A stretch of DNA of 64,000 bases, from contig RHPI01001831.1 of NCBI GenBank assembly GCA_009103225.1, positions 13,102-77,101 of the forward strand, read 5' to 3'. This DNA comes from Chlorokybus atmophyticus. Its lineage: Eukaryota > Plantae > Mesostigma and Chlorokybus algae. Positions within the stretch are counted from its first letter, which is position 1. Each line of letters opens with the position of its first letter. Both the position numbers and the translations under genes were made by a program. The notes beneath the pieces were generated by a model. It was not told where the DNA came from and made no database searches. It was given only the letters and a program-made list of their open reading frames with translations. Below are positions 1-64,000 of the stretch, piece by piece.

Positions 1-335
1 ATAGCGCAGCATGTGCCTCCAGTCATGCGCATGTGTGTTATGTACATGGGTGTTCAACACGTGCATGGAAGTTGACAGCACGTCCTACACATAACCCAAC
101 CTGCTACTTTGAGACAGACTACACAATCACATCACAGCACACGCTCACCATTAAAATCACACAACAAGTAACGCACCACCTGCAACTGAACTATCCAAGC
201 GCAAGTGTGCTCAACATGGTAAGCACATGTACATGCAGAGGTTCGACCACGACCACTACTATGTACACACATACAAACTTGTATGAGTGCGATATCGCGC
301 ACACAGCTGAACACTATCGTGGCACACCGCACCAG

Positions 336-2278
336 TCACAGCAGCCTGCTCCAGTGCTTCTCTAGCTCTTGCAATACGGAGGTGGCCAGTTCGCCAGCTT
401 CCGGAGAGATGTTCAAGGCGCCAGTCAGATACGCACCACTGAAAGCCTTCCAATAAGGTGACGCAGGCCTTGGATAGTATGGATCGTTGATCGTGATGCT
501 TTGCACAATGACATGGACGTCGTCATTGTGCGCCCGCATCTGATTGAAGTCGATACAACCATACCAAGGCTCTTGACTCATGGGGTTGTTGGGGTCACTG
601 CACAAAACAAACTCGATGTCGCGCCCGTCCCAACCAACCTCAAAATTGATGAAGGACAGGAGCTGACCCATGCCAGCAGCAATCCTACTTGCGGGTAAGC
701 CCAATCCTTCGATGCGATCGGTCGTAAGCGGATAATTCTCCAAATTGAAAAACCTGCTACGGGCTTGACTCGTTTCCTTGCCTAAGTAAAGGCGTGCCAA
801 GAATGGTGGCATAGGTTTCTCCTTCTCAGCCTCAGGAAAATACTTCTCCATGATGGCGTTGCCGACTTCGAGTGGCACCGGCCGCATGCGCTGCATCACA
901 TACATTGCAACGGGTGGCAAGCCCAAGGCCATGCCTGGAGGGTTGCCAAGAGCATTCGCAAAGTCCTGAAACGTGTCGTAGTAGCCAAGTGGTTGGGGCA
1001 CTTGAAATATTAAATGCTCTTGCTTGCTGCATGCGGCAGCAAGCAACTCAAGATCTTTGTATTCCTGCAACAGCTTCGTGGCATCTGCTTGATGCCTAAC
1101 TTGCTTGACAACAACGGCGCTGTAGTCCTTGTTGCAGAAAACAGTAGCAAAGCTACCGGCACCCAAGCGCTCGAACCGACTGATCAGAGCAGAACTTGGA
1201 ACCTAAATTCGTACAAAGGTAACAGGTGATTAGAAACCAAGCAAGTCATCACATTCATTACTCCGGCATGCATTTCCTTTGACAGATGTCACACTTGAAG
1301 AGCAGCATGGAAGATATCTAACAACGCATCAACCTAACAGCTTGTTCAACTCTTCATGCTGTGTGCATGACAGTACTTGGAATTGGGACGACTCAATAGC
1401 GAAGCATGCATCAGTATTGGGTTTCACACACCTCCGCTTGTGCAGTGACAGAACCGGCAGGCTCCCCTTCGACACCCTTCACAGCCTGCTTGAAAACACT
1501 ACAGTCATCTCTCAAACCCTTGACTATCATAGCCATGACGTTAGGACGAACAAACATAGTTGCAGTGCACCAGTACTGCCTCCCACACCTCAGCTTTTGC
1601 AGTGATGGTAGCAGGCTCAGCTTGGACAACTTGCACCTCCCCTTTACCCTCCTCCAACTCTTCATCCTGATGTGAGTGCATGACAGCATCGCAAACTTGG
1701 ACTGAGGACAACCCGACAGAAAAGCATTGCACGAGATTTGGCTTTCGTACACCTCAGCTTGCGCAGTGAAGGGCGAACCAGCAGGCTCGCCTTCAACCTG
1801 CTTGACAACAATACTGTCATCTCCCAAACGCTTGGCTATATTAGGACGATTAAGTACTGCCTCTCACACCTCAGCTTGTACAGTGATGGTATCAGGCTCA
1901 TCTTGGACATCTTGCGCCTCCCCTTTGCCCTCCTCAGCCTGCTCGCCAACAACAGTATCTCCCAAGCGCTCCACTATGCTGACGAACGCTGCCTCGCCCA
2001 CCAGCGTTGTTGTCAACGTTAGGTTGTCCATGAGATCATGCAGAGCAGGATATGCTTGGCTTTGGTCTCCCAGTTGCACCTGAAAACTGTTGCGCAACTT
2101 GTCCAACAGTTCTGTCGCAGGCATGTCCAACAGACTTGCCTGCGACAGAACTGTTGGAGGTGAAAGTTTGTCAGAAAGCATGTCTGACAGAGCGGCCAAA
2201 AGCGGCCACAGCCAAGCGGGCATGCCTGGCAACAACTTCGTTGCCATGGCCCGTCAGCCGTTCAAGGCTGGGTTGCAT
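336..2278 (-). CDS. Atypical protein-kinase-like (DUF3669-like) gene, paralogue 1; spliced, N-terminus possibly frameshifted
   Basis: Last exon 1202-336 encodes GAGSFATVF (Gly loop), VVKQV, LQEY, DGRDIEFV, CIDFNQ and NDPYYPRP, motifs I recall from DUF3669 proteins. First exon 2278/2247-1870 ends CAAGCTGAG|GTGTG; acceptor TTTAG at 1203-1207 is phase 0. Confidence 0.75.
1432..1990 (-). repeat. Four tandem diverged exon-like modules, each ending in a CAA(A)GC(T/G)GAG|GTGT donor
   Basis: Modules end at 1870, 1753, 1589 and 1432 and encode variants of (LGD..VV.Q)(EEG.GE)..EPA...TAQAE. Confidence 0.75.
2102..2158. repeat. Perfect 22-bp inverted repeat with 13-nt spacer inside a coding exon
   Basis: TCCAACAGTTCTGTCGCAGGCA (2102-2123) and TGCCTGCGACAGAACTGTTGGA (2137-2158). 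Confidence 0.95.
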
Positions 2279-3859
2279 GGTGTAGGTCCAGCCAAACAGT
2301 GCAAACGGAAGGCTGCAAGGACCTACAAGCAAAGGTCAGCAACGTTAGTCATTAACCCGCAATAACCTAGGCAGTGCCCCTGTTTTACTCACAACGCGTG
2401 TACTTGATAGCCAATACTCTACATATTGCTCTGAATGCACAGCAATCTTCATCCATCAAACACACACACGCATACGCAACACACACACGCATGCATGCAT
2501 GCATGCATGCATGCATGCATGTACAACCATTATATAAACCGTCACATGCAGACGCACTGTGTTGAATGCAAGGCATGTGGAAACACGCACGAGCAAGCAG
2601 CCGCAACAGAACTCACCCCGCTCCACAACATGCAAGGCATGTGGAAACCCGCACGAGCAGCCGCAGCGCTCACAATCCTCATCCACCACAAGCTTGCTGT
2701 GTTCGCTACAGAAACTACAAAGTCACACAGCACCTGACCAGCAGATTAGCGTTAGTAGTTTGAGATCAATGAACGGAAGGCAGGTGGGCGGTAGAATCGC
2801 TAGTGCCCGCCTGCCTCGCCTACAGTAGGTTTGAGGGGTTGGAGAAAGGCGAGGCAGGCAGGTGGCAGCGAGTAGCCACCGCCTGCCTCGCCCTTGTCAA
2901 ATTAGACCTGCTGATTGTGTCTCAGTTTGTGAGTACCGTAAAGCTGTGAGTTTACTGTCCCATACATCCATCATGCGTGACCGGGTGGCCGTCACGCATC
3001 GCATTCGGCGATGTTGGTAACCCGTTCTATAACAACTGTAGCTAACGTCGTTGTCATAAAAATGTCACACACAACAAAAACATGACAAATTGTAGGCGTC
3101 GTCGCGATGATGAACGATCACATTGATGCGGTTGCCTTACATACATATACATGTATGCATATCTGCCCAGATTATTGTACTATGTCTTACATCAGTTGTA
3201 CTTGTTCATGTACATTATAGTGTTAGAAATCGTGCTTGTTTTTATGTACAAAGGTACTATGAATTTTGTGTCTTATATATATTTATAATTATCTATATAA
3301 CTAATATATTAAAATATGTATTACAATATTTCAATAGAATACTATGGATATTTATAATTAAGCTGCAATCGTTTCCTTCAGCTTTGTCAAGCTTGGACCT
3401 GATCTTTATGTTTAAACTAATCATCGGATATTATGACATAAAAGCCAAAACTACTATATAACTGCATGTAAGACAATTGTAACACAAACATTGATTTAAC
3501 GATAAACAATATTTTTAATAAAACAAGAGTGAAATGTGCAAGTGTATGTAAGAAAGCTTGAGTGTCAGCTGGTGCATTAGCCTAATGTCATTATCATGCA
3601 TATGCTTGGTGTATTGCCTATATATATGTGGTGTTCCGTGTTTACTGCCGCATGCGGCGCAAGGCATGCCGCCATGTACTGGGTGTGCGTGTTCGCCAAT
3701 CATTCATGCTGTATGATCATAGCCATATGTGTAGGTTTAAAACATGATTATATATAAATGCATTGGCCCAATCATATAATATTCTGCTTTTAAGTGTATG
3801 GGCCCCAGCATATAATATCCATGATAGATGTTGTATATCAAGCGGTGTGACCACTACCT

Positions 3860-4260
3860 CTTATGGTCATAGTTCATGTGCATCTCTTTTGTGTCAGCTT
3901 ACATGCACGCCAAGAATATTTGTGAAATATGTAGACTGAAATAATTTGTTTCTTTTGAGGCGCTAAATTATTTATGATATGTATATATGATACCAATAAT
4001 GGCAATCAACGTCATGTATGCGACAATTGCATGAACTTACATTGATTGCCATCATTTGTGTGGCCACATCTAGCGTGCGTCTCCTTCGTGTCGGCTTACT
4101 AAGCCGACATGACATGCATGCTATAAGTAAATGAACTCAACTGCAAATTGTGCTGACTACCATTACTTGTTTGATTTGAGGCATTAAATACTAATAATGG
4201 CAATCAACGTCGTGCATCCGACCTCCGCATACGCTTGTGTTGATATTCAACGACCAATGT
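3860..4260. repeat. Diverged ~198-bp tandem duplication in an AT-rich island
   Basis: AATAATGGCAATCAACGTC at 3995 and 4193; GTGTC(A/G)GCTTAC and TTTGAGGC motifs recur at roughly similar spacing. Confidence 0.7.
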
Positions 4261-4783
4261 ACTGCTCGTAATATGACTTTAAATATTGCAAATAATGTCA
4301 CATTGATTGTAACGATCACAATTCAATGGCAATATGATGTCGCGATGGCCAATTAATTGTACGATATTGTGCCATGCAAGCCTGCACTGATGACTCTCAC
4401 CCATAGAAGTTCAGATGTATATGTTATATCACCCATCCGTATCAAAGAGACATCGAGCTGCATATACATATTGTTTAATTATTTGATAATGTGCCATTGC
4501 AAGGTTCAAGAATTTATGTGGATCATCCCACCGTGGCGCACGTGAGGCTCACGTGTGCACGTGTATGTGTGCACATGCAAAGCGCTTGTCCTTTACTCCT
4601 CAATTTGCCCGTCAATCCTTTCAACGTACCTGCAGTTGAAGGCGCAACTACAAAACCAATATGGGTACTGTGGCCTCTCCTCCCTGCAGGTTGTGCTTCA
4701 CGGAAGGGGTACCCCTTCTTGCTGCCTACCTCGACCTGCTTGAGGGTCTAGTCTTATCTAGTGTCTTGCATACTATACTTGTA

Positions 4784-4957
4784 GTGTTATAGCTAGTCCA
4801 AGTGTTAACACTTACAACTGGCGTTGTATTTGATAGCTCTACCTTAGCCCCCGCATGATTGAGGGTGTTTTGCGTGCTGTTGGCTGTGCGCTAAATGCTG
4901 CACACATTCGTTTCCACATGATAGAGTGTGCTTCGCGCAGCTCTTGTGTCTATTATG
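4784..4957 (-). repeat. ~170-bp dispersed sequence homologous to 31768-31928 (+)
   Basis: Shared CATAATAGACACAAGAGCTGCGC.AAGCACACT.TATCA...GAATGTGTGCA and GAGCTATC.AA.ACAACGCCA...ACACTT.GACTAGCTAT.ACAC. Confidence 0.85.
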
Positions 4958-5218
4958 GGTACTATTGCTACTTGCATAACAGATTCTGCATGAACCTTCA
5001 GCAAGCGTCTCTTACAAGCGCACGCGATATGACAGCGAATATGGCACAACTTGCCTTTGGTGTGACTCGAACCCAGCTTTCTCGAATCACAACCTCTTCT
5101 TCCTATTTACCTTATGAGTTAAACAACAGAAATTGAAAAAGCTTGCTCTTGGTATATCACTAGAACAATCGGATTACAACCCCCCCTCCCCCCCCTTCCT
5201 TAGATACGATAACATTTA

Positions 5219-5274
5219 NNNNNNNNNNNNNNNNNNNNNNNNNNNNCCCCCCCCCCCCCCCCCCCCCCCCCCCC
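5219..5274. other. Assembly gap (28 N) followed by a poly-C run
   Basis: N at 5219-5246, C run at 5247-5274. Confidence 0.95.
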
Positions 5275-6374
5275 GCTTTCATCGTAAAGGGTGAAAGTGA
5301 CTACAAAATTGAATCCAAATTTGGATAATCTAACTTAGCGGTCATTGTTACGTGTGTAGAAAATAATTTTCATGCATGAGTAGGTTTGTCACATGATGCC
5401 TAATCAAATGGGTAGACAATTCTTTGTCCGATAAGGACAGACTTTATTCAATAACCAGACATCACCGCCTCAAACTCATCTGAACTTATATTTGAAACCT
5501 CTCAAACATTCAGCTTGTCAACTGAAAGTCAACTTACTAGCTGACCAACAAAGTCTTCAACATTGATTAGACAGCTGATGTTATCCTGCATACTCAAATA
5601 TTTTTACAATAGTCTAGGTCTTAGCCATTTCAGTGACTTGAAGAAAAGTGAAGGTTGAATGTCAGACAAAAATAGCCTGCTTACATTCACAACATCTTTG
5701 ATAGACAGAGTTCACTGCATATGGTTGATGCTGCTATCTGATTGTCATGCATTGGAGAGGTTACCGGTTTTATTCAACAACCAAACAAGCCATCTGCCAA
5801 CAAGATTATTAGTAGATCTCGTCAACCATGTACGTGCTGATACATCTAATTGCCGTCGCGGCGCAGCCACTCGTTTGCATCTTCATCCACCACGTCTTCC
5901 TCATCGCTCGAGGCGATGTTAATTCTTTGCGTGCCTCCCTAAGGGACACATGTATCAACCCCTTGGGCAATAACGCGTGCGAGTGATGTTTATTTTCCTT
6001 TAGTGACAATATTTATGTTTGCAAGCGGTATCATTTGTATAAAAACATGTGTGATCTCTCGTAATAATGATGTGAATGAAAATTGTGGCCAACATTGGTT
6101 GCATAAGAGTTTGACAATGTGACGCTACCAAGTTAAATACTTATTATGATATGCACGAAAAAAAGTGGTGCAGTTGTTGATATCATATCTAAAGGTTAAT
6201 TCTATCTTTATCAATCTATGGTTTGTTAAAAAGTAATACGGTATGTGTATTAATTTTGATATAAGTATGTACAAGCATGTAAAATTGAGGATTTATACAA
6301 GTATGAAGCATTGTGTATGTAACATATAACATAAATATATCATCAGACTGTATAGTTCTTAAATGTTTATATAT

Positions 6375-6565
6375 TGTTTATGTATATACACACACATACA
6401 CATATACATATATATGTATGTATACAAATATATATATATATGTGTATATATATACTTATATATACATATATGTGTATATGTGTATGTGTATGTATATACA
6501 TAAACAACATATAAATATATGTATATATACATACATATATGTGTATATGCATGTATATATATATC
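6375..6565. repeat. Compound (TA)/(TG) low-complexity microsatellite
   Basis: Direct reading. Confidence 0.9.
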
Positions 6566-7159
6566 AAGGATAATATCATGACATAGTATGCATGTTACAT
6601 GTGAACAACTACTAGTACACTGGCTCATAAAATTGAGAGGTGTATATACATGATTAATGAGTATAAATACGCATCTGTACGCGTAAAAACAAATCATTGT
6701 GGTCGCTTGGCAGCATCCTTACCCCCTAGCAATATCCCAATTTCTTTAAAAGTTCTAGGTTTGAATTTCGCCGTTGCACAGAGCCATTGCGTCTGATGGC
6801 TCTGTGCAACGGTGGCGGCAGGCGGGAGGGCAGCGGCGGCGGCGATGGCGGTGGCGGTGGCGGGCGGGCGGGCGGTTGGACGGACGGGCGGGCTTAGCGG
6901 TGGTGGTCCGGCCGCAGCACTGGTGCGGATGTCTGGCCAGCCACCAGCAGGGAGGCCGCGGCAGGCCGCCTGCCAGCGGGCAGCGGGCAACGGCACGTGG
7001 GCAGAGTATAGTGCGCACATGTAAGCGTGTGAGCGTGTGGGCGTGCGTGTGTGTTGGCGTGTGGCGTGTTTTAGGTCTTCCACTTGTCACATTGGCCTGA
7101 TCTGGTAGTGCATGTGAGTGTTGGCGAACAGTTTACCTTGTGCCTGGCTTGGTCTGACA

Positions 7160-7160
<1 letters not shown>

Positions 7161-7231
<71 letters not shown>
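7161..7231. repeat. (TG)n microsatellite ending at a single N
   Basis: Direct reading; N at 7232. Confidence 0.95.
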
Positions 7232-7941
7232 NTCCTCTACCTAGGGGTTAGGCAGGATGCTGACCTCCCCGCCCATGTTGTCCTTCGCCTCGATCAAGGG
7301 CACGGCTTCAGGGTCTACAAGGTCCGGCAGCGGAACACCCGAGGGGTAGTGGTGGACGCGCTGATGTTAGAGCACAGCATCAGCGATCAAGTCTAGCTGC
7401 GCTTTTGTGTGGATGTTACCACCCCCACCTTTTGGATGGAGTACAACTGAGGTGGTTGTACATGCACTGACTTGTGTTGTTTGTGTTTGTGTTTCTGTTT
7501 GTCTTTATGTCTGTGTGGCGTGCTTGTGCATTGCTGTGCGTGTGTGCATACTTAAACTGGTTTGGGGCATTACGGGCAATGTGTGTGTGTGTTATGACAA
7601 CCTGTGCATGCACATAGCATGCAGCTTGTATGCTCGAAGGCTGGCACAATAGGTTGGGAGGGTGAAGGGTTTCTGTACGCAGCGGTCTAGGCCTGCTTTA
7701 CTTATGCAGCGCAAGCCTGTGTCTAGCTGCTGTTTTCATGTTGACGAGGGTGAGTGCTGGCTGACATGCTGCCAGGGTTGCATGCACGGCCTTATCTGCA
7801 GCGTTGAGGTCGGAGGGAATGGGGGACAGTGACATGTAGCGATCTGGGCTGCAGACAGGGCTGTGGTCAGGGCTTGCCATGTGGAGCTCATGCCTCGCTG
7901 TGGGTCATTATATACGTGTGGGGGCTCCAGCTGTGAAGAGA

Positions 7942-8688
7942 TCAATGCTGCATGACTAAGCTCCTGCAGGTGTGTGAATGTGCGTGGGTCCTGCATGCTG
8001 CATAGCCCGGTGCTATTCTAACAACTTGGCTTATTTTGCAGCCTCCTTTGGCAGCCTTGGCAGCATCCTTGGCGGCCTTGGCAGCCTTCTTCTGCTCGGC
8101 CAGCTGCGCTCGAACCTCCTGAGCACCCTGCCTCTTCTCAGCAGCCTCCTCCTTCTTCTGTGCCATCTGCTTCCTGTACGCAGCCTTCTCCTTGCGCAGC
8201 ACAACTTGAATGGCTCGGTTCTTGGCTGTCACTGCCTCCCTCTTCTCGTGCAGCAGGTCTACGTTGGCCTGCGAGGTCACAACTTGGGCGCCCTGCACCA
8301 CATGGTTCCTTTTCTGCTTCTGATGCCACCCTTGCTGTGCATCCTGCTGGTGGACGCCAATGTTGATGTTGTTGTTTTCGGCAGCAGCGTTATAATGGCC
8401 ACTGATGTTATTGTTGTTGTGGTTGTTGATGTTGTTGACGTTTGGACGTACCTCCACCGGTGGGCGGCCATTCTCGTTATCGCTGTCACTGGCCTCGTCC
8501 TCTGTCGCCTCCGAGTACTCTTCGCTCGCAGACTGTTCAGGCAGGCCATCTCCGTCCATTGGCAGTGCCGGGCCTCCAAACTCATGCTGCACCTGCAAGT
8601 GGGCGAGATCTGGTGTGCACTTTGCATGTTCACAGGGGTTCTTATGCGCGGACCAGTTGGAGGACGGCGCGCAGGCCACGTCTGGCAC
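7942..8688 (-). pseudogene. Acidic / Asn-rich / Lys-Ala coiled-coil ORF, possibly the C-terminal part of a pogo-like transposase
   Basis: 248-aa ORF containing KRNHVVQGAQVVTSQANVDLLHEKREA..RKEK..KKEEAAEKR, which resembles the charged tails of pogo/Tc5 transposases; no diagnostic domain. Confidence 0.35.
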
Positions 8689-9161
8689 GTTCTAGCGTAC
8701 CAGTGCCGCGACTGGTCCGTCGTTGCCGGACCACTGGTGGTCCGGCCCCGGAGCCCGCCAGCATGGTCTGAATGACCGGACCAGGGCTGGTTGCGTGCCC
8801 CGCGGGTTGTAGACCGGTACTGCATTGATCAGCACGCGGTTCAATTGATAGAACCAAGGCTGATCGCGTGTTCCGCGGCCTGTGAGCCAGTGGACTTTGT
8901 TAGCAGTACACATGCACTGTGCGCATAGGGTCCATTGCTTCGCACCATGCATGGTACGGCAACCGGCTGCTGCTTACTACATTACACTTTGCCGCTGACT
9001 CAACGGATTGAGCGTACGTCAGCAGAACGCAAGCAGCTTACGGCAGCTTGTAGTTATCCGCGCTTGCTGGAATGTCAAGGTGCTGAGTTGTCGTTGCTGG
9101 TGCTGCGGTCCAAGCTGGTGGCGGCGGCGGGTGGTGCGGCGAGTGGTTTTGCGCGAGCTGA

Positions 9162-9337
9162 GTTTGTTAGGTAGAAGTTGTTGCTGATAGCCAAAGCATG
9201 TACGTACCGTAGCATTGCTGCTGCTGTGGCTTGCATGCGTAGCATGAAAGTTTGTTTGGTAGAAGTTGTTGCTGATAGCCAAAGCATGTACGTACCGTAG
9301 CATTGCTGCTGCTGTGGCTTGCATGCGTAGCATGAAA
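9162..9337. repeat. 88-bp tandem duplication (1 mismatch)
   Basis: 9162-9249 and 9250-9337. Confidence 0.9.
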
Positions 9338-9999
9338 GCGGCTGCTGCTCAGGCAGTTGCTTATGTTGCTGCTGATGTCAGCATTGGCTTTGTATTGGTA
9401 AGACTGTGGTGAGTGCAGCCTCTCGCCTGCCGGCAGCAACCGTTGCTGTGGTTGTAAGTGTCGCATCTGGTCATGTCTGCATATAGATGTTGCTAATGTA
9501 TGTGTTTGCTTATTGTCAAGCTGCAGTGCATCTGCGTATGTTTACCTCTGCAAAGCTGACTGCCTTGTGCATTGGCTAGCAATCAGGTGATGGAATTGCT
9601 TGGCATGGTTGGTATACCGTAAGTTGACTGCTGTTATGAGTGGGCGGATGCTCAACTGCTGCCCGAAGTGGCTTATCGGAGGAGGCATGGACGGTACCAG
9701 TCACCAAGCAGCTGACAAGATTGATATACACTGCCTGCTTCGCGGTGCCGTGAGATAAGTACATTGGTGTATGTGTGCTTAAGGTACACCCCCACCAATG
9801 CTTGTAGCTGCACGTGCGCATATCATGCGTATGTGTGCACATGTAAGTTTCTGTGCTTCCGCGTGGCCTCATATGTTAATCGACGATCGGACAATGCCTC
9901 GGCGGCGGACACAGTCGCCTGCAGGCGCAGGGGAGGGAGGTACAAGGGGGTCTACAGAGCAGGCACTGCATGGCGGCGCTGCTTCCCAGCCTGTGGACG

Positions 10000-10673
10000 G
10001 TGTAGGAGCGCGGGTTGCGAGGGGAGCGCGGGGAGGGGGGGACAAGGTCGAGTGTGGGCGACAGCGTCACAAGATGAGCTACTAGAGCGCCGTTTGTACA
10101 TGGCAATTCGACTAGGTATAGGACCGCCATGCCGCCCTACTCCCATGGACGACAACGACTCGCCTACGCATCCACGCAAACGCCCACGGACCAGACAGTC
10201 CAGGACATACACATTCGCGTGGCAGGACAAAACTGCAGCCATCAACGCAAGAGCGCAAGCCCGTGGTGCTGCTCGCGCTTCCGTTCCTCAACCAACGATC
10301 GCTGGCCCATCGTCCGGCACAACACCTCTGAGCGTCGAAACCGACATTGACCAGGCGAGGGCGCTGGCCCAACAAACCAGGGGGGTGATCGCCCCGCTGC
10401 TACCCGCCTTGGTGGAAGATCTGCCTGACGATCAACGAGATTCAGGAAGAGGCTACCTTACACCTTAAGGGTGTACACAACGGGATGGAGCAGGCCTAGT
10501 TGGAGAACAGCAAGTTCGCATCGCCCTATTGCGACAAGCAACCATGCTACATCGACAAGAAGGCATTGGCCTTAGACAGATGATGGGGATACTACGAGAA
10601 GGTGGCAATGCAGCGCGAGCCTAGTGACTTGGCTAGTCACCAATCACCCCGCAGTCTCTTTTGTTCGCATTTG
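10000..10673 (+). mobile_element. Internal fragment of the gag/PHD Ty3/gypsy family (third, more diverged copy), cut by a copia insertion
   Basis: Encodes QPTIAGPSS..LAQQTRGVIAPLLPALVEDLPDDQRD.GRGYLTP, matching 62100-62540 (+) and 18200-18500 (-). Confidence 0.8.
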
Positions 10674-13398
10674 TGTTAGCATGAGCATGTCTTGCACACC
10701 GCTCAGTCCAGTCAGCTTGTGAATTGGCTAAGGCATGAGCCTTAGAGATAATGCTACTAGGGTGAGCTGATATCGATCAGTCATGAGTCTGTAGCAGATA
10801 TCGAGTCCACTACGCGGAGTATGACAAAGCTGGAGACTCCGGACTTGCTCATGAGGCTGGCGCAGCTTGACGCAGCCAACGCCTTGGGAGAACGGCAAGA
10901 ACTCCGTGTGTGCTTAGTCTTAAGAGGCGTGGCTTAGCTTGTTGGAAAGCTTTGGCTATAAGCTAAACATCTAAGCTTACATAATGCCAATCAGCTGAGT
11001 ATAGCTCACGCGGTGCTTGGTAAAGTAGACATGTGTAGTCTGGCTGGTATAAAGGCCAACAAAATTAACAAGTTGTTGGTTCGGGTGAAACCCCTTTGCA
11101 AGCCTTGTGTGCACGCCTTGTGTGTATGTTCTAGTGCATGTGTATGCTATAGTTGGCCAGCGCTAGCTCAGTGTTCAACAGGTTATGGGCCCACACTGCT
11201 AGTGGTTCAAGAGAGGAGACAACACTACAACTAGTGGAAAAGCTGAGCGGAACTGCTACTTGCGGAAGACCACTAAAGAAGGCGTGACAAGATGGCAGAA
11301 GATGAAGGCTCTAGAGTCAGGTTGTCGGTGGCACCTCTGGACCTGGAGAACTACAGCACATGGAGCATAAAGATGAAGGCGCTCCTGAAGCACAAGGGTT
11401 TGTGGAAGTAGGCCGATCCCAACGGTGACGCACCTGTAGAGGGTACGCAGAGTGTGTGGTTGGAGAAGAGTGAAAAGGCACTTGCATTGCTATGCTTGAA
11501 CATGAAGGATCACTATCTTGTGATGCTTGATGACTGTGAGCATGCCAAGGAAGCGTTGCAAAAGCTGGCAGATACATTCAAAGCAAGCAACAATGCAAGG
11601 AAGCTGCAGCTCGGAAGGCAGCTGAACGCGCTGAAGAAGAAGTCAGTGGAGCCTATATCTCCAAGTATGGCGGGACGAGCAAGGGATTTGTGGCAAGACC
11701 TCACTTCGATAGGCCACGAGGTGAAGGAGGTGGAGCTGGTTTGGGCTATCCTCTCCAGTCTTCCTGAGGAGAGTGACGTGGTGGTGGTCGTGCTTGAGAC
11801 GCTAAGGGAAGAACTCAAGCTCAATGTGGTGCTGCCCATGCTGCTTCAACAAGAAGAGACGATAGGCTGGAGAAGGGATGAAGCAGATTCGGTGGCGTTT
11901 GCTGCTTCAAGCTTAAAAAAAGGAAGTCAAGGTGGAGGAGGAGGCTCGTACAACGGTGGCAACAGAAGGGGAAGGACTACAAGAAGACCCTCAAGTGTCA
12001 TCATTGTGGGAAGAAGGACCACTTCAAGATGGAATGCCGGCTGTGGTTAGCGGAGCAAGAGAAGGTGAAGGGTGGCGGACACGACAACAAGGGTGAGAAA
12101 CCCATGGCGTTCATAGCAGCATCATCAAGATCTGCTACTGCTTGGGTGTTGGACTCCAGGTGTGAACAAGCATCTCACCTTTGACAAGGAGCAGTTCCAG
12201 GGCTACAGGCTTATGGACAAGCCTGTCATGGTCACATTTGGAAGCAGTGAGGAAGCAGCCATTGGCATGGGGGACATCCACCTCAAATGCAGTGTTGACG
12301 GAGCTGAGAGGCAAGCGTGCTTGCGCAACGTGTTACATGTTCCCCGAGCGGTTGTTTATCTAGTCTCAGTGCGTGCTGCAAGAGCTGGGGCTATGACGGT
12401 GTTTGAGGAAGATCATGGGCGTGTATATTGTTTGATGGGGTCATGTACATGATCGGCAAAGATTATGGAGGAGGAGAGTATCATGTAAAGCTTGCTAGAG
12501 TGCAAGCGTATACTGCATCGACAAAAGAGTTTGCAGCGCTGTGGTGCAAGCGTATACCGCATCGATGACTTGGACATCTCGGCTACGATAACCTCACCAG
12601 GCTGGTAAAGGAAGACCGTCTTCCACCATGTGACATGGCATCAACAAAAAGCCGGAGGAGTTCAACACCATGCAAGAGTGTTGTGTGAACCCTGTGTGCT
12701 AACGAAGCAACGAAGACTGCCATTCCCAGCATCACACAGTGTGACAACCAAGCCTCTGCAATCAGTACACTCCGATGTATGCGGACCACTGCCTGTTGCA
12801 AGTGCTGAAGGGTACAGGTAGTTCTGTACATTCCTGGATGACTACAGCAAGGTTGCGGTGGTGGTGCCCCTGCATTTCAAGTTGGAAGTGTCGGCACAGC
12901 TGAAGAAGGTACTCACCCTAATGGAGAAACAGATAGAAGAGAAGGCGGTGACAGTGCGGTCAGACATAGGTGGAGATTACATCAGCAAGGAGTTGAAGAC
13001 CTGGTTGGCCGAGCACGGGATCACGCACCTTTACACGGCACCCTGCACCCCGCAGCAGAACGGAGCAGCTGAGAGGCTGAACAGAACCATGTTGGAGAAA
13101 GTCAGAGCAATGCTAGGGGACGCAAAAATGCAAGACCATAGGTGGGGAGATGCACTGCTTACTGCAGCGTATGTGCGCAATCGCTCATCGGGAGCATCTC
13201 AAGCAAAGACACCGTGGGAGCTTTTCATCAAGCAAAGGCCAGACATCTCTATGTTGAAGGTTTTCGTCTCTACAGCATATGTTTTCATCCCCTAGCGACC
13301 GTGAAAGAAGCTGGCGCCCAAAAGCAAAAAGGGCGTGTTTATTGGCTATGAGCTCGACTCAAAGGCCTACCGCGTGCTGCTGGAAGATGACAAGGTGG
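10674..13398 (+). mobile_element. Decayed Ty1/copia retrotransposon: 5' LTR, PBS, gag, protease, integrase; 3' part missing
   Basis: LTR TGTTA..CAACA at 10674-11180; PBS GGTTATGGGCCCA at 11181; gag LDLENYSTWSIKMKALL; knuckle CHHCGKKDHFKMEC; WVLDS; VHSDVCGP, VRSDIGGDY, PQQNGAAERLNRT; several stops and frameshifts. Confidence 0.92.
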
Positions 13399-14056
13399 TG
13401 TTGGAGTTTAGGACCTGGTTCTGCCGTCTTTAGACTTCAGGCAGCTTAATCTGGCTAGGTAGTTAGCAGTTTTGTACTTAGCAATATATTTGAGTATAGG
13501 ACATATCTCTGCCGCCTCTAGACTCTAGTCAGCTTAATCTGGCTGGATACTCATTGGTTTGTACTTAGCAGACTCTAGACCTGTCGAGTTTCCTAACAGT
13601 CCTGGCAGTTTCGACCGTTTAGGGCTTTGTTAGTTTTTGACCAAACCTGACCTGTATGACTACTTGGTAGTTGAAAAGGTTATTTGGGTATAAGGGGACG
13701 CCCATACACGTTTGTAATGATTCACTTTCACTTGTGCTTGAGTCTGGTGGTGGCAAGGCTAGAATCCGGCGTGGCCTGGACGGGGTTTGGTCTGGCGTGG
13801 TCTGACTGGTCATTTTGCACAGACTGTCTGAGGGTGTTGTGTTGTGTATTCACGCCTAGGTAGCTCACATCTCAACAGGTTATGGGCCCACATACGCTGG
13901 GTATTAAGCTGGTATAGGCATTTTGGCGGAACATTTACTTTGATCGTAGCTTTCTAAGTCTGCGCCATTCTGGTGATACTGTGGAGGTCTGGGCGCCTGA
14001 AACTGCTTTTTCTTTTTTGGCCTGATTTGGGCTTGTTTTTGAGCGGGGGGGGTGTT
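13399..14056 (+). mobile_element. Second copia-type LTR (13399-13877) with PBS, short internal region and PPT (TRIM-like remnant)
   Basis: TGTTG..CAACA, then GGTTATGGGCCCA at 13878, then GAGCGGGGGGGG at 14041-14052 followed by TGTT. Confidence 0.7.
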
Positions 14057-16340
14057 ATGACGACCAGCTACTTGACCATGCTTGGGTGAAACGTTGTAAC
14101 ATACCATTCACACCAGCCACGTCTTATGTGCGTGCTGCTGGTTCCACCCTCAGTGCACTTGGGGAGGTGAAGGGTCGTTTTCTTATTGCTGGCCATACAT
14201 CTCGACTTGCCTTCATCGTAGTGGATATAAGTATCCCTGGGGTGGATGTTGTGTTGGGAGAGCAGTGGCACACCGAGGCAGGGTTACAACTCGATTCTCA
14301 AACCAACACGTGCACACTTCGTAAAGGTCAACGAAAGGTGACTTTGAAAGCACATTGTGTGGCACGTGTTGAACGCAATATCGTTCCGCTCCTCGCTGCT
14401 ATGCAATCAAAACGTTGTATGCGCAAACGTGGGGAAGTGTATTTGATGCACTCACAACAGGTAGAACACTTGCAAACCAGGATATTACTGATCCTGTTGT
14501 GCACTCTCTTACGAAACAATATGCAGATGTGTTTTGAGATGAGCTCCCGGAGCTACCTCCTGACCGAAACACACCATACTATTCCGTCGGAAGAGGGCGC
14601 AAAGCCACCATGGCAACCTATGTATTGGTTAAGCCCCTTTGAACACGCGAAAATGAAAAGACAGCTCAAAGAGCTATTAGACAAAGGTTAAATAGCAAAG
14701 AGCATATTTCCTTATGGTGCACCTATTTTGTTTGTGCTAAAAAAAAATGGCAAACTACGCATGTGTATAGATTACCGTGCGTTGAACAACGTAGCTGTGA
14801 AAAATCGATATCCTTTGCCACGCATAGATGATATGTTGAATAAGCTCAGGTGCAACAGTGTTAAGCACACTGGATCTGACCAGTGGGTATCATTAAATTC
14901 ATCCAGCACATGTGCAGAAAACAGCATTTTGCACCCCAATAGGCCACTTTGAATACAACGTATTGCCTTTCGGGTTAACCAATGCTCCTGCTATATCTCA
15001 ATCAGAAATGAATGCAATCTTTTCTATGAATTGTACAAGTTTGTGTACTGAATGATATTATTGTGTTCAGCAAAACGCGGGAACAGCACCACAAACATGT
15101 CGAAATGGCTCTGTCCAAGCTGCGCAAACACAAATTTTATGCAAATCTATCCAAGTGCAACTTTGCAAAGGATGAACTCCCCTTTTTGGAACATATTATT
15201 GGCAAACAAGAATTGAAACTAGATCCTTAAAAGGTATCTGCGGTGAAGGATTGCCGTCACCCAAGGATGTGCATCAATTACGTGCTTTCTTGGGGTTAGC
15301 TAATTACTTTCGCAAGTTCATGCGCGCATACTCGAGCATGGCAGATCCCTTAACATCTTTATTGCGAAAAGATGTCAACTTTTTGTGGACAGAGGCACAC
15401 GAGGTTGCTTTCACACGCATAAAAGATGCATTGTCTCAAGCACCTGTGTTGACTTTTTCAGACCACAAAGCCTTGTGGTTATCTGTGATGCTTCAACCAT
15501 TGGGTGTGGGGCAGTCCTTCCGCAGGATGATAGACCATGTGGGTATGAAAGCAGAAAGTTCATTCCTGCTGAGCGCAACTACAAGACCACTTTGCAAAAG
15601 CTGCTCGGGGTTGCATGCGTTACGCACGTGGCGTTGCTATTCGGAAGGGGTAGAGTTTTTAGTGATTACTGATCATAACCCATTGACCTTTTTTCATACG
15701 CAACACAACCTGTCAAGACGGCAAGCTAGGTGGTATGAGTTCATTTTTCGATTCACTTTTACTTGGCAATACCGTCCGGGTCGCACCAATGTGGCAGATC
15801 CACTAAGTCGCAGCCCTGCACTTTTGGCACTCACACGTTCTCGCAGTACGCGTGACTCGCCACAACCTAAGGACCCTTTTTCAAAGAACGTCTCCATAGG
15901 TTATGCTGTGGATGATTGGTTTAGCAGTCAACCCAACTTACAACAACTCACTGCTGTTGGCAATCTGTGGTATAAAGGAGAGCAGTTGGTAGTCCCTAAC
16001 TCGGGCAACTTGCGCACGCAATGCTTGCAATCATTGCACGACCCACCGTATGCTGGGCATTTGGGTAAACAGAAAACACTCAAATCTGCGCAACAGTTAT
16101 TGGTGGCCGTCAATGTCTGCTGATGTGGATCAATATATTCGCACATGTGATATGTGTCAGTGAAATAAGCTAAAACGACAAAACAAGCGGGATTGCATAA
16201 GCCGTTGGCAATTCCGGAGCACAAATGGGATAGCGTCAGCATGGATTGAATCACTGATCTACCTGACACAGCAGCAAAGTATACTGCTATTGTGGTTTTT
16301 GTCGATCGATTAACAAAAGTGGTGCACTTCGCCCCGTGTT

Positions 16341-16797
16341 TGTTGAAGGTATTATATGGGTGATGCTTGTATCCGGTCAGCTTGCCCTTCATACAGGAGT
16401 CGAGGGTCGAAGGTACCAGGAAGAAGCGCGTGGACACCAGACTTAGCAAGACGGTCGAGTCATGACGGACTCCGGACCAGGCTGCTTGGTAGAGCCTTGG
16501 GAGAAATCGCGTAGCTTTGTGGATACGTAAGCTTAGCAGGCGTGGCTTAACTTGTTGGAAAGCTCTGGTTGTGAGCTAGACAGCGTAGCTTACAGAACAG
16601 CAATCGGCTGAGTATAGCGCACGCGTTGCTTGCCAATGTGGACGTGTGTAGAGACTGGCGGGGTATAAAGCCCAGACTTGTTGCAATGAAGAAGAGAGGT
16701 CACGATGTAGCATGTGTGCGGATGCTATGGCGGCAGTAGCAGTCATGCTCTTGTGTTGATGTTGTTGGCGTGTCACTTGCACGTGTGTATGTCAACA
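16341..16797 (+). mobile_element. Copia-family solo LTR inserted in the gypsy integrase
   Basis: TGTTGA..TCAACA termini, 5-bp TSD GTGTT on both sides, similarity to LTR 10674-11180 (GGCGTGGCTTA.CTTGTTGGAAAGCT, GCTGAGTATAGC). Confidence 0.92.
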
Positions 16798-17505
16798 GTG
16801 TTGCATGACAATTCGTGCTCGGGACTTGGCACATTTGTGTTGACGATCTTTAGGGCACACGGTGTACCTCGTGAGCTCACTACGGATCGAGATCCTCGCT
16901 TTGTTATCAAATTCTGAAAGGAGGTCTGTGATTGTTGGGGGTGACATAAAGCATGTCAACTGCTTTCCACCCGCAAACAGATGGTCAAACAAAGTGAGCG
17001 AATAGAATTTTAGAAAAAATGCTTCGCCACTATGTGGCTCCCTATCATACTGATTGGGACAGGTACTTGCCAATGGGAGAGTTCGCTGTGCACAATGCAT
17101 GGCAGGAGAGTGTAAGGGAAACCACATTTTTCTTGAATTATGGGATTCACCCTAACACACCCGCTTCATTGCGCGTACCTCGCAATGATCTTTATGTGCT
17201 AGCGGCAAAGGAATTTGCCACTACTATGCAAGAACATTTGGCTCGAGCCAAGCTATGTTTGTCACAAGCACAGGACAGGCAAAAAGCTTACGCTGAAAGG
17301 TACAGGGGCGCGCAAGTTGTTGCCCCGATGGTTATGACCATTCTCTATTATCAATAGAGTTGTTGCGCATGCTTACTGACTGCAATTGCCCCCGAGCATG
17401 CGTGTGCACAACGTGTTCCATGTGAACTTGTTGAAACCCTACCGCTCTAACGGTAGAACACAGCCTCCACCACCGCCACACTCAGGTGGACAGCGAGCTT
17501 GAAAA

Positions 17506-20500
17506 TGTAAGGTCGAGGGGAGTCGAGGGTCACACTGTCTCGGGCCGCTGCAGGGAAAATCATGCTTGCTAGCCCTGCTGCTGCAACATGTTACAACATG
17601 TAGCAAAGTAAAAGATAACACAGCTTGTATGGCGAGGAGTGCTTGGTGGAGCTGCTCTGCTGTTGCTGAGTCACACGGACATGTGGAGGCGGTGTCCTCC
17701 TTAGAGTACATGCTGTGCTGTAGGACACACAGTCAACAAGCCACCCCCCCTGAGCTTCTGGGGAGGTTCCAGCTCCAGAGCTCAGCTGTTAACGCATGTG
17801 AGGAGGACCATTGGTGCAGTCGTCGCACCAGTACTCCTCCATGGGTATTGCGTACAATGGGGGCTCCAGACAGTAGCAATGCAGGCCCTTGTTGCAGCCA
17901 TCGCCGAGCATCATGAGTGCGTCGTCGCCGGCACTGCCGCACCGTTCACAGCGTGTGCTGCGGGCGGGGCGAGGGTGCTGGATGCGCGAAGTAAGGGGTG
18001 GACATGGCGCGCAGTTCACCATGTTGTCTTTCAACCTCTCGCCATTCTGACCAAGGAGGTCCAGCACTCCTATGGGGTACACCTTGAGTACCTTGTAGAC
18101 AGTGCGGCCCACGGAGGTGTCGAGCGTGTCCTTGGTAGCCGCGATAGGCAAAGTCTTCTGCTTAAAACCGCCGTTGGCGCTCTCTGTAGAAGCCCCGATT
18201 GAACCTGCTCCATCTCGTTGTGTCCACCCTTGCGGTGTGAGGTAGCCTCTCCCGGGATCTTGTTAATCGTCAGGCAAGTCTTCCAACAAGGCGGGTAGCA
18301 GCGGGGCGATCACCACCCTGGTTTGATAGGCCAGCGCCCTCGTCTGGTCGTTGTCGGGCCCATCAACGAGAGGTGCCGTACTGGATGATGGGCCAGCGAT
18401 TGTGGGTTGAAAAACGCCAGCGAGCGTTGGCAAGGGCGTGTGCTCTTGCGTTGATTGCTGCTGCTTGGTCCTGTCGCCAGGTGAACGCCTGTTCCAGCGC
18501 GGTGTAGCGCTCATAAAGTCGAATGGTATTGAGGGGCCTCAGTGCTTCGTTGTCACCCAGAGGCATGTCGGCTGTATCAGCGATGTGCTGCTGTACGTTG
18601 GGTGGCCCGTCCCATTACGTGTCCATTGGGCTGGGCTCAAAGGGTTCATGACGGACTGGTGCGGTTGGCGTGGCGCCGTCTGCATGTCGTCATGCAGAGT
18701 CTAGAACAAGTGTAGTGCCAACTCCAGTACAACAGGTGTTCTGACTACGAAGACACAGTTTTGCATGGGAGGCACTGTGCCGGCGAGGATTTCATCCTCC
18801 AGTTGCCGCTGAGTCTGTTCTGGCAGCGTGTGATATTCAGGCAGTGGGAAGACTCGGTCACTGCGTTCAACGCGTGTTGTGCGCTCCCCTCCGCGCCCAA
18901 AGCAATGGTAGTGGGATCTGCTCCACGCATAATGGTCTCCCAAGCACGCTCAGCTTGCTGATCTCGCGGGACAGCTTGAGTGACGTCGAGGGCGGGCAAT
19001 GTAGCTGCGCGTGTCGCTGCGGTGGCAGCAGGCTCGACAATGGCACTGCTGGTGGTGGTGAGAGTGCCGCTCAAATAGCGCAAGGGTGGTCTCAACGCTT
19101 GCTGACACAGGTGGCTCTGCAGTTGGAGCGGGACCGGCGCGACCTACTGCTGCAGGGTCGGTGACAGCGGTGGCTGTTGCCAGCGTGCTCACCAGTGTTG
19201 GCGTTACGGTGCTCACTGGTATACCAACTTCTGGTGAAATTGGAGCAGTTGCTGCTGATGTTGACGGAGGCGACGCCGTAGCCAGTGTAACTGTTGCTGC
19301 TGGTGCAATACCACTGGTGGCTTCAGAGGAGGTGGCTGCTGACGATGTTGCGGCATCCCCTCGAACTTGCTGGGATGGTTGAATACGCAACAGAGTGCTG
19401 GTGTCCCTCGTGCGCTTTGGAGCCATCAGTGCCCACCGGGCAGAGTAACAGGCGCGGTAGTCCTGCTCCTTGTCTTCTTCTAAGCGTGCCATACGCGCCA
19501 TGAGGGCAGCCATATGGTCATCAGCTGGCGGGTTGGCTGGAGCCTTGGCGGCAACAGCAGCAGCAGCGCGCGGACGTCCTACCAGTCCCTTACGCTGAGG
19601 AGGGCGATTCTTCCCCCTAGGCCTTGCTCTTCCTTGCGAGCGTTGGCGCAGTTGTTGGTGTTGTTATGGCCTCCGGTGTTGTTGCTGTTGTAGCCACCAG
19701 AGTTGTTGCCGTTGTGGCCTCCAGTGTTGTTGCTGTTGTAGCCACCAGAGTTGTTGCTGTTGACAGGTCTCAACTTAGTGAACTTAAGCCAGCAAACTGT
19801 CTCCAAGTGGCCTGTCTTGTGACAGTAGTCGCAGACCAGAGTTGAGTACTCTTCGGTGCACTCCTTTTGGTAGTGCCCATGCCGTCCACAGCGATGACAC
19901 AGCACAGGGGCAGGCAAAGCAGTATGCGCTGACCGTTTCCCTTTGTCGCGTGCTGGTGGAGCGTCCCGGCCACGTTCGCGGCAAGGAGGCTCGACAGTTG
20001 TGCTGGCTACAGGCCGTGAGGCGCTGCGGTTGGTGTCCAGCACTGCCTTCTCATATACCAAGCGCTTATGGATGGCTTGTGCAGTCTCGAAAGCTTCCTT
20101 GAGCGTGTAGCCAAGGGGTCTGCTGTAGTTCAGGGTCAGGCGCGTTGACTCGCTTAGGGTGGCATCCAACTCATTGACACATACCACTGCAGCAGCCTCG
20201 TCACTGACAATCTTGCAGCCAGTGTCCTTCAACAGAAGTTCCAGTCTTGAGTACAGGCGTATAGGGCCCTCGTTGGGCTTTCGCCGGAACCGCCTCAACT
20301 CCTCCACTTTGCTAGTGGGCTGCGGTGGGAAAGTGCGACGAAGTGCAGCGTATAGATCCTTGAGTGGAGAGTCAGAGATGGCAGCACCTACAGTGATGGC
20401 TGGTGCGCGCAATGTAACTGACCCGAGGGTAAAAGCACTGCCTCCCGCACGAGAGCCAGGTGTTGCCATAGGTAGGGGTGTGCCCACCTCAGCGGCTGCT

Positions 20501-21985
20501 GTTCGTTGTTCTTCAAGGATGACAGCAGAAGGGTCCAGGATCCGGGCCCGTCGTGCAGCCGTCTTGATCTCAATCTCTGCAGGGGTCATATTGACGACCA
20601 CCAACTCAGGTTCCTCTTCCTCTGCTCTATCAGTGGCTGCCGCTATGGACAACCCGGTGACGGCAGCGGGAGTGGCAGGTGGAAAGACGGCTGCTGGACT
20701 GTGCCGTGACGCAAATGCTATGGTACTGGCGAGCTCGCCATAGCCATCAACTCGATGCAGTTCAGCAACAGACTTCTAGACATCATGTACTTCATGGTCC
20801 AGATACTGAGCGGCAATGTGAAAAGAGATCTCATCTGACCAGTCTTTGTTCTTCAAAGCCTGCTGTCGCATCTTGGAGCGGAACTTGATGATGAATTCGT
20901 CCAGCGAGGTAGTGCCAGCACGTCCGCAGAAACAAAGGGATGTGGTTGAGCTGAAAGACTCCATCTCGTAGTCGTCACTGTCGCACGAGAGTGGGAAGCT
21001 CGATGCCGTGGAGTGGACAGGAACGGAGTGAAGTTGAAGACAGCACGAAAGCCTCTGCTGCTATGATCGTTGCCCCCGCCGTTGGTACGCTCGTAGGTGA
21101 GGTTGGAGGTTGGGCTCCAGCTGATGAGGTCACCCTTGTCTATTGGAGAGAACGGGGCGGGCCTGCTTATACAGCGAGTCCAAAGGTGAAAGTGTATGCA
21201 GGGTAGAGTGTTTGTGCTCTATCGCCTGTCGCGATGCCACTACCACTCACCACACTAGTGCCTGTGTGCGCTATGTAATGACAGTGATAACGAATGCACA
21301 GGGATGTGTCCCCAGATACAGACTGCACTATCTGATGCAGAATGCAACGCACTCACTTGAGCAAAGAGGGCGACACTATGAGTCAACAAGCCACTATTAT
21401 AGGTAGTGCTGTTTACACAGTTCTTTGCATGAGCGGAAAATGTGTTACACTGTTAAGTGAGGTGAATGAGCAAGCAACACGTGAATACTATGCCCTAACT
21501 GATGCCAACAACCACACTGCACCCAGGCACACCAAGCTCACAGCGATGATAAGCACGATGCACACACGAGCATGCACAGGCTCTCACACAGTGAAAGGGT
21601 TCTTAATAACCGGGATGGCGTGTTCGCAGTTCAAGTCGTTTCACAAGCTCCCAGCTTTCTCACTCACAGTGTCACCAGCTGATCCGGTGAACACTGTGAC
21701 TACTTATACAAGTCACATCATGACTGTTCAGAACATAAGCTAACGGTCATATCGAGGCTATTTCCACAGCGATTGTCACTCGATATAAAACACAACTTAT
21801 AACTGAACACACAACTAAACAGCTACGCGCGGTGCCTATATAGGCTATGGTCGTGAGCTACCCTGAAGTCATGACCTAGCTACAGGTCAGGGACGCGCGC
21901 GCGTTGGTATGCTGGTAGGCCGGGCGACGGTTTCGATGTAGACATGCCCGATGAAGGCAGGTATGTGTGGGCACTAGGCAGGACA
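17506..21985 (-). mobile_element. Internally deleted Ty3/gypsy-like insertion: putative 5' LTR, gag with two Zn knuckles, extra ORF, integrase C-terminus with PHD finger, PPT, 3' LTR-like end
   Basis: TG..CA ends; flanks AAAA/AATA; gag 20652-19579 with CHRCGRHGHYQKEC and CDYCHKTGHLETVC; PHD at 17950-17816; PPT GGGGGGGTGGC before 17738; 18200-21985 is colinear with 58658-62400. Confidence 0.85.
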
Positions 21986-22306
21986 AATATGAGGTGGAAG
22001 CAATATTGGACTGTAAGCTAAACAAGCGTGGACGCGCGACCCGCTGTGTAGTCAAATGGAAAGGGTATGGCTCGGAACATAACAGTTGCGAGCCCGACAG
22101 GCATCTCACACACTGCCGTGAGTTGCTTCGAGCTTACTGGGATGTACATCCCACCCCGTGAACTGTGGGCTTGGTTGTGACAGATTGGCAGTGCAGTTTC
22201 ATTACCACCCTACCATTTCCTGCTATCTCACTGGTGTCACTGACTCGGGACTAAGCCTGATCGACTTAAGTTGAACGAGGACGTTAAAAACCTAAGTGGG
22301 GGGGAA

Positions 22307-23131
22307 TGTAACGGGAGCAAATATAATAGGGGTATTATTGCTACCTTAATAACATATTATGTGTAGATAAATACATGTAAATGCTTATTTATACCTCTTT
22401 TCTACGGTTCCTCGCTTATGAAAGCTTATAATACTTTTATTATAGCCTTGATAAGTCCCAATGGGTGTAGAATCGCCTATTTAAGCTTATTTAGGGTCGC
22501 ATATCATATGCGATCACTACAGCCAGATTTTGCGATAGGTACCTTATCATTAAATACCTTATCGTTGGATATCAGAGCTCTTATTGGCTCACGCTAGATT
22601 TCTAACGGCTATCCTATTTATAGGGGTGATATCTTGTTGTGTATCCGATATCATCCGATATGTGATACATTCTTGATATATAAGAGAGATATAAGGTCTC
22701 ATCAACTGATGAGACCTCATTCAGTTCTCTGCCATCTGCAGCGTCATGCTGCCGGGGGCGTGACAGGCTTGTCATTGGAAATGTGCAAATTGGGGTAGAG
22801 GATTGAAGGGACGGCGGCCTCATAGGCGCCGTGGTTGTTACACCAACACCATTACCAGCCACGCCGCCGGCCCACACCGCCGCTGCCGGGGCAACTGCCA
22901 GAGCAAAAGATGCTCTGGCTATGGCGGCAGCTGCATTAGCAGCGCCGCAATGCGGCTGATATCGATGTGAGACATGAGTCTCACATCGATATCAGTGCTA
23001 GCGATAAGCTAACACTACATTAAGGCCATAAAGGCCCTAATACGGCTAAATTGGCTGTTTATTACCCGTTGGGACTCTTATTTCCAATTCAATCAGGGCG
23101 GGGATCTGCATAGCGGTAGCACTCCGTTACA
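22307..23131 (+). mobile_element. 3' LTR (825 bp) of the chromovirus
   Basis: Follows the PPT; termini TGTAACGG..CCGTTACA form an 8-bp inverted repeat. Confidence 0.85.
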
Positions 23132-23439
23132 AGATACGACAGATAAAAGACAGACCATACGACTAGGTATAAATTGTGGTCTTCTCTAATCCGGCCAAAC
23201 TATGATAGGTCATGACCAGACCATGGCGGTCCCTTATAAATGCTAGACCTACGTGTTAAACAGGAACTTTGCCAGCACCTTTGCTGGCCAAGTTTCTGTT
23301 TAGCATAGTGCATGTTTGAGTATGCATGTGTGTGTGTGTCTGCATGTGTTGGCATAAACAAACCTGCGTGTGTGCCACTGCATGCTTTTGTGTATGCAGT
23401 TGCGTGTGCATTTGTGCATGCGTGCTCAAGCTGTTTTCC

Positions 23440-24870
23440 TGAAACCGCTTAAAATCTTCTCAAGAGTTATAGACATGATAAAGGGCTTTGCAGTTATTTG
23501 CATGAACTTGATCGTGATGATAGCAGCGCTGGGTGACTCCATGAGCCATCAAAAGAACTTTGACCTGCACCGCTGTTTCCAGGACCTGAAGCAGCGGACG
23601 TTGAAATGCTGTGCAACAGGAGGGTTGCATGTGAGTGCTATTAGCTCTCTGCAGCCGCTACAAAGAGCTGAGCTGTGAGTGTTATAACTAACATACTTGC
23701 ATGAGGTGCATGATGTGTGGTGCTAACATAAACGGGGTGATGCCACGCCATGGCAATTGGTGGTCGACGCGAGCTTTCTTCAGAAGGTCAGGGTTCATGC
23801 GGGACGAATGCCCATGGAGCAGGAGCAGCACAGGTTGATTAACACTGCAGCCTCTTGGTGTGTGGTCGACGAAGAATTGGTCCACTCAGCGAAGATGTTC
23901 AAGGTCATGTATGTTCTTTACATCCTCATTATGTTACTTGGTGGTGCCTCCTGTATATAGTTGTCTGTAAGCTGCTTACTATTGAGGATGTACAAGGGTG
24001 GCATGGCTTACCCTGCAGCGTTCACACACTCCATCACAAACATGTGCTCCCTAATGCCAACTCGATTGTAATAAGGGTTCTTGTAACCCTTCTTGCATAT
24101 ACATAACAGTCACCGTTCCTGCAAGGTGAGGGTAAGATGTCAGCAAGGCCAACGATCATTAAGCATACTGTGGTTGACAGACCCTCCAGGAGGACTGACC
24201 CAAGTTGTCTGGCTCAAAGCTAGTTTCATTTACGTTATATACGCGATACGAAGGGTCTCGAATGTCAAGCTCCTCCAGCGGTAACTTTTGAGCATACAAG
24301 TTAAGAAATGACTTCACGTTGTCATGCGTGAATGCTTGCCACCTTCTCATGTCTAACCCTTCTGCAACACGTGTTGCCAATTGGTGTATTTACAGTCTCA
24401 ACCACTTGTTCCCATTACAACCAGATGCTTTAAAGCGCTTGTTGCAATCATCATTAAGACTCCGCATCGTCTCAATGTGTGGGACAGCCTTCTCCCCCGG
24501 ACCCGTACACACAAAAATACTATAATACATGCGTCATATTGTTGAACACACATGCACACCCACACAGTTGCACACATGCACGCACCATTAAAAACAAGGC
24601 AGGCCTGGTGACATCATAGATTGTTTGGACATCCACTGGACCCACGTGTATATGACTAACTCTTCTTCCTCTACTTTTGTCAGCACAAGTTGTCTTCCGA
24701 CTCTGAAAACAACTTGTGAAAGTGTTAAAACTGCGAGGGACTTGCTGCTTGTCCGAGATAGTAGTTATATAAGGTGGACAATGCCATGCTGCTCCGCTGC
24801 CTCCCTGATGATTGCCCCAACCTTTACGTCATCTACAACCACATCCGTTTTCAAGGGTTTGGGTTAGGGT
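23440..24870 (-). pseudogene. pogo/Tc5 (DDE_1) transposase relic 1
   Basis: IREAAEQHGI (psq-like HTH), GRQLVLTKVEEEELV, RVYNVNETSF, PVLLLLHGHSSR, QHFNVRCFRSWK, SGFRKT; stops present and catalytic D positions degenerate. Confidence 0.8.
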
Positions 24871-25821
24871 TTATGATTATGCCACGGCCATTGTGATCAA
24901 TGTAGCGCATGCCGGCGCGCTTGGTAAGTCCCACAACCTGCCCTAAAGCCCTCTTGCTGCGATGCCTGAGCCTTTTAAGCATGCACGGTGCTGAAGGTGT
25001 GTTGGTGGAGCACATGCTCTCATGAGGGGTAGACTCCACACACACACGCAGTCAGGCTATGGGTTGATAATGATAAGACACCCCCTCAGCCCTTAGTCTG
25101 ACTGCACATCAGGCTAATGCTAGTCATGCATGAAGAATGCAGAGTATAGGCGCTAGGAACATAGCATGCAATGCAGCCAGCAACAAGGCATTGTGTGAAC
25201 GTGCCATGGATATATGTGTGCGCAGCCTTGCATGTAATGCCGGTTAATGTGGCATAGGCTAAGAAGGGCTTATGAAGCAGTAATAAGCAATACACAACCT
25301 CTCATGGTAGCGACCATGGCCTAGTCGGCTACTAGCCTATGTAACGCGGGGCTTACTAAGCCCCGCGCTACTTTGGTAAGCGGAGCTCTCATGGTCGCGG
25401 GATCAAATCCCACTGGGCGCAAAATGCGCGCGAGTGGTAGTTTGTCGGCGACCGTCGGAAACGATCAAAGGCAGTTGGTATGATCGGTTAACAATAAACT
25501 GTGAGGTGAAGTTGAATGAGAGGGTCTTTACACCTAAGGTACGAGCCTCGCGGTTATCAGACGTGGCGGCGCTTTTCGTTCTAACCTAACAGAGGCACCG
25601 GTTACACTAGTCGATTAGGCCGCCGGTTAGCATCGAGCTGCTTAACCTCGATGCCAGCGTGGCTATTCGTCTACGATGCATTGCAATGCATATCAACTTT
25701 TCCTAAACCACCTCTCGAGCGGCTTTAGAAAATGTTAAGGGGGCCGCGGCAATTGCGATCGCGTCTGAGTGGACGACAAAGATTGAGCTGATACTCGCGC
25801 CTTTTGTCGTTTATTTCAAAC

Positions 25822-28227
25822 ATGCCGGCGCTGGGGGTTCAGAAGGACTGCGACGGCGGAGATGGCAGGGCAGGCGGCGGTGGTGGTGGAGGCGGTGGCA
25901 TTGCGAGGTGGTTTGTTGTGTTGCTTGCTATGGACGCTCAGCACTGCAAGCTAGTCAGCCCACTGCTGCACCAGGTAGACTGCATTATGCTGCGTCCACG
26001 TCACCGGATGTAACCCTTGATGGCTATTAGGCGCAGCGAGCGCATGAGCTACTGCAGCACATCCCTCCCAACCCAGCCACAGGACCTCGTCTGGTGCAGG
26101 TGTGATTGCATGTGCGTGCAAGCGTGCGTGCGTGTGTGTTCATGCGTATGTGTGTGTGTGTTTGTGCATGTGTGCGTGCGCGCATGCGTGCATGCGTGAG
26201 TGTGATTGCATATGTGTGTCTGTGTGTGTGCGTGTGTGTGAGAGTGCGATTGCATATGTGAGTGCGTGCGTGTATGTGCAGTGCAGTGCAGTGCAGTGCA
26301 GTCGAGTGCAGTGCAGTGCAGTGTGTGCGTGCGTGCGTGAGTGTGATTGCATATGTGTGTCTGTGTGTCTGTGTGTGTGCGTGTGTGTGAGAGTGCGATT
26401 GCATATGTGAGTGCGTGCATGTATGTGCAGTGCATGCGTGCGTGCATAAGTGTGATTGCATATGTGTGTCTGTGTGTGTGCGTGTGTGTGAGAGTGCGAT
26501 TGCATATGTGAGTGCGTGCGTGTATGTGCAGTGCAGTGCAGTGCAGTGAGAGTGTGATTGCATATGTGTGTCTGTGTGTGTGCGTGTGTGTGAGAGTGCG
26601 ATTGCATATGTGAGCGCAAGCGTGTATGTGCAGTGCAGTGCAGTGCAGTGCAGTGCAGTCAGTGCGTGCGTGCGAGAGTGTGATTGTACTTGTGAGTGTG
26701 TGCGTGTGTGTGAGAGTATAGTTGCAGATGTGAGTGCGTGCGTGTGTGTGTGAGTGTGATTGCATGCATGTGTGCGTAGTTCAGTTCATGCATCACTCAG
26801 TGGCGTGATTGTGATCTGCAGATGAGTCCATCCCAGCACCCGCGATGTCTAGGCCAGAAGCACGCCCCGACTCGCCACCCAGCACCGTGCCGACTGAGCC
26901 CACTCCGGCTCAAGAGTCCCCGGGGCACTCCAAAACTGCCCCAGTGCATTGCCTAACGCCTGAGCATGGTGCGCGAAGTGCCCCTTCCAAGAAGAAGAAG
27001 ACCACGCCTGCAGCAGCAGGTACACGTGTGTGCACAGACTGGATGAGCTTGCGTGCTGCATGCATGTGCCAGAATGTGCACGTGTGCACAGTGCGAGTAT
27101 GCTTGTGTGCTGTGCTGTATGTGTGTGTAGAGTCAAGCAATCCGTGCATGTGTGTGCATGGTGATACAATAACTGTGCGTGTGTGTGCACAGTCAAACTC
27201 TGCTAGCGTGCATGTGTGTGCACACTCACAGCACCTGCATGCACGTGCACAGTCAGTGTTGAAGTTTGTACATGTGCATGGCTAGAGGCTGTGCGCGTGC
27301 AGGTGTGTAGAATGATAGTAGGTGCTTGCATCACTGCCTGGCGTATACTGTGCAGGCAAAAAGCGTGCAGGGACGTGGAGTGCAGCGGAGAGCGTTTGGT
27401 TAATTGCTGCACACAAGGAGTCCCACGAGAAGTGGGCCACCGGCGTCTACCAAGCAAGCAAGAACAAGACCTTGATGTGGAAGGAGATCGCAGCAGCTGC
27501 ATCCAAGCTTGCCGAGGCAGCCAATGGGGTGTTCGAGCGCACACCCACCCGTGCGATGATAGGTCAGCCACTTGCTGGTTGTAGTGTGCATGTGAACGTA
27601 TGTATGCAGCCAGGGTTCGTGTATGTGAGTGGGTCGTGCGCCTTGCTAACATGTGCATGGGCTACAGGTGGAGCAACATGAGATTGCAATACTATGAGAT
27701 CCGTCGCTTTGCTAGGCGGTCAGGCGCACCCGACTACTACTTCAGCCTTGAGGTAGATCACAAGAAGGAGTGGGAAGTGCCCAACAACTTGCTGGGCAAC
27801 AACATCCGTGTGTACGAGTTGATGGAGGACGCGTTGGGCAGCACCGCAGCTGCAGAGCCACCTCTTTCACCGCCGGGGGAGGCGAGCAGGAGCCATCAAA
27901 GACTTGCCAAGGTATGTCCATGTTGTCAAGCAAGGCTGTGTCACACTTGGCAATTACTGCATGCTTACGTTGTGCTATTCTGGTAGATGAGACTGCTGGC
28001 ACCACGGGTAAGAAGCGCAAGGCCAAGGTCTCTTCCATCAGTGACGTGATCAACCGCCAGTGTGAGCAGCAGGAACGCATGGCAGCGGAGCGCGCCGAAA
28101 AGGAGGCAGCTGCCAAGTAGGTAGAGCTAGCAGCACTCAAGGAAGAGGGGGATAAGCAGTGCTCAGCTATCCTAGGTCTAGGAAAAATGCTGAGTGAGGC
28201 TATTATGACATTGCGTTCCGCTTGAGG
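25822..28227 (+). pseudogene. Harbinger Myb/SANT-like DNA-binding protein gene (spliced, one in-frame TAG near 28117)
   Basis: Exon 27357-27561 KKRAGTWSAAESVWLIAAHKE..KTLMWKEIAA, continuing WSNMRLQYYEIRR; GT-AG sites in phase for the downstream exons; 5' exons uncertain. Confidence 0.75.
26100..26770. repeat. Intronic minisatellite (~80-125-bp units) with embedded (GTGCA)n
   Basis: Recurrent GAGTGTGATTGCATATGTGTGTCTGTGTGTGTGCGTGTGTGTGAGAGTGCGATTGCATATGTGAG. Confidence 0.9.
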
Positions 28228-28329
28228 GCATGTTGTAGCCAAATCATGCATTATGTTTATATAGCAGGGAACAATGATACAAGTAGGGTTAGTATTGTAA
28301 TGTGATAGCAATTCTTACTACATGAATTG

Positions 28330-29665
28330 TTACGCTAGTAGGTCTCTGACCAAGCTATCACTGTTGTCCAGGTTGTCATTGTCTGCTGTAGCATGAAGGG
28401 ACATGTCTCTATCAGCATCCAGCACATAGTCCAAAGGCTCCTCCCCTGCTATAACACAGAAGTTGTGAAGTACACAACATGCACTAATAACATAAGGCGC
28501 AGATAACATGTCGCTACTGATAGTATCCTTCAAAATGCGCCACCTGCTTTTTAGCACCCCGAACGCTCGTTCAACAGCCATGCATGCGAACGAGTGGCGG
28601 AAATTAGAAAAACGCTGCCACTCAGGTGAAGCATCACGCTGTCCAGGGTAGAGCACGATCAGGTGTTGAGTTAACGGATATGCAGCATCACCGAAAATGT
28701 AAGGGGTCACACGATCACCAAAGTTGTGTCAGGATGGGCTCTTGCATGGTGGTCTTGTCTTGGTAGATGGATCGATACAACCCGGAACTGCTGAACACCC
28801 TTGCATCATGCACACTGCCGGGCCAGGCGATGTCGATATGGGTGAAATGCAGGTCGTAATCAACCACGGCCTGCAGCACGCATGCAATTTTATGTACGAC
28901 ACAACTTGTGGCGACACAATGCATGGGTCATACTTGCACAGGTTGCATGAATTGGTACGGGCTTACGTGAAAGATGATGGAGTAGCTGCCTTTGCGGTTG
29001 AAGTAATCAGCAGAATGTGGAGTAGTCGGCTTTTTGATCATAATGTGATGGCCATTTATGGCGTCTACGCAGCCTGGGAACCCTTTGCCCTCCCAACGCG
29101 CCATCACTTGCCTCAAGCGCGCACCCTCCGGCCATGCTATTAAGGCACGCAGCTCTGCATTGACAACTTGCCCAAACTGCTCACAAATCTGGCAAGCACT
29201 AGCAGTGCTTACGCCCATCAACTCACCTAGCACATGATAAGGGGTACCATGTCCAAGCCTATGCAATCCTATGGCAACCCGCTTATGCAAAGGTATCGCT
29301 TCTCCAAAGCGTGTGTCGGTTTAACAGAACTCAATGTTAGATATACCTGGCACAATGCATTGAACGAAACTGCACTCAAATGAAAGTGAGTGTTCCACAT
29401 AGCGTCAGGCCGATGTACAGACACGACTCTATCCAACCACGCTTGTTTCCGCGGAAAGCAATACCAAATGCTGAAATGCTCTCACATCGTAGCAACAGCC
29501 GCCCATGCAGTGCTTGTGGAGTGCATGTCCTCTCCATCTGCTGGCAATGATAGCCAACGCTGACGCCGCTTGGTGACTGGTCAACGCCTGCCTGATTGTG
29601 GCGATCAGCGCCCCAATAATGGCCAGTAACATGCCTCGCATTACTGCTGCTGCTGGAGCATCCAT
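28330..29665 (-). pseudogene. Harbinger DDE transposase, inactivated
   Basis: AIPLHKRVAIGLHRLGHG, GFPGCVDAINGHH (first catalytic D appears as N), NRKGSYS, WPGSVHDARVF, FGDAAYPL, VERAFGVLKSRWRIL; frameshift and stops near 29300-29450. Confidence 0.92.
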
Positions 29666-31140
29666 TGCGACTCTGCACACACAAAAGCTAATTGGACTAA
29701 CTGAACAGCAACACACGCACACGCACAGGTCGGCTCTGCACACACATGCATATGCCAACTCCCACTGTGCATGCGCGAGCACGCCCCCCCNCCCACACAC
29801 AGTCTTTACGCTCACACACACGCACTCACTCGGCACACACATGCAAACACACGCACGGAGTCCGTCTCTGCACACACTGAGAACCAACACACACTGGCAC
29901 ATACATGCACGCTGACTCTGATTCTGCACACACGACAAATCCAGCGCTCACGCACACATATGGACACGTACACATGCCTACCTGCCGTCGCCGACTTGCA
30001 AGCAGCTGCCCCCACTCACATGCTGCCCCCGGCCGCCGCCGCCGCCACCCACCACGCCGCCTTCCAGGCCGCCTCGGCCGCCTCGGCCGCCTCCAATGTG
30101 AGCAAACCCTACACTACTATCGCGGGAAATGATATAAACTTTTGTTAATCTGACTGCCAAAAACATAGTCTGAACCCGGCAGTAAGATTAAGGGGGACGA
30201 TTGCTTAACCTGTGCTAACGTGGCAAGGTTAGGCGCTGCTAACCTTCGCACCTTTAACCTTAGATGTAAAGACCCTCTCAGAGTCGGCGCAGTCAAGGCA
30301 GGGTCGCGCCTGCGTGCGGCAACGTAGCAAGTCGCCGCGGATAAATACGCGACATGACCGGTTATGGCTGGACGCGAGCAAGCCGTGCCGGTCAAAAAGG
30401 ACCAAGATGTGCAGGTAAAATCGCCGTAAAAGGCAGGTTGAATGTAATGGTTAATGTGGCATATGTTAAGAAGGGCTTACGAAGCATTAATAAGCAAAAC
30501 ACAACCTCTCATGGTAGCGATTTTCGGTTGTGGACTAGTCGGTTGAGCCCCGTGTTACATGGCACGTGCATGCCTCGTCACTTTAAGAAAACCATTCTGT
30601 GTTCACTGCTGCGCGTGTAACCACCATGTCACTCAAAGCATACCTGGTACATTCAGTGTGACTGCTAACACCTCCCCCTCTTCCAAAACACCTTTTACCC
30701 CCTCACACAACATAATGTACTGCAATTGCACTCGCATTTATGGCAACCAACCCTATTTCGGATGGCTCAAATCCAACCCACGGATTGCCGGCATTAGATT
30801 ACGATTATGAAGATGAATTTAAATACACCAAGTTATGGGCATCTAGAACACAACCATGGCTACACTTGGAGCATGAGCACTGCCCAATAATTAACCAAAC
30901 TTTGTTGATATAGATATATAGTTAAAAGTCAATCCAACCATGCACGCACAATTGCCACCCACTGCTTGACAGGCTCCAATAGAGTTAATTCCCAACAGAA
31001 TGAGCTGCACTTACATTTTCAATTGTTAACACCATTGGTCCCATGGATAACACCTACACACCGTATAATACCATTAGCCGCCAACACAGTGTACTAGGCA
31101 CGTCAAAGTAGGCTGTAGCAGATATTGTCCAAAAATGGGC

Positions 31141-31662
31141 TGTTGAAATCTGGACAAACTACCACATTTGCATGGAGCTGGTGCAAGCACTGATACACAC
31201 ACATGCTAAACCATGAGCATAAGCACGCACAACAAGCTTTTATTACCATGAGTTCACGGGCTTTTGTACCTCGCAAGTTTCTACACACGTTTACTCCAGC
31301 AAGCACCACGTAAGCTTTACTCAGCTATACTGAGCTAAATGCGGCGCTGTAAGTCTTGACACATAGCTAGCTTCACACGCTTTCCAGCAAGCCATGCCAC
31401 GCGCCATCAGACCAATACACACGGAGTTCTTGCCATCCTTCTGGAACTCTGAGCTGCGCTAGACTTAGCCAAGTCCGGGGTCTTCGGGCTTGCTCACACT
31501 CCGTTGCACACTGTCCAGATATCTGCCATTGGACTTACAACTGCTCAATATCAATCCTTTTACCATAACCACTAGTACACTAAGGACTTAGCCATGTTAG
31601 GCTGACCGAACTTGTCCATGATATGCACTCAACAGTGCAACTATGCAAGCCAACTTCCAACA
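31141..31662 (-). mobile_element. Copia-family solo LTR
   Basis: TGTTG..CAACA termini, 5-bp TSD TGGGC (31136-31140 and 31663-31667); its reverse complement shares GGCAAGAACTCCGTGTGT and GCTGAGTA.AGCT.ACG.GGTGCTTG with LTR 10674-11180. Confidence 0.9.
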
Positions 31663-33317
31663 TGGGCATTTGTCCAAATCTGGTACGTTTACCCTAAATG
31701 CAACCTCAACGCTTACCAAAGTCATCATGATGTTTCATCTTGCATGTTGTTGTGCTCAAGAACCTTACATAATAGACACAAGAGCTGCGCAAAGCACACT
31801 ATATCAGATAGAAATGAATGTGTGCACAGCAGCAAGCACATCAACCAGCACAGAAAACACACTCAATTAGGCAAGGGCTAAGGCAGAGCTATCCAACACA
31901 ACGCCAACACTTAGACTAGCTATGACACCTGTTGAGGCAAACAACTTTTGAGTTGCACCAGAAGTTATAATTATAATGCTGTGACTTACCTAACTGGCAG
32001 TTAGAACTGATGATTGTCGCTGGAGGGTTGTGGGGTGATTAGCAGTAGCAGAAATTGTGGCTTAAGCTACAATCCCGACAGTATAGGAAACCCGTATGGC
32101 AATTTGTTGTAAATTAGACCATAAGAGGGCAACATAAGCTTTTCGGCCGGATGTTGTGAATGTAATTTTAAGAGAAATATGTTAATGCAGGGAGTGTATA
32201 AGCGACTTGCCTATCTGTGGCTTCGTGCATATTATTTGCCTTCAATCACGTTTCTTCAATAAAGACGCGCGTGATTAAAAATGCAGCACGCTTGTGACGA
32301 TCGAATGTTTTGATAGTTGCGCGACACACTGCTGAGCAGCGTTGATGATAAACACCACAACGAATAAAACAACAAACAAAGCCAAGCTCTAGCATCACAT
32401 TAAACTTCATTTCATTTCATTGTTTTTAACCCTAGCATGAGGCAACCCTGGTGAGCCTCACTATGCTGGCAGCACAATGAATCATTAATAATGATGGGTT
32501 GCCTTCGAGAACCCATCACACAGCCTCAGTTGCACAATCATCACCATCTCCCACCGCAGACTTTCAACCCTCACTCTCGCCTAGGTTGTATGCTCGTCAG
32601 CAGCGTTTCAGGGGTGCGCGGGGCAGGCGGGCGGTGGTAACGCTTGTGTTGTTGCGGTGGTGGTCAAACGCGTGGGTGTGTCAGGTGTTGTAACGAGGAG
32701 TGTCTGGTCGCTGTGTGTAGCAGCCGTAAGTTGCTGTAAGGTTGGTGTGGTTGCTGCCTTGGGAGCGGCATCTTGTTACCCGCAACTACAGTGCGTCGGT
32801 TGGCGGAGGGTGCCAGCTACGAGAGGAGGCAGCCGAGGCGGGACAAGGTGATAGCTGCAGCTGCTTGCAAGCAGGTTTCGCTTTGCCTGCACTTGTGGCG
32901 ATATGCGCACGTTGTCTGTATTTGTGTGTGTACACATCAACAGAGTGATGCTGTGCCAGTATACCAGCTGCGTTGTAGCTATTATGGCACCACTATCATC
33001 GCACATGTTGACTGTGGTGAAGGACCGTCGCCAGGAGAATGCATGAAGCACCCTACAGTTGCTCAGCTTGGCTTGTAGGTCTTTCCCGCCTTCCGCTCAC
33101 TCTGGCTGAACTATCAGATTATCAAACTATCATCGCAGACTAGCAGATCTCCAGACTATTAGAGAAATATCGCACCAGTATCATCAGCACGCGTTGACTG
33201 TGAGAAAGGGCATCGTCTCTAGGACAACGCATGAAGCACTTGACAGTCGCTCAGCTTGCCTGTAGGTCTGGCCCGCCTTCAGCTCACACTCTTAATCTGC
33301 TTGGCAGCACCAACACA

Positions 33318-34981
33318 ATGCAAGTACCACCGCCAAAACCACCAAGCCTTGAACGGCTGACGGGCCATGGCAACGAAGTTGTAGTCAAGTATGCCCGCTT
33401 GGCTATGGTTGCATTGACTACTCTGTCATTGGACGTGCTTCCTGACAACCCTGCAACGGACTTGCCTGCAACAGAACTGTTGGACAAATTACGGGAACAT
33501 CATTTGCAGCTGCTAGATGACAGCCCAAGCCGTGCTAGTCTGCGCGACATTGTGCGCAACCTTGTGTTTGCAACAAGGCTGGCGGACTTGACAGAGTTTA
33601 GCGCAGTCCAGCGCTTGGGAGATGCTACCGTCGTTGACCAGCAAGTGGAAGAAGATGTTGGGGACGATGTGCAAGGTGTCACATGTGCGCCTGCTGGTGC
33701 GCCCACTGCACAAGCTGAGGTGTGCCAATTTTCCGTTTTCTTTTTTTTCCGATTTCTCGTATTTGTTTTGTGACCATCTGTGCAATGCTTCTCCTAGTGC
33801 TTGATGCTGGCGTTGTCCTCTTGACTAGAAAGCTGCTGCTCACTAAGCTTGGGAAACGCTCTTGTTGTTGATCAGCAGGTTGGGGAAGGTGTCGGGCATG
33901 ATGTGCAAGGTGTTGAACGCGCGCCTGCTGGTGCTCCCAGCACTGCACACGCTGAGGTGTGTTAGCTAGTCTCTGTGCATTGTTCTGATTTGACTCGTCC
34001 TAGTACTCAATGCTAGAGATGTCTCAACTAGCAATCCAGTGCTCACTAAATCGTGTGTCAACTCAAACAATTTACAACTTGTGACCTGGTGTGCAGGAGT
34101 CTTGTCAGCAAGCTGAGTTGAAAGCAACAAGGCATGTGGTCGGCAGCTTCAAGCGCCTAGGCGCCGGCAGCTTTGCCACTGTGTTTGCTAGTGAACACTA
34201 CGGTGCTGGTGTTATCAAGCAAGTCCACGATCCAGCACAGGCCATGACGATCTTGCAGGAGCACAGAGATCTCGAGCTGATTGCCGCCATATGCAAGACC
34301 CGAGAGCATCTGTTCCACGTGCCTCAGCCATATGGCGGCTACAACAGCTATCGTAGCCTTGTGAAAGCCATGAACATTCCTCAACACCTTGACTTGGGGC
34401 TGTCACCTCATGCACTGTACGTGATGCAGCGCATGTGGCCGGTGCCACTGAACTTCGGCTTTGCAATCCGTGAGAAGTATTTCCCTGAGGCTGAGAAGCA
34501 GAAACCTTTGCCAGCATTCTTGGCGCGCCTATATCTAGGCAGAGCAAAGAGCCAAGCCAGCAGACGGTTTTTCAGCTGTGAGAATTTTCCTCTTACTGCC
34601 GATCGCATTGAAGGACTGGGCTTGCCGGCAGCTAGGATTGCTGCAGGCATGGGTCAGCTGCTGTCGTGCATCAATTTTGAGGTTGGTCGAGACGGACGCG
34701 ACATCGAGTTTGTCTTGTGCAGCAATCCCAACAATCCCTTCAGCACAGAGCCTTGGTACGGTTGCATCGACTTCAATCAGCTGCGGGCGCACAGTGATGA
34801 CGTTGATGTCATTGTGGAGAGCATCACAATCAACGATCCCTATTATCCAAGGCCTACATCACCTTACTGGCAAGACTTTTGTTGTGCATATCTTGCTGGT
34901 GCCTTCCAAGTCTCTTCGCCAGCTGGCAACTTGGCCACTGCCGTGATCAACAAGCTGATGGAGCGCTGGGGTGGGAAGTAA
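33318..34981 (+). CDS. Atypical protein-kinase-like (DUF3669-like) gene, paralogue 2; apparently intact
   Basis: Exon 33318-33719 (MQVPPPKPPSLERLTGHGNEVV..PATELLDKLR..TAQAE|GT) joins in phase 0 to 34097-34981 (GAGSFATVF, VIKQV, DGRDIEFV, CIDFNQ, NDPYYPRP); one extra module at ~33850-33956. Confidence 0.8.
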
Positions 34982-35068
34982 CATGAAGGTGCGCAACCTG
35001 GCCTTGCCATCAACACGTAATGCGCTTGTTCAAACCAATCTGGCTGCCCTTCTTGGGAGCAAGGGGGG

Positions 35069-35371
35069 TATACCTGGCACAATGCATTGAACGAAACTGC
35101 ACTCAAATGAAAGTGAGTGTTCCACATAGCGTCAGGCCGATGTACAGACACGACTCTATCCAACCACGCTTGTTTCCGCGGAAAGCAATACCAAATGCTG
35201 AAATGCTCTCACATCGTAGCAACAGCCGCCCATGCAGTGCTTGTGGAGTGCATGTCCTCTCCATCTGCTGGCAATGATAGCCAACGCTGACGCCGCTTGG
35301 TGACTGGTCAACGCCTGCCTGATTGTGGCGATCAGCGCCCCAATAATGGCCAGTAACATGCCTCGCATTAC
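35069..35371 (-). repeat. 303-bp copy of Harbinger transposase sequence 29342-29644, ending at an N
   Basis: No differences seen by eye; N at 35372. Confidence 0.9.
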
Positions 35372-35960
35372 NGTTGTACTCTGTTTCAAGCTAGGTACCA
35401 TACATGTTAAGAGCGGTACACACAGGTGCAGCGCATTGGTCCAGCTTGTAACAGAACAGATTAGTGTGTGTGGCATGTGGTGTGAGTGCGCGAGCAACTG
35501 GCGCTTTGATGTACCTTTGAACATTTGTGTACAGTAGAGACTCGACTTTACAGACTGCAGCTGTGAGTGAAACACATATCTCAGTTTAGTGAGCACAGTT
35601 TGTTCGTGTTACGCTCAAATTGTTTGAATTCGTCATCTTTTTTGCAGCTACAATCTCCCTTCTGGACAGCAGGGTCTTGAACAGTGATGGCATTGCAGAT
35701 CACGGAATTGTTTGCAGAAGAAGTCTGCTGTTGTTACGGACACTGGAATGCAGTGCCCAACTGTAACGCCCAGCTTATAGCTCTGTAAGTGCTGCTACTC
35801 GAATGCATCTGCTGGTCTGCAAAGTTCTTGCAGGTAGCGACGCTCTAAGATGTACGCTTTGTTGCAGCAAGTCAGTTTGGTGCTGTCTGTTGTGGTAATA
35901 AACACCGACGCAGCAATAATACTCAGTTGTACCAGTCTAAACAGAAGAATATTAATTTCG

Positions 35961-38900
35961 TCAACAGGCCATGACATCAAACGGTTCAAATGTCGACTTG
36001 AACTTCTCAGCTAACCGCTCCTCCTCGGCCTTATCTATCCTGCACGCCTTCCAGTCGGCCCTCTCGGGCATGTTCAACATCTCCGCGAGCACGTCCCGCC
36101 CGAACTGCATCGGAAAACTCTTCTCTCCGTGCTTGATCATATGAACCAGCCGCGTGCCATCAGGCAACCTGCACATGAAGATGGGGCAGTTGATGCGGTG
36201 CTATTGGTTACGATGCAGCCGCTCGCACACACGCACACGCGCGTCCGTGCGCAGTGCATGCACCATGCAACACACGACAGACAGTCGCACAACCACGAGC
36301 TCAAGGGGTTGCATGATGCATGAAACATACTCAGCAAGGAAGTACTGTGCGCCAGCGCCGCCCGCAGCTTCCAGCAAATCGCCATCTTCACTTAGCGCCT
36401 TGGCGTGGGTTGATGACTTCTGTGGCAACTCGACGAATGCAAATCCTGCCCTCTCTGCATGGCTGTCCAGTACACGCCTAGCGAATGCCCTGGCCTCCCG
36501 TGAAATGGGGCAGACCTGTGCAATGGCATTTAACAATCCAATACATTCATGCCGAATACGTTGCTTACATGATTCACACGATGTGTACACACATGTGCAT
36601 GCCGATTTGCATAGAAACCAGGGCCATAATCATGTTACAGCAATGACTCCTTGCCTGGACATGACAGTGCGTTCCAGCTCGCAAGTTGAGGTACCGCTCA
36701 AAAACAAAGATGTCTTTTCCAACAGCCGCGAAGCATTTCCGCAGCGCCTCCTTGTATCTCTCAACTTCTTGCCCAATCGCCGGCGGCAACTGTCGGTTGT
36801 ACCACACAATCAGCGGTGTACACGCCAATACACGTAGTCACAACAGTCACCTGCAGGCATGATGGGAAGTGCTCTATAGGGAGTAACAACACGTGCTCGG
36901 GTAAGATGCCGCCCTTCGCCAGCGCCAAATAGCAATCGGTGCCGACCGACACCACCAGATGCGTCTCGGCCTCTGAACTCGACAGGCAAAACCAGCAGGG
37001 GCCTGGAGGCTGGTGTTGCCTCGCTGCCAACGTACAAATCTCGGTATTAGGCACAGGTGCAATGACAACTTTAGCTAGATAATGCACGCACTCTCACACG
37101 CGGGTGTAGGTGTATGTGCATGTGTATGTGTATGTGGATGTGTATCTATAGCAGCATGTGTGCACGCACACACTCATGCGCGCACACATGCGCACATTGT
37201 GTCATACCTCCGCTATGTTGCGCTGCATTCAAGTCGTGCGAGTAGCGACAGCTGTCGCCGCGTGTGCAGCTGCCTTTTTGGAACTCGAAGCAGACTTTGT
37301 TCCTGCCGGGTTCACCGCTGCCGGCATCTTGCATGCTATGCGAGTACCGACAAGAGTCGCCTCGTGCGCAGCGACCCTTCTGAAAGTCGAAACAAACCTA
37401 CCACAGTGCTGGTGAGCATGAAGCAATAGTACACATGCAGTTGCGCACATGCGGATGCAAAGTTTACATAAATACGCCTGTGTACTTATGTGCGCACGCG
37501 CTAACACGTGATCTGTAACGTCATGTTTTTTGTTGGTAACCAGTGGAGCACGCGTGCATCTGTATATGTGTGCATCCATGTGCACGTGCGCATTCGCACA
37601 CAATGTGTTTGCCTACTTGTTGGCATGAGCACGTGCGCACGAGCGTATCAGAGGGTTGTCTGCAGTTATGTACGTGCGTGCCGACGTGTCTATAAACACG
37701 CGGGCTGTGCGTATATCTATAACACATCGCCACGCACATACATGTACTGCGTGCATAAGCACGCAAAGCACACCGACACATCGCCAACCCTCCATAGCAA
37801 CAAAAAGCAAGTCATCTCACTCACTTTGGCTTCGGCTCCATCCGTCCTCGCCCTCTTCGCCCCCGTCACATCATATCTCCAGCTCTGCGTCGCATTTCCC
37901 TGCTGCTCTTCCGCAGCGATGGCGCGGAACCGCCCCGCCTTGCCCACGGCCTCCTCGTGTGCAACCTCCTCGCGGTATGGGTTGGACGTCGTGTTGGGGG
38001 GACGAGCGGAGAGGAGGGAGGAGTCCATGGACTCGGCTGATGTTAAAGATAAGGCGTGGAGGTACTTCTGCGGGGAGACAGAGTGAGCAAGAGGTGTGCA
38101 CGTGCGTGTGGGTGGGTGCACGTGCACGTGATAACTATTACGCAAGTGTGATCGCAGCGTACGAGGGCTGTACTTGTTTCTTGTCGTTGCCGACGTCCGC
38201 GAGCGCTATGAAGCGCGTGACGTGGCCAATCGCGTTGGCGTACGGCTCGCGCGCGTAGAACACCCCTTGTCTCGCTGCCACGTGGTACCTACGACATAAT
38301 CACACGAGACATTGTTGTTATGATAACACTCAACACCAGATGGCGTTACTGCAATCTACACGTGTAGTCATCATGCAGGATGAATGAATGCCAAGTATGA
38401 GTCGAACGATGCATGATGGTGCACTTTACCGTGGCTGGACTCTCAAGGCAGCATCCGCCACCACTGCACTGCCACAGTCTGCTGGCACACCTTCAGGGAG
38501 GGCCACACCTGCAAACACAACACACACATCAAGCAAGTTGCAAAACCTGAAGTTGATCTCATACCATGCACATCAACCACAAACAGTACGAGCATACTTG
38601 TGTTCTGGTGAGATGGCATGAGACAAAAGCATGTACAAGACTGTGTTTACAACAGGGTGAATGTTGAGACAAGCAACACATGTATGCAGACTGTCACGGA
38701 CAGCAACTCACCCTTGCAGACGCCTTGGGGCCACTCATCCGTGAGCAACAGATCAACAATGCCTTCCGCAGCAGCAGTTATCACCACTACAGCGTCAGAT
38801 TCAGCTGTGTTTCCGCCTTCACTTGCTGCCAAGTACGCCACTCGCAAACCTGCAGCAATAGACACTATACTTGTTAATCAAGCGCATTACAACATGAGGG

Positions 38901-40444
38901 GGTGCATGCATGCATGCGCAACTGTGTGCGCATGTGCAGGCGCGAGCGGGCTTGTCTATGTGTGTGTGTGTATGTCTGCGCGCGTGCATGCGTGCGCGCG
39001 TGTGTGTATATGTGCGAGTGTAAGTGTGTGCGCGCGCATGTGTGTGAGGGTAAGCGCGCATGCACGTGTGCACGTGCACACTTGCAGATGTGTGCATGCA
39101 CGCATGCCTGTGTGTTTACAAAGCATGCACTTGCGCATGTTCTGGGTATGTGCGAATAGTGCATGATGAAACAACAGCGTTTACCGTGGAGTTCACGCAC
39201 CCCGGCGGTTCCCAACGGACGCACGTTGGGGCAGTGGACAGGCGTGGCGGCCTCTCCAACAAAGTACAAAGGAATAGGCAGTGACTCCTCCGCTGCACAA
39301 CACACAGAAGCAGCGGTTTCATACCTGCATTGGTGCAGAGCCTTGACACGACTCTGCAACCCAATCTTCGTACCCATGCAAAGCACTCACAAAGCACAAA
39401 AGCACTCGCAACGGCATACGTGCACGAACATGCAATTGACAAGTAAGTCAGATGAGTGAGTGAGCGAGCGAGTAATTTAGTGAGTGCATACATGCACGCA
39501 CGCAGGCGAGTGTGAGTAAGTGCATGCACAATCACCTGCTTCGACTAAACTCACCTGTTCCATCGGCGTACGGCCTCAGCACGGCTTCCGCGTCCGCCCC
39601 GCCAAAGAAGTCGCCGACGCAGATGGCACAGTCGAAAGGGCCGTTTGACTTGTTCACCTGTTAAGCACATCGTCGCACAGAAGTCACAACAGCACAATGC
39701 CATCCCTGCTGTCCGTGTGCTTCCTCTCAGAGTAAACACAACAAGTTGTATATAGAACAACCCTGTGACTTGTAACCTGAAATCACATGTTTGCAAGTGA
39801 CAAAGCACAGCATGCGGGCCATGAGCATGGAGTCAACTTAGCTGAAGATTATGCTTGCAAGACGACAATGAGCGCCATCATAAAGCAGAGGTGTGCAGTT
39901 GCAGGGTGCAAGCTGTGAAGTGCGAGTAGCGTATGACAAAAAAACTCTACTGCAGCATTAAATAGTTGGACGCTCCACATCTGCGTGCTGCTAGCTTAGC
40001 TTAGCTTAGCTAAGCCGTGCTTAGCTGAGCTTGTAGAAGCGAAAGAACAGCCTGCTTGCATTACAATAGCAGAGACACCACAGCAACAGTAACAGCGAAC
40101 CATATTGAGTATGAATACAATATTCTAGCAAGTAAGCAAGCATCGTCACCGTCACCAGTAACATTGAACCTTGAAAATGGCTAACAGCGACAATCATGCA
40201 AGCTCACATATTGCATACTTGCTCACAAATTGCATGCTTGCTTACATACTTGCAAGCATGCAAGGGAGCATGCATGAGTAATCAATCAACCAAGAAATCA
40301 GTACTGGTAGCTGCCAGCTGCACAAACACACACGCTTACAGCAGCTAGTCGCTTGCACAGCTGCGGCAGCCTGCCCCGCACGTCCCCCACAAGCAGCACC
40401 TTCGCCCCGGCCCCCGCCGCCGCCGCCGCCGCCGCCGCCGCCAT
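35961..40444 (-). CDS. CWF19L1: CWF19-like protein 1 (metallophosphoesterase-like N-terminus, two CCCH fingers, CwfJ C-terminal domains); about 11 exons
   Basis: [12 protein letters not shown]|[18 protein letters not shown]; DLLLTDEWP; [16 protein letters not shown]; two [17 protein letters not shown] fingers; [15 protein letters not shown]; [10 protein letters not shown]; FGRDVLA..WKAC..FEPFD; consistent splice phases. Confidence 0.93.
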
Positions 40445-40582
40445 GGCCACCGCCCAGGCAAGCAACCATGATCACAAACCATGAGGACACACTTGCCTTG
40501 GGTGCAGCAGCAGGCGGCGGCGGCGGGCGACAAGGCGGCGGAGAAGCAGGCGGAGGTGGGGGAGGAGGGCTTGCTCAGGAAC

Positions 40583-42929
40583 ATGTACAAGAGGAAGAAC
40601 ACGGTGCTGGACCGTGCCGCCGCCGCTGGGCGACGAGGCGGAGGAGGCGACAGCAGCAGCAGCAGCAGCGACAGCGAGGCTTCCTCAGGCAAGCAGCAAT
40701 GTCCTTCATGCTGTCGTTGTAATCTTCATCCTTGTGGTTGTGTGTTCTGTATTTTGTTCAACCCGTATTGTCAACCGCGGCACACAACCAGCAAATTCAT
40801 GCATGCCAATAGCTGCCGTGCCTTGAGAGCAATCGAGTGCATTATGTAACAAAGTGACGAACTCATTCACTCAAAGCCCAGAACTAGTAAGGTTGACGGA
40901 TAACTGAAAGACAAGTAGTAGGAGCAAGATGACACAAAGCGAGTAGCAGCAATCACGTTGTTGGAATCTTTCAAGCTGCTGCCAGTCTGCAGCTGCTTGC
41001 ATACCTTGACAGTTCAAGCACCCTGAATACATACACTTGATTTACTCAAATACAGCATGAAATACAATACTTGGCTTTCCTTACACTGCAGTCGCGAAAC
41101 ATATTGTGCTGCACTCTTTCATCACTCCCTAGAATAAAGGTGTCGTTTAGAATGCTGAACTGGTTAAGAGCAGACTCTGAGGTGGACGAGCAGCAGCAAG
41201 AGGAGGAGGAGGAGGTGACAAGTCCCGACGAACAAGAAGAAGATGATGAAGTTGATGAAGAAGGCAATGGTAATGCCCAAATCGATGACGACGACGACGC
41301 AGATGACGATGCTGGTACGCAACAGTTGTTGCAAGCAGAGTGCCCAGTCCTTTCCCATAGTACATACTCTTACCTCATTGTGGTTGTTTTAAGCTTGTGC
41401 ATGCGCCTGCGCGGCTGCGCGTGGGCATTCAAACATGCGCGCGTGCGTACACAGGTGGTACGAGGAGAAGCCTACAGATGCCCTCAAGTTCAGAAGACGA
41501 CGCCAATGATGACAGCGGTGAGGACGACTCCGACGTCGATGACGACGGCCTCAACGACGATATCGAGTTGCTGGAGCGCACCCGCGAGCGCATCGCGGCC
41601 TCGTTTGGCGCGGAGGCGCTCGATATCGTGCAGATGACCGGCACAAAGAAGAAGGGCGGCGCGGTGTGGCGGTGCCGCGTGTGCCCGGGGGTGCTGTGTC
41701 TGTCTGAAGAGAGCATGCAAGCACACCTGACGAGCAAGGTAGAGTGTGTTGGTTGTTGTGTTGGACAGATGGGTTACATGAGGTTGTGAGGTGTTGTTGT
41801 GTGAGCAGCGAGTTTGTTTGTTTGTGGTAAGTGATGAAATTGCACTATGTGTGGTGCGAGCACTGCATGCACACATGTGCTACTCCTGGGGTATATGCAA
41901 GAGCGCGTGTGCACGTATGAGTGCATACTCCGTTCTGCAGGTGTAGTGTGTGTGCTTCTGCATGCGTCTGTGCACTTGCGCCCGCTTCATTGTGTGTGCA
42001 CGCTTTTATGTGTGCGTGCACATGCATGCGTGTCTATGCGTGTCTATGTGTGCATACACATGCGAACCTGCCCTTAAAAAATTCAACGAACATGTTGCCG
42101 TTGCCAGCGTCATCTGCGGTCTATAAAGAGCGGCGGGCCCAAAGAGGAGGAGGCCGAGACGCACGCAGACCGCCTCGCACGCACAAGACAACTTGAGGCA
42201 AGCTACGTGTCAATATAGCGTGCAGCACCTGTCATTAAAAAAGCCACAAGTTGCATGCAAACGATGCGCGTACTTCTACTACTGCTATCAACTTACAGGC
42301 AATCAATGGTTGTACAAATGCAGACATTGCATACAAGCCTACTGTTTATATTGTCACGTTGTTGTTGTCATTGTTGTGTTCGTCATTAAAAGGTGGTGAT
42401 GGCAATCCAACATACCATTTGTCCCACAGAATGCACCCGCGGTTGAAGCAAGCAAGCGTAGACGCGGTCAAGGCCGCCAGAGACAACGCAAGAGGGCACT
42501 ATTGAAGGTACGGATGACAGCCTTTTGTTCCCCATCTCTTGTTTTGTTGTAACTCCCAAACTTCCCTTTCATGTTACGTGCACAAGTAACACAACTTTGT
42601 TTCATGCATTCTTGTTGTGCAGTAAACTTGACGACTACACGTCGTGTTGTCACAGTGAGCGGTCTGTTCATGGTAGCCATGCTAACGCTTTCTCCCCGTG
42701 TCTTTTTATTATGCAGAAAGCTGGTGTGGAAGAGACGCCTTCAAAAGCTGATGAAGTCAAGCAAAAGAAGGCCACTCCAAAGCCCAAGAAGCCGCGTGAT
42801 AAGCCCACTGCGCAGACACATAAACAGAGTAGCAGCAAAGTTACTGGGGAGGTCAAGAAAGGCCAAACGCCCAAGACAGATGGCAACGCTGTAAAAAGGC
42901 GCGCGAAGAAATCTAAACTTTCACTGTAG
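40583..42929 (+). CDS. Acidic protein with a C2H2/U1-like zinc finger and basic tail (nuclear or nucleolar by composition); about 6 exons
   Basis: MYKRK.., D/E-rich exons, WRCRVCPGVLCLSEESMQAHLTSK|RHLRS, ETHADRLAR, Lys-rich last exon ending in TAG; two GC donors. Confidence 0.8.
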
Positions 42930-43283
42930 CAAGGGTCTGCCATTTGCTCTCGCGTGCGTGCTTGTAAAAATCTATTTGCAAATGCACACACGCAAGGTAG
43001 TGCAAAACACACGAGCAAGCATGCATGTGTGTCCGCCATGCGTCTGCAAAGATGCGGTATGCCGCCGCCCAGTCTGATCCAACATGTGACCCACTCATGA
43101 AATGCACAGAAGGTCAAGTCAATAAAGGTCAGGCGATATAAGAAGCTGTACTGCTGATGGTACAAATCCAATTGACTTTTTTGCGAAATCTTACATCGTT
43201 CGGATGCAAATCCACTATGTACAGACTACCAGACAGCTGTGCATACCGCTGCGGTTAGCGTAAGCAACTTAGTAAGCTTCGTG

Positions 43284-45915
43284 TCATATGTTGGATTGAG
43301 AAGAGGAGCGTAAATGCCAGTCGAACGGCCCGCTCGTGCTCGTGATGTGCGCCTCGTTCAGAAACGTCTCCTGATCGCGATGCGTGGTGGTCAAGTAGAA
43401 GCCCCAGTGATAGTGCGCTCGTATCCTGCACGCCACAACACGTGCCACATTTGAGCAAGCTCCTTGCGCTGTGTCATGATAATGCAGTTATTGGGAGATC
43501 CAAGAAAGTTGGTGTAATACTGTGCGACCAACTACAGACTGTGCAATGTGTCTCACCGTGAGTCTATGTATGCACGTGTGCACGTGCGTGCATGCGTGCG
43601 CATGAGAGTGCGTGCATGCATGCATGCATGCAAGCGCTCGGCGGGTGTATGCGCACGCATGTGTGTGTGTGCTTACCACAAGAAGAAGGACAGCAGGATG
43701 AGGCCGGACATGATGCCCGCAATGGACGGTTGGCTGAACTGCATCCATGAGATGGTCACGACGTTTGCCATGAAGCACGGCACCGCTATTGAGAACAGCC
43801 GGAAAGCAAAGCGCCAGTCGTCTTCGCACCTGCATAGCACACAAAACGAAACATGCCATGTAAAGTTGGGCTGCTGCACACCACCGCACAGTTTGCATTG
43901 ATAATGAGTATGAAGTGCATGGTATTGTATTAGCTGAAAAGGGTCGAACATTGTGTAAGTCAAGTTGTGTACCCGCAGTAATACACGCACACAAACATGC
44001 ATATTTAGTGTACACACAGGAGCACCATGCACACGCATGCGCACAAAGACACGCACACACATTTGACGCGCGCGCGCGCATCCACCCGCACACGCTTGCA
44101 CTCGCACGCACACGCGCACACACGCACACACACACACCTCAGCTGCCAGTGCATCTGGAACGTCCTTTTCGGCGCGGGCGGCCTGTCTCTTTCGGGGTCT
44201 CTGGGTCCGAGCGCGAACCGTCGGCACCGCATCATGAACTCCTCCTCCGCGGCCTCCGAGACGTACGTCTGGCCGTTCTTCAACACGGAAGCGAGCATGA
44301 GGGTGGTGGTCATGAGAGAGGTGGTCATCAGGGAGACCTTAGGATAGGAGGTGTGTGAGAAGAGTGGAGAGAATGATGAAGGCAGATGTACGCAAAGCAT
44401 TCAGAAACACGCACCGCTACGAGGAATATGACTGAAAAAAAAGGACAACGTCTCGCTTGCATGCATGCACACGCACATGCGATGTCTAACGACGAGACAC
44501 ATATATACGCTTGCGAACGGATGCATGCATACACATTGGATGCACAAGCTGTGGGCGTTGGACACAGGCCACAAAACAAAACAACGCTGCCACACAAGTC
44601 TTCATCACTCTACTGCACTTACCACAAGAGCTGTGGATATCCCATAAGCTGCAAGAAGCGCCTGCAGCACGGTTCGCATGGGTTCAATGAGACAAGCTAT
44701 GTGGAATCCCAACAACAAGGGATGTTGTGGTGTTGTTGTCACACTCACGAGGGACAGCGTGCGGCCCTGGAAGTTGAGCTGCGTGAGGGCGGTGAGCTGG
44801 AAGCCCGCGAAGAGCGCGGCCAGGTTGGAGAGGGACCTCAGCTGCTCCGACTTCTCCTCCACGTCCCGACGGTTCTTCTCAACAAACCTGTGATGTTTGT
44901 GTGTATGCGTGTGAGCACGCGCGTGCGAGCGCGCGTGTGCACGTGTGCAAGTGTGCAAGTGTGTACGCAAGTGTGCGTGTATGTGCACGTGCATGTGCGT
45001 GTACCCACGTGTGTGCGTGCGTGTGCATGTTGATCACACGATACTGCTATCAACCCAAGATGTGAGAGTCAGTAGTAGCAACCACATGGGCGATGCATGC
45101 ACGAGGAGCGCACCGGTTCCACAAATAGCGCGCATTGTCGGCTTCTCTCTGCTCCCAGTCCAGCCCTCGCCATCTGCCGCAAACACAACACAACAAAACA
45201 AACAGAATCAGGTGCATGTTTGTGAAGTAACCCAAAGTCAACACTCCCTGCGCAGCAAAAGAAACTGAGACAAGAATTCACTGCTGTTTCAAGCAAGCTG
45301 TTGCATGCAACAGAGGCTGCAAGTGACAAACCCGGTGGTGATTTGAGTTTTCAGCTTGGCATGAAGTGCAGACATGCACGCACATCAGCAGGCACGCATT
45401 GACACACATAAATAGTGGTTCACGCACGCACGCACCACTCATTCACACTAAGTGTGGGTGAGCGAGCGAGCGAGCCAGTGAATACTCGCTCACTGGCTCA
45501 CTCGCTCGCACCCACACTTAGTCAGTCACATTCTCACTCACCTTCGCTCTTCTTCTCTCCATTCTCTCTCCTCCTGTCTGTTGCGCCTCTTGTCAAGCGC
45601 CTCCTCTAGCTCCTCCTTCTCCGCATCGCCTCCTGCACCTCCTACGCCTACAGCCTGAGCCTCATAGTAGGACTCTGAGTCCGAGAAATACTGCTGCTCC
45701 CCTCCAGCGCTGTGGTAACTCTCTCCGCCTCCTCCACCCAATCCTCCTCCTCCTCCTCCTCCTCCTCCTCTTCCTCCTCCTCCTCCTCCTCCTCCTCCTC
45801 CTCCTGCTGCTCCGCCTCCTCCACCTCCTCTTGGTGGTCGTCCACTTCCGCCTGCTTGCCCGTTAGAGTAGTAGTAGCGGTCTATCTCGGGTGAGACCCA
45901 GCGCCGGTCGGCCAT
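43284..45915 (-). CDS. ORAI: Orai (CRAC-channel)-like membrane protein, algal type; 7 exons
   Basis: Exons join in phase: WREEERR|WRGLDWEQREADNARYLWNR|FVEKNRRDVEEKSEQLRSLSNLAALFAGFQLTALTQLNF..SL|ALLAAYGISTALV|VSLMTTSLMTTTLMLASVL..|CEDDWRFAFRLFSIAVPCF..|IRAHYHWGF..PFDWHL; four hydrophobic segments. Confidence 0.8.
45740..45830. repeat. (GGA)n coding repeat (poly-Gly) in Orai exon 1
   Basis: Direct reading of (TCC)n on the + strand. Confidence 0.9.
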
Positions 45916-46464
45916 CAGGCCATTTGACTACTGAACATGCGCGCTCAGCTGGGCGGCGTGCTTTGGCGTGGCCTGGTCTGGTCTGGCCCGAGCCAGGCCG
46001 ACGACGCACGGCTAACGGCGAGGACTTCTGGGAGAGTGAAGTGTGCCCGCGGTCTACCGTTGCCGTTCCCTGTGTAACACGAATGTCTCCTGACAACTGC
46101 TGCAACTGATGTGTTGACTATTCAACGCTCACTGAACACAAAGATTACAGGTACAATCAATGCGGAAGGCAATTGCACATGCGCATGCACATGATTGTGA
46201 ACGATGCTTCACACATCACGTTTAGAAACAATACTCTGAGCTTCGCTTTATGAGTCACAAACACTGTATGACATCTGCAAATGATGCGAGTACAATCATG
46301 CAGCCAACATTCAGGTGCAGCCAGTGCACCCACGTAGCTAATCACATCGTTGGCTACTATGTTGACGTGCGGTTGCTATGATTGTTCCCATTTCGTCATT
46401 GTCAGGCAGTCACTCTGCTGCCCCGCCTGTGACAAACAGCATGCTCATGGAAGTGATGCAGCAT

Positions 46465-46501
<37 letters not shown>

Positions 46502-46772
46502 CACCGGCACTGCAGCCACTTCTAAAGCGCTATTTCTTCCACGCTGCCACACAAGTGCCTAAAGCTGGAGAGTGCAAAAGCCTACGCAGCACTGCCAGCA
46601 CTCGCAGTCGTGCATGTCATCGATGGCCATCGCCGCTCAACACTTGTCAACTGGCAGCTAGCACAAAGATCGACACCACAACCACGGACAACAGTAGCGC
46701 AATGGCCAACTGCACAGCGGCAGAGCTGGCTGGCACTTGTGAAAGATGTTGACACTGATTTGTACCACAATT

Positions 46773-49700
46773 TCAAGCCGGCAACGTTTCAATGTCGTTA
46801 GCGCTGAACCGCATGCACTCGTCGTACAGTGCGGAGTTAAGCATCTCCGCGGTGAATGTGTCATCTCGCACCAACGACAGCGCGCTGTGGTAGTATTCGA
46901 TCGCGTCGGCGAGCCTGCCTTGCAGGTGACAGGTGTAGCCGAGTGCAGCGAGCGTGCTGCCGCGCTGCGGAGACAGGCAGAGTGCCTTCTCGTACCACAG
47001 CACAGCCTCTCCATACACCCTGAACACATGTTCACATTCACTGAAGCCTTGTAAGTCTGGGACCGGACCACGACCTTAAGGCTTGCTTGGAAACGACTGT
47101 GATTGTTGGAAATCTACACAGCGAACACGCATGTTACTCACTTGCGCTTGCGCAGTGCGTGCGCAAGGTTGACAATAGTAGCCTCCCAAGCGTCTCCAAG
47201 AGGCAGTGGTGCCAAGCTGAGAGCCCTTCTGAAATATCCTTCCGCTTCAGCAAACCTGATGCATGGCACATGAGCTCCTGCCAAATATGCCGACTGGTAT
47301 TGCAGACTTTCCTCTCAATAGTTGCATTCGGTGAAGCAGCTTCCATGTCTACCGGAAGTGACACTGGCTAAGCTTGCCAGAGAGGGGTTGTGTAATAAGA
47401 TGTGTCAGTGATACAATGACGCTTACTGCTGGTTGCGGAAAGCGAGCACTCCCAGCTCGTTGTAGAGGAGAGGATCGGTCTGGCAGACGGTGTGCGCTTG
47501 GACGAGGTACTGTTCGGCCAGGTTGGCGTTCAGTGTCCTCATGTACTCCATACCGATGCACAGCAGGGGCAAGTGACATCCAGGAAACAATCTGGCTGCT
47601 GTTCGGTACGCCGCCATAGCTTGGTCGCTCTCCTCTTGAGCTACACACAACCAGCCGTGAGTTTGTGTGCCACACCAGTCACATTTGCAATCAACTAGTA
47701 CTTGACACCGAGCTAAGAGCATGCATGCATGCATGCATAAGCTGTCAACACGCCCACCGGCAAAAGCGTGCCCAAAGCCTATCCACGCGGGCAGAAACAT
47801 GGCCTCCAAGGAGGTTGCTTTACTGTCAGCAAACAGACAAATTGAAAACACGGGGTTGCAGTCTCAAAGCACTGGCAGCGCAGAAACATCACATGGGCCA
47901 TAAGCACAGTTTGCTGAAGGAAGCAACGCAATGTACCTAAAGTGCCGTCGCGCAGCTTCAAACTGCTGTGTGCAATAGTAGTAGCAGCCAACTGCAAACC
48001 AAGCTATGGCCCTGCGGCACACATGTTACCATACATACGCTTGCACACTTTTGTTCAGTGGATTGGCTGAACAACTCATTAAACAAGCCCGTGCCTTTTG
48101 GGGTATTCCTGTACAAGTTTGTGCGCTCGCAAAAACAAATCGTTCTTCTGCTTCAGCTCTACGGCGGATGCCAGATGGACTGGCAGGCACATAAGATCAT
48201 ATGGATCCTTCTCAAGGAGCCTGTCATGCCAGTGCCACATCAGTTACCAACACCAAAACAAAGCCAATCGCATACATGTGGATTACGTAGCAGTGTTGCA
48301 ATGCTAGATTCCAGGCACCCCAGGAGTGAGAGAAGTTTTTGCGGCCACTGGCAATAGCTGCAGCCTCAGCTTGTGTGTGGTTACCTTGTGGTGAGTTCGT
48401 AGGATAATTGGTACTGTCCGTTGTGATAGAGATAGTCAGCTTGATACGCAGCAACACAAGGGTTTTCCTTCAGGCTTACGCGCACTCCGCAGCAGTCCAC
48501 CCCAGACTCTAACGTGGATATTTCTGCCTCAAAGCTAGGCTGGTTGTACTGCAGCACAGATGGATGGCATCAACACCAGTGTCCAGATGTTGGTGTGCAC
48601 AACGTTGTCAAGTCCAACACTGCTTCAGCCGCATGGCACTGTGATCTTGCCAGGGACACAAGGATGCAGCCTCACGGGAATGCAATCACACGTTTAAGTC
48701 ATCACTGACCTTTTTCGTTTTGCACTTGTACAATAGCAGCAACCACTGATCCTCCGGTTTGATTGCCAAGGAGTTCAGGAGCTGATGTTCTGCGTATGTG
48801 TTATGATGTAAACACAACATGCAACAGTGCACTTTCGCGAGCAGGATGCGCACCATCCTTGCTGGAGATCATATGATTATTGATGATGTGCTCAAACGCC
48901 TGCAAACAGCAAGAATCATAAATAGTACGAAGACTTGTGTAGCAACGCAGGTCTTGTAAGGAGTGGAGTACACATGTACTCTCTGCCACACCCACACCCA
49001 ACAACAACTGACAACGTTGCTGCTCACCTCATAGCAGTACGGGTCCTTGCTTAGTGCTGCTTTGTAACTGGTGGCACAGCCATGCTTGTAAGCACTCTCA
49101 CCTCAAACTCCCATGAAGCATATTTACGCACGCATGACAGCTGCAATCATACCATTGCAAAGCACGAGGCCGGTTCTCTTGGGAATCGTGAATACGGCCC
49201 TTCAGCAAGAAAGTGACGGCCTCCAGCTGTTAACAAACAATGGATCACACAGCAGGCAGGCTGACTCAGCGGGCCTGTGACAGGCAAAGTGTATCGCACG
49301 TTGATACCGCTGGAAGCTGTGCCTATTGCAAATGTCGGAGATTGAATACTCAAGTCGGCATCCATAGCACCCACACCATTGCTGCTGTCATTGTCAGCCT
49401 CAAGCAGAGTTACCGCCTCATCCCACTCTCGGCAAGCTTCCTGTGAATGTTGCAACACCATCGCAGACTCAAAAACAACAGGCGCTGTCAAGAGACCATA
49501 CATACACGGATTAAGCGCTACACTTTGCGTACAATAAGAGATTATACTGCCGGGCCCAACCCACTTGATACCACTGGGTTGCGTCATGAAGATACAATGT
49601 AGGTAAGTGGCTTGACACCATAGCGCATATATCAATAACGCATATTCTACTTACCAGACACTTGGCAGAAAGGTAGCGAAACAATGGATGGGCAGCAACC

Positions 49701-50356
49701 AGGTCGTGTTGTTGGAGCAAGTGCAGCGCCCGTCGGTACTGGCTGCTTACAAAGTATGCCTGCCAGCGATCGCAACAATTGCACTCTCATGTTAAATAAG
49801 GCGTTGGTTGCAATGCGTCTCAGTGTCTTTCTGTCACGCATGCAGGGTCAAACACTGTTACTTAGTCAGCTGCAGCACCCAATAAGAGGGGGGAGGGGGG
49901 AGGGGGGAGGTATGCTTGCAAGCTACCTAGGTAAAGTACTGCTTGTCTGTGTATTCTCATTAGCATGGTGCTAGGCAACGAATGCTGTGAGCTGGCTGTA
50001 TATGTCCACAGTCATCAATCACCACGACACAGCATGCACAGCTTTTTGTGTATGATTGATGGACGCAAGTACGTATACCACAGCTGTGCATCAATGCACA
50101 CCTTCAAATAGACCTCATAGAATGTACGACGCTTGCTGATCCTTGTTGATTTGCTCCGCTGCGTCAACATGCAGCGCAGCTCTGCACTGCTAATGCAACT
50201 TGGCTGAAGCAGTACCTGAGCGAGCAAATACACATCGCCGGGGTCGGAATGGGATAGTGTCGTGAGCTTGTCTGCGAAGAAGATGGCGGATGAATGCAGG
50301 TGGTGCCCTAAGCAGCTGCGAACAAGCAGGCGCAGCCGCAACAGCATCGCCTCCAT
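46773..50356 (-). CDS. CDC16: Anaphase-promoting complex subunit 6 (TPR protein); about 14 exons
   Basis: SSAIFFADK, YRRALHLL, RYLSAKCL, LLKGRIHD, DPYCYE|AF, KNDLFLRAHKLVQEYP, AWFAVGCYYY, AWIGFGHAFA, ESDQAMAAYRTAARLF.GCHLP.L.IGMEY, NELGV, NLAHALRK, ALGYT.HL.G..AIEYYHSAL. Confidence 0.95.
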
Positions 50357-51424
50357 TGCAGCCGCTTCTTGTTACTAGCCTCTGTTCTATACGTAGTAGG
50401 CTGAAGGAGTAGGTCAAAGTAAGATGCTTGTAAGCCCCTCTCCCCAGCTCATGTTTCCTGTTGAGGTGGCCGAAGCAGCATGCACACAGCGCGATGCCGC
50501 TTAATTAGGAGCAGCGCCAGCAAGCTTCCTTCTGCTCCACACATGCCACCCATTCAGCGCTAACGATCCCTCCAGACCGTTCAATTGTACCTACACCTCC
50601 ACCTTCTGCTCCACCTCCTCTTCCACCTTCTCCGCCGCCGTGCAGCTGTGAGCGGCACCGACGTTTCGCATTTTGCAGCTGGTTGGTTCAGTGCAGGCAT
50701 GCACACTGTGCGGCAGCGCTGACCCGTGCATGCGGGCATCCGTTTCTGTGCAATGCGTTCAGGTTACGCGCAAGCAAAGTACAGCTGTTGGGCGGCGGCA
50801 GCGGCGCTGTGTGGCGCTCGTGGAGGCGAGTGGTGGGGGCTTCAACCTATTGCTCAGAACGTCAACTTCATAGTCGTGGTGGTGGGTTTCAAGGGTGGTG
50901 TGAGTCGTTCTGAGCTGCGGCGAGCAACTTAAAGCGGGCTGTCCAAGTAGCTGGTAGGAGGTAAGACGTGGTCCTTACTTACAAGCAGGTGCAAGCAGTT
51001 GGCATTGTGATCGTTCAGTCACAGTGTATGCGTTTACAATCCGCACCTCGTTGTTTGGCTGTCAATGAAGCTTGTGTTGTCTGAGTCATGCGGCTGCGCT
51101 GCCTTGCATGCCTAGACGCGACTTACGCAGCAGCTGTGTAGAGGTCATTATGAAGGTGTCAGTTGCTGTTCTACATTGAAAACAGGACGGTTTGACTCAT
51201 CGTTCACGCACATTGATTGCAGATTGACGGCGAAGGAAAGGCTCTTCATTATGTTGTCCATTTCAGCTATAGGTGAGAAGTAAAACTGTGCTGGCAAAGG
51301 TGCAGCCCATGTGTTGGAAGCCGCTTGCAACACAGTTGCCACGTTGCATGCTGTAGTGCTGGCCTTTGCTAGCGCATGTAACATGTCTTTGTAAACACTA
51401 TTCTGATTGGATGCATGTCTGCAG

Positions 51425-53137
51425 CTGCCAGGGTGCAAGACGCTGTGACATGGACTTTGTTTAACTTCGCATTCTATCCTTTGTACACATCGCGCGCCGG
51501 GCTTTCTCTCCAGGTACTGCCTTTAGTTTCAAGTGTAAAGTGTTATGCACTGCTTATCACGTCACAGTCACTGACACATGAAGTAGGCAGTTCCCGGCTA
51601 ACATCAACACTTCTGTACAAGGGTAGAACTTTGCATGGCGAATGTACAGCAGCAACAACCCAGCAGCAAAGCACACACTTATCACTACAAACGACACGCA
51701 ACGGTTGCGGGGATGCGATGTGGTGCCAGTGCCTTACTTCTGGGACAATTACGCTTACCTGATTGTGGATCGTGAAACCAGAGAGGTATGGCAGACAGCT
51801 TGTCGCTTGCTATTATAAGCAAACATTCATTGCACCACGACTACAATGTGTCGCAAAACAAAATGACCACAGCGTCATGCAGGCAGCCGCAGTAGACCCG
51901 GCCGATCCCACAGCCATCACCGATGTATGCAATGCGTTAGGGGCGAAGCTGACCACAGTGTTGACAACCCATTTTCATTGGTACGCCACATTCATCAACA
52001 GCTGAGCGCCCAATGTGGCCTTATATTGTCAGACAAAGAAGGAAATTCGGGCCTGGGGTATGCACCTTCACAGGGATCATGCCGGTGGGAACTATGAGCT
52101 TGCCACCAGGCTTCCGGGTGTGACGGTTATCGGCGGCAAAGGCGAAGGGGTGGCTGCTGCTACGCGTGAGCTGACTACAGGAGACACATTGACTATCGGC
52201 GCCAACACAAGGCAGGCCCTAACACAGCAGCACTGTGCAGGCTTGCGACTTGTGTGCATGCTGCCATTGTTTGTTGGCTTTCTCAATCTCAACCTACACA
52301 CGCATAAGTAGTTGCGCTTAACAAATAACTAGTGTGACATTGTGCAGACTAGGCATCATAGAGACGCCTTGCCACACGCCCCACCACGTTATGTTCACCG
52401 TGTCCTCAGCGCCAGCACCCAACAACAGCATTGAGGCTGTGTTCACTGGCGACACGTTGTTCGCTGGTGGCGCAGGAATCTTCTTCCATGGGAACGCCTT
52501 ACAAATGCATGACAATCTGTTTAACCGTATGGCAAGCATTCCTAATGATGCATTTGTCTTCAGCGGGCATGAGTAAGTACGCACCAGCGCAAGCGCTTAC
52601 CTGTGTGTTGAGCAAGCAGCGATGCTGATGCGCTGCGCCAGTACTCACACAGTGATGTAACTGCAGGGTAGCACAGAAGAACTACCGGTTTGCTTGTTGG
52701 ATGGAGCCAGGCAATTCAGTATCCGCCGAGCGTCGTTCTTGGGCAGAAAAGCTGCGAAGTCAACTTAGATATGTTGGTAAGGAGCTTTATGCGATGTGTC
52801 TTTATTAGTGCACTACAACTATATGTATTGAGATTCCATGGCACTTTTACTAACTGTCTTACACTGTGTCTTTACACAACCTGGCAACCCCTTGCCAGGT
52901 CCTACGACCATGGGTGAGGAGAGGCGTAGCAACATCTTCATGCGCTGCAACCAGCTGTCCGTTGCCAAAGCCGTCGCGCTCAAGGCTCAGACAGCCCGTG
53001 ACGCTGGTGCAGTTGCGGCTACATCCGCGGCGGAGCGCGTCGCGTCCATGCTCGCCGATGGCCAAGCGTCCCTTGATCTGGACATCGCCGTGCTGGATGC
53101 GCTGCGCAGGTTGAAGGATGCTGGGAGGTTGTGGTGA
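51425..53137 (+). CDS. Hydroxyacylglutathione hydrolase (glyoxalase II)/PNKD-like metallo-beta-lactamase; further 5' exons probably from ~50750
   Basis: VVPVPYFWDNYAYLIVD, AAAVDP, LTTHFHW|DHAGGN, TPCHT, FTGDTLF.GG.G, SGHE, PTTMGEERRSNIFMR, LRRLKD; upstream exon FYPLYTSRAG resembles the PNKD N-terminal extension. Confidence 0.85.
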
Positions 53138-54112
53138 GCCAGCAGACTATTCTTGTACCTTGCTTTGCTGTTGTCAACAAGATGTAGTAAGTGACTAAAT
53201 CTGTAGGTGCTTTACTGATGGGCAGGTACCACTAGGCAGTACAACACAGGTAGGATGTCAATGAACTATTCGAGAACCATATCTGGAAATACAATTGGCA
53301 TCGTCTTTTTAAACGAATCACGTCGAAGACCGGGGGGAATTGCCAGTGACAAGCACAACCACGAAACATAATCAGTGCAACAGTCCCCAAGAATGCTTCT
53401 CTGAATGTGCGAGTGCATGAACTGTTGATGGGCCCTTTTTTGGGTGCATGCAGACGATAGTCAAAAGCATGCAAGCTCCTCCAATAGCACCGTTAAGCAA
53501 CTTACAAAAGGGTAAATTTCCGACAGGAGTACGTAAAGGGAGTTGTACACTGGGTGTAACAGTGTGGGAGCAAAACGATGTAAACTGACACATTTCCTCC
53601 ATAAGTAATTGCGACTGACGGCACAAAGTACAACGTGCAAATGAAACAAATCCAAACATGAGTCAACAATACTCACAGAACACATATCAGAAATACAAAC
53701 TCCAAGTTTCTCAATCAAATCAGCCACCTTGCTCGCCGCAGACTCTTGCAGAACTTTCAGACGTTAATATGTCATGACAACCGGCAATGTACAAATGACC
53801 ACCGGGATGTCCTTGAAATGGAGAAAAATATTCACAGCACATAATACGCCTGAAACCGATAGCCTGCAGACTGCAATGTAGCAAACACATATCACAATGA
53901 CACAGTTTTTTAACAGTTGTCCACAAAGAAAAACTGCTTTGAAGATAGTAATGGACGAGCCTACACTAACTCATATTCACAAACACTGTCGCAAAACAGC
54001 CTGATACCGTGGCCTTGCAGCCAAAAACGCAGGCCTACACACAAAGTTGCAACTACGCATGCTGTTCAATGACAGCAAATGCCTACAGACTACATGCAGT
54101 AACCCACAACAT

Positions 54113-55098
54113 CTAGAAGAAGCTGAGAGCGCCAGCAACCAGCGCCAGCACAGTGAAGAGCACAAAAGATGGCGCTGCAAATGCGCTGCCATTGCTGCCA
54201 CTGCTGCCAGGAGAAGGAGCAGGAGACCCGCTGGGCGATCCAGCAGGCACGGTGAAGTTGGCCAGGATGTCTGCAAGCACAAGAAGAAACTGAGTTTTTC
54301 CGTCCCCCCATCACGTTAACAAGCAGTCTACAATGCCACACAACACCAGATGCTTACTATCAAGGCTAATCTCGTAAGTGCAGCTGGCAGGGCCAAAGAC
54401 AGCCAGGAAGGCACCATCTTCAAGCTCAGTGGTGGTGCAGTTGCCCTCAGTTTGATTGATGACAGCCTGGCATGCCGGGGCGCAGGAATCGGTCTGGTTG
54501 TAGCAAGCACCGCCCTCAACCAGCCGTGAGCTAGTAAACTCAAACACAGCAGTCTGGCAAGTGGTTGAAAGCACTGCAAAGAGAACATTAGATGAGCAAC
54601 TTACTGCCAACGAAAACCACAACACGAGCAATAGCCGAGAAGCACACGAAACTAAATATGTGCTTTCAAGTAGCTGCAATGTTTTGAAATTACTACTCAC
54701 CAGGCGCAGGTGGGACACAAGAAGGCGAGATGAATTGTGCAATCACGTTGGTGTCGTTGGCGCACAGTTGGCTGCCGGACAAGTAGTAAGATTGGCATGT
54801 TGAGCTGCAGTTTGCAGCAAGAGCCTGGTCGAAGCAGCCAGCATTCAACAGCGCGCCAGTGACCTCCAGGCAGCTTGTGAACACGCCACTTGTGGTCTGT
54901 GCAACGGCATACTGACTGCCTGCAAGCACAACAAACGCCTCACATGAGCATGAGGCAGCAAGCTAAACAATGCGGCAGACACACCGCATATAACGAGCAA
55001 TCTCTCAGCAGACCTGCAGATCACAGTTTACTATGCGCACCTGCTAGCAACAGGACAGCGCTGAGCACCAACATTGGAGCGGAGCTACCACGCGCCAT
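54113..55098 (-). CDS. Secreted Cys-rich, probably GPI-anchored surface protein; 4 exons
   Basis: Exons 55098-55041, 54919-54701, 54573-54358 and ~54273-54113; signal peptide MARGSSAPMLVLSAVLLLAG, two Cys-rich units, PAPSP/Ser-Gly linker, hydrophobic tail FVLFTVLALVAGALSFF*. Confidence 0.8.
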
Positions 55099-57379
55099 TG
55101 CTGGTGCCAAATGCTGCAGAATTAACCAGCAAGTTAGAGCCAGAACGACTGCGTGCATGTCGACCAGCATACATTGAAGTCAGCAGCTTGAAGGAAAGCA
55201 AACAGCGCTGTGCAGCAGCGGCGACATGAGCAAGGTCCAATGCTATATGCGAAACGGCAAGAGCAACGCGCAAGCACTTAATGCGTTCAGAATCAACCCA
55301 TGCCGCAACCAGCCCGTTGGCAGCAGCTGGCCGCACACAAGCTCTTCACGAGACCAAGACACACATGCGGAGCTGCCGTCCCCTGCCGACCTTATGCTCA
55401 CCTCAGGATTCCTGAGTCAGGAAGCGGCGCAGTAGGCAAGCCTTGTCAATGCCACGCACCGGGCAACACCGCAAGCGGCAAAAAGTGTGACACGGCACAG
55501 GCGAGCAACACCACCGACAAAGCCGCCGCAGCTGGCCTCTCACCACCCGCCGCCTCGACACAGAGCTACGAATCCACTCACTGCACTGCCAGCTTGTAAA
55601 CTGACCAGTGGCAAGCATGTATATATACTATCTCCGCCGAGAGTTGCCCGGGTGCGGTGCACGCACCCGCTGCGCTGCGTGCGTCACGAGCAACGTGCGG
55701 CTCTTCGAGCGTGTGCGACTAATGTCGGTTCAACCTAACCAAGCTACAGCGGATATCAACACTGTCAGGCACGTGCTCAACGCGAAATCTGTTGCACCTG
55801 TGCGTTCTAACCGCGTTGCAAACCGCGGGAGCCGTTGCGGGTTTGAACCGAAGCTGCTGCAGCCGTGCGATGTTGAAGCGACGACTTCTGTCTGTTCGAT
55901 GCAAATGCACTAGCGACCCGTTGGCAGGGCAAAGAGCCGTTGCAGATTCGAACCGTGAGGTGGCACCTGCTGTGGCTTGATTAGGTGTGCCGACTGACCG
56001 GCGCGTGCCAATTCACCGGCCGTGGCTGTGCAACGCGTGCAGTGAAGTGTGCTTGTCCCTTTCGTTGCACACTGTAGGTGTCATTGGGGTTAGGGTTGTA
56101 TAGTGAGACATGACGCATGCGGCATGCCTCACATGCCGCTTGAGGCTCACTGCATGCAACGGTCTAATTACATGGAAACAGAGCAAGAGCATCAACTTAC
56201 ATGACGCATCAAGTGATACCATGCGTACCATGAGTCATGGACCATGACAGCAAGGCACTGGCAATGGTTGGCATCGCTAATGCCTTGCTTCATCTTTGCT
56301 TGCCATGTATCGTACAACGATAGGTGGGAACGTTTCAGCGTACTATAACAAAATTGCACATGTAATGTAACGCCTGTAATGCCGTTTAAATCTTTTATTT
56401 CAGCATCTGTCATTCATGAGGCAAACAAGATGCTTCGATAATGTGTTATGCAGTCAAAAGCAAACTTACGGGTACGATATCTACATATATGTTATGCATT
56501 TTTACCGACATGGCCATTACGCAGAGCTTTTATGATAATGTCTTCTCGCTGTTATATTATGTGCTGAAACTTCATGCTTTGGATGTGTTTACACAAGGTG
56601 CAGGCACATACTCAAACTACTTGAAGACAGTGCTCCCTTGTATGTTATTGACCCGTAAAGCTTACGAGCTGTGGGCACCATGTTGAGTCACTTAAGTAAA
56701 CGAAACTAATACAAGCTTATTGTCATTTTGCTATATCAGGCTATGCTGGCGTTTTACAGGCCACACTCTCTTATTAAGAGCATTGCATGCGAACGCGGCA
56801 TGAAGCTTGCATATTTTTTGCATTCAATGCCCTCGCCATTTGCACACAAGGAAAAGTGATAAATAAAGTAAAGTTATGATAAAAAGCGGCTACGTACGGA
56901 GTTCGACAAAAAACCATGCCACAATTTCTGGTGTTTTCACTTTCGGTTAAATCTTTTGTATCGGATATGCCTTTCAAGAAATACCTGCCGTTTTTTATCT
57001 TTCTTAACCAAATTATCGAATGTCATAGCTGTTGTTAAGTCCGATCCAATGAATTCATAACCTTTTGGCTTGAAAACTTAGAGTTTTTAAACTTTTATCG
57101 AAAAATAAAAAAAAAATCATTAAATATGATGTAACACTATCTCAAATTTTGTAGTGTTATACATTTAGCATAAATAAATATAAAGCAAGCAATTGTTTCG
57201 GTTGCGTTTGTATAACGCGTGAGCTTCAAAATTGCACGCTATTTTATGCAATGATGAACTGGTTGCAAATTGATAGTCTATGATTTTGCAATGTCGTGTA
57301 ATGTTCAACCCAAGGGAGCAAGTTATGAACTATACTCACTGAACATGTCTATTGAGTGGGTGATATAAGCTATTAAAGC

Positions 57380-58657
57380 GCCGTTTTGTGTTGTGTTGTG
57401 AGTTGTAATGCCACAGACACATGTTGGTTGAGTGCTGAGAGTGATAATAAGGCTAACACATTAGCGGGTTTCGTACGTGGAAAGGGTGGGGGGAAACAGC
57501 CAGTTAGTGTACGGTTAAGTGTGCATGCGAAGACGGTCAAGGAGCATTTGAAGCAGTCAGTGCTACCGTTAAAGAGTTGCATTGCAAAATTGTTGTGTAC
57601 AAATAAACACTCTACCAGCATATAGCAGCTGTTCATACCATCACTCTATGCTGCATAGCAACTCTACAAGGTGGGTGTATTGCATGCTTTGTTATTCCAA
57701 TCATCATTGTGGCGCCGGGCCACTCAGACAATAATGTGCATCATGCTGCTGCACTGACATTCCATGCACTTTCAACTAGAAGCGTGTGAAGTCCAAGCCA
57801 GCATTAGCGTGCAGGAGGAAGAGGTGCCGCAACAACGGCGACATGGTTGAGCCTTAACTATTAAGGCGATCCAGCGCGCGGTGGTTAGCATCAAGCATGG
57901 CTGCATGTATGTCAGCAGTACGGTGAAGAAGATGGGCATTTCAGACACTACCATGCAAAGATTCATCGCTCAGCCCGATTCCCTCCCCGAATACAAGTCA
58001 GCTCAGGTCTGCAAATGCTGTCATACTTGGTTGGCAAAATACGTTAGCATATTATAATGGTCACAAACTCATGTGCATGTTGCATTGGTTTGCTGGTGCG
58101 CCTCAGGCTTGAGAAATGATGTCATCATTTATTAAAGATGAGGAGGACAACTTTGAAATTGAAATTGTGAGAGCACGCAACATATGGGATCATGTACATG
58201 GCATGTGGACAGAGATTTGCATTGAAGCCTGAAATAGACTTTATGTTATCATCACCAACAAGTTGTTGGTGATGATACAAATTACAAATCCAAGCTATTC
58301 GAAGGGTGGAATACATGGTAAGATTTGGAGATGGTTCGCGGAATTTTTAAGAAATCAGCGGCTGGTCACTACAACGGCAAAAACCCCAGACAAGTTCTTA
58401 AAGTATCCCTCGACAAACTTGTTGTGTATCACTACTTGGAGTTGCTAGCAGAGACAATGAAGAACCAAAGCATGTTACATATCACGCACACGCATGCATG
58501 CACAAGTATACGTATGTATGTCACATAGTTCGACATCACAGTGTACACCTTGATATATGATTAATTGACATACATGTGCGAAGTGGGGCCAATTGTTGCA
58601 AGTGGACGCAAGCTGCCATCACAAGCAACCAAGAGCACATCACACTGATGGGCGCCG
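57380..58657 (+). pseudogene. pogo/Tc5 (DDE_1) transposase relic 2, truncated by an LTR insertion
   Basis: IQRAVVSIKHG..KKMGISDTTMQR (psq-like HTH), WRWFAEFLRNQRLVTTTAKTP (CENP-B-like), NQEHITLMGAVS ending at the LTR. Confidence 0.65.
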
Positions 58658-61600
58658 TGTCATGCCTAGTGTCCACACATATTAGCCTTCATCGGGCATG
58701 TCTACATCAAAACCATCGCCTGGCCTACCAGCATACCAACGCGCGCGCGTCACTGACCAGTAGCTAGGTCATGACTCCAGAGTAGCTCACGACCATAGCC
58801 TACCTAGGCAACGCGCGTAGCTGTTTAGTTGTGAGTTCAGTTATAAGTTGTGTTCTATATCGAGTGACAATTGCTGTGGAAATAACCTCGATACTATAGC
58901 ATGACCGTTAGCTTATGTTCTGAACAATCATGATTTGACTTGTATAAGTAGTCACACTGCTCACCGGATCAGCTGGTGACACTGTGAGTGAGAAAGCTAA
59001 GAGCTTGTGAAACGACTTGAACTGCGAACACGCCATCCCGGTTACCAAGAGCCCCGTCACTGTGTGAGAGCCTGTGCATGCTCGTGTGTGCATCGTGATT
59101 GTCATCGCTGCAAGCTTGGTGCGCCTGGTTGCAGTGTGTTTGTTGGCATCAGTCAGGGCATAGTATCTACGTGTTGCTTGCTCATTCACCTCACTTAACA
59201 GTGTAACACATTTTCCGCTCATGCAAAGAACTGTGTAAACAGCACTACCTATAGTAGTGGCTTGTTGGCTCACAGTGTCACCCTCTTTGCTCAAGTGAGT
59301 GCGTTGCATTCTTCATCAGATAGTGCAGTCTGTATCTGGGGACACATCCCTGTGCATTCGTTATAACTGTCATTACATAGCGCACATAAGCACTAGTGTG
59401 GTGAGTGGTAACGGCATCGAGACATGCGGTAGAGCACAAACACTCCACCCTGCATACACTTTCACCTTTTGACTAGCTGTATGAGCAGGCCCACCCCGTT
59501 CTCTCCAATAGATGAGGTGACCTCAGCAGCTGGAGCTCAACCTCCAACCTCACCTGCGAGCGGACCAGCGACGCGGGCAACGATCGTAGCAGCAGAGGCT
59601 CACGAGCTGTCTCTGACTTCACTCCGTGCCTGTCCGCTCCACGGCATTGAGCTTCCCCACTCTCGTCCGACAGTGACAACTACGAGATGGAGTCCTCCAG
59701 CTCAACCACGTCCCTGCGTTTCTCCGGCCGTGCTGGCACTACCTCAATTCATTATCAAATTCCACTCCAAGATGCGACAGCAGGCTCAGAAGAACAAAAA
59801 CTGGTCCGATGAGATCTCTTTCACATTGCTGCTCAGTATTTGGACCATGAAACACATGATGTTTGAAAGTCTGTTGCTAAACTGCATCGAGTTGATGGCT
59901 ATAGCGAGCTCGTCAGTACCATAGCATCTGCGTCACTGCACAGTCCAGCAGCCGTCTGTCCGCCTGCCACTCCCGCTGCAGTCACCGGGTTGTCCATAGC
60001 GGCAGCCATTGACAGAGCAGAGGAGGAGGAAGCTGAGTTGGTGATTGTCAACTTGACCCCTGCAGAGATTGAGATCAAGACGGCCGTGCGACGGGCCTGG
60101 ATCCTGGACCATTCCGCTACCATCCTAAAAGAACAACGAACTGCAGCCGTTTAGGTGGGCACACCCCTACCTTTGGCAACACCTGGGTCTCGTGCGGGAG
60201 GTAGTGCTTTCACCCTCGGGTCAGTTGCACTGCGCGCACCAGCCATCACTGTAGGTGCTGCCATCTCTGACTCTCCACTCAAGGATTTATACGCTGCACT
60301 TCGTCCCACTTTCCCACCGCAGACCACTAGTAAAGTGGAGGAGTTGAGGCGGTTCCGGCGCAAGCCCAACGAGGACCCCCTACGCCTGTACTCAAGACTA
60401 GAAGGGCTGTTGAAGGACACTGACTACAAGATCCTCAGTGACGAGGCCGCTGCAGTGGTATATGTCAATGAGTTGGATGCCCTGAGCGAGTCGACGCGCA
60501 TGACCCTGAAATACAGCAGGCCCCTTGGCTACATGCTCAGGGAAGCTTTCAAGACTACACAAGCCATCCATAAGCGCTTGGTGTATGAGAAGGCAGTGCT
60601 GGACACCAACCGCAGCGCCTCACGGCCTGTAGCCAGCACGACTGTCAAGCCTCCTCGCGGCGAACGTGGCCGAGACGCTCCACCAGCACGCACCGAAGGG
60701 AAACGTTCAGCGCATTCTGCTTTGCCTGCCCCTATGCTGTGTCATCGCTGTGGACGGCATGGGCACTACCAAAAGGAGTGCATCAAAGAGTACTCAATTC
60801 TGGTCTGCAACCACTGTCACAAGATAGGCCACTTGGAGTCAATCTGCTGGCTCAAATTCCCTACATTGAGACCCGTCAACAGTTACGACGGCGACAACTC
60901 TGGTGGCTACAACAGCAACAACACTGGAGGCCATAACAACACCAACAACTACGCCAACGCTCACAAGGAAGAGCAAGGCTACACGGGGAAGAATCGCCCT
61001 CCTCAGCGTAGGGGACTGGAAGGTCGTCCGCGCGCTGCTGCTGTTGCCGCAAAGGCTCCAGCCAACCCGCCAGCTGATGACCGTATACCTCATAGCACGT
61101 ATGGCACGCTTGGAGGAAGACAAAGAGCAGGACTACCACGCCCATTATTCTGCCCAATGGGCGCTGATGGCTCCAAAGCGCACGAGAGACACCAGCACTC
61201 CGTCATGTATTCAACCATCCTGGCGAGTTCGAGGGGAAGCCGCAACATCGTCAGCAGCCACCTCCTCTGAAGCCACCAGTGGTACTGCACCAGCAGTAAC
61301 AGTTACACCGGCTACGACGTCGACTCCGTCAATGTCAGCAGCAACTGCTCCAATCTCACCAGAAGTTAATATATCAGTGAGCACCGTAACGTTAACACTT
61401 GTGAGCACGCTGGCAACAGCCACTGCTGTTACCGACCCTGCAGCAATAGGTCGCATCGGTCCCGCTCCAACTGCAGAGCCACCTGTGTCAGCAAGTGTTG
61501 AGACCACTCTTGCGCCATTGAGCAGCACTCTCGCCACCACCGGCAATGCCATCGTCGAGCCTGCTGCCACTGCAGCGACACGCACAGCTACATTGCCCGC

Positions 61601-64000
61601 CCTCGACGTCTCTCAGGCTGTCCCGCGAGGTCAGCAAGCTGAGTGTGCTTGGGCGACCATCATGCGTGGAGCAGTTCCCACTACCATTGCTTTTGAGCGC
61701 GGAGGGGAGCGCACAACACGCGTTGAATGCAGTGATTGAGTCTTCCCATTGCCTGAATATCACATGTTGCTAGAACAAATACAGCGGCAACTGGAGGATG
61801 AAATCCTCACCGGCACGGCGCCTCCCATGAGCCCGTGTCTTCGTAGTCACAACACCTGTTGTACTGGAGTTGGCTCTACAGCTGTTCTTGACTCTGCATA
61901 ACAACATGCAGACCGCGCCACGCCAACCCACACCAGTCCGTCATGAACCCTTTGAGTTCCCACTGGACACGTATTGGGACCGGCAACCCAACATACAGCA
62001 GCACTCCGCTGATACTGCCGACATGCCTCTGGGTGACAACGAAGCACTGAGGCCCCTCAATTCCGTTCGACTTCATGAGCGCTACACTGCACTGGAACGG
62101 GCGTTCACCTGGCGACAGGACCAAGCAGCAGCAATCGACGCAAGAGCACACGCCCTTGCCTATGCTCGCGCTGGCGTTTTGCAACCTACAATCGCTGGCC
62201 CATCCAGTACGACACCTCTCATTGGTGGGCCCGACGGTGACCAGACGAAAGCGCTGGCCCAACAAACTAGGGGGGTAATCGCCCTGCTGCTACCTTGTTG
62301 GAAGACTTGCCTAAAGATCAACGGGATCCAAGGGAGAGGCTACCTCACACCGCAAGTGTGGACACAACGAGATGGAGCAGGTTCAATAGGGGAACAGCAA
62401 CTTCGCACTGCCCTGTAGCGACAAGCAACCATGCTGCACCGACAAGAAGGCATCGGGCTAAGACGGATGTTGGGGATGCAAGAAGGTGGTAATGCAGCTC
62501 GAGCCAGATTGGTGACTGGCTAGTCACTAATCACCCCGCAGTTCCCCTGTTGGCCTTCGGCACCGGATTGTTTTGGTTGCACGCCTTCCTGCGTTCGCTA
62601 CGGCAAGCTTATGACGAGGTTGCCTCGACAGCCAATGACACCTTATAAGGACTCCTGTGCTCGGAGCATCAGAGGCCATACTAAGGTTGCCAGGGGTGGA
62701 AGCAGCGCGGCAACGTAGACGCATCGCAGCTGCTTATGAGCAGCATGTCCAACAGCCAGAGACCTCACTGTGCGGGCGCGAGCCACAACGGTGTGAAGGT
62801 GGGAGTGGTAAATGGCAGATGGAATGCCTGCATGGCGGGGATCCTAAGGTTCCCACCATCACCCGCAACATAAGAGCGCAGCTCCTGCGCGCAGTGTATC
62901 TCCAGCCCATGCCTCAAAATCACCGCTGGAGAGACGTGGTTAACAACCCAACAGCCACATGGGAAGGTACACTACTCAGGGAGGCAGCTCATGCGATACG
63001 CTGAACTTATGTGGAAAAACAAGCTGCACGGAAGGCGGGCCCACAAACACCCGGTCCTCCAAGGTTTCCCCAACAGCCACTGGCTACGCCGTCAGGAATG
63101 ACCCCGGCCACACAGCGACGCAATCCCCCTGCGCCATAACCAGGGCAGCCACAGGCAGCCCCGCCAGCACCCAGGCCACATCGTGTTTATCAACAGTCAG
63201 GACAAGGACGGTTCGGGCCATGCCGCGGTCAAGGAGGTGCTCAAGACCCAGCTGGTCGAGGGGCGCTTGCAGCACTGCGCTCGACACCACCAGAGGAGAC
63301 TACAGCAGCAGACACCCCACGCACACGCTACCGACAAATTAAGCGGCTGCATCCACGCCAACGCAGCCATGATCGCCAACCAAGGCAAGCATGTCACTAT
63401 CAATAGACGAGCACCCAAGCGGGTGATGCTGGACTCTGGAGCCTAACCTGTCATCATCGGACGTTACCTCGCACGTAATCTTGGCATCACCAGCGCTGAG
63501 CTGATGCCGTGCCCATACGTACTCGACACCACAACCGGCAGCCATGACAAGGTGATTGGCATCACCAAGCAAGCCCTTTGCATTCGCTTAATAGGGGTGG
63601 ACCCGTCCCACAGCACCGAGGTCATACAGAAGTGTGTAATCACCGACGCAGAATCCTTCGACCTGTTGTTGGGACAGGGGTTCAACTTCCCTGTTGGCAT
63701 GAGGCTAGACTGCTGGACAAAGATGGCATGATTTCGTCGTCATTGAGATGAGGAGGACGGGGAGGTTCAAGGATATCTGCCTCTCGAGCTGATGGCTTGC
63801 ACTCGTTCCTACAAGAGGTCAGCTGCAACAGCCACCTACAAGCCGTTGTCGGCAACCACTAACAGGTCAGCTGCGACAGCCACCCACAGGTCGGGTTTGA
63901 TAACCACTGACAGGATACACACGGCGCCTGCAGCAGAATCCGTTCTCGGCACAAGCCAGTTGTGCCGTCAGCGGCACCTGCCTTCGAGTTCTGCGAACAG
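58658..64000 (+). mobile_element. Ty3/gypsy-like element of the gag/PHD family, 5' part (putative LTR 58658-58971, gag, long extra region, aspartic protease); runs off the window; decayed
   Basis: Starts TGTCATGCCTAG, matching the reverse complement of 21985; gag ~59990-61000 with CHRCGRHGHYQKEC and CNHCHKIGHLESIC; VMLDSGA and FDLLLGQ at ~63420-63680. Confidence 0.85.

What the first reader, a model, noticed from the sequence alone, without database searches (positions are those of the whole stretch)
44779..44860. Orai-like channel with Gln at the Ca2+ selectivity-filter Glu and Thr at the hydrophobic gate
Seen: TM1 reads EQLRSLSNLAALFAGFQLTALTQLNF (codon CAG at 44781-44779, ACC at 44793-44791). 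Anchoring GF on human ORAI1 G98-F99 (SSRTSALLSGFAMVAMVE) puts Q at E106, T at V102 and N at R91. Established: ORAI1 E106Q does not conduct Ca2+, small or polar substitutions at V102 give STIM-independent, poorly selective open channels, and green plants lack STIM. Inference: the gene is intact (7 exons in phase) and may encode a STIM-independent channel with different selectivity, or a non-conducting regulatory subunit.
Basis: partly seen in the sequence, partly recalled or inferred. Interest (0 to 1): 0.75.

Follow-up and report, generated by a model that had tools for sequence, protein, structure and literature searches.

The report
Gln-pore Orai channel gene in Chlorokybus
This alga's expressed Orai channel gene carries glutamine where animal Orai channels have the glutamate that makes them calcium-selective; the same swap is fixed in every named land-plant relative of this type and in many green algae, so plant 'Orai' is probably not a classical calcium-selective channel.

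Summary
A 7-exon GT-AG gene on the minus strand (45915-43284) encodes a 368-aa Orai-family protein. Three exons each pass the Pfam PF07856 cut-off. Spliced transcript contigs from two studies show five introns as exact joints and imply the sixth. They carry CAG and ACC unchanged. A family profile aligns TM1 without gaps to Drosophila Orai crystal structures (E about 1e-14). That places Gln181 on E178/E106, Thr177 on V174/V102 and Asn166 on K163/R91.

The organism is Chlorokybus atmophyticus. The public gene model of this locus is truncated.

The Gln is not a private oddity. Among 291 relatives, 151 have Gln and 128 have Glu. Gln-type taxa include Chara, Closterium, mosses, lycophytes, Ginkgo, Trebouxiophyceae and Sphaeropleales. 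Glu-type taxa include Mesostigma, Chlamydomonas, Tetraselmis, Ostreobium, prasinophytes, diatoms and animals. Trees need at least 3 E/Q switches, and an AU test rejects a single Gln clade (p=1.6e-8). Thr at the gate is rarer (29/291). Within the streptophyte Gln type it is seen only here.

Function is inferred: a conserved Orai pore without the high-affinity Ca2+ site. No paper searched describes this. The scan had not noted an Orai elsewhere in this genome.

The parts
43284..45915 (-). Orai-family gene, ATG to stop, 7 exons, 368 aa
   Evidence: Phase and GT-AG check; spliced contigs; Pfam PF07856 on exons 3, 5 and 6
45542..45915 (-). Exon 1: start codon, poly-Gly tract, charged WR/EE-rich N-terminus
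   Evidence: The exon 1-2 joint 45173/45542 stands in an X2 contig. No Pfam hit.
45114..45173 (-). Exon 2: conserved 'NARYLW' stretch preceding TM1
   Evidence: conserved column block in A2
44749..44887 (-). Exon 3: cytosolic TM1 extension plus TM1 (pore helix)
   Evidence: Pfam Orai-1 39.8 bits, profile positions 2-40; 0 differing letters in transcript contigs
44779..44781 (-). CAG = Gln181, at the position of the selectivity-filter Glu (human E106, fly E178)
44791..44793 (-). ACC = Thr177, at the position of the hydrophobic-gate Val (V102/V174)
44800..44805 (-). Gly173-Phe174, equivalent to G98-F99 (hinge and gate), conserved
   Evidence: The position of Phe174 (human F99) reads Phe in 271 of 291 relatives. 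Gly (G110 of the first sequence) is at least 90% conserved in alignment A2.
44824..44826 (-). Asn166, at the position of R91/K163
   Evidence: Asn in 208 of 291 relatives
44623..44661 (-). Exon 4: start of TM2
44138..44337 (-). Exon 5: rest of TM2 and the long conserved cytosolic TM2-TM3 loop
   Evidence: Pfam Orai-1 28.6 bits, profile positions 64-107
44158..44265 (-). Loop motif YVSEAAEEEF...DRPPAPKRTF, shared by Gln-type and Glu-type green-lineage Orai and absent from animal Orai
   Evidence: Consensus of A2; published alignment
43677..43829 (-). Exon 6: RCEDDWRFAF, TM3 and the first part of TM4
   Evidence: Pfam Orai-1 26.9 bits, profile positions 107-151; hydropathy
43284..43425 (-). Exon 7: end of TM4, C-terminal tail, stop codon
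43314..43331 (-). C-terminal GPFDWH motif (family consensus GLPFDWH)
   Evidence: Motif found in 82/93 Glu-type and 48/67 Gln-type relatives of at least 280 aa

Best explanation
Shown: this is the Chlorokybus atmophyticus member of the green-lineage Orai family (PF07856). The gene is intact, transcribed and spliced as modelled. It has four hydrophobic segments. Its pore helix keeps the Leu, Gly and Phe of animal Orai but has Gln at the selectivity-filter Glu position, Thr at the gate Val position and Asn at the R91 position. It belongs to a large Gln-type class that arose from Glu-type Orai at least three times. That class has stayed fixed across Chara, Zygnematophyceae, mosses, lycophytes and Ginkgo. 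Inferred: it assembles like other Orai proteins into a hexameric pore whose outer ring is six uncharged Gln side chains. It therefore lacks the single high-affinity Ca2+ site that makes CRAC channels Ca2+-selective. Only one basic ring (Arg at the K87 position) lines the inner pore, against three in animals. The most likely function is a gated channel with relaxed cation selectivity, possibly still passing Ca2+ at low affinity. In Chlorokybus the hydrophobic gate would be weakened by Thr177. Gating would not use STIM, which the literature reports as missing from the green lineage. It would instead use modules shared by Gln-type and Glu-type green Orai: the charged N-terminal helix, the long acidic TM2-TM3 loop and the C-terminal GLPFDWH motif.
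For: Family membership: Pfam Orai-1 on exons 3, 5 and 6, collinear, and on the public model P0012 at 107.6 bits. The profile hits Drosophila Orai structures at E about 1e-14 with an ungapped TM1. Expression and codons. Organism: P0012 is the EukProt/JGI Chlorokybus atmophyticus protein and is identical to the window over all shared stretches. Distribution: Gln 151 versus Glu 128 of 291, with named taxa. Convergence: 5 changes on the tree, at least 3 forced by well-supported branches, and 0 of 200 bootstrap trees with one change. An AU test rejects one Gln clade at p = 1.6e-8. Constraint: exon 3 is 56-70% identical to the fragments of alignment A1 and 68-78% identical over the matched stretch to the closest hits of the big search. 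Pore-lining Leu and Phe are near-invariant and Gly is at least 90% conserved. Land-plant Gln-type branches are short. Mutant phenotypes in human ORAI1: PMC6647248. STIM is reported absent from plants and green algae: PMC11085791 and PMC8318260.
Against: No Gln-type Orai has been recorded electrophysiologically in anything I could find. In human ORAI1, E106Q gives no current at all, so a Gln ring could mean no conduction. Hexamer formation, membrane location and ion selectivity are untested. Whether Chlorokybus also has a Glu-type paralogue could not be checked. The Chlorokybus branch is long (0.8-1.2 changes per column), so some relaxation of constraint cannot be excluded.
Confidence: 0.5

Rival explanations
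1. It is a non-conducting or conductance-tuning subunit. Gln-type protomers co-assemble with a Glu-type Orai paralogue and lower the number of Glu residues in the ring, as E106Q does dominantly in human ORAI1.
For: E106Q is a loss-of-function mutation in human ORAI1 (PMC6647248). Streptophytes carry both types: Diphasiastrum has two Gln-type genes and one Glu-type gene (P0228, P0269, P0277). A Psilotum transcriptome has a Glu-type sequence (P0107), and Mesostigma is Glu-type.
Against: For most named Gln-type taxa (Chara, Closterium, mosses, Ginkgo, Chlorella, Coccomyxa, Tetradesmus) no Glu-type partner appeared in either search. Only one Chlorokybus protein was found, and the scan noted no other Orai in this genome. 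A silent subunit would not need its pore-lining Leu, Gly and Phe so strictly conserved.
Confidence: 0.15
2. It still works as a Ca2+-selective, store- or signal-operated Ca2+ entry channel. Ca2+ would be coordinated by the Gln carbonyls or by other residues, so the swap has little functional effect.
For: The rest of the protein, including the regulatory motifs, is the same in the Gln and Glu types. From memory and untested here: plant CNGC channels are Ca2+-permeable with Gln in their filter.
Against: The Glu ring is the only high-affinity Ca2+ site in Orai, and E106Q abolishes current in human ORAI1. No column gains an acidic residue consistently with the E-to-Q switch; only the S93-equivalent column co-varies, Ala against Ser/Thr. 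Chlorokybus has no acidic residue in the 10 residues after the filter, and one Arg.
Confidence: 0.15
3. It has a changed permeant species or a non-channel role. With a neutral mouth and one basic ring, the pore could favour anions or small neutral solutes, or the protein could act as a scaffold.
For: The filter is neutralised. The Chlorokybus outer loop has no acid and one Arg. There is an animal precedent for an Orai-derived family without Ca2+-binding residues: Jiraiya/TMEM221 (PMC7016017).
Against: There is no direct evidence. Most Gln-type relatives keep 1-3 acidic residues in the outer loop. The acidic cytosolic TM1 extension (EEK.EQL) is invariant in both types.
Confidence: 0.12
4. It is a gene drifting under relaxed constraint, on its way to loss, as in angiosperms.
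For: The Chlorokybus branch is long. Exon 1 carries an unusual poly-Gly N-terminus.
Against: The frame is intact, the splicing is correct and transcripts appear in two studies. All family motifs are retained. The Gln is fixed in all named streptophyte Gln-type relatives.
Confidence: 0.03

Closest known systems
Animal Orai / CRAC channel pore subunit (human ORAI1-3; Drosophila Orai, PDB 4HKR, 6BBF, 7KR5)
   Same: Same Pfam family and four-TM layout. TM1 aligns without gaps, and the L95, G98 and F99 equivalents are kept.
   Different: Gln replaces the E106/E178 filter residue, Thr replaces V102, Asn replaces R91 and Ser replaces R83. The cytosolic TM2-TM3 loop is long and conserved. The C-terminus carries a GLPFDWH-type motif, and by inspection it shows no obvious heptad-Leu coiled coil like the one that binds STIM1. 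The literature reports no STIM in this lineage.
Glu-type green-lineage Orai (Chlamydomonas Cre01.g025000, Mesostigma P0037, Tetraselmis, Ostreobium, Cymbomonas)
   Same: Same architecture, N-terminal WR/ED repeats, loop motif, C-terminal motif and Asn at R91.
   Different: These proteins keep Glu at the filter and Val or Ile at the gate.
Streptophyte Gln-type Orai (Physcomitrella PpOrai1, Selaginella P0024, Chara P0016 annotated 'Ca2+ release-activated Ca2+ channel family protein', Ginkgo P0226)
   Same: Gln at the filter within an LTQ motif. The first sixteen residues of exon 3 (FVEKNRRDVEEKSEQL) recur exactly in many of these proteins, and exon 3 is 68-78% identical over the stretches matched by the closest hits. 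The best tree puts Chlorokybus on their side of a branch, with weak support of 55.
   Different: They have Val (Ile in Chara) at the gate where Chlorokybus has Thr. Chlorokybus also has Gln after GF and no acidic residue in the outer loop.
Human ORAI1 point mutants E106Q and V102T
   Same: The same residues at the same positions.
   Different: Those are single changes in a pore with three basic rings that is gated by STIM1. Here the whole pore context differs, so the phenotypes (dead pore; leaky pore) cannot be carried over directly.

Membership tests
Orai protein family (Pfam PF07856) | Significant match to the family profile | tested here: met
   Exons 3, 5 and 6 score 39.8, 28.6 and 26.9 bits against a cut-off of 25, and match the profile in collinear order. 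The public model P0012 scores 107.6 bits.
Orai protein family (Pfam PF07856) | Four transmembrane helices with TM1 as the pore helix | tested here: met
   Four hydrophobic segments, with TM1 the weakest as in Orai. TM1-TM2 and TM3-TM4 align to Drosophila Orai chains.
Orai protein family (Pfam PF07856) | TM1 pore-lining L95, G98 and F99 equivalents | tested here: met
   Leu170, Gly173 and Phe174 are present. Leu is seen in 266 and Phe in 271 of 291 relatives.
Orai protein family (Pfam PF07856) | Hexameric assembly around a central pore | not testable with these tools
CRAC channel (functional class: STIM-gated, highly Ca2+-selective Orai) | Ring of Glu at the outer mouth (E106 human, E178 fly) | tested here: not met
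   Gln181, codon CAG at 44781-44779, also present in transcripts.
CRAC channel (functional class: STIM-gated, highly Ca2+-selective Orai) | Hydrophobic gate Val (V102) plus Phe (F99) | tested here: inconclusive
   Phe is kept and Val is replaced by Thr. V102T is constitutively active in human ORAI1.
CRAC channel (functional class: STIM-gated, highly Ca2+-selective Orai) | Basic inner pore (R83, K87, R91) | tested here: not met
   The equivalents are Ser, Arg and Asn, so only one basic ring remains.
CRAC channel (functional class: STIM-gated, highly Ca2+-selective Orai) | STIM partner and a STIM-binding C-terminal coiled coil | not tested
   STIM absence in the green lineage is taken from the literature. 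By inspection the C-terminus carries GPFDWH and no obvious heptad-Leu coil. No STIM search of this genome was possible.
Gln-type green-lineage Orai (class proposed here) | Gln at the filter column within an otherwise conserved green-type Orai | tested here: met
   Gln is 100% in the streptophyte, Sphaeropleales and Trebouxiophyceae groups, and Glu is 100% in the three Glu groups.

The most novel reading that the evidence does not exclude
Gln-type Orai is a distinct channel class that has been conserved since early streptophyte evolution. It arose by convergent E-to-Q replacement at least three times. Every named Gln-type taxon lives in fresh water or on land, while the named marine green algae keep Glu; habitats are from my own knowledge and were not tested. 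If so, the 'Orai Ca2+ channel' credited to mosses, lycophytes and gymnosperms is not a CRAC-like Ca2+-selective pore. It would instead be a re-tuned channel suited to dilute media, gated through the shared loop and GLPFDWH modules by an unknown partner. Chlorokybus, with Thr also at the gate, would be the leakiest natural version.
Probability: 0.35. Interest if true: 0.75.

Novelty: new variant of a known kind. Interest (0 to 1): 0.55.

Why it matters
Reviews of plant calcium signalling list Orai as a Ca2+ channel retained up to gymnosperms, and ask whether store-operated Ca2+ entry exists without STIM. The sequences show that the streptophyte proteins of this gene's type, starting with Chlorokybus, lack the one residue that gives Orai its Ca2+ selectivity. 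They also show that this state is conserved and recurrent rather than decay. That turns a vague question into a testable one: what does a natural Gln-ring Orai conduct, and what gates it? It also gives CRAC-channel biophysicists natural E106Q and V102T backgrounds that evolution has kept, so they are presumably functional.

Tried and rejected
- phmmer of exon 3 alone against PDB found nothing. A profile of relatives was needed.
- The word search with exon 5 found no candidates because of the length window.
- Six paper searches found no paper that describes the Gln; a seventh, pairing Orai with Chlorokybus, and an eighth, pairing Orai with Physcomitrella, also found none. Collins and Meyer 2011 and Edel et al. 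2017 are not held, so prior mention there cannot be excluded.
- A second Orai copy in the window: none.
- A compensating acidic residue that tracks the E-to-Q switch: none. Only the S93-equivalent column co-varies.
- 'No acid in the outer loop' as a Chlorokybus peculiarity: rejected, because several full-length relatives share it.
- A single origin of all Gln types: rejected by the AU test.
- A single origin within streptophytes or within core chlorophytes: not rejected.
- Taxon of the Logan fragment P0009: only a run accession was returned.
- The joined 368-aa model was translated locally for the phase check, hydropathy and comparison with P0012. P0012 stood in for it in the trees.
- No structure or complex prediction was run.
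Full report
**What is in the window**

On the minus strand, a gene runs from an ATG at 45915 to a stop ending at 43284. It has seven exons:
- 45915-45542
- 45173-45114
- 44887-44749
- 44661-44623
- 44337-44138
- 43829-43677
- 43425-43284

Every intron is GT-AG. The exons join in phase to 1107 nt, or 368 codons. CAG (Gln) lies at 44781-44779 and ACC (Thr) at 44793-44791.

Searched exon by exon by reference, exons 3, 5 and 6 each exceed the Pfam gathering score for Orai-1 (PF07856). They score 39.8, 28.6 and 26.9 bits and match profile positions 2-40, 64-107 and 107-151 in order. Hydropathy shows four hydrophobic segments. No second Orai copy lies in the window.

**Expression and codons**

Contigs of two public runs from two studies (2013 and 2021, same organism) lie on the locus in spliced form. 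The joints are at 43424/43676, 44335/44621, 44660/44748, 44885/45112 and 45173/45542, all with CT..AC ends, which is GT..AG on the gene strand. Intron 5 is implied by the contig numbering across a repeat-masked stretch. There are no differing letters over exon 3. The gene is therefore transcribed and spliced as modelled, and the transcripts carry CAG and ACC. These are contigs, not raw reads, so rare variants would not be seen.

**Organism and annotation**

The best hit of the exhaustive protein search, P0012, is the EukProt/JGI protein Chlat1/3034 (Chrsp206S03286) of Chlorokybus atmophyticus. It is identical to my model wherever both exist. However, it starts from a wrong-frame reading of exon 2, and it lacks 27 residues of exon 5 and 11 residues of TM4. 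The transcript joints support my model, so the public model is truncated. This independently confirms the earlier scan notes that call the genome Chlorokybus.

**Residue mapping**

A profile of 26 full-length relatives (A2) hits the Drosophila Orai structures 4HKS, 4HKR, 6AKI, 6BBF, 6BBG and 6BBH at E = 9e-15 to 1e-13. TM1 aligns without gaps. The family GF falls on G170-F171, the family Q/E column on E178 (human E106), the residue four before it on V174 (V102), and the family Asn on K163 (R91). The published alignment of human ORAI1-3 with Chlamydomonas and Physcomitrella gives the same register (PMC11085791 Data S2).

The window protein therefore has:
- Gln181 at the filter position
- Thr177 at the gate position
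- Phe174, Gly173 and Leu170 conserved
- Asn166 at the R91 position
- Arg162 at the K87 position
- Ser158 at the R83 position

**Is the Gln special to this gene? No**

The published alignment already shows Physcomitrella PpOrai1 with ...GFAVVTLTQF..., while Chlamydomonas, human, diatom, brown-alga and oomycete sequences have Glu.

A word search with exon 3 found 11 exon-sized fragments, all with Gln. The exhaustive search with exon 3 gave 121 representatives. A profile search gave 131 more clusters. Over the 291 proteins fetched, the filter column reads Gln in 151 and Glu in 128. The gate column reads V 192, I 34, T 29, S 14 and A 10. The R91 column reads Asn in 208.

Named Gln-type taxa:
- Streptophyte algae: Chlorokybus, Chara braunii, several Closterium, and Spirogloea-type 'SM' gene ids (the organism is inferred from the id style)
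- Mosses: Sphagnum species, Ceratodon, Physcomitrium
- Lycophytes: Selaginella (two genes), Diphasiastrum (two genes)
- Gymnosperm: Ginkgo (inferred from the 'Gb_' gene id)
- Trebouxiophyceae: Chlorella vulgaris, Coccomyxa species, [Myrmecia] bisecta, Apatococcus, Asterochloris
- Sphaeropleales: Chromochloris, Tetradesmus, Monoraphidium

Named Glu-type taxa:
- Mesostigma viride, Chlamydomonas, Tetraselmis, Ostreobium, Cymbomonas and Picocystis
- the haptophyte Diacronema
- a divergent second land-plant paralogue, found in Diphasiastrum P0277 and a Psilotum transcriptome (P0107), with Trp at R91, Thr at V102 and Glu at E106

The Thr+Gln combination also occurs in Asterochloris and in a set of Scenedesmaceae-like sequences. 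Within the streptophyte Gln type, only Chlorokybus has Thr.

**Phylogeny**

I built an IQ-TREE tree (LG+C20+F+G4) of 67 rows with ultrafast bootstrap and SH-aLRT support.

The streptophyte clade (97/92) is an unresolved four-way split:
- Chlorokybus (Gln)
- Mesostigma (Glu)
- the land-plant Trp/Thr/Glu clade (100/100)
- a Gln clade of Chara, Zygnematophyceae and land plants (97/92), which itself has two subfamilies, each containing Zygnematophyceae and land plants

The core-chlorophyte clade (100/98) contains:
- Ostreobium and Tetraselmis (Glu)
- Trebouxiophyceae (Gln, 98/89)
- Sphaeropleales (Gln, 100/100)

The best tree needs five E/Q changes. Well-supported branches force at least three, and none of 200 bootstrap trees allows a single change. 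The quick tree of 74 rows agrees. An AU test rejects holding all Gln rows together (delta lnL 168, p = 1.6e-8). A single origin within streptophytes that includes Chlorokybus is what the best tree shows, with weak support of 55. A single origin within core chlorophytes is not rejected (p = 0.21).

The Gln state is therefore recurrent and, once acquired, stable across very deep clades. Land-plant Gln-type branches are short. Across the three independent contrasts, only one other column tracks the switch: the S93 equivalent, which is Ala in Gln types and Ser/Thr in Glu types. No acidic residue is gained elsewhere.

**Shared architecture**

Gln and Glu types share features that animal Orai lacks:
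- N-terminal WR..ED repeats leading into NARYLW.RFVEKNRRDVEEK.EQLK
- a long TM2-TM3 loop of the form GK.YVSE.EEAEF...PGDRPP.P.RTF..W..RCE..WR.AF
- a C-terminal GLPFDWH motif

The window protein has all three: exons 2-3, 44158-44265 and 43314-43331.

**Mechanism (inferred)**

In human ORAI1, E106Q abolishes current, V102A/C/G/S/T open the channel without STIM and lower its selectivity, and V102I/L/M behave like wild type (PMC6647248 Table 1). The literature reports STIM as absent from plants and green algae.

A Gln ring removes the only high-affinity Ca2+ site. The green-type pore also has one basic ring instead of three, so the dead-pore phenotype of E106Q need not carry over.

My best reading, at about even odds, is a functional Orai pore with relaxed cation selectivity. 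It would be gated through the lineage's own cytosolic modules, and in Chlorokybus the Thr would additionally weaken the hydrophobic gate.

The rivals are:
- a silent or tuning subunit for a Glu-type partner
- retained Ca2+ selectivity by other means
- a changed permeant species or a non-channel role
- decay of the gene

None can be settled without electrophysiology.

**Comparison and novelty**

The protein is a member of the Orai family. It fails the features that define a CRAC channel: the Glu ring, the basic pore and a STIM partner.

I found no paper that notes the Gln in plant or algal Orai. Searches combining Orai with land plants, glutamine and selectivity filter, or with E106Q and algae, returned nothing. 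The diatom paper whose supplement contains the moss Gln speaks only of the 'conserved glutamate'. Two key reviews are not held, so earlier mention cannot be excluded.

I rate this a new variant of a known kind. The interest lies in the class, not in this one gene.

**Limits**

- P0012 stood in for it in the trees.
- Many relatives come from metagenomes or run assemblies without names.
- The 'Spirogloea' and 'Ginkgo' labels rest on gene-id style.
- Habitats are from my own knowledge.

Noticed in passing
window 43284-45915 versus P0012: The public JGI/EukProt model of this locus (Chlat1/3034, 201 aa) is truncated. It has a wrong-frame start in exon 2, lacks 27 aa of exon 5 and lacks 11 aa of TM4. 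The transcript joints support the 368-aa model.
   Followed up: yes
P0277 (Diphasiastrum), P0107 (Psilotum transcriptome), P0278, P0288, P0125: Lycophytes and ferns carry a second, divergent Orai paralogue that keeps Glu at the filter. It has Trp at the R91 position (R91W is the human SCID mutation), Ser at G98 and Thr at V102. It forms a 100/100 clade inside the streptophyte group.
   Followed up: partly
P0037 (Mesostigma viride): Mesostigma, usually placed next to Chlorokybus, has a Glu-type Orai (GFALISLVEF). The two earliest-branching streptophyte algae therefore differ at the filter.
   Followed up: partly
P0013 (Chromochloris), P0014 ([Myrmecia] bisecta): These gene models contain two Orai domains in one protein, both Gln-type. 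They are probably tandem genes fused by annotation.
   Followed up: no
P0211, P0213, P0268: Some metagenomic Glu-type relatives also carry a precomputed hit to PF15038 alongside PF07856. If PF15038 is the Jiraiya family, as I recall but did not check, this fits the proposed common origin of Orai and Jiraiya/TMEM221 (PMC7016017).
   Followed up: no
window 45447-45522 (intron 1): Imperfect inverted repeat: 28-nt arms, 86% complementary, 8 nt apart, flanked by a perfect 14-nt pair. It could be a hairpin or a small inserted element.
   Followed up: partly
window 45734-45842 (exon 1): A GGA/GGC repeat encodes a run of about 40 mostly Gly residues in the N-terminus. The reads tool masked it as a repeat, so transcript support for this stretch is indirect.
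   Followed up: no
window 45916-45945: Two very short upstream ATG-started frames (MFSSQMA-stop and MA-stop) precede the main start codon in the transcribed 5' leader.
   Followed up: no
window 46776-47018 (minus strand): The last exon of the upstream neighbour encodes TPR repeats, with a weak ANAPC3-like hit. It may be an APC/C-type TPR subunit.
   Followed up: partly
window 43580-43670, 44020-44140, 44900-45060: The introns of this gene are rich in GC/AC-type low-complexity runs (GCACAC, GTGCGT). Unrelated contigs of run X6 matched only there.
   Followed up: no
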